Of a DNA stretch of 64,000 nt, positions 1 through 64,000 are shown in pieces. How positions within the stretch are numbered: position 1 is the stretch's first letter; each line of letters starts with the position of its first letter. Location: assembly GCF_000143415.4 (NCBI RefSeq), contig NW_003314328.1, positions 249,241-313,240 on the forward strand, given 5' to 3'. Origin of the DNA: Selaginella moellendorffii. Lineage: Eukaryota > Plantae > Lycopodiophyta. Made by a program: the position numbers and the translations under genes. Below the pieces are notes generated by a model. The model was not told the origin of the DNA. It ran no database searches and saw nothing but the letters and a program-made list of their open reading frames with translations.

Positions 1-453
1 TTGTATAGCCTAGGATAACAAATAGAAGTCTTAACTTGATCATAATCTTTTAGCCTTTCATATTCTCTAGGCCTATAATAACCTCTAGAATGATTATATT
101 CTTTAGGTCAATTATAGTCTGTAAGCCTATTTTCCTCATGGCTAGGTGGATAATCTTAAAATTACCCCTACACAGATAATCCCAATGGTCATCTTGCCTT
201 TCAACATATAAGTATTCACGTTTAATATTTTATAATCATTCTTTTTATGATAACTTCTGTCATCAAATGGATAACTTTGCTTATATATTGTTTTATCAAC
301 TCGGGCTACCTATAAGCCTCCTAGTTATCTAAACAAGATTTTAGACTTCTTAGTTAAATGCCCCTTTTTTTCACAAATTTGGCACTTAATCAATTGGAGT
401 TTGCATTCTTTCTTGCTATGACCTTCAATTTTGCATGTTTTACACCAAATCCT

Positions 454-1265
454 TTATTTAATATTAGTTTGCAATTTGTGACTTCTTAGACGATTGGTTT
501 CTTTGTCTATATGAGTCATCTTTTTGTTTGACTTCACCATATTTACCATGTCATATTGTTTTATGAAATCTTGGTAGGCAATCATGGTTTTTTTCAAGTC
601 ATTGAAATTTGTATAAACTCTTTTTATTACATGTTCACAATAAAATTTTTTGAGGCTTTGTATGTATAAACATAGGCATATTTTTTCTGACACTAAGTCT
701 TTACAATGCTTATAACGCTTGTTGAGTTGAGTTATATATTCCTTGATTATCTCATATTTTCTTTGATGAAGGTTTTGCAACTCATTAAAGTTTTCTTTTG
801 TATTTGTTTCTATAGAGAAAGTTTTAAGGAAAAAATTTATCTACTCATCAAATATGCTAAGCTTTTTGACATCATTATTATAGTATTAATCTTTGGCTTT
901 GTTTTAAGCGTATAGGGGAAAAGATTCTTTTCCTACCTATTTGCTTAATTGAGTTTGATTTCTTTTGTATATTGCTTAATATGCAATTATGAGTCTTCTC
1001 CTTTAATTCCAGAAAATGATAAATATGTGATGACGGTGCTTATTGTTGTTCTTGCAATTGTTATTGTGCTCATTGTAATTTGACAAGGAATGCTTTGTTT
1101 TACAACTAATATAGACAAAACATGTGTTTGGTTTGTAATGGAACTTGGATCACTATTAAAGGGTAAAGGTTGTAAATTTAGCTCTTCTTCCTCTTGTGAG
1201 GAATCACTACAGTTGTTTTGTGTTCCACTACTCTCAATTGAAGCAAAAGCATTTTTATATGCCAA
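454..1265 (-). pseudogene. Degenerate retrotransposon gag-like fragment
   Basis: ORF 454-780 (LHQRKYEIIKEYITQLNKRYKHC...CLCLYIQSL) resembles the retrotransposon gag capsid C-terminal motif; AT-rich, broken-frame context. Confidence 0.35.
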
Positions 1266-1542
1266 TGTTGCGAAGGAGGAGTAACGTATGGATTCATGTA
1301 TTCTGAATGACCATCAAAATCGTATTGGGATTTTTTATTTTTTCTTTGTTGAGGTGTACTTAATATGCTTTTAGTTCATTCTCTTTCAAGTTTTTTTCTA
1401 GCTTGGTTGAGCAATGATTTAGTTTGTTCTGAAAAGAGGATAAGATCGCGAATATTACGAGCAAGTGCTCTATAATTTTGTTCTAGATCTTATGAATACT
1501 TCTTTTCAAATTGCCTTCCACTTATCATATTGTGAGGGAAAT

Positions 1543-2222
1543 TATAGTGCATGTGATCATAGAATAAGATTTGGATATATTGTTACGGTGGATCCTTGGA
1601 ACCTTAGAGGATAAATGGGGATAAAATAGCTACTAAAGGCTCTCTCATCAAACAATTGCCCCTTTTCCAGTTGGTTTAAAGGGAGAGAGATATGGTGCAT
1701 TACATGTGGTATCGGAGCAAATGGCACAGGTTTTATTCCTATTGATTAGTGGCTACTTAAAAATATAATATACCCTTGAGCAAGGTATATTCCTACCCTG
1801 AAATTTGAAATTGTACATATTAAGCATCCATGCGTATGTCCTTCCTCTTGTGTGGAGTATTCATAGATGAAGGTTTTCGCTGTGGGATTGCGGTACGGGA
1901 TTAGTTCCCTCACATGGAATAGCTAATCTACATAATGAAAGGATTGGTAAATTCAATGCAAAAATGAAGATGCTAGTTCCCCTTGGTTCAGTAGGGGTTG
2001 CTAGTCAATAGTCAATAAGGACATTAACTTTTTTCAATGGGGGGGGGGGGGGGGGGTGAGTGTAGCGCATGTGATTATAGGATGAGATTTGAATATACTG
2101 TCACCGTGGATCCTTGGAACCTTAAGGGATAAGTGGGGATAAAATAGCCATTAAGGGCTCTCTTATCAAACAATTGCCCCGTTTCCAATTGGTTTAAGTG
2201 GAGAGAGATAGAGTGCATTACA
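1543..2222 (+). mobile_element. TRIM (terminal-repeat retrotransposon in miniature), ~680 bp
   Basis: Two 162-bp direct repeats (1543-1704 and 2061-2222, both ending ...TGCATTACA). tRNAiMet-type PBS TGGTATCGGAGC at 1707-1718. Poly-G PPT just before the second repeat. No internal ORF; no TSD found. Confidence 0.8.
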
Positions 2223-2299
2223 TGTGTTGTGACTATATTGAGCATTTGGATACAATAGAAATTTGTTATAACAACACATTTCACAGCACTATTGATTGT

Positions 2300-4497
2300 T
2301 CTTCATAGGAGATGTTGCAAGGAAATGCTTGTGGAGTGCCTCAACAGATTGTTGTACCAAAACCAATGTTCGAAGTGTTAGTCCCAGCCATTGAGACTTA
2401 TACGGAGCAACTATGCCAAGGTTGGTCTAGAGCTACTGAAGCGATGGGCAAAGCTCAGGATAGGTATCGACATGATAAGGATTAGCATTGTTGGGATGTA
2501 TCTTATCAAGTGGGAAATCAAGTGTGGCTATCTTCCCGGAACTTAAACATTAATGGATCTTCATCTTGGAAGCTGTTACCGAGATATGGTGGACTCTATC
2601 AAGTGTTGAAACGAATTGGTGATATATCCTATTGGTTGAATCTTCTTGTGGAAATGTCCAATATTCATAATGTATTTCATGCCAATCTATTGGCTCCTTA
2701 CACTATGGATGTTGTGCAATATGGGGAAATTTGTCTGCCACTAGACATTGTGGATGGTGAACTAGAATATGAAGTTGAAACTATCTTGGATTCCCAATTT
2801 TGAAGACGAGCTCGTGTGATGGAATGTCTAGTTAAGTGGAAAGGTTACCTGACTTGTGAATCAACTTGGGAACCTCTTAGGAATCTTACACATGCTCATA
2901 AGCTTGTCATGGAGTATGAGAATAGTAATAAAGACTAGCTTTTGTAAACTTTGTAATAAATCTTGCAAATTAATAAAATAATACATTTCTATAAATCAAA
3001 GTTTCATCTCTCTCGTTTGTTTGTACTTGGGTCAGTTTTGGCAGGCTAACTTTGGCACTTCAATGTATGGGTCCAATCCATAACCATGGTTATAATTATT
3101 ATAGATTGATCACAAGTCCCCACCTCTCTCTCAATGACTTATTTTTTAAAAAGGGTGTGGTCGTGTAAACAACTTAATCTACCAGTTTATAATAATTGTC
3201 TAAATCTTCCTGACGGGTTGATTTCTTGCTCAGGGGAAGTTAGGCCTCTAGCCTTCTCCCTATGTCCCTATGGGTAGGGATGTATCATTCTTTTGTAAGC
3301 CGAGTGGTACTCGGAGCAGCAAGGGTGGCTAACTCCATTAGTTATTTCTTTGTCATCGATGGTTGGAGGGTGTCTAAATCTTTGGACATAAAAGGGAGGT
3401 AGTTTCATAACTCATTTAAGTCGGTGTGTTTCCCATATAGTGTGCTTTCCGTTAACTTTCGGAGTTCTTTCCTTGATAGTTTGTTAAACTCGGGTATGCA
3501 TTGATGAGGACATCAATTTTCCCCAAAGGGGGGAGAGTGTCGGGAATATGACTTCGGGGATCGAAAGATACTTGTTGGCCAATCCTTACGGACACTCTTT
3601 CGTTACTGCCATGATGGCAAGAGGTCGGTACAATTGGATCCCTTTAGTAGCCCCTCTTGTGCTAGTGGAGTTAATTTAACATTTCGAGTGTACTTAGACC
3701 TAACGAGCATAAGAACAGAATTCCTACATGCTATTAGCTAAGCACTTAGCCTAGTAAGGAGTTCCCGTTTCGTTATGTCTTGCATTGGCTAGTAACAAGA
3801 ACCCTTGCATATTGAGACTAGTCCCTCAATATTGCTAAATGATAGTTTACTATGTTTGCTAAACACCCTTGCTATCATGCCCTTTGTGTTAGTCTCATTT
3901 TGGTCCCAAATGCTAATTATGGAAAGTGTCTAGATTTGTTCATTTGGCATATCTACAGAATGTAGAGATTATCTTGAACACTATAGTGTTTGTTCCATGT
4001 TCAAATTCGCAATTTAGGGACATTCTATATTTAATAATTTTCAAGCTTGTCCTAGAGACTAACTCCTTGTAATAAAGGAGACTTGGGCTGAAAGCCCAAA
4101 GCATGTGTTCCTCAAGGGGGGTGGCTATGGGGAGTTCCAAATATATAGTAGGGATAGTGGTTAGAATGCATGTCTAACCACTTGAAACATTAGTTTGGCT
4201 CCCACTAGGTTGTATTGCTCCTTGTTCTGCGTCCGGCTTGGGTCTAAACCTAAACACCATGCTACTCTAGTTGGTGGGGTACCCTCCTCCTCGCATTAAG
4301 CCACCGGTATGCCAAAATTGTGCCAAACACTATCTGACACCATTTTGCGTGTAGGTGCTGGATACGAGGAGCTGGTGCTCATGGGATTGTACTGGACCCT
4401 CATTTCGTAGTGCAATGGGCTTGGAGTTCGGCTCCAAATTCAAGTGCGTTATAGAAATGTTGTATATCTATTCCCTTATTCGGTATAGATAGTGACA
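2300..4497 (+). mobile_element. 3' fragment of a Ty3/gypsy chromovirus (integrase C-terminus, chromodomain, PPT, probable 3' LTR)
   Basis: KLLPRYGGLYQVLKRIG (GPY/F-like), IHNVFHANLL and EYEVETILDS...LVKWKGY...STWEP (chromodomain), with stops. PPT AAAGGGGGGAGAG precedes TGTC at 3538; candidate LTR end GTGACA at 4497. Confidence 0.7.
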
Positions 4498-4499
4498 AT

Positions 4500-7248
4500 T
4501 TTATACATAAAGATTATGCCCTCTAAAGCTTTATAGGTAAGATAAATTGTTGGTCTATACCTATATATTTCGAAGTCTATTAGTGGTTGCTACTATGTGA
4601 AGCTTAATTATTATGCCTCGTTTGTGGAGTGAGTGGTACAAGGCTTTGGTATGCAATGTATTCCCTTTGTAAATTAGCCTATTAGTTACTCTTAAGAGTA
4701 AGTACCAAGCTTTCAAAATGGGGTTGGCTTTCCTTTAGAGACTAAATGTTTAGAACATTTCTTATATGAAAGTCTCAAAAATTTCTCGAACAATAAATAT
4801 TGTTTTTCACAGCATATCTATCTTACTCATATGTGATCCACCTTAAGAGATTTTTACTCCACAAAATTTTGTTACCTATCAATCTAGATTTGGAATTAAT
4901 CCAACGTCTATAAGCCTAATTATTACCAAATATATTTCTGCCTATTGCATAAAATTGTAGTAATTGTCTAATAGGAAGAATTTTATAAATCCTTTATAGG
5001 TTATAATACTCAAGATTTGCATCTAGCTCAAATAAGTAGACTATTTTTCTATCTAGGAAGAATTCTGATACTTTCTTTTTATATAGGTAACTCCACAAAT
5101 ATAAATCTCACTTACACTCACATTCTTTGACAATAGTAAAGGTACCAGGAGTTATAGTTTTGTATATCTTGAGTAGAATTTTGTTAAGTATCTTATTAGG
5201 TAATTCATCAAATTGTTTAAACAATTTTGTTAAATCTATCATTCGTTAGCCTAGCTAGGCACACAAGATATTTTAGTTTTTATTTTCTTATACTTTTACC
5301 TAGTGACACAAAGTGCAAATCAACTAACTTCCATCTAGGTCTATAAGCAAAATATATCTTCTGATAAATGTGATACATTGTATATAAAGATTCTTCTTTT
5401 GTCTACTCTAATTCCCCTATTCAACTTCTATCAGGTCAATGGAGGATTGTTAATTCTCAATCTTTCCACCTAGATGTGCAAAAGATCCTTCCCTTTCTTT
5501 TCATACCTAGTATGGTTAAGATTAATTCAGTATATGGTCTTTGGCGCGTGATAGCCAATTCTAGAGTAACTTGCCTACTTCATCTGGTTTATAACCAATT
5601 TTGCCTTTACAACTATGAAATTAGAAAGAGTGGCCTATTATTCTTAGCAAATTTTAAACAAATTGGATCAATACTAAGGGCTAATTTGAATAGGGCATGG
5701 AAACCATTCCATGAAATTGCCTAATGGAATCAACACAAGAGTCAAATTGTCTCGCACATAATAGTTTATTCTAGATCAATTTACTTGTGGAATGATGTTA
5801 GATAATTTTTCAAATATGTGATAGTTAATTTATGGAAGACTTTGTTCAAATCTAGACAAAAATTTCTTTTCAAGGCAAATTTTTCTATAACTTCTTCACT
5901 AACTGGTAGTTATAGTTAATACAAGTCTTTTCTTAAGCTTGTATAATACATTTTTGAGTTTTGCAATGTATTTCAAAAATTCTGGGACTATTTGAAGCGA
6001 TTTCACCTTTTTAAACAAAACACTTTTCTAATATCTATAAATTTTTTCTAGTTCTTTAGATATCAAAGTGACGGTAGCAATGTCTCTAAGACTAATGCCT
6101 ACACTTAATAACAAACTCTACAGCTCTCTATTCTGTGTTTATAGCGTGAAGCCTCTCGACTACTTCGTCTAGCAAAAACTCAATTAGCACACAGCGTGAT
6201 CTCTATGTTCCAAATATAAATGGAAATTGAGCTACAACTCTTACTAGAGTATTTGTATAATTTTGGTTCATGCCCTGTAAAGGGTGTTTCACACTTAAAA
6301 TAGTAAGTATTTCCTTTAGCAATTGAGTGTGGAAGGTGGATTTTCACACCTATTCACTTATATATTTGCTTTTTATCTATGCCTCACTTTAAGGGATATA
6401 GGGTGCATTTCATGTGATTGCCTTTGATTCTTCTCTATAGGCCTAGATGTGATATAAGTGTCTTAAAATTTATAAAAAAATAACACCTTTTACATTGAGT
6501 AGTATTTGTAAGCTCTCTATCTATATAAGATGAGCCTTGATTAATTCACTTATATGTACTATATGTAGAGTAGTTTGAATGATTAGAGTGGTTTATGTTA
6601 ATCATTTCCAAATTTTTGACTTATGAGTCTTGCTCGAGTTTTATAAACTCTTGCAATACACATAGGAGACTTAGACTCAATATAAATCTACTTTTAAACT
6701 ATATATGAGTAGTAGTCCAAGATAAAGGGCCCTAAATCAAAGCCTTGGGACAGCATAATGTTTTAATATTGATTCTGCCTTTGTCAAATCTTTATAAAAT
6801 TTGGGTAAATAATTCCCTAATTTGTTCTTCACTAAAGTTGACTTTAGCTCTCTTTAAGTTGGAGTCGAAGACAAAAGTTACAGATGCCCAATTTTTCTTT
6901 TTGTATATGCCTAGAAAAATTGTAACATACTGTTGAAAAGTGTGTCCTTTAAAAACTTAAATGAGAACTTATTCAGAACAAAAAAATTCTAGAGTAGTTG
7001 ATTGTGTTTTCCATATCAAACAAACTCTATTCCTTTTTCTTTTGGATTTTTCTCAAGAAATTATTAGCAAAACAATTTAAACTTGAGTTTCTTAGCAATG
7101 TATGCCATACTTCAATTTCAAACTCGTCCCATACTCTATCGCTTTGGTGACAGTTGAAAAATTATATTTCTTGAGTTATTTGGGCATTAAACCACTATAA
7201 TCACAAAAAGAACTTTTTCATTTAGTATTCTCTAATCTTGTGGCCTTT
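4500..7248. mobile_element. Highly degenerate AT-rich repeat/TE sequence, unclassified
   Basis: No intact ORF; low GC; lies between recognisable TEs and hosts the 7254 insertion. Confidence 0.3.
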
Positions 7249-7253
7249 GCAAT

Positions 7254-7588
7254 TGTCATGAATCCCCCAATTCTTGCCACATTCCTAACTCTCGCCGAAT
7301 TCCTGACCTGCAGACCACATTCCTGACTCTCGAGACACTTCCTGATTCCTGAGTCTCGAGCCACATTCCTAATGATGATGTGGCGCCTCCTCGACCTCAG
7401 CTATATTTAGGCCGTCCTCGATCCAAGAGTGGTGGAGCTTCATCAACCTATAGTATATATAGGTTAGCCTTGTTCCATTTCTCCATAATCTGAATCAACG
7501 CCAGTCTAAGGCCTTTTCTTTGTTTCCACTAGCTTTTCTCTTTGTCTTTTTGCATTTTCCAGTCTTGATCTTGTCAGGGGTCTTGATA
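7254..7588 (+). repeat. 5' LTR
   Basis: Near-identical to 11820-12180; starts TG; TATA-like TATATATA at ~7454. Confidence 0.95.
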
Positions 7589-7671
7589 GTTTGATTCAGA
7601 TTGTGTTTTTTCGTTTTTTGATTCAGCTCGTTTTGATTGTTTGATTACCTTTGCCTTTTTTTTTCCCCCTG

Positions 7672-8077
7672 TGTCAAGGATTTGTTGCTCACCATGGAGG
7701 ATCCCAAGGACTTGTCGGATGCCATCAACAAAGCTGTTCGATGTGATAATTGCCTCTTTGAACGTCGTCATAAAAGTCGCCGCGCCACTGTTTTTCCGTC
7801 CCAGACTTAGAAATCCTAGCTTGAGTCTTCGGGGCATACTCCTGAACCTACTGCTCCAGTTCCGATGGATATTTCTGGTACTCCCTGACTCATTAGAGGG
7901 AAGTTGAGTCCTACTGAGAAGAAACGTTAAATATCTCATAATCTTTGCCTCTATTGTGCTGATCCTAATCACAAAGCAGCTGTATGTCCCAAGAAGCTTC
8001 CTCGACTGCTCGAGTTCACTTTACCTCAAAGTCCACCTCTATTGCAGTCGGGAAACGACCCTGTCCAAACAGAGTAG
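7672..8077 (+). pseudogene. Truncated gag (capsid C-terminus plus zinc knuckle)
   Basis: VKDLLLTMEDPKDLSDAINKAVRCDNCLFERR, PMDI and CLYCADPNHKAAVC (Cx2Cx4Hx4C). Internal stops; N-terminal part absent. Confidence 0.75.
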
Positions 8078-8134
8078 GAGCTGTCTGTTTGGACTCCCCG
8101 AATAAAAATCACTTTTCTTCTTTATCAAGCTCCT
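8050..8134 (+). promoter_or_regulatory. -1 ribosomal frameshift signal (G GGA AAC slippery site plus pseudoknot)
   Basis: The heptamer at 8050-8056 is in the gag frame and pol is in the -1 frame. 11-bp stem GTCCAAACAGA/TCTGTTTGGAC follows; loop AGGAGCT is complementary to AGCTCCT at 8128-8134. Confidence 0.8.
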
Positions 8135-11100
8135 CACCACCTTTCATCAAAGCCACCACCAATTCCCGCAACTTCCGTGTCCTATGTCTCCTTTCTTTCA
8201 CCGGACAATCAGGACTCAAGGCTCTGGCGTTACTAGACTCGGGTGCAACTTCCTGCTTCATGGACACGGACTTTGCTGCCCGACATCACGTTCCTCTTTC
8301 TCCTACCATATGGGATTTGAGGGTTGAAGGCATCGGCGGGCATTTTGTGTCTCCATCTTCTGGACTTAGGGAAACGTTGCCCGTTCGAGTACACATCGGG
8401 TCCACCGTCACCGATATCGCCTTCAACATCATCAACAGCAAGTCCTCCTCTGTGGTGCTCGGTCTTCCTTGGTTCCAACTACATCAGCCTCAGATCTGTT
8501 GGAAGGAATTACAGCTCATCTCTCCCACGGCTTCCCCTGCTGTTCATCGAGTCCGAATCAGGAAATGTTCCCTAAACTCAAATTGGGGTTCTGTTCCTGA
8601 CTCTATAAAGTTTTCACCCTCTTCTTTTTCCTCTCTTCCATCTTACACTGGACCGTATCCTCATCTCATCATTCCATTTAGTCGTACGCCTCCTCCTATC
8701 TCCACAATCACTATGAAAAAACTCCTTCATGAAGAACCTCTTTTTCTTTTTGCTTTACATGTTTCTCCTGTCAGTCTTCCTGAGAAGTATCATGATTTTA
8801 GGGATGTGTTTGACAAGAAAAAAGCTAGTGTACTGCCTGTTCATCGGCCTTATGATTGTCCCATTGATTTACAGGAAGGAGCATCACCTCCGTAGGGGCC
8901 TATCTACGGGTTATCCCCATTCGAGCTTAAGGCCCTCAAAGAGTACGTGGATGAGAACCTTGCCTCGGGCTACATTCAGCATTCGCAATCCCCGGCTGGA
9001 GCGCCTGTCTTCTTTGTCAAGAAGAAGGATGGGAGCTTGCAGTTAGTCATTGACTACCGAGGTTTGAACAAGGTGACTGATCGGAACCGTTATCCGCTGC
9101 CCCTGATCTCGGACCTGTTGGAACGCCTCGGTGGTGCCCGCTTCTTCACCAAGATCGACCTCCGTGGAGCATACAACCTGATCCGGATCCGGCCTGGTGA
9201 TGAATGGAAGACTGCGTTCCGAACTCGCTATGGCCATTTCAAGTACACTGTCATGCCATTTGGCTTGACAAATGCTCCAGCAGTTTTCCAACACATGGCG
9301 AACGACGTCTTTCGGGAGTTTCTTGATCAGATGGTGATCGTCTACCTCGATGACATCCTCATCTACTCAAAAACTCAGGAGGAGCATGACGAACATGTAC
9401 GCAAGGTGCTAGCGAAGCTGCGAGAACACGGCCTATACGCAAAGCTTGAGAAACGTTCCTTTGATCAGCAGTCTGTGGAGTTCCTTGGGTACATTGTCAC
9501 TCCTGAGGGTATCACGATGGATCCTGCCAAAGTCAAGACTATTCTCGAATGGGAGCCTCCACAATCAATGTCAGACGTTCAGGTTTTCCTTGGCTTCGCC
9601 AACTTCTACCGCAAATTCATTGATCACTACTCTGACATTGTCCTTCCTCTCACACATCTCACTCGCAAGGATGTTCCCTTCTCTTGGTCTGCTGTTGCCC
9701 AGCAAGCCTTCGACACACTCAAGGCGGCCTTCAGTTCTGCTCCTATCTTGATCCATGCTGATTCCTCACAACCTTTCTTCATCGAGGCTGACGCCTCCGA
9801 CTTTGCCATTGGTGTTGTGCTGTCTCAACTCGGAGCGGATCACAAACTTCATCCGGTCGCTTTCCATTCTCGGAAATTCCAGCCTGTGGAGATCAATTAC
9901 AAAATCCACGACAAGGAGCTCCTTGCCATCGTGGATTCCTTTGGAGAGTGGCACCGTTTCTTGGAGGGGGCGAGCCATCAAACAATAGTCTAGACGGATC
10001 ACAAAAATCTCGAGTACTTTGCCACTTCCCGAGTTTTAAGCCGTCGTCAAGCAAGGTGGGCACAATTCCTGAGTCGGTTTGACTTTGTTATCAAGTACAG
10101 ACCTGGAAAGTTTTAAGGCCTTCCTGATGCTCTTTCAAGGCGCTCCTATCTCAGTCTCAGGCCTGGTAATCCTGCCTTCGATCAATAGGATCAAGTTATC
10201 CTCGGTCCTGATCGGCTTCAAGTTATAGCAATTTCCCTGGCCCCTCAGGACTCCTCCTTGATGGATGCAATCAGAAATGATCTTCAATCCGATGATCTCG
10301 CTAGCGACATCTTCCCCCATCTTCAGGCTGGACACCCAGTGACTCCCGACTGCCGCCGATTTGACGAGTTCGAGTTCTTAGATGGCTTATTGTACCGTGG
10401 GGAGCAGCTTTACGTTCCTGAAGGTGATGCTCGAAGGTTGGTCCTGATGGCGTGCCACGATAGCCCGACTGCTGGTCACTTCGACATTGCGAAAACCTAT
10501 GAGCTAATTGCACGGGACTTTTGGTGGCCTCACATGGACGACTACATCAAAGCTTTTGTTACCTCCTGTGACACTTGTGCCCGGAATAAGGTACCTCGCC
10601 ACCTTCCTTCAGGTTTGCTTCGTTCCCTTCCGGTCCCTTTAGGTCCTTGGGAATCCATCTCCATGGATTTCTTGAGTGATCTTTCGAGTTCTGGAGGCTT
10701 CAACAGCATTTTAGTCGTGGTGGATCGCTTCACAAAGATGGCGCACTTCTTGCCATGTACCAAGGAGTTTTCGGGCGAGGACATGGCAAAACTGGTATTC
10801 AGGGAAATTTTCCGACTTCATGGGATTCCTACAGATGTGGTTTCGGATCGGGGGCCTCAGTTCATCTCTCATTTTTGGCAACAGTTTTTGCAGCTGCTTG
10901 GAGTGAAGGCCAACCTCTCTTTGGCATATCATCCTCAAACTGATGGGCAGTCCGAGCGAACGATTCAGATGTTGGAACAATTCTTGAGGTGCTTCATCAA
11001 CTATCATCAGGATAACTGGTTCGATATCCTTCCCCTTGCTGAGTTCTCCTATAACAACTCTGTTCACTCCTCTCTTTGAGTTTCCCCCTTCTTTGCGAAC

Positions 11101-11808
11101 TCTGGCCGAAATCCCCGATTCAATCTCTCACTTCCTTCTCCATCTGAATCCTCTCGTTCAAATCCCCGCTCTGAGGCATTTATCTCCAACCTCCAGGAAA
11201 TCCACAAATCCATCTCCTTCCACCTCCATCGTGCTCAGGAATCTCATAAAACATTTGCCAATGTCCATCGTCAGGATTGTCCCCCTTACAATATCGGGGA
11301 TAAAGTCTGGCTCCTCAGGCGAAATATCTCCACCACCAGGCCCTGTCCAAAACTTGATTTCAAACGCCTTGGTCTTTTCCCTATCACTGCCATCATTAAT
11401 CTTGTGACTTATCACCTTGCACTTCCCTCCTCATGTCAAATTCACCCCGTTTTTCACTCCTCTCTCCTTGAGCCTTATATTCCCAGTCCTATTCCAAATC
11501 AGGTCATTCCTCCGTCTCCACCAGTGCAGCTCGAGGATGGGTCTGAGTACGAGGTTTAGGACATCCTTGATTCCAAGATTTCACGGTCTAAACTCTACTA
11601 TCTGGTGGAATGGAAGGGTTACGGACCTGAGGACTGCACTTGAGAACCTGCGGACAACCTGATTCATTCTCCTGACCTTGTTCAGGACTTCCACTGCCGC
11701 TATCCTTCTCATCCTAGTCCTCATTCTTTTTCTCCATCTCCCATCCCTCGCCACTCATCTCATCCTCCTCTTCGTTCTCGTTCACATCCTCGTTCCACTC
11801 GTTCTTGA
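8050..11808 (+). pseudogene. pol (protease, RT, RNase H, integrase, chromodomain) with in-frame stops
   Basis: LLDSGATS, YLDDILI, EADASDFAIG, H-H-C-C zinc finger, SDRGPQF and YLVEWKGYG motifs in one frame, interrupted by ~7 stops (e.g. 8893, 9991, 11077, 11641). Confidence 0.95.
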
Positions 11809-11819
11809 GGAGGGGGTGC

Positions 11820-12180
11820 TATCAGGAATCCCCTAATTCTTGCCACATTCCTAACTCTCGCCGGATTCCTGACCTGCAGACCACATTCCTGACTCTTGAG
11901 ACACTTCCCTATTCCTGACTCTCGAGACACTTCTCGATTCCTGAGTCACGAGCCACATTCCTGATGATGATGTGGCGCCTCCTCGACCTCAGCTATATTT
12001 AGGCCGTCCTCGATCCAAGAGTGGTGGAGCTTCATTAACCTATAGTATATATAGGTTAGCCTTGTTTCATTTCTCCACAATCTGAATCAACGCCAGTCTA
12101 AGGCCTTTTCTTTGTTTCCACTAGCTTTTCTCTTTGTCTTTTTGCATTTTCCAGTCTTGATCTTGTCAAGGGTCTTGACA
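11820..12180 (+). repeat. 3' LTR
   Basis: Matches the 5' LTR with about a dozen substitutions plus one extra ~25-bp ATTCCTGACTCTCGAGACACTT unit; ends CA. Confidence 0.95.
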
Positions 12181-13829
12181 GCAATCACTAAAGATATTTA
12201 TTTGTGATTCCTAGTATTGGGCATGTTTGGAATTTATAAACAATTTTCTCTCAATTGTTTTTCAAGCTAAAGAGTGACAGTATATCCCATTGTGATTGCC
12301 AAAAGTGAGTAATGTTTTTTTTGCCTATACTCGTGTTCTCACCCTTATCTGCAAAATAGTGACAAATAAACAAAGACAAAAACATACAAGGAGAGAAAAA
12401 GAAGAGAAATAAAAAGATTGAGAATAGAATAGAATTCAACCTCAAACCCCAAATGTGTAAGCAAAGATAAACATATATCACTCTTTCAATTCTACTTTGC
12501 ACAAACAATTATACGCGGGAGAAAAGATGATTAATTCAATACAAATTCATATAATAGTGTGTTGGGGGTTGTTTTTCAACACGTCTAAGTTTTATTTATA
12601 TACTACATGATTTTATAACTGTTTCTAACTACTTTTCACCTAGGTTGAGTTTTTCTTTTTTGGATGCTTAACCTTAGGTATAACTCTATTTAGCCTAAGG
12701 TTTTTTCTTTTTCTTTGTCTGGGAAAATATACAACATAAGAAATTTATCTCTTCATATTTTATAAATAAACATAAAAATGTTAGTAAATAGTAAATTCAA
12801 ACAATAAAGTTAATTCTAGTCTAAAATGAGATTATTATAAATTACCTTTATAATATGGAATCTAAATATCTAGTTCCTCAATACAAGAACTCTTAGGAAA
12901 ATTATGTATTTATATCATTGTAGTTTATAATTTCAATAATTTTGAATATCATTAAATTTAATTTAAATTTAGATATATAAATTTAAATAAATCAAAGTTA
13001 TTTATATTTTATTTTGTTGGTATTTATTTTTCAGGCTTTAACACTAATATATATCTAGTCTACTCCATCAAGTTAGAATGAATGAGTTTTATTGTTATAA
13101 TGTACCAATGAACATTAAACTGACACAACTATATTAATTAGAAACTTTTATTGAACTAACAAAATGAGGTTTTAATATTAATTTGAAAAAATACCTTTCA
13201 TATATGAATCATCTATTATTATGCATAATTCTTTATTCACAGGTTAAATAATATTATACTAAATTTTTAAATTGATATTTGAGTGATTCTCCTATTATGA
13301 ACACTACTAAAACTCACTTTTCCAATTAGTTATTTTCAGTAGAAACCTTATTCTTAAAAAAGAGAAATTTTAAAGATTTTTTTCATATCTCAAATGTTAT
13401 TGTTTATGAAAATATTTTTATGAAAATATCTAAACTTAAATTTTTTATAGTTTTTCTTATTTTTAATCAAGCTCTCTTGCAGTCCTTATCTATAGTTAAG
13501 TGTGTTAGAAAATATACTAAACCTTTTTATAATATGCTACAATGTTTTTGGAAAAATGCCTAATGTAGTGATATTAAAAAGGGCTAAAATGATTAAATTT
13601 TACTAATTTTATTATGATAAAAATTTATTATTATTATATTTATATTATGATAGTATTTGTGATTATCATTAAAATACTTCCAATGTTTTAAATTTTGCTT
13701 TTTGAATATTTTTCCTGATTAAATTGCTTTAGATAGGATTTTTGTGGATTAGCCAGTAGAGGTAGTTATTCACTTAACTATATGAATTTTTCTTATTTTC
13801 ATGAACTGTCTTTAATTTCAATTTTAAGT

Positions 13830-14960
13830 TGCAGAATATATGATATTATAAACTTGCATAGAACCATTGATTGAGGGGTAAAGTGTTAAGAGAATGGCAC
13901 TCTCGGGAGAGTTGTAGCTCTTAACTTTCGTTCATGAGGGCATGAACTTGTAGTGAAGTATGGTGGATTGTAAACAATCAAAAAGAATAACTTGAAATAT
14001 GATCCATGAAATTTAAATATAAAAAAAAATATAACTTATGAACAAGAGTGCACTTTTTTTTCCAATTAGTTAAAAGTTTTATGATAATTGAGGTTAAACG
14101 TCCTTGGATTTGAGTAATACTTAGATTTAAGTAGTACCATCTTGAGAAGTTTAAATTCAAGAGCTTATAAAGTGATGTTTATCATTCTTAATCAATGGAA
14201 ATTAGCTGATAAAACAATTTAAATATTTTGATTTGTTTGATTCATTTAATCATTTTTATTCCAAATTCATTTTTTCTTGGACTTGCTAGTAGATGTTGTG
14301 ACTGAGCTGAACAATCTCAATAAGGTATTTCAATATAACTTCAAAAAGTGCATTGAGGTAATAGCTCATCTTAATACTACCATAGAGAAAGTAAAGTGAA
14401 AGTACCTTAATTTACAATTTGATGTTCATTCTCTAGTATTAGCTATTTCTCTTTAAAGGTCTTGGTGTGGAAAATTAACATATAAAGATAAAGTTAGCCA
14501 AAAGATAGTCCAAAAGCTCTACTATGATTTTGTTGTGAATGTGACTAAGAAGAAGAATACAAGTAGCATTGACTTGAATGAAGAACCACCACAACAAACA
14601 TAATTGTTACATTTAAAAGACTATTAATGCACTCTAAAGATAGGTTTCCTTAAGAACATGAAACTCTTTAATGCTTGACTTTATCCTACTAAGAACCTTG
14701 CTAATAGAAAGAATTGGTTGGAGAAATTATTGGAACATTCAAAACAAACAAATTAACTTGGGCATAATGAGTTTGAGGAATTTATTTAGATCTTTCTATG
14801 CATTTTGATCAAGAATGGGATGAGTGAAGGTTGGATAATTTGCTCAAGACTAAAATTCATTAAAGTTCACATCTAGAGACCATAGATGTTATTATGTTCC
14901 TAAATGCAGAGGAGTGAGACTTGGTCAACTAAGACTTAGCATTAAACTTATAGATGATAA
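13830..14960 (+). pseudogene. hAT-type (ZNF862-like) transposase remnant
   Basis: Fragment LLVDVVTELNNLNKVFQ (~14283-14333) and a later ...DRFP fragment resemble hAT transposase cores; heavily disrupted. Confidence 0.4.
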
Positions 14961-15313
14961 TAAAAGATAGACAAGAGTTAAATGTAAATAAGTTTTTCTT
15001 TTACATGAATATTATATCATATGAAACAATTTTTTAATACCTGCTTTTTCTATAAAAAGAAAATTAAAGAAAAGGTTTTAAGAAAGACCATGAAAATTTA
15101 TGCCTGACTACACCAATTATTCATGTCCCATACGTAGTGATTAATATTAAATTAACAAATAGTGAGAGCTCAAACTTTCATTTAGTATACAATTTTAATT
15201 AGCTAAGTTGGACAAAAAACAATCTTTTGCCCTTAATAAACAAGATCATATAGTTTATAGTAAGCTGAAAAGCGTGTTTTCCATAATCGCTCTTTTCTGG
15301 TGAAAGCTCCCTT

Positions 15314-16314
15314 TCAGCTTCTCATACTCCAGCGATGTGACGATGGTGGTGTTGTGAATCGGGTTGATGTTGGCGGTGAGCTCCAGCGGCTCGACGATGG
15401 CGGCGTCTGGTCGGTGACATCCCACTGCCACAGTGGCGTTCTTGGAGACGTCGCGGTTTGCTGATCCTTGAGCGAGAGCTTGGCCGCCCGTGGCGCTAGA
15501 TCCTCCGCCTCCGGCTCAATGAATGGCTCGGGTTTCTTCTTTCCCCTGGGCGGTGGCGTCACGGCCTTGGATCTGGGAGTCGTTCTCACGCTCGGCAGTG
15601 GGCTGGATTTGGCGTAGTCGAGGATGTCGATCGGGACGTCTTTGTCCTTGGACATCCATCGCCTCAGCCATCGCTCGCCTTCTTCATCCATTCCCTGAAA
15701 TTCCACCGCGTTGCGAACTACTCGATCCTGAACTTTCTTCGTGCTCTGGAATGGCGGGTCTAGCTTTCCCTGGATCTTGTGACGCTTCACGCTCGGCTCT
15801 TTCAATCTGTGAATGGAACGCGTGGATGAGGAACCCAGGGAGAGGAAGAAACCACCATAGAACTGGAAAGATCAGTCGAGTTTTACTTGAATGCCTCCCC
15901 TCTCATGAGACCTGTGGACTTGCGTCGCCACATTGATCCTGGCTTTCTGTTCTTGATGTCGCGCAATCGCGTCAAAAACCAGAGATTGTCCATGTCAATC
16001 TGGTGGAATCGATCTGGGATGAAAAATGTTTTGGAATCGATTCCAAGAAATGTTGTTAAGATCGAAAGATGGAGAGGAGAATCCGAGAGCTAGCCAGGAA
16101 GTAGACACTCACTCTGCCAGAGTCGCTCCTTCTTCTGCTCGAGCGCCTTTCTGGGGCCTTGATCAGGGAGTTGATTGTCCACCGCCGGCTTCATGGAGCG
16201 AATCCGGTGGCGATGCCCTTCCATTTGCTTGTCCTCCTCCCACTGCAAGTACTTCGTCTTCTTCATGAATTTCTTCATGCTAAGCTCCCGGAGGAGCGCC
16301 GGGGTCAGCCCCAT
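15314..16314 (-). CDS. CFAP97/KIAA1430 (Hemingway)-domain-like protein, 3 exons
   Basis: Exons ~16314-16113, 16013-15887 and 15806-15314 join in frame through GT-AG introns. Product contains HRHRIRSMKPAVDNQLP...KKERLWQNRFHQIDMDNLWFLTRLRDI, resembling the CFAP97 domain, followed by a Pro/Ser/Thr-rich tail. Confidence 0.6.
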
Positions 16315-16655
16315 CGCTCGCAACAGCCCTAAATTTTCATTTGAAAACTCTCTTTTAGCGGGCTCTCTCGCCCCTCAATCGGTTTGAATGCCCCTCCTCA
16401 CATCCGCCACAGACGCGCGATGGATATTTCTCCGGGATGGACGGCTGGGATGGCGCAGGGCTTTCTTCGATAATTTGCTAGGGTTTAAGCAATTCTTAGG
16501 GTTCTTGGCGAAGCGTTCGTCTCGCAGCTCGACGCATTGTGGAAAATGCTGCTCAGGGCTGGAGCGCGCTGGTCGCGATAGTGGATTCTAGGTGGCAGTC
16601 ATCCACGGCCTGGCCGGCATGCGGGGGATTTCGCAGCAATCGCGTTGCCTGTGAG

Positions 16656-19600
16656 ATGTTGCGGGTTTTGAGATTCCATCCGCCGCTGAGGAGCGGGCGG
16701 AGGCTAGATGTTGCCGCGAGGAGTAGTAGTAGAGGACAGGAGCAAATTCCCAACTGGGAGAGGCTACGGAGGCTTATGCAAGAGAATGACGGTCAGGCGG
16801 GGAGTAGTTTTGGCAGCAGCAGCAGCAGCAGCTACTTCCAGAACGATGTGGAGACTTTCTCCAATCCACAAAGCTTGCCAAGTCCGAATTTTCCCTCCGG
16901 GCAGCAACGCCGGGCATTGCATTCTATGGCATTCAACCGAGCTCAACCTCGCGGCTACTACGAGTATTCCGAGGATGACGATTTGGACGATAGAAATGGA
17001 GGGCCTCCAGCAGAGGTAAGTTTGTGTATGATTTCTCTTTTGCCAAAAGCGTCTCTCTTTTAGAATCTCCACTATGTCAACTTGGACGAGTGGCGTTTGC
17101 GGCTAACAAAATTTTTGAGAAACAAAGAACAAACCGAGATCATATCGAGGGAAGCTCGGGATCGAAGATATATCGAGCCTTTGACACTTCTCGCCAAAGA
17201 AATGGGACTTCATTGGTAATGTATAGCGGTTTCTCCTATTGACTTGAGACGCTTAGCTTCTTTGTTTGCGCAGCCAAATGTTTGGCAAAGCTGTTGCGAT
17301 AAGCAAGAAGCCTTTGCCGCATTACAGGCCCGACCTTGACGATAAGCGTCCTCAAAGAGAGGTGATTTGTAGTTTCCTTTTATTTTGTTCTTGTGATTTA
17401 ATCTGGCACGATACAGGTCTCGTTCTCCATACTGACGCACAGACGAACGAATGCATTGCTTGAGCAACATTTGCGTCTCAAGAGAATGTCAGCTGACACG
17501 TCTAGAAGAGCTCTTAGGGGGCCTGAAAGGTCGGCCAGCAGTTATGAAGAAAGCCCCACAACTACGATGCAGAGGAGCCGCCGGCTTGAAGCAAAAATGA
17601 AAGAATGGGAGGTTTGTGCTATGTGATGGTGTTAAACATCTTTTATTGACATTGATCTTGTGTAGGAATCCGAAGAGGGTCAAAAAATGATGACTATACG
17701 GAGAAACTTGCCTTCTTTCAAAGAGAAAGCCGGGCTACTAGAAGTGATTGCGAAAAATCAGGTTGGAAGTTCTTTTTGTTGTTAAAGTTTCAAGAAATTC
17801 TTCTACAGGTTGTGGTGATTTCAGGAGAAACAGGATGTGGTAAAACAACTCAGCTTCCACAATATATTCTGGAGGCAGAGATTGAGGCAGGCAGAGGCGG
17901 TAGCTGTAACATTATTTGCACGCAACCTCGACGTATTTCAGCTGTTTCAGTGGCTGAAAGAGTTGCTTCTGAGAGGGGCGAGGTTATAGGCGAAACGGTA
18001 ATCGAAGTCTGTCTTTTACTGTGTTTCTTGACGCTTTTGAGTTCAGATTGGATATCAAGTGCGTTTAGAAGGTATAAGAAGTCGAAATACCCGACTGCTT
18101 TTTTGTACAACGGGAATTCTGTTGAGACGCTTGTTGACTGACCCAAGTCTCAAGGGTGTGACGCATGTGATTGTTGATGAGATACATGAACGGGGCATGA
18201 ATGAAGGTAAGGTTCTTTATTTCTCAAAACCGTGCTGAGCGTGGTCTTTTTTCTTTCTCAGATTTTCTTCTTGTTATTCTGAAGGAGCTTCTTCCTCAAC
18301 GTCCTGACCTGAGGCTGGTGCTCATGAGCGCAACCTTGAACGCGGAGTTGTTTTCTAAGTACTTTTCTAAAGCACCAACTGCGCACATTCCGGTATTGAA
18401 CAAAATTCCCGTTAATACTGTTAAATTCTACTAACGTAATTTTCATGCAGGGGTTCACGTACCCTGTTAAGAGCCACTTTCTGGAAGACGTACTCGATTT
18501 GACGGGCTATAGATTAAATCAATTTAATCAAGTTGACGATTATGGCCAAGACAAGCTGTGGAAAATGCAAAAGCAACTAGCTGCACGCAAAAGAAAGTCG
18601 CCTGTGGCCGCACTTGCCGAGGTTATCTGCGTGTGTTTGTATCGTATTTTTTCTCTAACATTTCGGAAGTTCAGGAGGCGATGGCTAGTCAGGCTTATAA
18701 CGACAGGAGCGCCGGCACAAGGGAGTCTTTATCTTGCTGGAACTCGGACATTCTGAACTTCAATTTGATCCAGGCAACATTATTGCACATTTGCAAACAG
18801 GCGAGGGAAGGGGCAGTCCTGGTTTTCATGACTGGGTGGGAGGATATTAGTGCTTTACTGGACAAGCTCAAGCAGGACCCTGTGCTTGGTGACTCGAGAA
18901 AAGTTCTCCTTCTGGGATGCCACGGTTCAATGGCCACAGCAGAACAGGCTGGTCTTGCTTAATTTCTTGGTGGTATTTCGATGTTCGTGTCTAAATGTTT
19001 CTTTTTCTTTTTCTGCAGAAACTTATTTTCGAACATCCTCCTCCTGGTGTACGAAAGATTGTGCTGGCAACTAATATGGCTGAAACGAGTATCACTATCA
19101 ATGACGTAGTGTTTGTGGTGGACGTGGGGAAAGCCAAGGAGACGTCTTACGACGCTTTGAATAACACGCCATGTCTTCTTCCTACGTGGATATCAAAAGC
19201 GTCTTCGCGGCAGGTATACTCTTGCTTCTCTATGGAAATGCGTTATTCTAACTTCTGTCTTGCAGCGTCGAGGAAGAGCAGGACGTGTAAAGCCAGGGGA
19301 ATGTTATCATCTCTATCCCAAGGCCGTTCACGAAGCATTTGCGGAATATCAGCTGCCGGAGCTTCTTCGAACACCTTTGCATTCTTTATGCTTACAAATC
19401 AAGAGTTTGCAGCTTGGAGATGTTGCAATGTTCCTATCAAAGGCTATGCAACCACCTGAAAATCTGGCGGTAAATATATAGTGTGTCTCTTGTCGTTTTT
19501 GACAAACATTTTTGGCGATGTATTTCAGGTAAAAAATGCGCTTGAATATTTGACTACTATTGGAGCTTTGGATGAACAGCAGGAATTGACAGACTTAGGT

Positions 19601-21116
19601 ACGTTGTTAAGCTGTGTCAATTTCAATATATTTTGTGTCACCCTTCCAGGAAGAATACTGGCATTATTGCCAGTCGAGCCTCGACTTGGCAAGATGCTCA
19701 TAATGGGATCCATCTTCCGCTGCCTAGACCCTGTTCTAACAATTGCTGCCGGTTTAGCTGCTCGTGATCCTTTCATTATGCCAATGGACAAGAGAAATGT
19801 GAGTAAACTTGTGCTCTAAAACTCCGGCGTCTAACATACCATCCAACTTCAACAGCTAGCAGATCAAGCCAAATACGATTTTGCTGGTCGGGAAGCCAGC
19901 GATCATATAGGCCTCGTTCGAGCCTTTGAAGGGTGGGAAGCCGCAATGAGCAACCAGGTGGCGTCTTCATATTGTTGGAAGAACTTCCTATCAATGCAAA
20001 CATTGCTAGGAATGAGTTCTCTCCGGAAGCAATTTATAGGGCTCTTGACAACGGCAGGGCTTATCACGGATGACCTGGGATTTTTCAACAGGTATAGTCA
20101 AGACCCGGTTGTCTTAAGGGCTGTCATCTGCTCGGGTTTGTTCCCTGGAGTTGCCTCCGTGATGGTAAGTGTGTATTTTCTATTTTCAAAGTTCTCTAAG
20201 CTTGTCTATTTGAATGTTTGAGCAGAAAAAACAAAAGTCTGTGTTGTATAAAACCATCGAGGATGGCCAAGTTTTGCTTAGTGCTGTAAGTGGGATTTTG
20301 TCCTGTTTTTCTACCTCTAACTTGTCATTTTGTTCGTAGAGTTCGGTAAACTCCAGGGACTTCAATCCTAAAAATCCCTGGCTAATGTACAGCGAGAAGA
20401 TCAAAATGTCAAGCGTGATGGTCCGTGATTCAACCTGCATTTCAGATTCAACGCTTTTGCTGTTTGGAGGCAAATTGATCGATGGCCACGCGGTATGCTC
20501 TCTTGGATTTTCTTTTACCTTCTTCTCACTTCGATACTGCTGCTAGCCTGGACACATTCTTATGCAAGGGAGCTACTTGGAGTTCTTCATGAAAGTAGAC
20601 GTAGCGAACACTGTCATGAGACTTCGCCAGGAGATGGACAAACTAATCCTCCGAAAGGTGAGCTCTGTCTCAAACTCGACACTCCTCTCACTTTTCTCTC
20701 ACTCGCAGCTGGCTAATCCCTCCATGGACATCTACACGGAGAACAAGGAGCTCGTGGACGCTGCCTTCGAGCTCATGCGAGGGGACGACTGCTCGGGCAG
20801 CTTCGTCTTTGGCCGGGCCACCAAAGGCAGCGGCTTCTCCAAAGGCTCGGCGGAGCTCCAAGACAAAGGCACTCCAGACACCAAAGGAATTCTCCAAACT
20901 TTGGTCCAGCGAGCAGGCTTTGCGGTTCCAACGTACCAGACGAGATCGTCGGGGTCTCAGTTCATATCGTGCGTGGTTGTCCGAGGCAAGAAATTTATTG
21001 GCGAGCCCGCCGAGTCGAAGAAGCAAGCCGAGAAGAACGCCGCCGCCATGGCCGCCGAGTGGCTCACGAGCTTACCAAGGATGCAAGACGTTCTCTCGGC
21101 AGGCAAATATTTTTGA
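16656..21116 (+). CDS. DExH-box RNA helicase (DHX36-like, plant DExH3/DExH5 group) with C-terminal dsRBD; multi-exon; start uncertain
   Basis: [43 protein letters not shown] and QRRGRAGR motifs; HA2/OB region; dsRBD ([11 protein letters not shown]...[10 protein letters not shown]). Confidence 0.95.
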
Positions 21117-21310
21117 CGTGATAGATCCTAGCTATACTAAAAACTATGGAAGCTCCGCGACTCCATGGACAATAGTTTTCCCATGGACATTAGAGGACAA
21201 TAGGTTGTCCAGAGAGAATGTAACATATTCTCTTAACGGATATCGCTACTTTTTAAAACCCTTCTATAAAGCCTTGTTTTGGTGTTCTAAGTTGCGAGCT
21301 CTAGGGTTTA

Positions 21311-23534
21311 ATGCAGCGAATGGCGTTGCCGCTGTGGAGCGCTACCGGCAACGCGCGAATGCCACTGGCGCTGCCTGGCGCGCATCTCCTGGCGGATTAT
21401 GGCTCCTTGCGCGCTCCTGGCCGAGGTATTTGTGAGGATTGCTCGATTGTTTTGAGAATGCGGCTTGCGCAGCGTCCAGGAGCTTGAGCATCCTGGCGGC
21501 AATAGCGCACGACACCTATGAGGAGCCGAAGAAGTCTTTCGAGGCTCGCGTCAAGGAGGAGGTGTCTATCGATTTGAATCCGCCGCGCGGGACAAGGGAT
21601 TTCGCCCCGCCGCTGATGCTGCTGAGGAACTGGCTGTTCTCGCATTTTAAAGAGGTATGCCAAGCTACACGATAGAATGCTTATTATTTTTTCTTTTTTC
21701 TTCTCTCGCGCTTCCAGGTCTCAAGATTATTTGGATTTGAGGAGGTGGACTTTCCGGTGGTGGAGTCGGAAGCTCTATACATCAGAAAAGCTGGAGAAGA
21801 GATTACACAGCAGGTATGAAGCGCTACATTCTTATCTTTTAGCTTTTCCTTGCGCTCTTTCTGTTGGTTTCAGCTCTATAATTTTGAAGACAAATCTGGG
21901 CGCAGACTATGCTTGCGACCAGAAATTACGCCGTCGATAGCAAGGCTTATCATCCAAAAGGGGTGTGTATCTAACTCTCTTATTTCTCATCTCGTGTTGC
22001 AGTTGTGAGGTTGTTTTGCATGAATATAAAGCCGCATGCTGTACTGATATGAATGTATGGAGGCAAGTGTTTGTTCTGCTTTTGTGTTTAGCTAGCATTC
22101 AGTTCCTGAAGATGAGATTGATGCATTTGACGTCTTCTGCAGGAAATCGCTCGTTTTCCCTCTGCGATGGTTTACGATTGGCCAGTGCTGGCGTTATGAG
22201 AGAATGACGAAGGGAAGAAGAAGAGAACATTATCAATGGAACATGGACATATTTGGGGTGCCTGGCGTTGAGGTAGAAACTTGTTTTGAATGTTGGAGTT
22301 ACAGATCGTTGTGCCCGCAGGCAGAAGCTGAACTCCTTGCAGCTATTGTCACTTTATTCACTAGCATGGGGTTCACCGCAAATGATGTGCGGATACGTGT
22401 CTCTAATCGTAAGGTCAGACCCGAGATTTTTTTTTGTTTTTTATCTGACGATAAACTGACAGGTGCTCCAAGCTGTTTTAGATCGATATTCTGTTCCACA
22501 GGACAAATTCAACAGTGTATGTGTAGTTGTAGATAAGGTAGGGAACTTTTTCTTTCTTTTTATCCCCCTCTTTCCGAGATCTCTAATAGACTTCATGCAG
22601 CACTTTTGTGTCTTCTAGATCAGCAAGATCTCCAAAGAGGAAGTCGACCAACAACTCATGGACCTGGGACTCTCTTCCACGGCTATCAATGGAATTAGAC
22701 ATGCTATACTACTTAAAAACCTTGATGATATTCAAGGTAAGAAGTTTGTGTTTTGTAAAGTTTTTTACATTTCGTTTTCACTCTTGTTTTTTTCGTAACA
22801 GAATTAATTGGGTCTTCAAGCGAGGCATTTTTGGAAATGAAGAAGTTGTTTGCTTTGTCAAAAGCTTATGGCTACGACGAGTGGCTAGTTGTAGATTTGG
22901 GAATAGTGCGGGGACTGTCATACTACACGGGTATCGTATTTGAGGTCTGTTCGGGTTATATTGTTTTCTCTACTGCTTACACCAACTTTCTAGGCATTTG
23001 ATACGCAAGGGAAATTTCGTGCAATCTGTGGTGGTGGTCGATACGATAAGCTTATTTCAAATTTTGGAGGCCCTTCGATACCCGCCTGCGGATTTGGTTT
23101 TGGGGATGCAGTTATTGTAGATGTAAGATTTGGCTTCTTGCTAACTTGACAAAGTAAGTTTTTGTTGCTTTCCAGCTTTTAAACGAATGCAATCTATCGC
23201 CAGTTCTCGGACACGAGGTTGACGACGTTGTGTTCGTCTTGGATGAGGAGCTCCGCTGTCATGCGTGCAACATTGTGTCGCGGCTGCGCTCGGCTGGACG
23301 TACTGTTGATATGATTTTAGAAAACAAAAAACTGAAATGGTATGTTTTCCTGTGTCCTTTCCGGAGTTCTCATGGTTGGTATGCAGGGTATTCAATTATG
23401 CATCAAGAATAGATGCAAAACGCATGATTCTCTTGGGCATAAGAGAGTGGGAAGAGGGAAATGTTCGCGTGAAAGATCTAGTTACGAGAGAGGAGACCGA
23501 CGTAAAGGTGGCTGAACTGGTAAGAATGTTCTAA
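21311..23534 (+). CDS. Histidyl-tRNA synthetase, chloroplast/mitochondrial; multi-exon
   Basis: Transit-like N-terminus; [46 protein letters not shown] and GGGRYD motifs; anticodon-binding domain. Telo-box TAGGGTTT lies just upstream. Confidence 0.95.
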
Positions 23535-23567
23535 TCCTTGTCGAGGCCTAATACTTCCATGTTGCAG

Positions 23568-24150
23568 GTGCCAAGAGTTCCCAAAGAGGTTGGTCTATAT
23601 AGGCCGAAACATCTCAACATTTTTACTCGTTTTGCAGGTGCAGCGTGGTCAGGGTAAACTCCCTGACAAGGAACGCAATCTTCGTTATTTACATCCCGAC
23701 GAGGTGAAATTGGTTGATGCCTCTGGAAGATATCCGGAAGAGTATGAAGTAGGATTTCCTAGTCGTGGCATTCTGGAGGCTTTTGTGGACGAGTGCAAGC
23801 AGAAGCATGCCGAATTCAAACGCAGGCGCCGGGGAGACCCTGCTCCGGGTAAGTCCCGTCTTCTGAAAATATGCGTACTGAAATTTCCTTGTGCAGGGCA
23901 CCTTAAGTACGTTCTAAGGGAGATGAACCTTGAAGACGTTGATCTCGAAGATTTGACAATAGATGACGCCATGAATCTGTGGGTGAAAAACTCGGGCGGT
24001 ATTATTTGGGAGGATGCATATCAGTTGATACACGATCATAAGCTCTCAATCTCCCACATACTGGACATGGATGTTTTTAAAGGACAAGGGAAGCTGGCTG
24101 CCTTGAAAACAAGACGAGAACCGAACATTCCCAACTATCTTGACGACTAA
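23568..24150 (+). CDS. Unknown ~160-aa coding region, probably an in-frame spliced C-terminal extension of HisRS
   Basis: Exons 23568-23588, 23638-23848 and 23897-24150. Introns of 48-49 nt (GT-AG) keep frame from the HisRS donor at 23520. There is little room for an independent promoter. Confidence 0.6.
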
Positions 24151-24408
24151 ATACTGTACGTCTTTCATTGTTTCCTGACCCCGTGAAAAGTTGGCTCTTC
24201 GCTCTTTCAGAAACAACGGATGCTGTGAGTTTACGTGATCTTGTACATTGTAGGCAACGAAATCTGGTAATTGAAGCTTTCTTTGGTGACTTTATCGAGT
24301 TTTCATCTACAAACAAGCCTCTCAGGTACCTAGCAAGAAAATAGCCAGCCAGCACTTTGCTACAAGCCGGGAAGCTTTGTCAATAATCAACCCTACGACC
24401 AACCAGGT

Positions 24409-26025
24409 TCAGCAGCATTTCCAGGCAGACGCAGAAGCTAAGACCTTTCCTTGGAAACCGAGCAGCAGGCTTCCGTCGTCCTTGACGAGGTCAAATCCCC
24501 TGGTCTTGTTATTACCGGCCTTCTCGAAGTTGAACAGGCCGAGCGCAAGCTTCTCGCACATGTCACTGAGTTTGGAGCAGCACAGGCCGGCGTGACTCAT
24601 CCACAGGTTCCATTTCTCCAGCCGCTGGTGCTCCAAATTTCCAGCGAGCAGCTCTTCGACCTCGGGCTTCCATACCAGCTGTTCAACTTTGTCTGCTTCC
24701 TTCAGGGAGCATTCCTCTGAAGCAGCAACACACTCTGCCAGTGCCGTGTAGTAGTCCAAGCCTTCTCGGAAGCGTTCGATGAACGAAGGCTGTGGCTCCA
24801 TCTCCTGCTCGACAAGCAACACTATCTTCGGGTGGGAAGCTCGGATGGAATCCAGTGCCTCGGCAACAGGTACCAACTTGTGAAGTCCGAACACAAAGTT
24901 GACGACGAGCACCTCGTGCACCTTAAGGCCCATGTCGGACAAGCTCAACGGACTTCCGGACCGTGTTAGCACGCCACAGAACTCAAACTCCGCGCATCCG
25001 GCATTCTTGGGATGGTCCCGAGCCAGCTCTCTCAAGCTCTCCAAGGCGAAGTAGAGTGCATGCTGGCGGGTGCTGGTCAGAGTTATTCGAATCTTGATCG
25101 GCCTGGGGAGCTTCTGCTCGAGGGTGGAGGCTACGAAGGATGACCACTGGCCCCCGAAGGAAGAGTTCATTGAGGGCGAGTTGGCTGCTTCGGACAGATC
25201 GAGGATGTGCACGCATTCCTCGGACTCGATGGCCTCGGCGATGGCCTGGTTGGCGATGAAGTGTGCACACTTGAGCAGAGTGGAGGTGTCATACAGGCTC
25301 TTGCAAGCAGCAATCCGCTCGACGACCTCCGTCGCATCCGTCGAAGCGGGAGCTGGAGTGGAACTCCGTGCTTTCCTCTTGGACAGCCTCTCCGCGAGGA
25401 TATCCCTGAAGAGGAGGCCGATTCGATAAGCTGGAGGTTGGAGCTTATGGAACTGTTGATTCTGATGGTGCTCCTGTTGTTGCAGGAAAACTTGGTGGTG
25501 GTGGTGATCATTGAGCCGCGCCAATATCGACTGGGCGAGTTCGTCCTGACCGCTCTCGCAGGCCTCTGCCGCATGCAGCAACAACCTGCTCGGAAACGCT
25601 CCGGAATTCGAGCTTAAGACGTGCTGTTGTAACGGATGCCCCGGTTGGGCATTCGGTGGAGACAGCCTCGCCACCTTGCTCGACGGGTGTTGAAGCTCCT
25701 GCTGCTCTCTCTTGAGGCTCGGCGGCAGCGGCTGCGGCCTCAACAGGACGTGCTCGTCCACGTATGGTATCCGTGAAGCCTGCCGTTTACCAGCTTGTTG
25801 CAACTCTCGCTCCTGCTGCTGCTGGAGGAGTTGCAAAGGGCTGGGACCTGGATTCTCGACAAACAGCCCGGGGTGGAGAGCCCTTGGTGAAGAAGCTCGC
25901 ATGAAGCTGGGAGCTTGTCCGAACAAGTTGGGCATGTGCTGCTGGTGCTGCTCATCTTGAAGCATTCCAAGTAAGAACGGTTCCCTGTGCTGCTGCTGGT
26001 GCTCCAGACCAATCTGAAGATTATG

Positions 26026-26056
<31 letters not shown>

Positions 26057-26583
26057 CACAAGGAATTCATAGCCAGGGGGTCTTGAAACTGCATGGGATG
26101 GGGGTGGTGGAACAGAGGAGCTCCCGATGATACCAACGGTAGTGTCCTCCGTGTAAAGCTCTCGAGATGAGCAAGATGCGGGGGAAGCGAGCTGGTTGAC
26201 GAGGACGAGGAGAGCTGCTGTTGCTGCTCCTGCTTTACCATCATCATCACCTGCTGCTGCCATGGTGGAGGAGGCGGAATTACGTTCACATCTGCTGCCC
26301 CTGCGGCTGCCGCGGAACCGCTGAAAGGCTCTTCAAACAGCCACCGTATGATAGACGGATCAGGTGCTGGAGCTGCTGGTGGTACTCCAGGTGAAGGGCA
26401 ACTCCCAAGCAACTCGCTCTCAAGCTCTTCCAGCTTTTGCTTCTCGGGGAGCAAGTGTTGCTGCTGGTGGAGATGGTGGACAAGCAACTCGTCCTGCTGG
26501 GCTCCGACCACGTCTTGGAGCAGCCACTGATCGCTCCTGCCTTGGTGCTGCTGATGGAGAAGTTCCTGCGGAGGCTGCTGTTG

Positions 26584-26621
<38 letters not shown>

Positions 26622-27438
26622 ATCCACCGTAATTCTCCATCTGGCGAATTCCTTGGCCAGAGTAGAAGAGCGACAGTCCATAACCACTCGACGCTGCTGC
26701 CACGGCCTGCTCCAATTCATCCTGTAGATCCGCCGAGGACGACGACTGCGCAAACGAGGAAGATATCTGCTGCTGCTGCCGCTGCTGCTGCTGCTCCTGG
26801 TGATGATTCCCTCTGGACTTCACCTTGGCAGCATCGGTGGTGCTATTGTTGCAATCCGACGAGGAAGAGGAGGAGGCTCCTGCCTTCTTGGTATTGTTCC
26901 GGATGGCCGAGGAGGAAGAGGCCGAGCCGAGCGCGCGAGAATTGTTGGGGCTTGGGCTGCGAAGATCCAGAACGGAAGTTGGCTCTCCGGCGAATCCACC
27001 ACCGGCGGTAGTGCTGCTAATCACTCCTGTTGAATCTATCGCTAACAACTGTTGGTTGTGGTTGTAGTGCTGGTGGTGGTGGTGGAAGTGTTCCCGCTCT
27101 GGCAGCTGCTGTCCAGTCCTCGCAGCAGCACCAGCAGCAGTGGCAGTGGCAGTGGCGACTTCCCAGCTGCTGTTGCTGTTGCTGCCGGTGATATTGTTGC
27201 TGCTCAGCGCAGCTTTCAAGGACTTGTTGCTGCTCAAGAACACCGCAGCGTGGCTGTGGCTATGGCTGCTACCGCTGCTGCTGCTACTGGTGGTGGTGGT
27301 GGTGGCGGTGGAGCTCAGGAGCCCATTGAGGCAGATTTGCTCCTCCTGCTGGCACCTCTCGTAGAGCTCCTGCTGCTGCTGCTGGTGAAAGACGGGAAAC
27401 GACGTTCCATGGTGTTGGCCAGAGAGCATTCCATACAT
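24409..27438 (-). CDS. HAM: GRAS transcription factor, HAM/SCL6 subfamily, intronless, ~1009 aa
   Basis: EPTSVLD motif, polyQ/S N-terminus, AQSILARLN, VHILD, PKIVLLVEQE and a terminal SAW motif; miR171 site present. First ATG is at 27438 (the ORF track starts at a TTG). Confidence 0.93.
25508..25528 (-). promoter_or_regulatory. miR171 target site
   Basis: mRNA GATATTGGCGCGGCTCAATGA is complementary to miR171 UGAUUGAGCCGCGCCAAUAUC with one mismatch. Confidence 0.9.
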
Positions 27439-28124
27439 CTCAAGCGGCAGCAGCGCCGGCTCCTCCAGTTCCAGCTCCTCTTCCAAGGTCGGACTCTGGC
27501 CTCCTCCCTCTCCTCCTTTTGGACCGTCTCCCTCGCGCGACCATTAATTTTGATCTCTGCAGGAGCAGCGAAGGATCAATCCAGATAGATCACGAGAAGA
27601 AACAAACACAAAAGTGGAGAAGCGAAGTTCTAGAGGTAAGCACTGTGAGAGATTGCCTAGCTGCTGGATTGGATTGGATTGGGGAGAGAGAGAGAGAGGG
27701 AAAGCTTTTCTAGCTCGCTTTTCTCGCTTGCTTGTTTGCTCACCTCCTTTTTGTTCTTCGTGCGCTTGTTTTTGTTGTGGGGTGGCCTGCTATACTGCTG
27801 CTCTGCTGCTGCTAGAGCTGCTACTGATGTGGTGTTTGTTCTAGCAAATCATCTGCAGATCCCCGCCCTGTCCGACCGACAACACTCTACGAGGCCGCCT
27901 CGCAATCGGACAAGCACCACTCGGCCTCGCCTCTTTGTTTGTTTGTGCGCCACAATGAATGCTCGCGGCCTTGAGCAAGACGAACAAAAGCCTCGAGAAG
28001 GAGAAGAGAAGATGAAGAAGAATGCGTGCTTTATCTTATATACAAGGGGCGCGCGCGCGCGCGCCGGGCGATCGCCCACTCAACCAGCAAAGCGGACAAG
28101 CGAGCTGGAGGAGGAAGAAAAAAT

Positions 28125-28156
<32 letters not shown>

Positions 28157-31100
28157 CCTAGTAAACAGGGGAGGAAGGAGGACGAAGCCCAGGAACCCTA
28201 ACAATCATCTTGGTGGGCATTGTACTTTTGACGTCTTTGACAACGAGGTCAGTGAAAGCTCTCCCTTCCAAAACTGAAGGCTCGTGCTTTCTCACTTACT
28301 ATAGCTCCTTCTGAGCAGAGGGTGGCGGCAGGAGAAACTAATTGGCACTGGTTAACTCTGAAGTTCAATTTAAACTTTTTGAATTTTATTACCTTTTGTG
28401 GTAAATTAGAGGGAAAAGTGAACTGCTGCCCTAAACACTCTTCCTGCTACATACTAAAAGTGGGCTGGGCCATACCTAATGCAAATAAAAGATATGTATG
28501 TGCTCATGTCTTGGCTTTAGAATTATTAGGTTACAAAAGTTGTATAGAGGGCAGGTGACCTACCTTTGGCTTCTTCATATTGCTCCATGGTGTTTAAAGA
28601 ATTATTTTAATTTATTTTTTCAAAGTTTTCCTCTCTTGTTTTGCTTTGATTTTCTTTTCTGGGGTGTTTTTTTCTTTGTTGTTTGTTGGGGCCCCCTGCT
28701 CCCTTGCAAGCAGTAATAGTACCCCTCAGCAAGCTCCAATAATTCATAAAGGAGAAAAGGAAAACCCTCAAAATGCCCTGGACTGGATCTTACCTTACAC
28801 AGCAATTGGATTGGATTGGATGCCTCTCCCCTTGTTGATTGTGTGTAATGCCCAAACAATGCAACTAGTGTCCTAGTGGTGTCCTGTCAAGATGGTCGAG
28901 TCTTCGTACATATGTTATATGAAGTGAAAGATCACCATATTATATACGCCAAAGCTCCCACAAACAAGCCCTGCGTTGGCGTCTGGATATATATTATAAT
29001 TGTATACTTCCATTCGATGGCCGCAACTTCACACACACACGAAACGAGAAAACCAGAGATTCGCTCCTTTGTTCTTGCTAAACGGGAACCCTTTGCCCAA
29101 TTCATCGTCTTGTTGTTCTTTCTTGTCATAGATTTCAACTGTACACGGTAGAAAAAGCTCCAGTTTGGACACCCATGACCTCATCATCTATAAACCCAGA
29201 AAGTATTTCAGATTTGTAGCTCCACAGCAAGCCATGGCAAACAAAACTTTAGCAGCCGTCATCCTTTGGGCGCTTTGGACTTTCTTTCGTTGTCACCCAA
29301 CCTGAAAGATCTGACTGACGCCTTAGAAATCGCCATCCCGGGTCCATTTCCTTTGTCCATCCCGTCCGATTTTTCCCTGTATACCGGTGTACACACATGG
29401 ATGGCGAGCTCATGGAAAAGGTGGTGGATTTGATCGGTTAACTGTTGATCTCCCACTCAAGAAATGTGTGTGTGTGAGAGTCTGTGTTTTCCGGCCTGTC
29501 ATCTCACATAGCTAACATAGTGTCACAATCGCTGATGCAACTCGCTGTTCTCCCCCACAAGCATGACATGAACATGAAATGAAGCACACTTTTTTGCTGC
29601 TGCTGAGAGCACTGCTGCTGCCGCTGTGCCCCACACAAGCAGCAAGCCCATATCAGTGTGTCGCTTTCTCACAAATGCCGGAGATGGGGGAGGAAAGATT
29701 TGAGATTTCTATCCGGAATCATGAGAACTACTGCCCTTTTGCGACCAAATCGTGTAGGGTTAGCTGGTTTTCTTGTCTATCATGGAGCAAACCACGCTAG
29801 CTTACGAGCTCTAAGAGGCGGTGATCAAACAAAGACGCTCTCTATCTATTCAACGAATTACACATGCCCCCAATGGTTTGGAGGCGCACGGAAGCGCACA
29901 GGTGATGGATCCACTGGCCGTACGAATCGACGCCATCTTCGCCACCACATGAAAATGGAGGGAACTTTCTTCTTCTTTTTCCCTCCTTTCAAATTTTCGA
30001 AAAGCTGTGATTATTCGCGGGCATATACCGGTCAGCGTTGGTGGCCCGTGCTCCCTGGACGTAGAAAAAAAAAAGCGAAGGAAAACATTAAAAATCAAAA
30101 TGGTGGCAGGGCAGCCCTCGTGCGTGGCTGCCAGTGGTCAGTGCAACAAAATAATAATTTCCAGTTCTTTTTTATAATAAAAAAGAAAGCCACGACTTTA
30201 GAGCGAAAATGTGGATAGGAAGAAGCACAATTCTAAAAAGAAGGCCCTGCGAGCTTTTACACCAGTGCTTTATTAGAGACAAGTTCTCTGCGTGGGCGTG
30301 GTGTGTGCCGGCCACTCACGAGTCTGTCCTGCCTGAGTACTACTGGTGCTCTGCTGATTTTAGGGTTCCTCCTTAGAATCCTTCGAATTCCACTTCCAAT
30401 TCCGGACTCCATGTGGATGGCTGGCCGGACTGGGCTGGCTCTCCACGACATTGGTATAGTATCTCTTTTGCAGTACAAGGCTCCACACCACGTAACAAAG
30501 GCGAGCGCACTCACGAAAAAAAAAGGGGCAGAAGAAAAAAGAAGAGAAGATGAGGGGTTGGGAGATTGGTGGATTGACAGCTCCCTGCCTTTTTTTTGTT
30601 TCGATCTTTTCTAGGGCTTTGATCATGGCATGCGCGCTCTGTTTCTAGGGTTCTTGTGCCTGTCTCAACTTTCTTTGGTCTTTGGAGTCGCGGTCGCGGT
30701 CGTTGTGGTATTTGGAACTTCTCGCGAGTTGTGGCGTTCTTCCTTTTGCTTTTCAAACTTTGGAGCGAAAATGCTACATACAGGGTGATGTTTTCTTCCA
30801 TGTTTTTTGATAAAGAAAACAATTATTCTAGAAGTTAGTAGACCTTGAATGCATAGCTACACTGTACCCTACAGAAAAACCAGCAACAACCTTGTGTGTA
30901 CGGGCGGTGGACTTTGAAAAGAAAGAAAAGAAAAATTCAACAGGGAGGAAAGCTTTTCTTTATTAAAAGTTTTACCAACTATCATGACCGGTTTTTGGGT
31001 TGATCAACAACTTTAAAAAGATAAAAGTCTTTTGATGATCCATCTCCGGAGTGAAGTGTGACCGACAGTGAATGAATAGATTGAGAAGCTTCTGGGTCGA

Positions 31101-31843
31101 TACATGCCCTAAAAGCATCGATTCAAAAAAATCGATAACGCATGAGATGGAAACTGATCAAGCACGACAAGCACTGCAATCCAAACAAAACCAGCAAGCA
31201 AACAAGCGAGCAATCAATGAAACAAATCAACAAAACGAAGACAGTAGCAATATACAAGTTTACAGAGCAATCCAAAAATCAGGGGTCAATCCTAAACCTC
31301 TTGAGAAGCACTGCTACCTTTTTTTGCTCAATGTGGTTCTATAAATCATGACATACAACAAGCTTTGTGTTCCTTTTGTACATTTTTGCTTCAACAAACG
31401 CAGCCTGTGTAGCTATATAGTACTTCCATACTACTTCATGTCATAGCGATGTTTGTGCTCAACGGTTTCTCAGCTTTTCCAGAAACTATCAAATCCGCTG
31501 TGGAGAAAAAGGAGGATAAAAATATACAAAACTCTCTCGAGCTGATTCCCTTACGTCAAGGTAGGATCCCCAGGATGATGTCACGAAACAAATAGAAGTA
31601 GTAGTAGTAGCGATGCTGCTCTCTTCGCCGGCTCGCCACTCATAAAGAAGGAAATAAATCGATCCAATCTCTTGTGGGACATGAAAGCCAGATTTTGTTT
31701 ACAAAAGAAAAGGTGGCAAGCACACGTTGGGATGTGGCCAAAGACAAGCGTTATTTTATCCCCGGGTTTGGTTTTTTTGACTTCCACAAACAAGGCAAAT
31801 GAATGATGAAAGAATTCTCAGTTGTGCGATCGTGGTCGTCACT

Positions 31844-33417
31844 TTAGACCGCCCGGTTGTCGAATCCCACCCATTGCTTCTTCTCGGCATCGAAGAGATT
31901 GCACTGCGTTAGGATGGTGGTCATGAGCGGAAACCCAAACACGGCCTTATTGAGGTGGCGGTCCCAGTTTTGGAGCAGCGATGCGTGCCCGGCTCGCAAG
32001 TTATAACTTGGAATCTTGGTGGAAAGGTGGTGAGGAATGTGGACACTGATGTCGTGACACAGGAAATCAATCCTGTGAAAACCCAAAGTGAGCCCAAAGT
32101 TCGGAGGAAATCCCGAGTTATACATACCATGCAGGGTATTCGCAGTGAACAGTTCCAGCAAGTTGGGCTCCCACGGCGTTCCACTCGCGGTTCTGCTTGA
32201 ATGGGATGTGTGGAGCCGTGTGGTGGACGAGGGTGAAAGTGCTCATCCAGAAGTGGAAGCCCAGCCATGGGAGCAGCCACCACTTGACGAAACCAACGGG
32301 CCCTTGGGTCACCAACAGGGGCAGCAAAACCAAAAGCCCGAAAGCGTAGCAAGCCGCAATGCTCGTCTGAAGAAAACAGGCATTGTCCGTCAACTTTTCT
32401 CAAAAGATGGATAGATGTCTAACCTTGACTTTGGCGTGCTCCTGGGGGCGGAACTTGTTGAGATCGAAATGCCAGAAGAGCCAGTGTCCGATGGAGGCCA
32501 TCCACCAGAGAGGACCCATTGTTGCACGCATCATCGCCTGGCCAATCCTGTCCGCATTGTCAAACTGGTGTGGCCGGAATGGCTGCCATGCCGTGTCCAT
32601 AATCAGCCTGCACATTCGCAGGGAGAAGAATCACGTTAGCATTGAATGCGGGAGAACAAACACAGAAAAAGATCCCCAGAGGATCCTGGAAGAAACGCGA
32701 GAAGCTTACTTGTTGGTGTGTGCATGGTGAGTGTTGTGCTTGATTCTCCACGGCTCGAACGGGAAGACGAGTGGAGTCATGACCGCATTGCCGACGATAT
32801 CATTCACGAGCTGGGATTTGGAGAAGGAGTTATGGCCGCAGTCGTGACCGATGACAAAGAGCCCAGTGGCGGCGGTCCCCAAGAACGCGTAGATGAAAGG
32901 GTAGAGATACCACGGAGCTACGGTCAGGGCTGCGTATCCCGTGGCCAGAGCCGAGATCGTGATCGCCACAGTCTTCCATGCCTTGAAATCATCCACTTCG
33001 AACACCTGATCACAATTGCAAATAAGTTTCTCTTTGATGATCTTTGTTTACCTCCTTTGGGAGCGTCTTGACAACATCGTTCAACACCATGCCGGCAGGA
33101 ACCTTCGGAAGATCAAACAAGAAGTGTCATTAGAAACTTTTCTAGCAATCACTTACTGGCTCGCCCATCTGTGTGAATCCCGGAGTCAAGACGATCTCCC
33201 TCTCGGCTGCTTGATCGCTGGCGATTACTCCAGCCGTGATCACATTGAGGCAAAGCCGGAGTCTCGCCTGAAGGACACACACAATGGATTGGAAATACTA
33301 AGGTCAATCTACCTGGCGACGAGGAAATGGAACCAAGACTCTCGCCGGAATCGCACTGCGTGGCCTGTCGACGCGGATGGAAGCCAGAGCGATGCTGCTG
33401 CTACTTGCAGCCGCCAT
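31844..33417 (-). CDS. FAD6: Plastid omega-6 fatty acid desaturase, copy 1
   Basis: His boxes HDCGH, HNTHH and HIPHH; transit peptide MAAASSSSIAL; short introns. Confidence 0.93.
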
Positions 33418-33807
33418 AGCGGAAAGAAACCCAATGAGCTCGAGCTGCTGAGTTCCAATGCCTAGACACCGCTCTTATATAAAGAGCCCCCTCACGCTTC
33501 TGACCCAACAATCTTGCATGCATGGATTATGGTTCGATAGTTTATCTTGATCAGGGGAGAAGAAAAAAACAAGTGTTGCAAGGTTCGAGCACTCACTGAC
33601 AGTTGAGTTCTTCAGAGAAATGTGCTAGTGTCAGGGAGAATTAACACTGTGGATTCATTCCTTAGATTACAACACTTTCTTTTCCTTCCCTGATCAAGAT
33701 AAACTATCGAGCATGCAAGATTCAGAAGCGCGAGGGGCTCCCTATATAGAGAGCGGTGTCTATACATTGGAAATCAGCAGCTCGAGCTCATTGGGTTTCT
33801 TTCCGCT

Positions 33808-35413
33808 ATGGCGGCTGCAAGTAGCAGCAGCATCGCTCTGGCTTCCATCCGTATCAGTGCTATTCCGGCAAGAGGCTTGGTTCCATTTCCTCGTCGCAAG
33901 GTACCTTAGTATAGCTCTTCCAATCCAAAGTTTCCCAACTTCTTCAGGCGACACTCCGGCTTTGCCTCGATGTGATCACGGCTGGAGCAATCGCCCGCGA
34001 TCAAGCAGCCGAGAGGAAGGTCGTCATGACTCCGGGATTCACACAGATGGGCGAGCCAGTAAGTGATTTCAATTGATCATCCAAATTATCAGTTCTAGAA
34101 AAGTTTCTAATGATACTTCTTGCTTGATCTTCCGAAGGTTCCTGCCGGCATGGTGTTGAACGACGTTGTCAAGACGCTCCCAAAGGAGGTAAACAAAGAT
34201 CATCAAAAACCTTGGAGCTAAAGGTGTGATCAGGTGTTTGAAGTGGATGATTTCAAGGCATGGAAAACTGTGGCCATCACGGTGTCGGCCCTGGTTACTG
34301 GATACGCAGCCCTGGCCGTAGCTCCATGGTATCTCTACCCTTTTATCTACGCGTTCCTGGGCACCGCCGCCACTGGGCTCTTTGTCATCGGTCACGACTG
34401 CGGCCATAACTCCTTCTCCAAATCCCAGCTCGTGAATGATATCGTCGGCAATGCGGTCATGACTCCACTCGTCTTCCCGTTCGAGCCGTGGAGAATCAAG
34501 CACAACACTCACCATGCACACACCAACAAGTAAGCTTCTCGCGTTTCTTCCAGGATCCTCTGGGGATCTTTCAAACCTTTGGATCGTTTTCTGTGTTTTT
34601 TTCTCCCGCATTCAATGCTAACGTGATTCTTCTCCCTGCGATTGTGCAGGCTGATTATGGACACGGCATGGCAGCCATTCCGGCCACACCAGTTTGACAA
34701 TGCGGACAGGATTGGCCAGGCGATGATGCGTGCAACAATGGGTCCTCTCTGGTGGATGGCCTCCATCGGACACTGGCTCTTCTGGCATTTCGATCTCAAC
34801 AAGTTCCGCCCCCAGGAGCATGCCAAAGTCAAGGTAATATTATCTATCTATCATCTTTTTTAGAAAGTTGACGGCTTGCCTTCTTCAGACGAGCATTGCG
34901 GCTTGCTACGCTTTTGGGTTTTTGGTTTTGCTGCCCCTGTTGGTGACCCAAGGGCCCGTTGGTTTCGTCAAATGGTGGCTGCTCCCATGGCTGGGCTTCC
35001 ACTTCTGGATGAGCACCTTCACCCTCGTCCACCACACGGCTCCACACATCCCCTTCAAGCAGAACCGCGAGTGGAACGCCGTGGGAGCTCAACTTGCTGG
35101 AACTGTTCACTGCGAATACCCCGCATGGTACGTAAACACATCCTCATTTCTCGAGAATCTCCTACAAACTTTGGGTTTTTACCACAGGATCGATTTCCTG
35201 TGCCACGACATTAGCGTCCACATTCCTCACCACCTTTCCACCAAGATCCCAAGTTACAACTTGCGAGCCGGGCACGCATCGCTGCTCCAGAACTGGGACT
35301 GCCACCTCAACAAGGCCGTGTTTGGGGTTCCGCTCATGACCACCATCCTGACGCAATGCAATCTCTTCGACGCAGAGAAGAAGCAATGGGTGGGATTCGA
35401 CAACCGGGCCTGA
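33808..35413 (+). CDS. FAD6: Plastid omega-6 fatty acid desaturase, copy 2
   Basis: Same His boxes and exon structure; near-identical to copy 1 in inverted orientation. Confidence 0.93.
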
Positions 35414-35680
35414 AAGAGGGTTCTTAAGGGAAGTCCACGATGGCACAAATAAGAATTCTTTCATCATTCATTCGCTCGTGTAGTGTTCTCATCACGAATT
35501 ATTTTATTTTTATTTTCGAGATTTTCATCTGTAAGAACATTTTGATAACAAAAAGGTTTTTATTCTTCTCATTACAACCATTTTAAACCATTTATTATAA
35601 ACGCGAAATTGTCCCGTGAGGAAAAATTGGGTCTGAAGTTCAAGAAAAGGAAGAAAAACGAAGGTGGACGAGCGGCAGGG

Positions 35681-37504
35681 CTACTTTGAACGATAGCAAG
35701 CTCTCTTAGCGGCCCGAACAATGTCTTCGATCTAAATCAACCATACACACGATTGACGAAACGAAAAAGATAGAAGAAGCGATTTTTTTTACCTGAGGAA
35801 GCGCCAAGCGTTCCAAGTTCGCAGCGTAAGGCATTGGAATGTCGGCACCGGAAATCCTCTCGATTGGAGCATCCAAGTAGTCAAAGGTTTCCTCCTGGAC
35901 GCTAGCACTGCACAAGAGTTTCACCATGTCGCTCGAGGAAAAGAAACGAGCATCGCAGACTTACCAGACTTCGGCACAAACGCCGTGCTGTGGCCACCCC
36001 TCCTCCACAGCAACGAGACGGTATGTCTTTCTCACTGATGCGTTGATGGTCTCTCTGTCAAGCGGACGTATGGAGCGAAGATTGATCACTTCCGCCTTGA
36101 TGCCGTCCTTGGCCAACTCGTCAGCAGCCTAGTAGAAGATCGTATGATTTTAGGCACGGAAAGACGAAATCAAGGAAATGTCTTACTTTTAGCGCAAAAC
36201 CAACCATCTTCGAGAAAGCAGTGATCGTTACATCAGTTCCTTCTCGTTCCACCTACAGCAGACTCAAAAACATTACTCACTAGAGAAACAGGAAAAAGCT
36301 CTACCTTGGCCTTTCCTATCGGTAGAGTGAAGTTTGGATCCCGAACTTGTGAGGACACTGGGAAGTTCTCCCCGTACCTACAAAAATAAAACTATATGAG
36401 ACAAGTCCGAGTTGCATTGTTCCACTTACAGCAACTCGTTTTCCAAAAACACAACAGGATCGGGATCCCTGATTGCTGCTTTCAAAAGGCCTCGTGCATC
36501 TTCCGCCGAGTATGGAGTCACGACTTTTAGCCCCGGACAGGACCCGTACCATGCTGCAAAGCACTGAAAGATGAAAATAAAAATGGAGCCAACTCTCGCA
36601 GAACAGAGCGCTCACCTGTGAGTGTTGAGCACCAACACCGGCAGCTGCACCATTGGGACCCCGGAATACAATGGGAACAGCTATTTGCCCTCCGGACATA
36701 TAGTATGTCTTTGCTGCAGAGTTGATGATGTGATCAATAGCCTAAAATCAACACGAACAAGACTTAGAAAAAAACGTAAACGTGATAAGCATCTACCTGC
36801 ATAGCAAAGTTGAACGTCATGAACTCCACGATAGGCTTGAGGCCTTGAAACGCCGCTCCAACACCGATGCCAGTAAAACCAGCCTGAGAAGTCCAGTCCA
36901 TTCATTACGACCTTCGCAACTTGATAAAATCAAAGCACTCACTTCTGTGATAGGCGTGTCGAGCACCCGGTCAGGTCCGTATTTTTGCAACAATCCTTTT
37001 GTGACCTTTAGTCCAGACATTTGTTACCACGTAAGTCTACACAGAGAAGACAAAGAAAGAGCTCACCTTGTAAGCGCCTTGATACTCTCCAACCTGGACA
37101 CATTCATTCCCATCAAGGAATGGAAAGAAAAAGCATCGATAAAGGAGAAAGCATACCTCTTCTCCCATCACAAACACTTTAGGATCGGCAGCCATCTCCT
37201 CGTCAATGGCGGAGTTGAGCGCATCACGAACAGTCATCTAGTTTAATCAAAGAAGAAAGCCTCAGTATCAAAGCTTGAAAAAGAAGAAAATTAAGCTGCC
37301 CGACCTGATCTCCACTGGCAGCTGCTAGATTCCTGACGCTCATCCATTTTGTCTGCCGCACCGACCAAACGATAAGAACACCCGAGGAATCGCATAGGAA
37401 TGCGAGCTGCTGTGCCCTAGTCCTCGCATTGGAAGAGGATTTCTTACCAGGGATCTCCGGCAGGGCAAATGACGAGACGACGAGCGCACAATCCCAGGAA
37501 ACAT
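35681..37504 (-). CDS. PDHB: Pyruvate dehydrogenase E1 beta subunit, mitochondrial; multi-exon
   Basis: Presequence [19 protein letters not shown]; [42 protein letters not shown] and [15 protein letters not shown] motifs. Confidence 0.95.
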
Positions 37505-37765
37505 AGCTCCGCAATCCGCCGATCAAGCGCCGCGCCCGCGATTGGAAGAACAAGCGCTCCCCTGTGCTCTTCGCTTTACCACATTCCTAATTTCAGGGTT
37601 GACAAGGGCATTGTTAGGGATTTGCGTGTTCATCCGATGGGATATTCCATCCAGCAAAACGGAACATTCCGCTACATCTAGTGACGGAGAATATTCCGTT
37701 GGCCGAGGGAATCTTAGGGCTTTGGAAATTATTTAAAAAGGACTTTCTTCCTCCTCTGGCGAGCG

Positions 37766-39051
37766 ATGGACGAGAGCGTTGTGGTGCGCCGGATCATTCC
37801 CGCGGACAACAGTTGCCTCTTCAATGCGGTCGGGTATGGCGCTCGTAGATGAGTGACGATTCGCGATTTCTAGGGCTCTTGCACTTTGGTCCAGGTACGT
37901 GATGGAGCACAACAAGAGCAAATCCTCGGAATTGAGAGAGGTTTGCACAGATCTAGCCGCTGCTCCGCCGCATTTCGCTGACGCATTGCGATTCTTCCAG
38001 GTTATCGCCGCCACTGTGATTAGCGATCCCGAGTCTTACAATGAGGCATTCCTTGGCAAGCCAAACGGCGACTATTGCCAGTGGATACTTAATCCCGAGA
38101 AATGGGGAGGTTTGTAGAGAAAAACTCGCGATTTTTCTTCTTTGTTCTTGCTAGTTTTTTTTTCTCTTTTGTCGTTGCTTTGTTCTTGGATAGGAGCGAT
38201 TGAGCTCGTGATTGTTCTTGGTCGTTATTTTTTTCTTTGAAGTTGCTAAAAACTTTGTTCTTGGATAGGAGTGATTGAGCTCGCGATTGTTCTTACTCGT
38301 TATTTTTTTTCTTTGTGGCTAAAAATCTTTATTCCTGGATAGGAGCGATTGAGCTCGCGATTTTGTCGGCCTATTATAGACGCGAGATAGCTGCATATGA
38401 TATTCAAACTACACGCTGTGATCTCTATGGCCAGGTACTGAGAAATCGAAAAGAATGGAGCTCGTTGCAATGCTCAAAGTGATGATTTTTCTTGTTTCTG
38501 CGCAGGATAAAAGCTACCAAGAGCGTGTCATGGTTATCTATGATGGATTGCACTATGATGCTCTTGCGGTACGTATTTTTCTCGAGAAAAAAAGAGTGAG
38601 ATGAGAGGAGCTCGTTTTCAAGACACTGAGAACTACTCTCGCAGTTGGCTCCTTTTGCGGGTGCTCCTGAAGACGTCGATCAAACAGTTTTCAAGGTGGA
38701 CGAGTATGGCCACATTGGTCCAGCGGAGCGTTTGGCAGTGAAACTAGTCGAGGAATCTCACAGGTTTCTTAAGTTTCACAGTGTAGTTTCGATTGTTTCT
38801 CAACCTTGAATCTTATGACTTATAGGAACCGGAAGTTCACAGATACTGCGAGCTTCACGCTGCGTTGTGGAATTTGCCAAGAAGGCGTGGTGGGACAAAA
38901 GGTGCGAGCTCCATTTTTCTCTGCGGCTTGTTCGATCTTCTCGCACAATTTTTCACCAGGAACTTACGTGAAGGCTATGTTTCTTTTGGTGTAGGAAGCT
39001 GTGGAGCACGCGAAGCTCACCGGGCACACCAATTTCCAGGAGTTTAGATAA
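37766..39051 (+). CDS. OTU1/YOD1-type deubiquitinase (plant OTU2-like) with C-terminal zinc finger
   Basis: IPADNSCLF (catalytic Cys), WGGAIELAILS, YDGLHYD and CGIC...HAKLTGHTNFQE motifs. Confidence 0.93.
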
Positions 39052-39831
39052 CACTGTGAAGTTGGAGTGAGAGAACTAGACAACGCTGTTACTATAGCGA
39101 GACAAGCTTTGGATCTCTCGTCCTGTTCTACCTTTTGGTGGTTTTTGACGAGAGATTACGTGTTGTAATACTACTGCAACGTGCGCCGTTGGATGCGTGA
39201 CGCGTGTCTCGTGTCGCATCCAACGGCTCTGAACCGCATTTTGCATCGAGCTTGCCAACCATTATTTCTACCAGGCGCTAGGGTTTTAGTGTGGCTCTCT
39301 GGCGCGATGGCGCTGTGCTGCGGCGCTGGCGATCTTGCCGATCGTTGGCTGTAATGCGGATTCATCGCGGGCGTGCTCTCGTCGGTATTGGATTCTTTCT
39401 GACGCTGTCGCTGATCAGGAGCACCCGGATCGGATTATCTGGATGCGATCAAGCAAAGGATGTAGCAAATGCCGCGAGTGATCGATCGCCAGATAAGTTC
39501 TTGCTCCCTCAATCTCTCTAGGATTGCATGGAGTTTAGATTGTTCTTGTGTGTGATTGATTGGAATGTGTTTGATTAATCTCCCCCAAATGTTTTTGATT
39601 TTTATATTCCTTGCGACTGTCCATCCTTGGCGGGCACATGTCCAGTGTCTTTTCTGGTCTGCGAATGTTTGAGGAACGATTCCCCTAGCTTGGCTTTGGA
39701 CAAAAGCCAGCCTTTTCAGATAAGTCGGCTTGAGAGGCAACTAACTATGATGATTGTCGATCGATGCGTGCTTTTGCCTTACCTGTATTCTTCTTTTTCT
39801 TCGCATTGTTTGCCTCGGTTTGAGCCGAGGC

Positions 39832-39864
<33 letters not shown>

Positions 39865-42800
39865 TTTGCTCGCTCTTGAAACCAAAGCGTCTACATTATA
39901 TCGTATGCGCATAAAGATGACTGCTGTCGAGTCCTCCTAGTGGCAGTTAAACTGGGACCAGTTTTAACAACCTTTTGTGGTGGGCTCACGGCAAGCTGGA
40001 GCCGCTGGTTGTGGCTCCGTGTGAGATATGCTGCTGCTGATATGTATGTGCTATAGGGGCCCGTGCGCACGCTATCCCCTCCCCTTAGAAAAAAGAAGAA
40101 TGCTTTGGGTCCCGCGCGACATTCTCGTGAGATGGAAAAGGAGTCGTCCCTCCCTTCCCTCCTCCTCCCCCCAAGTTTTTAAGCCTCTCTCTCCACACTA
40201 AATGATTTTTAGTATTGACTATTTGCCTGTGCCTGTGGTTTCTTCTGGCTTGCCTGTTTCGTTGTCTGGCTTGGGCCTCCCTACCTAGTCTGAGTTCTAG
40301 AACTGTTGCATTGCCAGGGTCTAGTTTACTTTCACATCATACCTATGGACATCATAGGATGTTTGTACTGTGGTGTTGGGGGCTTCCAGCATGCAGGTCT
40401 ACGGGGGTGTGCTGCTGTGCTGTGTGCACTGTTGGGGTTTTGTTTGCCTTCTTTCTAACTGTGAAAGGATACAAATCACTGCACTGGCTTCCCTCCTAGT
40501 ACCTCACATGCATTTGATCATCATGTGTGGCCTACTAACTCCGTCTTAGCTTACACCCCCTTCTTTCGGCCAATTGTCTCTACCTGCATTACCAGTTGAA
40601 TCAATGAATGCGTATCAGCTGGTCAGCCAGACGAACCGAGGAAAATTTAAAAACTGAGCTCGACACTTGATGTGTCGAATGGATGGGAATGTTTAGGATC
40701 CGTCACGACCACACGTTGTGTGCGTGACATGTAAGATATGCGATCAGATATCGCTCTTGGAAGAGTGTGATCTCCTCTTTCCGTTCGTAGAATTACTAAA
40801 TAGCGCCTACGGCTACAAGGGGGAAAGCCTCCTTTAATCTCATGCTGATTGTCGGCATTGCATCCTGACTGTTCTGCAATCTTTGATGTAGATAGCTATC
40901 GGCTTACAACCCCGTACTGGCTATAGAGCCAGCTTTGGCTTGTTCTTGGTTGTCCTTCTTGGTTCTTTAAAGCAATTTGAGTGATTACTATATTCTAGCT
41001 CAGAACTCAGAAGTTCATAGCTTCTAATAATAAAATTTGGATGTTTTTTGCAGGGAAAATCTCACCGCAGTAGCTGGTTCTGCTTGTACTGGTGGCTGCT
41101 GATGATGGGAACTGGTGAACAGAAGCGAAGAGATACAAGTAGGTAGGGGCCTCAACTCTCACAGCGCTGAAGCAGCTATACTCTGCACCGCAAACTTAAT
41201 GACAAGTTTGGAACAGCAGGTGTGTATTGGTGCAAGGAAGATGGGATTGGAGTCGGGAGTGGATGGATGGGATGGGACTGGTAAAGCAGTCTCTGCTCGG
41301 GTGTGCCAGAGAAGGCGGAGACTCTCTCATCGCACAAGAGCTGAGATGTGACTCTTCACTTAGTCCTTGGTAGAGCTGGGAAGGAAAGAAGACCCCTTCA
41401 TAGAGAGCCTGCCCGTGGTATGTACAGCGATCACATTTTACTCTCTTTGACAAAGACGATCTGGGGAGAATCTATTTGACTCAGACTAGATACGAACAAA
41501 TTTTCTAAAGGAAATCGAAATCGGCAGAGAATATGATATGAATGCTACAAGAAAAGCGGAGGTGAGGTATATAATATTGTTTCATTACGCTTTATTAATG
41601 TTTTGTTTTGTTTTTTCTTTCTTGTGTATGCAGTGATTCTGTTAGCAACATTGGTTTGAGTAGCCAACCGGCCAGCCTGCCTACCACTAGCCAGCCACCG
41701 TTGGAAAGAATGCCAAGTTTCGGCTGAAGTACATGCACAAAAATACATGGAACCAACTCTGGTGTTTGAGAAAGGAAGATGCCTTTTCCGGTTTCCAAAA
41801 CAACCCCGGAGGGAGCGGAAGCATGGAAGGTGAACAATGCGGAAGCAGCAACGAATATAGGGACAAAGGCAACAAAAAACAAGACACATTCCGTGAGATA
41901 TTACTAGTTTATCGACACCGAGGTAACGCGGACTTACACACAAACTGCAGGGAACATCTGGCTGGGGAGCAGACACCAGGCAAGTAAGCAGATTTCCTAC
42001 TTAAAAAACAGGGAGGGAGAGAGGGGCCCTGATACTTTTCAATTTAAATGCTTACAGCCAGCAAAGGTTTCCTGCTATGGGCTTGATGAGAGCCCCTCAA
42101 AAGCAGCGGGTCTGTGCAAGTGGTGGCGGTTTCTTCGACTGCAGCACGCTGAGCTACTCCCAAGGTAGAGTTAACTAAAGTAAGACCCGTGTTGCATTTG
42201 CATCATCGTTACAGTAGTGGCTGCGATTCTGCTAACACTCTTTCTAGAAATATGTTTGTATAAGCAGCTCTCCTAATTTTGTGTGTTTTTTCTTGTCATC
42301 TCAGCTGTGCCTCGGTAAGGTCCCTTGTGCACGCCATGGCTGGTACCATCATCATGTCGACCATATGGCTTGTCAAGTCGTGCCCGTTTATGCTCCAGTT
42401 TGGGCTTCCTTTCTGGCCCAGGCGGGGAGCCACACTTGCCACGGCTCCAGAACTTTGAAATCAACCAGCAGGAAGGTAAGCTCTCGCTCTGTTTGACTTG
42501 CTTTTTGAGCTGGCTTGGCTAATGCATTTTAGGACGCCAATAATGAGTGAGTGTGGTTGACTGTCTCGCTACTGTGTTGTTTGTGTTCGAAAAGAAGCAT
42601 TTTGATGGTGGCTCTTCATGCAATTGTTTTTGACTGATTTGATAGATTCGGCTATTCTTACGTTCTTGTGGTCTTGGTCTCGGTCTTTTACGGTATTGGC
42701 CGCAGTTTTTTTATGATATCTTTGTGATTGTGGGGGATGGCTGATTGGCATTACGTCACGGGCAGGATAGAGGCTTGGCTCATTGTCATCGTCTCGAGTC

Positions 42801-44733
42801 TTGACTTTTTCTTTTCGCCTTGGCTTGCTGCGGGCTGATGCTACTGACTACTTATCCTCGTCACTCTTTCTCTCTCCTGGCAGTAGCATGCTGCGTGTCG
42901 AAGCTTTGGATGGCAATAGATCGAGATGTGGAATCGTCTATCGAGTGGTATGATATTATGCTGTTTCGTCGTGATTTTCACTGCTCTTTAGCGTGCGTGG
43001 GCTTGTTGGGCTGGTATTTCATGGGCTCTGTGTCGTGTGGCCGACATGCTCGACTTACGAGACATGGGGCTCACGTCCGACCACCAGGTACGTGGTTCTC
43101 TCTTCTTTTTTTCCATTTGATTTTTATTTCTCACAATTATCCTTAACTTATACTATTTCATTGAAAAGCAGGAGTCTGAAATGAATACTTACAGCAGTTT
43201 TACTGGAGAAAAGAAGGAAAAGAGGCGAATTTCCTGGTTTTGGAGAATCTAATTCGGTTGCAGGTGCATCACTTATGTCGCATGAATAATGCAAGGAGAA
43301 ATCAGGCGAGCACATGAGGTAGGCTCCCACAATCCCCACTACTTGGCGGTTGACTCTTGCTTTTTTAGTGCAGATTTTGGAAGTTGACTGGAGGAGCTGG
43401 AAAAAAAAACTGGCAAATAGTTTATGGCACAGGAACGATTCAGGTAGGAGCGAATGACTTATCTCTGCCTGGTTTTTTTTGGTTTTGATAGCGTATCCTG
43501 CCTTCTCTGGTGGTGGTGTAGCTAGCTTGTTGCTGTTCCCTGTTCCCTCCTTGTCTGTGTGTCCTGCTTCTTTTGGAATGACCCTAGGAACTTTTGAGTT
43601 TCCTTGAGAGTCCCTTTACGGTCATCTCAGCGTTCTAGTGAGTGTTCTTCCAGCCGTGTGAATGAGTGAGTGTGTAAAAGGTGGCTACGCGTCTCTCTTC
43701 CTTTTGTATGCTTCTCTTCTTTTTCAAGCAGTGTCCCGGGTTTGTTTTTCTCTCTCAGTACTTTCAATCTCTTTGTCCGTCCAGGTTCTCCTGATGCTTG
43801 ATTGTTTCTTGGTGTTACTTACACTTCCACACAGGAGGAGGAGGACCTCGCTGCTCATCATTTGGCGCCTTAAATGCGAAACACTCTTCTTCGTCTCCCT
43901 CGGAAACGAGGCGATGGATCGCGAAGGTTTGGGGATCCGTGTCGCAATTCCTTTCCTCCCTACAGTGCCCGCTAACATGATGCTGCAGGAGTACACACAC
44001 CAAAGCCAAAGGTTCTATGCCAGGAAGGAGTTTTGGGACCCATCCCTGTTAAAACACCGCGCATTTTCTCCGCGAGCATTTTATTCACTTGGATCACCGA
44101 CAGGATTGTTCCAACGATCAGACAAACAAAACCGTTTAAGAGCGGCCAAAGTTGTGTGTGTGTGTGATTTTGCTTTCTTACTCTAGACAATGTTGTTATT
44201 AAACACTATAGAATAAAAGGTGGTGGTGGCGTCACCCATTTGATCCTTGCGCTTGCTTGCATCATTGCATTCCTCAAACCCCTCAAAACTTCCAGTCAAC
44301 TTTGGCAATCGCCACCCAGACCTTCCAAGCCTTGGAATCCATCTTTGTTTTGAGGAGCATGCCACGATTCCACAGTCCAATTTGGATTTTAATTTGGAAG
44401 CCAAAGCAGAAAGCCCCCAAATTCCATGCATGATTGCCACTCCCAAACAGGCGAATCATTCAAAACCTTTCAGCCTCATAGAGCGAGGTCCACCACCATT
44501 GACGCTGGGCCGCGCTCGATCCTCCCCTACATGCCATGATCTACGGATCAATCCCGTGGAGGGATCTCGCCTTTGGTCGATCGAGCGATCCCATAGGCTC
44601 CATTCAATCGCGCTTATCAGAGGTGGCGAGGTTCTTTTAGGTTTTAGGGCTCTCTTGGGGGTCCCGCCCCGCCAGCGGCGCCGCTCACCGGTGGCGCCGC
44701 CGGCGGCGCCGCTGTACAGAGGCACAAGGGCAG

Positions 44734-44742
44734 TCTATAAGA
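44734..44742 (+). promoter_or_regulatory. Putative TATA box of pri-MIR159
   Basis: CTATAAGAA lies ~30 nt before a pyrimidine-rich leader, ~1.2 kb upstream of the hairpin, with no intervening gene. Confidence 0.4.
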
Positions 44743-45902
44743 AGCACAGCCATCAACCTCATTTCCAGTCACTCACTCATTCGTTTGTTCGTTGGTTCGC
44801 TCGTTTTCGCCCGCCCAGAGCTCCGAGCTCCTCTTTCTCCCTTCTTCTCTCTCCTCTCGCTCTTTTCGATCCACCACAAACTCACACACAAGTCTCTCCC
44901 CATTTGTTTCTTCCCCGTTTTTCTGTTTTTTTTTTGGTTTGGGCCTGAGCGCTCCAGGCTTTCGCGAGGCACTTTTTTTTTTCTTCTTTGGATCGTTCTT
45001 GCGGGGGCTGGTTTTGCTGCTCGAGCGAGATCGATTGGTTTTGGATTTGGATTGCTTGGCTTTGCTTCGAGTGATCCACGCTTGATATCCTTTCATGGTG
45101 GAATGCAAATCACTGAGGTACAGGCGTGGATTACCGGCTCGTGCTTACTGAGAGAGAAAGGATGGGATTGCTTGCCTGATCATTGCGGTTTGTGGGCTTC
45201 TCAAGATTGTGGTTTTTTTTCTTTCTTTTTTTTCCTTTCACTTTCGCTGCTGTTGATGGTTCTGGTGATGTTGTCTCGAGGGAAGACGCTCGCTCTCGCT
45301 GGCTGGCTGTTTTGCTGCCTGCGCTGCTTTCACTCACTCTCTCTTTCAATGGGCTCGCCTTTGTTTGCTTGCTCCTTTTGCTTTTCTGAATCTATCTGTC
45401 TGCATCCACCACTTGGTCCATCCCTCGCTTTGGCATTTTGCTTCCTTTGATGTTTGCCTCTCCAACTGCAGGGCTGCTCGTTTCACTGATCCCCACTCCA
45501 GCTTTCATTCTCTCTTTTCAATCGTCGCATACTTCTCGTCCTCCTTCGCTTTCCATGGCGTTGTTGAGAGAAAAGCCAGTGTAGTCGTTTCCAAATCGTC
45601 CTTGTGCACCCTCCCTGCAAATTCCCGTCCGTGACAGAATCCCAAAGCTCGATTCTTTCCGCCCGCAGTCATTTCCTCTTCATTTCGCTCATTTACTGCA
45701 ATTCTTGGGGTTTGAAAGCACGCGTGCGTCGAGAATTCGATCCGAGCCGCGGAGGACTTGAGAAGCAACGTCAACAATCGGCGCTGGGAGAGGTCTGTGT
45801 TTCTTTCCTGCGATGATCTTCCCTGCGCGAGTGACATACACATACGATAGTTTTGAGAGGCCTCGAGGTTTTGAGCTATGGTGTGTCGGGCTTTGGCTTG
45901 CA

Positions 45903-46170
45903 GGGGGAGCTCCCTTCAATTCAACTGAGGTCGGTGCGTCGCTGTTACTCGCTGCTGACTCATGCATTCGCCTGACATGCCCGCAACCATCATCAGATCG
46001 TGATCAGGACACGCCGAAAACATGCCCGTGATCACCTCCGCAACTCTCTGATCTCGGCGAGGTTGATCACAGAATCCCCCGAGTTTGAGGCATGGCAGCC
46101 GTGTGCATGATGCAGGAGCAGGTGCGGCTTCGGCTCTGAACTTCCCTTGGATTGAAGGGAGCTCCCTTCC
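45903..46170 (+). ncRNA. MIR159: MIR159/319-family precursor; mature CUUGGAUUGAAGGGAGCUCCC at 46146-46166
   Basis: Mature sequence matches the family; star arm GGAGCTCCCTTCAATTCAA at ~45906. Loop-proximal duplex GCTGCTGACTCATGCA / TGCATGATGCAGGAGCAG is typical of long 159/319 hairpins. Confidence 0.92.
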
Positions 46171-47263
46171 AGATTCACAGCATCGTTTTGCAACACTTCT
46201 TTGCTATTTGTTTCCTTTTCTTGTTTCGTTTTTTTCTTTTCCTTGAGAAAATAAACAGTTTTTGGTTCGTTTCAAGCTCGTTTGAATTCCAGCCATGTCA
46301 GTTGTGCAGCTTTGGGACACAGATCCAAGTTGAAAAAGAAGGAAAAATAAGTTTTATTTTGCATTGCTTGTTTCTCATTCTTCCTATTTTGTGGCCTAGA
46401 CAATGAAGGAAGAATCTGTGCTGGAGGGGAGTCATTCAATTTGAGGGGCGAACTATTCGGGCACAGGTACTTAAATGAGATCGATTTTGGAATTCCTCAG
46501 AGCTTACAACAATGCAGGATCTCTCCTACCAGATTTCCCCTCCTGCTTGCTTTTGTTGTTTTGTTGGGGAGGATTTAACCGCCCGCTCAACAGCTTATAC
46601 ATTTGACTTCACAGAGAGGAGCTCCTTTTCTTTCCTGTGATCCTCGATTTAAACAGTTTCTAGCAGAGATTGTCGTTTCCTCCATAATCAATTAGTACAA
46701 GCAAAGCAAACCCAAGCAAAGCTTGTTTATCATTTCTCAACATTCCAGCAGTCATATATATATATATATATTTCAAGCAAGGTAGCTGATAGTGAGAGCG
46801 AGGGGGGATGTTCAGAAGTGTTGCAAGTGACTCAGATTGTAAGAGAGTGAGGATCAGAAGAGGTTGATAGATAGATGCTGTTTATGGTTACTAAAGTGTC
46901 TTTTGGGGCATGGGTTAGAAGATTGGAAATTACATTACTGGAAATAATAATAGGAAACTCTTGGCTCCAGCAAGCAAATGGTAAAAAAGAATGAGAAAGA
47001 GGAGTGTTGCAATGGAAGAGATTGTATAAAAAAAGCAAAAGCCTGGAACACACCTGTAGAAGTAGAAATGAAGGGTGGAAAAAGAGATGGAGGCAAACTG
47101 CCCACAGCCCATACCCCATGTCAGAAGTGCAGGGACATTCTTTTCAGGGCTTGTCCATTGGAGGAACAAACCCTGGAAAACCATAGCTATTTGAATTTGA
47201 TATCTTTAAACTTTCAAACTATTAGGGCACACTCTGTTCTAGGTTTAGGGCTCTTGGACAGGA

Positions 47264-50200
47264 ATGGGCGAGGCGGAGGAGACGCTGCCGGAGCCGCGGC
47301 GCTGGGCTCCGCCGCCTATTCCGATCTGCGCAGCGGCGGATCGCAGCAGCTTGCTGCTGGAGTGGCCGAAATACGTCGATTTCGCTGATGGATTCGAGTA
47401 CTGCTTGGAGCTGGGGTTGAAGAGGGCGCTGAGGAGCGATCTGCACGGGCGGAGGCCCGGGAAGAAGAATGCGGGGATGGGAAGAGATCTCGGAGCGCCC
47501 GAGCTGATCGAGTTTGCCGTGGCCTGGTCGGAGCATTTCCCGCAGGGGATTTTCACCTCATCCGCGGCTGGGTATGCGGTGAATTTCGACTGTCTTGAGT
47601 GGAAGACGATCTATCGTGGCTCGGAGAACTCAAGCAAGGTATTCGAGCTTGTTTTTTTCTTCTTCTTCACGCGGTTGCTGGTGTGATATATGTGCATTTT
47701 GTTTTTCTTGGTTGGATTCCACGAAGAACAGGTTGAGGATTTGATACCCGGGATGGGATACGTTTTCCGGCTTTGCGTCATGCTTCCGGATTCATGTTCG
47801 AACGAAGCACCACCACCTCTTTCCTCGGACCAAATCATGTTTTTTACAATCCCATGCGCGCCATGCCCGCCGGAGTGCCCGCTACTCGTGGATCGTGGAA
47901 GAACTTCGCTTAAGGTTTGTTTCTTCTCGTTTTTTCCTTTTGTAAGCTGGATGATTCTTTTTTTTTTCTCTATAGTTGAAGTGGTCGCCACCCTCGATTA
48001 CCGGCGGAATGGCGATACGTGAATACATCGCTGAGATGAAGCGTCCAGGCGGCGATTTTGAGAACGTCTACAGTGGTGGCACAAATCTCACGGTTAAAGT
48101 GACTCGGCTTGTCCCGGGAACCAGCTATATCTTTCGTGTGCAGGTAGACATTTTCTATTTGTCTACGTTCTCATTTTCTCGTTTTCCTCACTCCAGGCTT
48201 TGAGCTGCCTAGGCTGGAGTGGCCTCAGTAAAGAAGTGACATATGTCACAGCTTCGTCTGTTCCTGCTGCACCCACGCCTCCTAGTCTCTTGAGCTCGTC
48301 TCGAAACTCCATATCCCTTTGCTGGGAGGTATTGCCAGATTTCTATTTAGACTTTTCTGAGCTTCGTTCTGTCACTTCGAAATACAGGAACCAGACAATC
48401 ATGGCTCACCAGTATCCTCTTATACTCTTGAGGCTGACGATGGTAAACGGCAACTTTCATACATATGTATATGATATTTTATGATGCAGGACTCGACGGG
48501 CCGTTTTCCGTTGTTTACAGTGGCGAGGAACGAAGGTTTGACATTTTTTCAGGATGATTTGCCATTTATTAATACTTTTATCTCTTAGTTGTGAAGTTGG
48601 TAACCTGAGGAGTGGAACCAGCTATAAGTTCAGAGTTCTTGCTCACAATGGCATTGGGAAAGGTGCATTTAGCGCGTCTGCGAGGTTTTCAACATCGCAC
48701 TCACCTCCATCTGCGCCTCGGTCACTTAGCATTCTTGGCAAGACATCAACCTCTGGAGTCATCGGCTGGAGCCCACCTGATTACAACGGTGGAAGCTCTA
48801 TAACCGGGTTTGTCATACACAGTACTTTACTAATAAAACAAATCTCATGCGGTTTCATTCAGGTATGAACTGGAGTTCAAGCTGAAGGCGTCTGGCAGCT
48901 GCTGGACTCAAGCATATAGCGGTCAATCGAGCACGTGCAACCTCATTGGTCTTCGTCCTGGTACGCATAAGATGGCATTTGTAATCGACAAGCTGAGTCG
49001 TTCGTGCAGGATGTCAATATCATGTGCAGGTAAGAGCAAAGAATAACGAGGGATGTGGAGATTTTTCTCAAGAAGGTATTCAGATTCTCTTATGAAGTAA
49101 TAACGCCGTTCTTAGTTCGTTTGTGTATGCAGCTTCTTTTATGACTTCTCCTGGCCTGTCAGAAGCTCCCTCGTCTCCGGTGTTTTCAGAAATACGAAGT
49201 ACATCGCTGAAAGTTTCCTGGGACCGTCCCAACCACGACGGTGGCTCAGCTATTCTCGGATATCGTTTAGAGGTAATGTTACACTTCTATCAACAGATTT
49301 TAATTTTTCGTCTTAGATGCTAATTGCAGAAACAAGCGACTCTTTGTGTGTATATCGAGGGGATGAGCTTTCTGTTGGCGTAGACAAGCTTATTCCCGGG
49401 CAGAAATACATTTTTAAAGTACAGGCTTTGAACAAAGCTGGTTCTAGCGGTTGGAGCGGTATGGTAGTTGTCTGCAGCTGGCTTTGACTGATTTTTTGTT
49501 GTGTAGGCCCGAGTGAAGTTTGGACAAAAGCAGCTGTTCCGGATGCCCCTGAAACTCCAACTATTGTCAATGTATCATCTACCACCGTTTCTCTACGGTA
49601 ACTGAGATTCTCGCTTTAAACGAGTTCTATGACACACAAGTGACGTTGCAGGTGGATCTCGCCAAAGCCAAACGGTAGTTGCATACTATCTTACCGTCTT
49701 CAAATGGCCAATCTAGGATATGATGCAACAAACCGGCAGAATGAGATGTTTCGTTTTTATTCATCTGGAACTGATCGTTACATTGCTGGGGAGGAAAATG
49801 TGAGGTACAGATAATCTCGTAAGGTTGTTTTCGCTTATATAAGTTTAGACGCAGGAAACACAGACTGAAGATAATGACCAGGAACGTCACGCTGTTCAAT
49901 CTGTGTACGATGGTCCTGCTCTTGCGTATACATTGAAGAACCTTCAGCCATGGACTTCATATGCTTTCTGCTTGCAGGTTGTGTGCCTTCTCGATTCTTT
50001 ACATTCATATCTCGTGGCTTGCCAGGCCTTGAATTCGGTTGGAGAAAGCGTTTGCAGCAAGATCATCCTCTCTAAGACATCTCCGTCTTGTCCTTCGCCA
50101 CCGTCTCTTGTCATTAGTGAAACATCAACCGATACTGTGTCGCTACAATGGGAGGTATCAAATTGTTGCTATTGAAAATTTATCGGGCTCATTAGTTTAA

Positions 50201-51526
50201 CGATTTTTGCAGCTTCCACAGCGAGACAATGGTGCTAGCGTGATTTCTTTTGGCCTTCACATGAAAAAAAAACCCGAAGCCTTCAAGAACAATCCAAGAC
50301 ATAACAAAACGCATATAGAGGACACTACGGACGAGTGGACTGAAGTATACAAAGGGGCATTGCTCAAGTAAGCAATTATTTTATGTTTTACTTCATCTAA
50401 AAAGCTTGCTGCAGTTACGCGTTACCGTCGCTACTGCCTGGGCATTCATACATGTTCCGGCTCGTAGCCTACAATGTGTATGGCCCTTCTGGACCAAGCT
50501 TTGTGACTGCCTCCACACTTGCAGCGTGTCCTCTTCCTCCATCCCCGCCAACATTTTCTGGAATATCACCAACAAGTGTCCGTGTCAGGTGGGCTGCCCC
50601 TACTTGCGACAATGGAGCACCGATCTTGAGGTTGGTGTTGTTGATCTTTCAAAGACCTTACTTTTTATTCGACCTTTCTGCAGATACAGGCTTCTCATGG
50701 ATCATTCTAAGTCTGGTCATATGCATAAGGTTTGAATCGTCTTTTTTTTCTCTCTTAACTGTCTACATGTATTGATTGCAAATCTATCTTTTCAAGGTGT
50801 ACGAGGGGGATTCGACGTCTTACAAAGTTGTAAAGCTCGTACCTGGGAGATCTTATCAGGTGGCTGTCCAGGTAAAAAGACCCAAACAGATATTCTCGGT
50901 TTTTGCTCAACAGCTTTGTCTAGGCTATCAACTCTGCCGGTGCGAGCCATCTGAGCGACTTGTCTTCGGTTACTCTCCCAGCTCAGATCGTTCTTCCCGC
51001 ACTGGACGCACCACAGCTGGCTCGTTCCAATGATTTCCTTTCCGTATCGTGGACGCATCTGGATCAGCGAGAGGTCGTCTCTTACACACTCCAGATGGAG
51101 TCAGCGCCTGGCAAGTTACTCCAAGTTTACGAGGGCTCCACTCCAAGGTACGTCCATTAATGTTCTCGGGACAAGGAAGTAGACTGCACACTTAATTGTT
51201 TCTTTTTTGATTTTTTCTACTGTAGGTTCATGCTTGATATCAACAACAGTAATAAGAGCTGCAAGTTTCGAGTGCGCGCCAACGGGGGTGGTCTGGAAGT
51301 TTGCTCCGGCCCCTGGAGCCCATTCTCGACATGGACTCCTCCACCCGTGTCCAAACAGAAACCAAAGGATGTGAAGCGATCCAGCTCGATCACGACAATG
51401 GATTTCATACGAGGTATGCATCAAAGACTCGCAGATCCATGGAGTGTCAAGCAGCGAAGGATGATTGCGCTAATCGGGACTTTGCTTACACTAACTCTGG
51501 CCTTGTTCACGAACACTCGCGATTGA
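47264..51526 (+). CDS. Nine-fibronectin-type-III-repeat protein with C-terminal hydrophobic anchor (FNDC3-like); multi-exon
   Basis: Repeated P..P...W..P..NG.....Y...VY.G.....L.PG..Y.FRV.A.N..G.S units; nine counted after splicing. Terminal segment is MIALIGTLLTLTLALFTNTRD*. Confidence 0.85.
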
Positions 51527-52987
51527 TTCTCAGGTACGTGGCCTTGGACAAGTCAAACAGGGGAGGAAAAATCTAACCTTTCAAAGCCACTGTCTCGCAG
51601 GAGTTTCGGTCAAGTTTGGTTGGCCTCGCCTCACATGGTGTGTTTCTAAGATCAAGAAGATCACGCGTACGTAACTCCATGCATGCGTACGGAGGCCGCC
51701 AAGCAAGCCTTTGCGAATTGATTGCGGTGACGCGGAATCGCCGACCAGAGACCTGCCACGTAGCACTCGCTCGCTCGCCCATTCCGCGGCGGAAAACGTC
51801 ACCGCCCAGCCAACCACCACGCTCTCGACTTTCCACATCGGAATGTGGCCCCGGTGCGCATTCAATGAAGCCTCACATCTATCTATCCCGGAAGTACAGT
51901 TGGGTGGTGGTTCCCGGTTCAAATCCGATATATTCCCAAGCCATACCCGCCACATCAGCGTGACACGTGCCAACGTCAGCAAAGCGCGTTCTTCTAAAAG
52001 ACGAGACCCCTTCCTCTTTTTTTTTTTCAAGTTTTACCACAAGGAAGGTTCTGTTTTGAGTCTTTGGATTCGTTTCCTCCAAGAAAAAAAAGAGAGAAGA
52101 TACGAATGGAAGATCACGTAGGTTGTGATCAATCAAGGTCTTAAGACATTAACAATTACCATTTTTTACTTTTTTCCTGTTTAGACCGAGAAGAGCGAAG
52201 CTTCTGTGTGTAGATTTTGACCAGCCGCTGCTTTTCCAAGTGAATCGCTATCGCATTGATTGCACGAGTGAGGAAAAAATTACCACCGCCTTGAACAAGT
52301 GAAAACCAGCCCCATCAAAAGATCAAAATCAATCAAGGTAACCCAAGTTGGTGCAACCAAAAACAAAATGCCGGCTATTAGGGCAAATTCACCCAAGACA
52401 CGTGGAGCAATATGGACTGTGCATGCAGACGTAGTTACTGCCAGATGCCAGTCATATATTCCGCATATTCCACTGTGCCCGGTCGCTTTTATTTTTTTAC
52501 TTTTTTCCGACAGCAGCAGCGCGACCGGATCGTTTTCCACCTACCAGATTCCGCCGGTTGCGGCGTACGGACACGAGGGGAGCTAGCGTACGGTAGCCGC
52601 CGTCAACGGTGTGGATCTACGGTTCCATTCACACGGTCTCAAATCCAGCTAAAAAATCTTCCTTGGGCCGAAAAATACTTGCCTCTTCCTATTACACAAT
52701 CTCTTCTAGACCATCGCCCACCGATCCCCAGGTGAGCGCTACAGGTTCTCGAGCGGTCAGAGAATCGCAAATTCCAGGTCTGTCTATCCAAATGCGATAG
52801 CGCGCGATGATCTCACGAGCGAATCCCCGAGGATAAAGATATATAATTCGATTCGAGGCCGAGAGAGCTTGATGCGAGCGGAGAGGAAGATCCTTGAGAG
52901 GGGACGAGAGAATTCACGCCTGTGAATGATTCCAGGAGCTCGGATTCCTCCTGTGCTGCTTCGTCTCTCCATCTCCAATCGCTGTCA

Positions 52988-54139
52988 ATGGCAACCTGGG
53001 AGCCAAAGTTGCCTTCTTCCTTCCACGAGACGTCTCTCTGGTCGCTCAAATCCAGTGCCGCTAGCGCTACCACCGCCGCTGATCACAACCACCACCACTT
53101 CTCTTGGTCTCCTCTAGGTTCCAGCGATTCGCCTACCACCGCCACGATGGCCGACAAATCGCTTCTTAGCGCTCTCAACAAAGCTTCGCCTCCATCGCGT
53201 CAATTCGCCACCAGCGGTGACAAGCTCGATCAGCCCACAGATTTTCAGCACGACGGGGACGCTGGAGCTCACGGCTATGGCAGTGCCACCACGAATTCCT
53301 CCACGGCGCCAAACCGGGGCAGCGCCACCATCGCCAACAAGCTCCTCGGTGGGGCGGGAGCTCTAGGAACAGGATCCGGGAAGGTAACAAAGAAGCGAGC
53401 TCGCGCGTCGCGGAAGCCTCCCACCACCGTCCTCGAGGCGGACAGCTCCAACTTCCGGGCGATGGTGCAGCAGCTCACTGGGATCCCGTCGGTTCCGTTC
53501 CTCTCCTCGTCGATGCACCAGCGAAACGGCCTCGAGTTCCTGGATCTCGGCAGGCCCCCGACGGCCACACGCTCGATCCTGGGCTTCGCAGGTCCACACC
53601 ACCAGGCGTTGCAGGGACTTCCACCGCTCGACCCCTCGGCTTTGCTCCCAGCTTTCGGCTCGAGAGCTCACTCCGAGGCCACGGCCGCTGGGTTTGGATC
53701 ATCGTCGCCATACTTCAAGTACATGTCCGCCGCGGTGGCCGCCAGCGCTGCTCCTCACGAGCACTCGAGGCAGCAGCAAGCTCCTCCCAGTATGGGGGAC
53801 TTTCTGAGAACACCGCTGGACGAGCTCGGCCTGGACCAGAATGCGAGCTCGCCACTGCTGAGCTCGCTGGATCAGCAGCAGCAACACGAGCAGCAGCGTG
53901 TAAATCTTCCCAGGAAATTGGAGAGCTCGGAGCTCTCGTCCATGCCTTCGATGTGGGAAGGAGGTGGCGATAGCTCGAGTCGAGAGTTGCAGGCGACGAA
54001 TTGCAAGACCGAGGATGGTGGTCCGGAGCATGGAACTGATGATACCGGCGACCAGGAGGGATCCAACAGTAGGATGGTTCACATTGTGGATTCGTGGTTG
54101 TCCCATGCAGATCAAACCACGGATCACAAGCAGCACTGA
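52988..54139 (+). CDS. VQ-motif protein (intronless CDS; probable 5' UTR intron ~52732-52935)
   Basis: KKRARASRKPPTTVLEADSSNFRAMVQQLTG (FxxxVQxLTG motif); first in-frame ATG at 52988. Confidence 0.9.
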   Translation: MATWEPKLPSSFHETSLWSLKSSAASATTAADHNHHHFSWSPLGSSDSPTTATMADKSLLSALNKASPPSRQFATSGDKLDQPTDFQHDGDAGAHGYGSATTNSSTAPNRGSATIANKLLGGAGALGTGSGKVTKKRARASRKPPTTVLEADSSNFRAMVQQLTGIPSVPFLSSSMHQRNGLEFLDLGRPPTATRSILGFAGPHHQALQGLPPLDPSALLPAFGSRAHSEATAAGFGSSSPYFKYMSAAVAASAAPHEHSRQQQAPPSMGDFLRTPLDELGLDQNASSPLLSSLDQQQQHEQQRVNLPRKLESSELSSMPSMWEGGGDSSSRELQATNCKTEDGGPEHGTDDTGDQEGSNSRMVHIVDSWLSHADQTTDHKQH

Positions 54140-55842
54140 GGAGAGTCTACACACTGATATACATCGCTAATAATTTTCGCGGAGCTGTAGAGACACGCAC
54201 GTTTTTAACTTTAGAAGTTCCAGAGGTTGGGCTGCTTTCACAGATGCGAGCTTCTCAGCATAACGTTTTACTACAGTAGAGAACAAGGAATTAAAAATAT
54301 ACACCTTTCATGCCTCACTTTCAGGAAGCCCAGAAGAATTACCAAAGAAACAAAGCGATGAGGAAAATCTCGAAGAAGAGACTAGCAGCCACCCTGACCA
54401 TGGGAATCAGAAAAAAGTGTATAAAGGCAAATGGAAAGTGGAGAAATCATACCTCGCAAGCCGGGAGATGGAAAGCAAAATTCCAAGGCACCTGAGAAAA
54501 GGTCGATGACATGATAAGAAAACTAGGAGCAGCTTTGCAATGTCTTGTTCGCACCATATGTTTGGAGAAAACGTGAGCAACTGCCAAGATGTTTATCTTA
54601 TGCTTCGTGTGAGATACTTGGAACAAGATTACTAGAAAAGTATGCTAGTCCTGAGCTTGACTTAGTTTCATCATAGAAACTTCTGGATCGTCAAGTCCTC
54701 GCAGGCATCATGTAAGAATGCATTTCAGATTTAATGTTCTTTAAGTCAGAGGAGATACAAGCTTACAGGCGTCCTTTTCAAGTGGATCCCACGAAGCGGC
54801 AAATCCCCTGAGGCGCTTCCCCTGAGCTCGAGCACGCTACCATAACCAGTGTAATCCATCTCCACGCACTCTTTGCCCACATCCATGATAAGCCTTTGCT
54901 GCTGAGAGGGATTTGAGAAAAACGGGCAGATCCTTGGCCAAGGGCTGAAGACGCAATCCTGCCACATATCGTGGCTGGGGCAAGTTGCTGCTGGTCTGGG
55001 GATATGGCATGTACTTTCTGCCTCAACAAGCTCTTCTAGTGGCACCAAGCAGCTCTGGAGTGGAAATGAGTCTGATGTTATTATGTTATTGTGCTATCAG
55101 TGCTCAACATGGGGCTATGAAGGATGAGGAGATAATGACAGGATGGCTGCTAGAAAAAGTTGAAAGTTCCTGCTGGTTAGCACTTTCAGCATTTGCAAAG
55201 TTTAAAGCAAATATGAAGTAACATTATAATGCTCAGAGGATTTTGAAACTTTATTTCTTCTTATCCTATTAATATTTTAAAGATAAAAAATATTAAGGTT
55301 TGAAATATTTTATTTAATGTTGAAAATTTAAATGTCTTTTATGCTGGAATGAAGTAGAATTTACAGATTAAATCAATAAAAGTTGTCAAAGAAATTCATC
55401 ATTAAGACACTTAAACACTCTTAAACACCCAAGAAGTAGTGTTTGGTATCATGAGGGTATTAAATAAAACTATAAGGACTAAATCGTTAAAGAATAATGA
55501 ATATAAGGTGCTATCCAATGTTTAAAGTGGTAGAAAGTTAAAGATGGGAGAAATTAATCTATCCAAAATTAGATAAAGCTAATTTTTTTTTAACAAGGTT
55601 AGTAACAGACATACAAAGGATCGTGAGTAGCAACATTAATCCTTGTGTGTGGGATTACAAGATGAGTATATCCAGATTGAGGAACCACTCTCAACCTATT
55701 GGGTAGATTTATCCTTGCTAAGGTATGGGAGAAAATAAAATGTTATTTTTCTAACCTAGAAAAGAATAACCAAAGGGAACATATAATGTGAAAAAGCAAA
55801 TAATAAAAAGATAGAACTGAATCATAAGAATTGAAGAGCATA

Positions 55843-58800
55843 GCTAAAGTTGGTTGTGCAAATTGGGAGTGAAGAATCAAATGGGTGTTACTACTTAAAG
55901 GTGTTGCTATTGGAAATTATGATGCCATAGACAGTCTAAAGTATGGAATTGTCCATATTAGATTATATGGCAATTAAAAAGTTTGCAAAAGAACAGGCAT
56001 TAGCAAGTTAAGGGATAAAGTCCCTTTAATATTCCCAAAGACAATTCCAGGTAGGTTAGTACCTAGAAAGACAAGTGTAAATAGTTTATTAGAACATATG
56101 AAATCAGAGTGATATAACAAAAACGTGGTCTTGAAGCTTACTATGAGGCAAAACTATTAAAGTTAGGGAACTAATTCCCAAATGTGAAAAGAAATGGCTT
56201 TGAATGAAAATTGATGGTTAAAGACTTTCATGCTTATACATGAAATCATATTACGGTGGTCAAGTGATTTGCTAAGTGAGATTGGCAAGTTGGGGGAGCA
56301 AAAGCCTTAGTTGAAGGTGTTAACTTAAAAAAAGGTGGCTCATAAAGCTAAGCATGGAAGAGTCTATACATAATCATAGGCTTGTCAAGTGAGAGGATTT
56401 GGTAGTTTAGAGGAATTAGATTTTTGAGTTGTGATCCGTAGCATGTATTGGGTATAATTTGGTGCACTCGCATGAGGAGTCATGCCAGACATTTGTGGTG
56501 ATGCCATCCGTAGATGCATATGCAGGTTGGGTTCGAATCCCAACTCTCTAATGCTTGGGTTCGAATCCCAACTCACTAAGGCATAATGATGGTTTGATAA
56601 TAAAGGGATATAACTAAATTATAGGAATTAAAGTGTATAATTAAGAGTGGTTATGCAAGTTGGGAGTGGAGAATTAAGTGGGTGTTACTACTTAAAGGTG
56701 TTGTTATTGGCAACCGTGTTTCCATGAAGAGTCTAAAGTATGGAATTGTCCATATTGGATTAAATGGCAATTAGAAAGTTTGTGAAAGAAAACTTTTTAG
56801 CAAGTTAAAGGATAGAGTCCCTGTAATATTTCCAAAGATAATTCCAAGTAGGTTAGTACCTAGAAAGACAAGTATAAATGGTTTATTGGAACATGTGAAA
56901 TCAAAGTGATATAGCAAAAGCATGGTTTTGAAACTTGCTATGAGGCAAAGCTATCAAGGTTAGAGAATTAATTCCTAAATGTGAAAAGAGATGACTTTGA
57001 ATGAAAGCTGATAGTTAAGGATTTTCACGCTTATGCATAAAACCATGTTATACTGGTTGGGTGACTTGCTAAGTGAAATTGGCAAGTTAGGGGAACAAAA
57101 ACCCTCGTGTATGTGACTAATTTTTCTATTCTACTTTAGTCACTTAACCACACCTCTAACCATTTGAAAGAGTCTCATTCACAACGTCCATAAGTCCGAT
57201 TTAGGACTTGGGGCTTGTTAGCCCCGAGAATGGCATCCATGCCACTCAACCTTTGCACTTGGTCTAAGTGCTCCACGTGTCTGATCCCATGACCGACACC
57301 CCAAGGTACCACTAACATACCAGCCCATTACGCTAAGGTCATGCCCATTCACCTTGGTCACACAAGTGGTTCAACACCACCTGCATTGTAGTCCCATCTC
57401 TCAAAGACTGAGCCATCCATCCATGAGTAACCATCCTAGATCCACTCCTTAACATCCTTAAGATGCTTATGGGGAATAACCTTCCCCAATATCCCTTTTA
57501 CAATCCCTACCAAGTCTCTTTTCTGTCCATAGCCATGTTCGCCAACACTACCATTGGGACAAGGCCCATAGGCCCGACCATTAAATCCCACTGTCCTTTG
57601 GGACTTCCTCACCACATGACCGTATCCTTGGTCACTACACCAGAGGACAACTCCTCTTCCTTTCCATAGTTTGGGACTTTGAGACAACATTTTGGAACAC
57701 TGTGGCCCTACGCAAGCCTCATGGGTACTTTCCCCACCTTCCGCCTTTGGGTGCTTTAGCCATGGGCTTAGAGTGAGGTTCCGTTGAGCCACGCCAAGTA
57801 TCCAAATAGGTAATGCCACCCACACTTGGACTAGGAGCATTGCCCATTCGATCTCCCGGGGGAACTAGAGCCAGCTCTTGAACACTTCACCAAGTTACCC
57901 TGCTTGTCAGTCTCTATTCACTCTAGCCTTGGACTTCCTAGTGGTTATCTCATCACCCAATAGTTGAGTATGGCTTTCCTGGGCAAAACTAGTCTTTCCT
58001 AGCCAAATTGGCTCCATTGGGGTTCAACCCCCAAACTCCCTTGCAGCCCCTCCTAGGGGACGATCGCTTTGGGTTTTCACCCAACAACCTATATTAGTAT
58101 TTGGACTCGAACTCGGACTCAGACTCGGTTTCGGTCTCAGACTCAGACTCGGTCTCGGTCTCAGACTCAGACTCAGACTCGGACTCGGTCTCGGTTTCGA
58201 TTCCATCTCGGACTCCATCTCGGGTCCATTTCAGACTCCATCTCGGACTCCATCTCAGGTCCATCTCAGACTTCATCTTGGGTCCATCTCAGACTTCATC
58301 TCGGACTCCATCTCGGGTCCATCTCGGACTCCATCTCAGACTCCATCTCGGGTCCATCTTGGACTCCATCTCAGACTCCATCTCAGGTCCATCTTGGACT
58401 CCATCTCGGGTCCATCTCAAACTCCATCTCAGACTCCATCTTAGGTCCATCTTGGACTCCATCTCAGGTCCATCTTGGACTCCATCTCAGGTTCATCTTG
58501 GACTCCATCTCGGACTCCATCTCGGGTCCATCTTGGACTCCATCTCGGGTTTATCTCGGACTCCATCTCGAACACTTTCACATGTCATGTGTTGGTCCTT
58601 TTATGTCCCTTTTTTAGAGACTCACTTATTGCTCACTTCGTGCTTGTTCCTCAAGCCCTTCGTTGGGAGTTCCATTCCCGCTCTCAACTTTCAAGTTAGA
58701 ACTTTTAGTCCAAACGTGTTACGCTCATTTGGCTTTCATTTCGGCAACTATCATGTGGCACCCTTTCGGCTCCACTTTGGGGCTTAGGGATTTGTATCTC

Positions 58801-60680
58801 ACACCTAGTTGAAGGTGTTGACTTCAAAAAGGGTGGCCCATAGGGCTAAGCATAGAGGAGTCCATGCGTAATCATAGACTTGTCAAATAAAAGAACTTGG
58901 TAGTTCAGAGGAATTAGGTTCTTGAGTTGTGATCCATAGCATGCATTGGGTATAATTTAATGCACCAGCATGGGGAGTCATGCCAAGCATCTGTGGTGAT
59001 GTTGTTTGTAGATGCATATGCAAGTTGGGTTTGAGTCCTAACTTTCTAGTGCTTGGGTTTGAATCCCAACTCACTAGGGTGTAATGATGGTTTGATAGTA
59101 AAGGGATAAAATTGAACTATAGGAATTTAAAGGTATACTTAAAGGTGGTTGTGCAAGTTAGGAGTAAAGAATTAAGTGGGTGTTACTACTCAAAGGTGTT
59201 GTTACTTGCAATCGTGCTGCTATGAAGAGTTTAAAGTATGGAATTGTCCATGTTAAATTATATAGCAATTAGAAAGTTTGTGAAAGAAGAGGCTTTAGCA
59301 AGTTAAGGGATAAAGTCCCTCCAATATTCCTGAAGATAATTCCAGGTACGTTAGTACCTAGAAAGACAAATATAAATGGTTTATTGGAATGCGTGAAATC
59401 ATAGTGACATAGCAAAAGAGTGGTCTTGAAGCTTATTATAAGGCAAAACTATCAAGGTTAAGGAATTAGTTCCCGAATGTGAAAAGAAATGACTTTGAAT
59501 GAAAGTCGATGGTTAAGGACTTTCACGCTTATACATGAAACCATATTATGCTGGTTGGGTGACTTGCTAAGCAAAATTGGCAAGTTAAAGGAACAAAGAC
59601 CCTAGTTGAATGTGTTGACTTAAAAAAGGGTGGCTCATAGGGCTAAGCATGGAGGAGTCCATGCATAACCACAGATTTGTCAAGTAAAAGAACTTGGCAA
59701 TTCAGAGGAATTAGGTTCTTGAGTTGTGATCCGTAGTATGCATTGGGTATAATTTGGTGCACTAGCATGGGGAGTCACGCCAGCCATCCGTGGTGATGCC
59801 ATCTGTACATGTATATATAGGTTGGGTTCGAGTCCCAACTTTTTAGTGCTTGGGTTCAAGTCCCAACTCACTAAGGTGTTGTGATGGTTTGATAGTAAAA
59901 GGATAAAATTGAACTATAGCAATTTAAGGGCATAGCTAAGGGTGGTTATGCAAGTTGGGAGTGGAGAATTAAGTGAGTGTTATTGCTCAAAGGTGTTGTT
60001 ATTGGCAACCATGTTGCCATAGAGAGTCTAAAGTATGGAATTGTCTATGTTAAATTATATAGTAATTAGAAAGTTTGCGAAAGGAGAGGCTTTAGCAAGT
60101 TAATAGATAGAGTCCCTCTAATATTCCCAAAGACAATTCCAGGTACGTTAGTACCTAGAAAGACAAGTGTAAATGATTTATTGGAACGTATGAAATTAGA
60201 GTGACATAGCAAAAGAGTGGTTTTGAAGCTTGTTATGAAGCAAAGCTATCAAGGTTAGGGAATTAATTCCTAAATGTGAAAAGAGATAGCTTTTAATGAA
60301 AGTCGATGGTTAAGGATTTTCATGCTTATATATGAAACCATATTATATTGGTCGGGTGATTTGCTAAGCGAGATTGGCAAGTTAGGGGAACAAAGACCCT
60401 AGTTAAAGGTGTTGATTTCAAAAAGGATGGCCCATAAGGCTAAGTATGGAGGAGTTCATACATAATCACAGACTTGTCAAGTGAGAGGATTTGGCAATTA
60501 AGAGGACTTAGGTTCTTGAGCGATCTGTAGCATGCATTAGGTATAATTTGGTGCACCAGCATGGGGAGTCATGCTAGGCATTTGTCGCGATGCCATCCAT
60601 AGATGCATATGCAGGTTGGGTTCGAGTCCCAACTTTTTAGTACTTGGGTTTGAGTCCCAACTCACTAAGGTGTAATGATA
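55843..60680 (+). repeat. Tandem array of ~797-bp units (~4 copies), second unit interrupted by a solo LTR
   Basis: Unit starts recur at ~55843, 56641, 59139 and 59936; shared blocks such as GTTAGTACCTAGAAAGACAAG and AAAGTATGGAATTGTC. Confidence 0.88.
57108..58803 (-). mobile_element. Solo LTR (1696 bp) with internal 6- and 12-bp minisatellites
   Basis: TG...CA termini; TSD CCTCG/CCTAG, where uninterrupted units read CCTAG. GACTC(A/G) and GGACTCCATCTC arrays at ~58103-58570. Homologous to the LTR at 62103. Confidence 0.85.
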
Positions 60681-62102
60681 GTTTGGAATATGAGGATTTT
60701 TCGGTGGTCATGGACTCTTAATAAGGAGACTGGCTTGGGCACACTGCCAAACAAGGGATGCCCTAGAGTTGTGATGCATGGTTAGATTACTTAGTGTGAA
60801 AGTTCGGCATATTTAATTTGAACACTGCAATGTAAGTGGTACCAAGGATGTAATGAGTGAGATAGGGACACCCAATCTTAGTTGCTATGGACCCTTTGCT
60901 AGAAAGGATAGCTTGGGCGCACTGCCAAGTGTGGGAAATGCCTCCGAGGTTATGGTCAACAACTTAAATGTCTAGAAAACTTAGTATCTATTAGAAAACC
61001 TATTAAGGTGCTAAGGTGAGATCACTAGATGATCTTATAGCTAAACAACGACAAGGTCCTTGCTAGGTTAAGGAATAAAGTTCCTAATTCAAAGTGTTGA
61101 TTTGAACTATTGGTAATAATATGGTATGGTCAAGGTGACCAAGTGGGAATGACACATAAGGGAAATACGTTATGGCAATACATGGCATTGTGAGTTTAGT
61201 TTCTAAGGACCCATGGAAGGGTTGTAACATTGAATCGTGGATAGAGCTCACAGAAAAAAATGTTAAGGAGATTTACTAAGGGTGAACACCCTCTAGACTT
61301 AGCAAAACAAAGCCTTTGCTATGAAATCGAAAGGATACCTCAAGGATGGAGGTAATGGTTCTATGTTGTTTGGTGCAATGATCAAAGAATATGAGTAAAA
61401 GATTAGTGCCCAAGAATGGGCATTAAAAATTATTAGAAGGAATCCAATTTATAAGTTAAGAAAGGAACCACCTAGTGGTGGAGGTTAATGGATTGTGTGA
61501 AAGGAAATATATTTCCAACAAATGCTCCAATTTGGCAAAGGTAAAAGTTCCAAAAGATGGAGTAGCAAGGTATCTAAATGATAGGGCTGTAGACAGCCCT
61601 AGCACAAATTATAGAAAAGTGGAACTTAGTACCAAGGGTGGCATGAAATAGAAAAGAGGATGATGGTACTCTCAAATAGAGAATTTCCTAAAATGGGGAA
61701 ATGAAGTTTGCACAATATATGTAATGCAAAATGTTAGAGAGACCCAAGAAATTGACTTGAGAAGTCAAAATTAAAGTTCTAAAGTATGATGGTTATGTTG
61801 ATAAAAGGTGAGACTACTTGAGAATGAGTAGTGGGATTGAGATAGAGAAGGTGTCTCTATCAAGTTTTGGAAAACTAAATAAATATAGGGGAAGAACCAC
61901 CATATGTGATCAAATGACTTTTTAAGTTGGAGAGACTATGCTTCTTAGAGGGGGTAAAGGCATGGTGAGCTTTCGGTGTCGAACCATTGACGAATATTAG
62001 CTTAATACTAAGGAAAATGGTAATCTATAATAGGGTTACTTAAAAAAAAAAATGGTTGAACATTCGATGAGGATATCAAATTTCGTTTATAGGTGGTGGA
62101 GT

Positions 62103-62770
62103 TGTGAAACATAAATCTCTAAGCCCCAAAGTGGAGTCAAAAGGGTGCCATATGGTAGTAGTCGAAGTGGAAATCCAACAAGCATAACATGTTTGGACCA
62201 AAGGTTCCGATATAGAAAGTCAAGAGTGGGAGTGGAACTCCAAACAAAGTGCTTGAGGGATGAGTATGAAGCAATATGTGAATGAGTCTCTAAAAAGGGA
62301 GAAAAGAAGGACTGATATATAGCAAATATTGTGACACATGGAAGTGTCAGGAACGAGTCTGAGAAGGAGTTCAAGATGGAGTCCAAGAAGGAGTCTGAGA
62401 TGGAGTTTGAGATAGAGTAAAAAATAGACCTGAGATGAAGTCCAAGATGGACCCAAGATGGAGTCCAATATGGACCCGAGATGGAGTCTGAGATGGATCC
62501 GAGGTGGAGTTTAGAGTTGAGTTCGAGATGGATCTAAGATAGAGTTTGAGGTTAAGATCGAGACCGAGACCGACACTGACACCAAGGCCAAGACCGAGAC
62601 AGAGACCGAGACCAAGACCGAGACCGAGACCGAGTCTGAGACCGAGTGCGAGTGCGAATCTGAGTGCGAGTGCGAGTGTGAGTGTGAGTGTGAGTGTGAG
62701 TGCGATTCTGAGTCTGAGTTTAAGTCTGAGGGTGAAAGCCCAAAGCATTCGTCTCCCAAACCTTGAGGGG
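62103..62770 (+). mobile_element. 3' LTR (truncated or diverged) of the same family as the solo LTR, preceded by a PPT
   Basis: AGGTGGTGGAGT then TGTGAAACATAAATCTCTAAGCCCCAAAGTGGAG, matching the reverse complement of the solo-LTR end at 58803; same GAGATGGAGTC/GAGACC arrays. Confidence 0.75.
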
Positions 62771-63239
62771 TTTGGTGAGCTTCAAAAGTATAGTATGGGG
62801 AGGACAATAGTGGAGTGTAAGCCACAAATTTTTTCTTTCCAATTTGCTAGCTTACCTCATCTATCCGATCACCATGGCCTTGGCCTTAATAAAGTTCCTT
62901 CACCAAGGTTTTTGCCTATTGTACCAGCTCCTACTTAGTCCTACTTGGTTTCAGCAACTCATTGCATGAACAATGGAGTGTTAGCCCTATATCCACAAAT
63001 TCCCAAATTCTCTCCCAATCCCTTTCCCCGGGCTAGATTGGACTTAACGTTTGGCTACACTCCCCACAAGCACAAGTAGCTAAGCATACTAAGCCATTAA
63101 AGCTCTATTTCGTTAAAGTGGGAATTGTCATTATCCCACTTGTAAAATAAGGTTTCCAAACCTTTATATAGTATATAAATATAACAAAATTCAACTGCAT
63201 TGAGGCACATGCCATTTTATTTTAAACAAGGAAATGTCT

Positions 63240-64000
63240 ACTCAATCACTTCTCACTGCTTCACCTCTCTCTTCTCCTTGTCATTGTCGTCCAATTTCTT
63301 TCCATCCTTTTAATATTGGCTCAGTTGCTCCGAGTCTAGGTGGAGCCCAAGTCCCCATTCAATCTTTACTTTCCCCTTATTAATAAAACAACTTCGTAGA
63401 CTTCCAATAACATGCTGTAACACTTCTAGTATAATGCAAATCCTCTCAAAGAATTGTCTTTTAATATTAATACAATGGCATGGAACCCCATGCCATAATA
63501 AGTTACATTTTTAAATAAATACATGCCATCTCAGACTGTTATTTTTTGCCTCCAACGCCTATACAATAATCTTGGAATTTCATCACTCTCCACACTATCA
63601 GGATTTAAACCCAATAGTAATGCCATCTCTTCTCTAATACGTCCACGCTCATGTTCAGTGGTCGAAGAACCCATCCGGTTGAACAGATTATGGAGATGCG
63701 GATAGTGCTTGGCTAGACAATATACATGCCATAAATGATGACTGGTGTCTGTCCGATCAAATGGCTTCTGATATACCGTTCCATCTGCCATTTGGTTGAT
63801 TTCTGCAGCCACCTCCTGGACTGGCCGGTTCTCTATCACCATCGCTTCAAGCCGTTTTGCAAGGTCCCCCAGAACATACGGTTTCTTCTCCCTAGTTTCC
63901 ATACTGCAAGAGATGGGGTGCACTGCATATGTGTGCGTGTTCGCTGCAGTTTTAATCGGCGAGTCATCGATGATGAGGATTTCACTTGACCTAGCAGTCC
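63240..64000 (-). other. Unknown protein-like reading frame with stops, running off the window
   Basis: 130-aa ORF (63531-63923) with protein-like composition; downstream continuation has stops; no motif recognised. Confidence 0.3.

Follow-up and report, generated by a model that had tools for sequence, protein, structure and literature searches.

On balance, our analysis of the window (a 64,000-nucleotide stretch of Selaginella moellendorffii DNA) tips towards a single gene at positions 21311–24150, predicted to encode an organelle-type HisRS that carries a lineage-restricted C-terminal appendage of ~160 aa contributed by three extra exons. The same arrangement is present in the public annotation. 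Over 23 kb, the scaffold GL377632.1 (GCA_000143415.2) matches the window with 100% identity, and GenBank places on it a single gene at window positions 21320–24150 whose 647-aa product carries Pfam domains of HisRS only. Summed from the second ATG (21320), our exon chain amounts to 1944 nt, that is 647 codons plus the stop, equal to the GenBank product; the GenBank model is identical to the fused chain of HisRS and extension, microexon included. Since GenBank already draws it, the fused model is not new. The GenBank entry is itself a sequence-only prediction and is no independent proof of splicing, and in the literature on HisRS in Selaginella we found no paper discussing the 21311–24150 gene. 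The original prediction, made from the DNA letters, had described a HisRS spliced to an unrecognized C-terminal domain; we regard this fused reading as partly supported and as already embodied in the public annotation, with fused expression being predicted.

The HisRS core (21311–23519, + strand) is composed of 12 GT-AG exons with a total of 1467 nt, which form 489 codons without a stop and end in ...VKVAEL. Translation could start at the ATG at 21311 or at the second ATG at 21320. The 11 introns of the core measure 47, 63, 60, 180, 48, 49, 81, 65, 49, 53 and 47 nt, so that the modal intron size of the gene is 47–49 nt. PF13393, PF00587 and PF03129 are recorded on the annotated product, as is appropriate for a class IIa HisRS. 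The last exon of the core matches PF03129 (HGTP anticodon-binding domain), the PDB matches are to HisRS structures only, and the catalytic motif 2/3 regions are intact, with GGGRYD and GFGFG read directly from the sequence. The product of the first exon is presequence-like: it is basic, with a pI of 11.5, many Ala, Leu and Arg residues and a single acidic one.

The enzyme had originally been labelled bacterial-type, and this label did not hold. In a PDB search with the motif-2 exon, the one exon on which the comparison rests, the best match was to trypanosomatid HisRS (2e-17), followed by archaeal HisRS (7.5e-10), and bacterial enzymes scored between 5e-4 and 8e-3. Because trypanosomatid and archaeal structures outscore the bacterial ones on this exon, the Selaginella enzyme appears to be an archaeal/eukaryote-like HisRS. 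The organellar HisRS of Arabidopsis, At3g46100, is termed 'archaebacterial-like' by Akashi et al. (1998) and is listed as Chloro-Mito (PMC13308715). Like At3g46100, the Selaginella core is devoid of the HAL-like N-terminal domain that is a feature of plant cytosolic HisRS (PMC7564348) and has a presequence-like region at its N-terminus instead; as in enzymes of this kind, its closest solved structures are eukaryotic and archaeal, not bacterial. Unlike At3g46100, to which it is likened by type and not by alignment, the Selaginella model has ~160 residues beyond the anticodon-binding domain.

The codons for ...VAEL end at 23519 and are followed at 23520 by a strong GTAAGA donor, exactly where the original prediction had placed it. 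Intron 1 (23520–23567, + strand, 48 nt, donor CTG/GTAAGA) contains two CTAAT branch-like motifs and precedes a microexon of 21 nt (23568–23588, + strand) that encodes VPRVPKE. Intron 2 (23589–23637, + strand, 49 nt) has a weaker donor (GAG/GTTGGT, with an unusual T at +3) and the best acceptor in the region. Extension exon A (23638–23848, + strand) has 211 nt, corresponding to 70 codons plus 1 nt. Intron 3 (23849–23896, + strand, 48 nt, donor GTAAGT) is stop-free and in frame, such that its retention would add 16 residues and cause no truncation; both its T content and its codon score are intron-like. Extension exon B (23897–24150, + strand, 254 nt) supplies 83 codons and the stop TAA at 24148–24150. 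When the sequence was re-read, this chain of two short introns, a microexon and two further exons proved to be in frame up to the stop, as had been claimed. Skipping of the microexon through an intron at 23520–23637 (118 nt), which pairs the best donor with the best acceptor, would likewise preserve the frame. A TATA-like CTATATAGG is located at 23594–23602 within intron 2, ~35 nt upstream of exon A. The first in-frame ATG of a transcript begun at CTATATAGG would be the Met codon at 23923. In an exact-product look-up, the ATG-started ORFs at 23923 and 23337 and the product of the neighbouring GRAS gene from its first ATG were not on record.

The GTA AGA hexanucleotide has a double role: it forms the intron 1 donor and it encodes Val-Arg of ...VAELVRMF*, the C-terminus that results, as originally described, when intron 1 is retained (stop TAA, 23532–23534). 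Translated with the retained intron, the last exon aligns with S. aureus HisRS and ends no more than two residues from the C-terminus of that enzyme, and the Pfam match to the anticodon-binding domain has reached position 87 of 94 by VAEL. Judged by this alignment, the retained-intron form is a complete enzyme of canonical length. In an mRNA that retains intron 1 and has introns 2 and 3 spliced, the junctions would lie 55 nt and ~315 nt past the stop. In plants, introns in the 3' UTR that lie more than ~50 nt after the stop mark an mRNA for decay. By this rule the intron-1-retaining mRNA is a likely NMD target and is probably degraded, which makes a regulated two-isoform switch conjecture; intron 1 retention as such a switch, also part of the original prediction, is speculation.

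Several tests bear on whether the extension is coding or a product of chance. On the + strand, an open stretch of 204 codons lies in the 874-nt gap that separates the retained-intron stop from the stop codon of the convergent GRAS gene. In first-order Markov simulations of this gap, at least 186 open codons were obtained in 12–16 of 20000 runs, which corresponds to a chance of ~7e-4. Splice sites were scored with a position-weight matrix derived from the 11 HisRS introns and applied to all sites in 23480–24160. The claimed donors rank 1, 3 and 5 among the 39 GT dinucleotides of this region and the claimed acceptors 1, 2 and 5 among its 48 AG dinucleotides, and the scores of all three introns fall inside the range of the 11 HisRS introns. 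T makes up 33–37% of the claimed introns and 23–24% of the extension exons, the same contrast as in the HisRS core (33–52% in introns, 26% in exons). The codon log-odds are positive in the claimed frame of exons A and B and negative in introns 1–3. If stop codons are excluded, the extension scores 0.055, which falls inside the range of coding sequence (0.10 ± 0.13), and non-coding open stretches score −0.09 ± 0.11; without stops, codon usage separates coding sequence weakly in this genome, and ~10% of non-coding open stretches score as high. The order GC1 > GC3 > GC2 is found in the extension exons as in real exons here. Combined, these tests constitute good, not conclusive, evidence that the extension exons are real.

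Relatives of the extension were sought exon by exon or with the stop-free stretch 23638–24147 (170 aa, with intron 3 read through). Neither exon A, exon B nor the 170-aa stretch matched a Pfam or NCBIfam family at E ≤ 1, the best E-value against the PDB was 0.39, and the profiles of known aaRS appended domains (WHEP, EMAPII, GST, HAL-like) gave no match to the extension. A word search with the 170-aa stretch returned nothing among proteins of 94–298 aa in a collection of 5.8 billion sequences. Exhaustive HMMER comparison with 1.84 billion representative proteins produced one match (P0001, 1529 aa) and no true homologue: P0001 is a bacterial surface protein, and we rejected it because its score is summed over seven near-identical repeats. 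In this search a fused protein may hide in a 50%-identity cluster that is represented by a plain HisRS; the annotated 647-aa protein is missing among the representatives, which indicates that such hiding can occur. Two queries of the ESM Atlas gave no usable match and the language-model recognition score was low. Rfam had no match to the extension region, and phage tblastn and a scan of the region for bacterial promoters and terminators found nothing. There are no direct or inverted repeats in the extension and no second copy of it in the window. To the extent that such searches can tell, the extension is a true orphan for which not even a paralogue was found, and the statement in the original prediction that the ~160-aa domain is unrecognizable stands.

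AlphaFold2, run without an alignment, gave pLDDT values of 46 and 53 for two models of the extension; at these values the predicted structures are indicative only. The product of exon A is basic, rich in Pro and charged residues and predicted to be mostly disordered, followed by a long helix that ends in KRRRRG. The exon B product is acidic (pI 4.9) and is predicted, at low confidence, to be all-helical. The models thus suggest an extension in two parts, ~50 aa of disordered basic sequence and a helical region of ~100 aa whose exon B portion is acidic. The extension contains two copies of the motif V-x-[R/K]-G-Q-G-K-L, namely VQRGQGKL at the beginning of exon A (23644–23661) and VFKGQGKL near the end of exon B (24075–24098). 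The copies use different codons for each of the five GQGKL residues, and with a pairwise BLASTP E-value of 0.049 their similarity may be due to chance.

An unlikely but substantial alternative is that two genes have been merged. HisRS would then end with VAELVRMF* (23534), and an orphan gene of ~164 aa would start at the ATG in intron 1 (23559–23561, + strand) and use introns 2 and 3. Its promoter would reside inside the 3' exons of HisRS, and the intron 1 splice would be unused or would give rise to a minor read-through chimera. The ATG, overlooked in the original prediction, is indeed in frame with the microexon (MLQ/VPRVPKE...), the retained-intron product already possesses the canonical C-terminus described above, the spacing of genes is very tight at this locus (195 nt upstream of HisRS), and ab initio predictors are prone to joining neighbouring ORFs on the same strand. 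However, the HisRS stop and this ATG are only 24 nt apart, such that the 3' UTR and poly(A) site of one gene and the promoter of the other could be accommodated only by full overlap. The start context is weak (T at −3 and T at +4), the gene would depend on intron 2 with its weak GTT donor, and the 5.8-billion-sequence collection holds no protein of this sequence in the 94–298-aa range. Moreover, any HisRS transcripts that extend over the region should be spliced at the strong sites of intron 1 anyway. On the + strand after 23500, poly(A)-signal-like hexamers occur only at 24335 and 24382. Since there is none between the retained-intron stop and 24334, HisRS transcripts probably span the extension; the consensus 48-nt intron 1 should consequently be spliced, giving the fusion. 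The compactness of the region, with 195 nt between the helicase stop and the HisRS ATG, nevertheless makes overlapping transcription units plausible.

We consider it quite unlikely that no functional protein is translated from the extension and that 23535–24150 is a 3' UTR or spacer with a long open frame, be it a de novo ORF of recent origin or a remnant that has decayed, into which the gene predictor and the original prediction both extended the HisRS model. The complete orphan status and the low recognition and pLDDT scores would fit such a region, its codon usage score is matched by about a tenth of real non-coding open stretches, and at the per-locus chance given above the 3' flanks of ~22,000 genes should contain ~15 ORFs of this kind. 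Chance would, however, also have to provide three intron-sized GT-AG intervals with top-ranking sites, the right phases and an intron-like T content. The frame would stay open without splicing of intron 3, which nevertheless resembles an intron, the order of GC content over codon positions is that of real exons, and the product has a protein-like composition with predicted helices. A fragment of a transposable element or pseudogene is extremely unlikely. A match to a transposable element, which the original prediction had named as speaking against the fusion, was sought through repeats, through copies in the window and among the 1.84 billion representative proteins and was not found; the lack of a second copy, of repeats and of an Rfam match argues that the extension is not a transposable element.

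According to the single-gene reading, which we prefer, S. moellendorffii would possess a HisRS from the archaeal/eukaryote-like clade to which Arabidopsis owes its dual-targeted organellar enzyme. The GTA AGA codons at the end of the ancestral coding sequence would be used as a strong splice donor, and splicing of intron 1, whose use we infer, would append in frame a Pro/Lys-rich, probably disordered linker of ~50 aa, followed by ~100 aa of acidic, helical sequence. Frame-preserving introns of 48, 49 and 48 nt fit the modal intron size of the HisRS gene and count in favour of the fusion. Counted against it are the lack of relatives, the low recognition score and pLDDT, the weak discrimination by codon usage, the atypical GTT donor and the in-frame ATG three codons upstream of the intron 1 acceptor. 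Because its folded part is net acidic and has no known fold, the tail would serve as a protein–protein or regulatory appendage, not a catalytic or tRNA-binding one. The retained-intron form would be a minor, decay-prone by-product.

Lineage-specific additions to aaRSs include the WHEP, EMAPII and GST domains, the HAL-like domain of plant cytosolic HisRS and the WHEP insertion of plant AsnRS (PMC7564348). Similar to these, the Selaginella tail would be a non-catalytic addition, made in one lineage to a synthetase whose core is complete and attached through a flexible linker. It differs from them in being C-terminal, in being placed on an organelle-type enzyme and in matching no family; whereas the HAL-like and WHEP additions of plants are conserved across land plants, the tail has so far been found in one species only. 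The locus also resembles conjoined or read-through fusions, in that an enzyme of canonical length contributes its last sense codons as the donor and the acceptor lies three codons past the in-frame ATG of the downstream ORF. Unlike in such fusions, the downstream ORF is without a free-standing homologue and separate transcripts are hypothetical here.

A further reading sees in the tail an adaptor, specific to Selaginella, through which HisRS would be suited to organelles that import almost all of their tRNAs, with a tail-less isoform produced by retention of intron 1. We think this very unlikely. As an adaptor, the tail may bind an import component or escort cytosolic tRNA-His, and the tail-less isoform would serve a different compartment or state. 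The co-import of pre-LysRS and tRNA-Lys in yeast is the model for this idea. Selaginella mitochondria encode no tRNAs, and the plastids encode about ten and import about forty (PMC13578239, PMC11573648). Nothing links the tail to tRNA handling.

Should the single-gene reading be true, the locus would present a young, species- or genus-restricted domain on an essential organellar synthetase, in a lineage whose organelles have lost most of their tRNA genes. It would be a compact case of domain capture, in which ancestral stop-proximal codons were turned into a splice donor, and a candidate for a non-canonical synthetase function. If it is not true, the reference annotation contains a concrete error, and the case would caution that ab initio gene prediction and reading from sequence alone lead to the same extension.

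The locus is in nuclear plant DNA whose introns are very short, and the genes that flank HisRS are closely packed. Upstream and on the same strand lies a DEAH/dsRBD helicase gene (1157 aa), the stop of which is 195 nt from the HisRS start (21116–21311), a very tight fit for the 3' UTR of one gene together with the promoter and 5' UTR of the next. Downstream, an intergenic gap of 258 nt (24151–24408) is common to the HisRS locus and the convergent GRAS gene (24409–27438, − strand, stop at 24409–24411), which is annotated with 980 aa and is 100% identical to SELMODRAFT_424420. The N-terminal half of the GRAS protein is very long and rich in Gln, Ser and His. Within the length range searched, its closest relatives besides itself matched at 1e-21 or weaker (P0003, Cannabis RAM1-like, 29% identity), which indicates that the GRAS gene is divergent. 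Further downstream, two fatty-acid desaturase genes are arranged head to head at 31844–33417 (− strand, 404 aa) and 33808–35413 (+ strand, 399 aa). They are ~88.6% identical at the DNA level over ~1.78 kb and hence represent an inverted duplicate pair.
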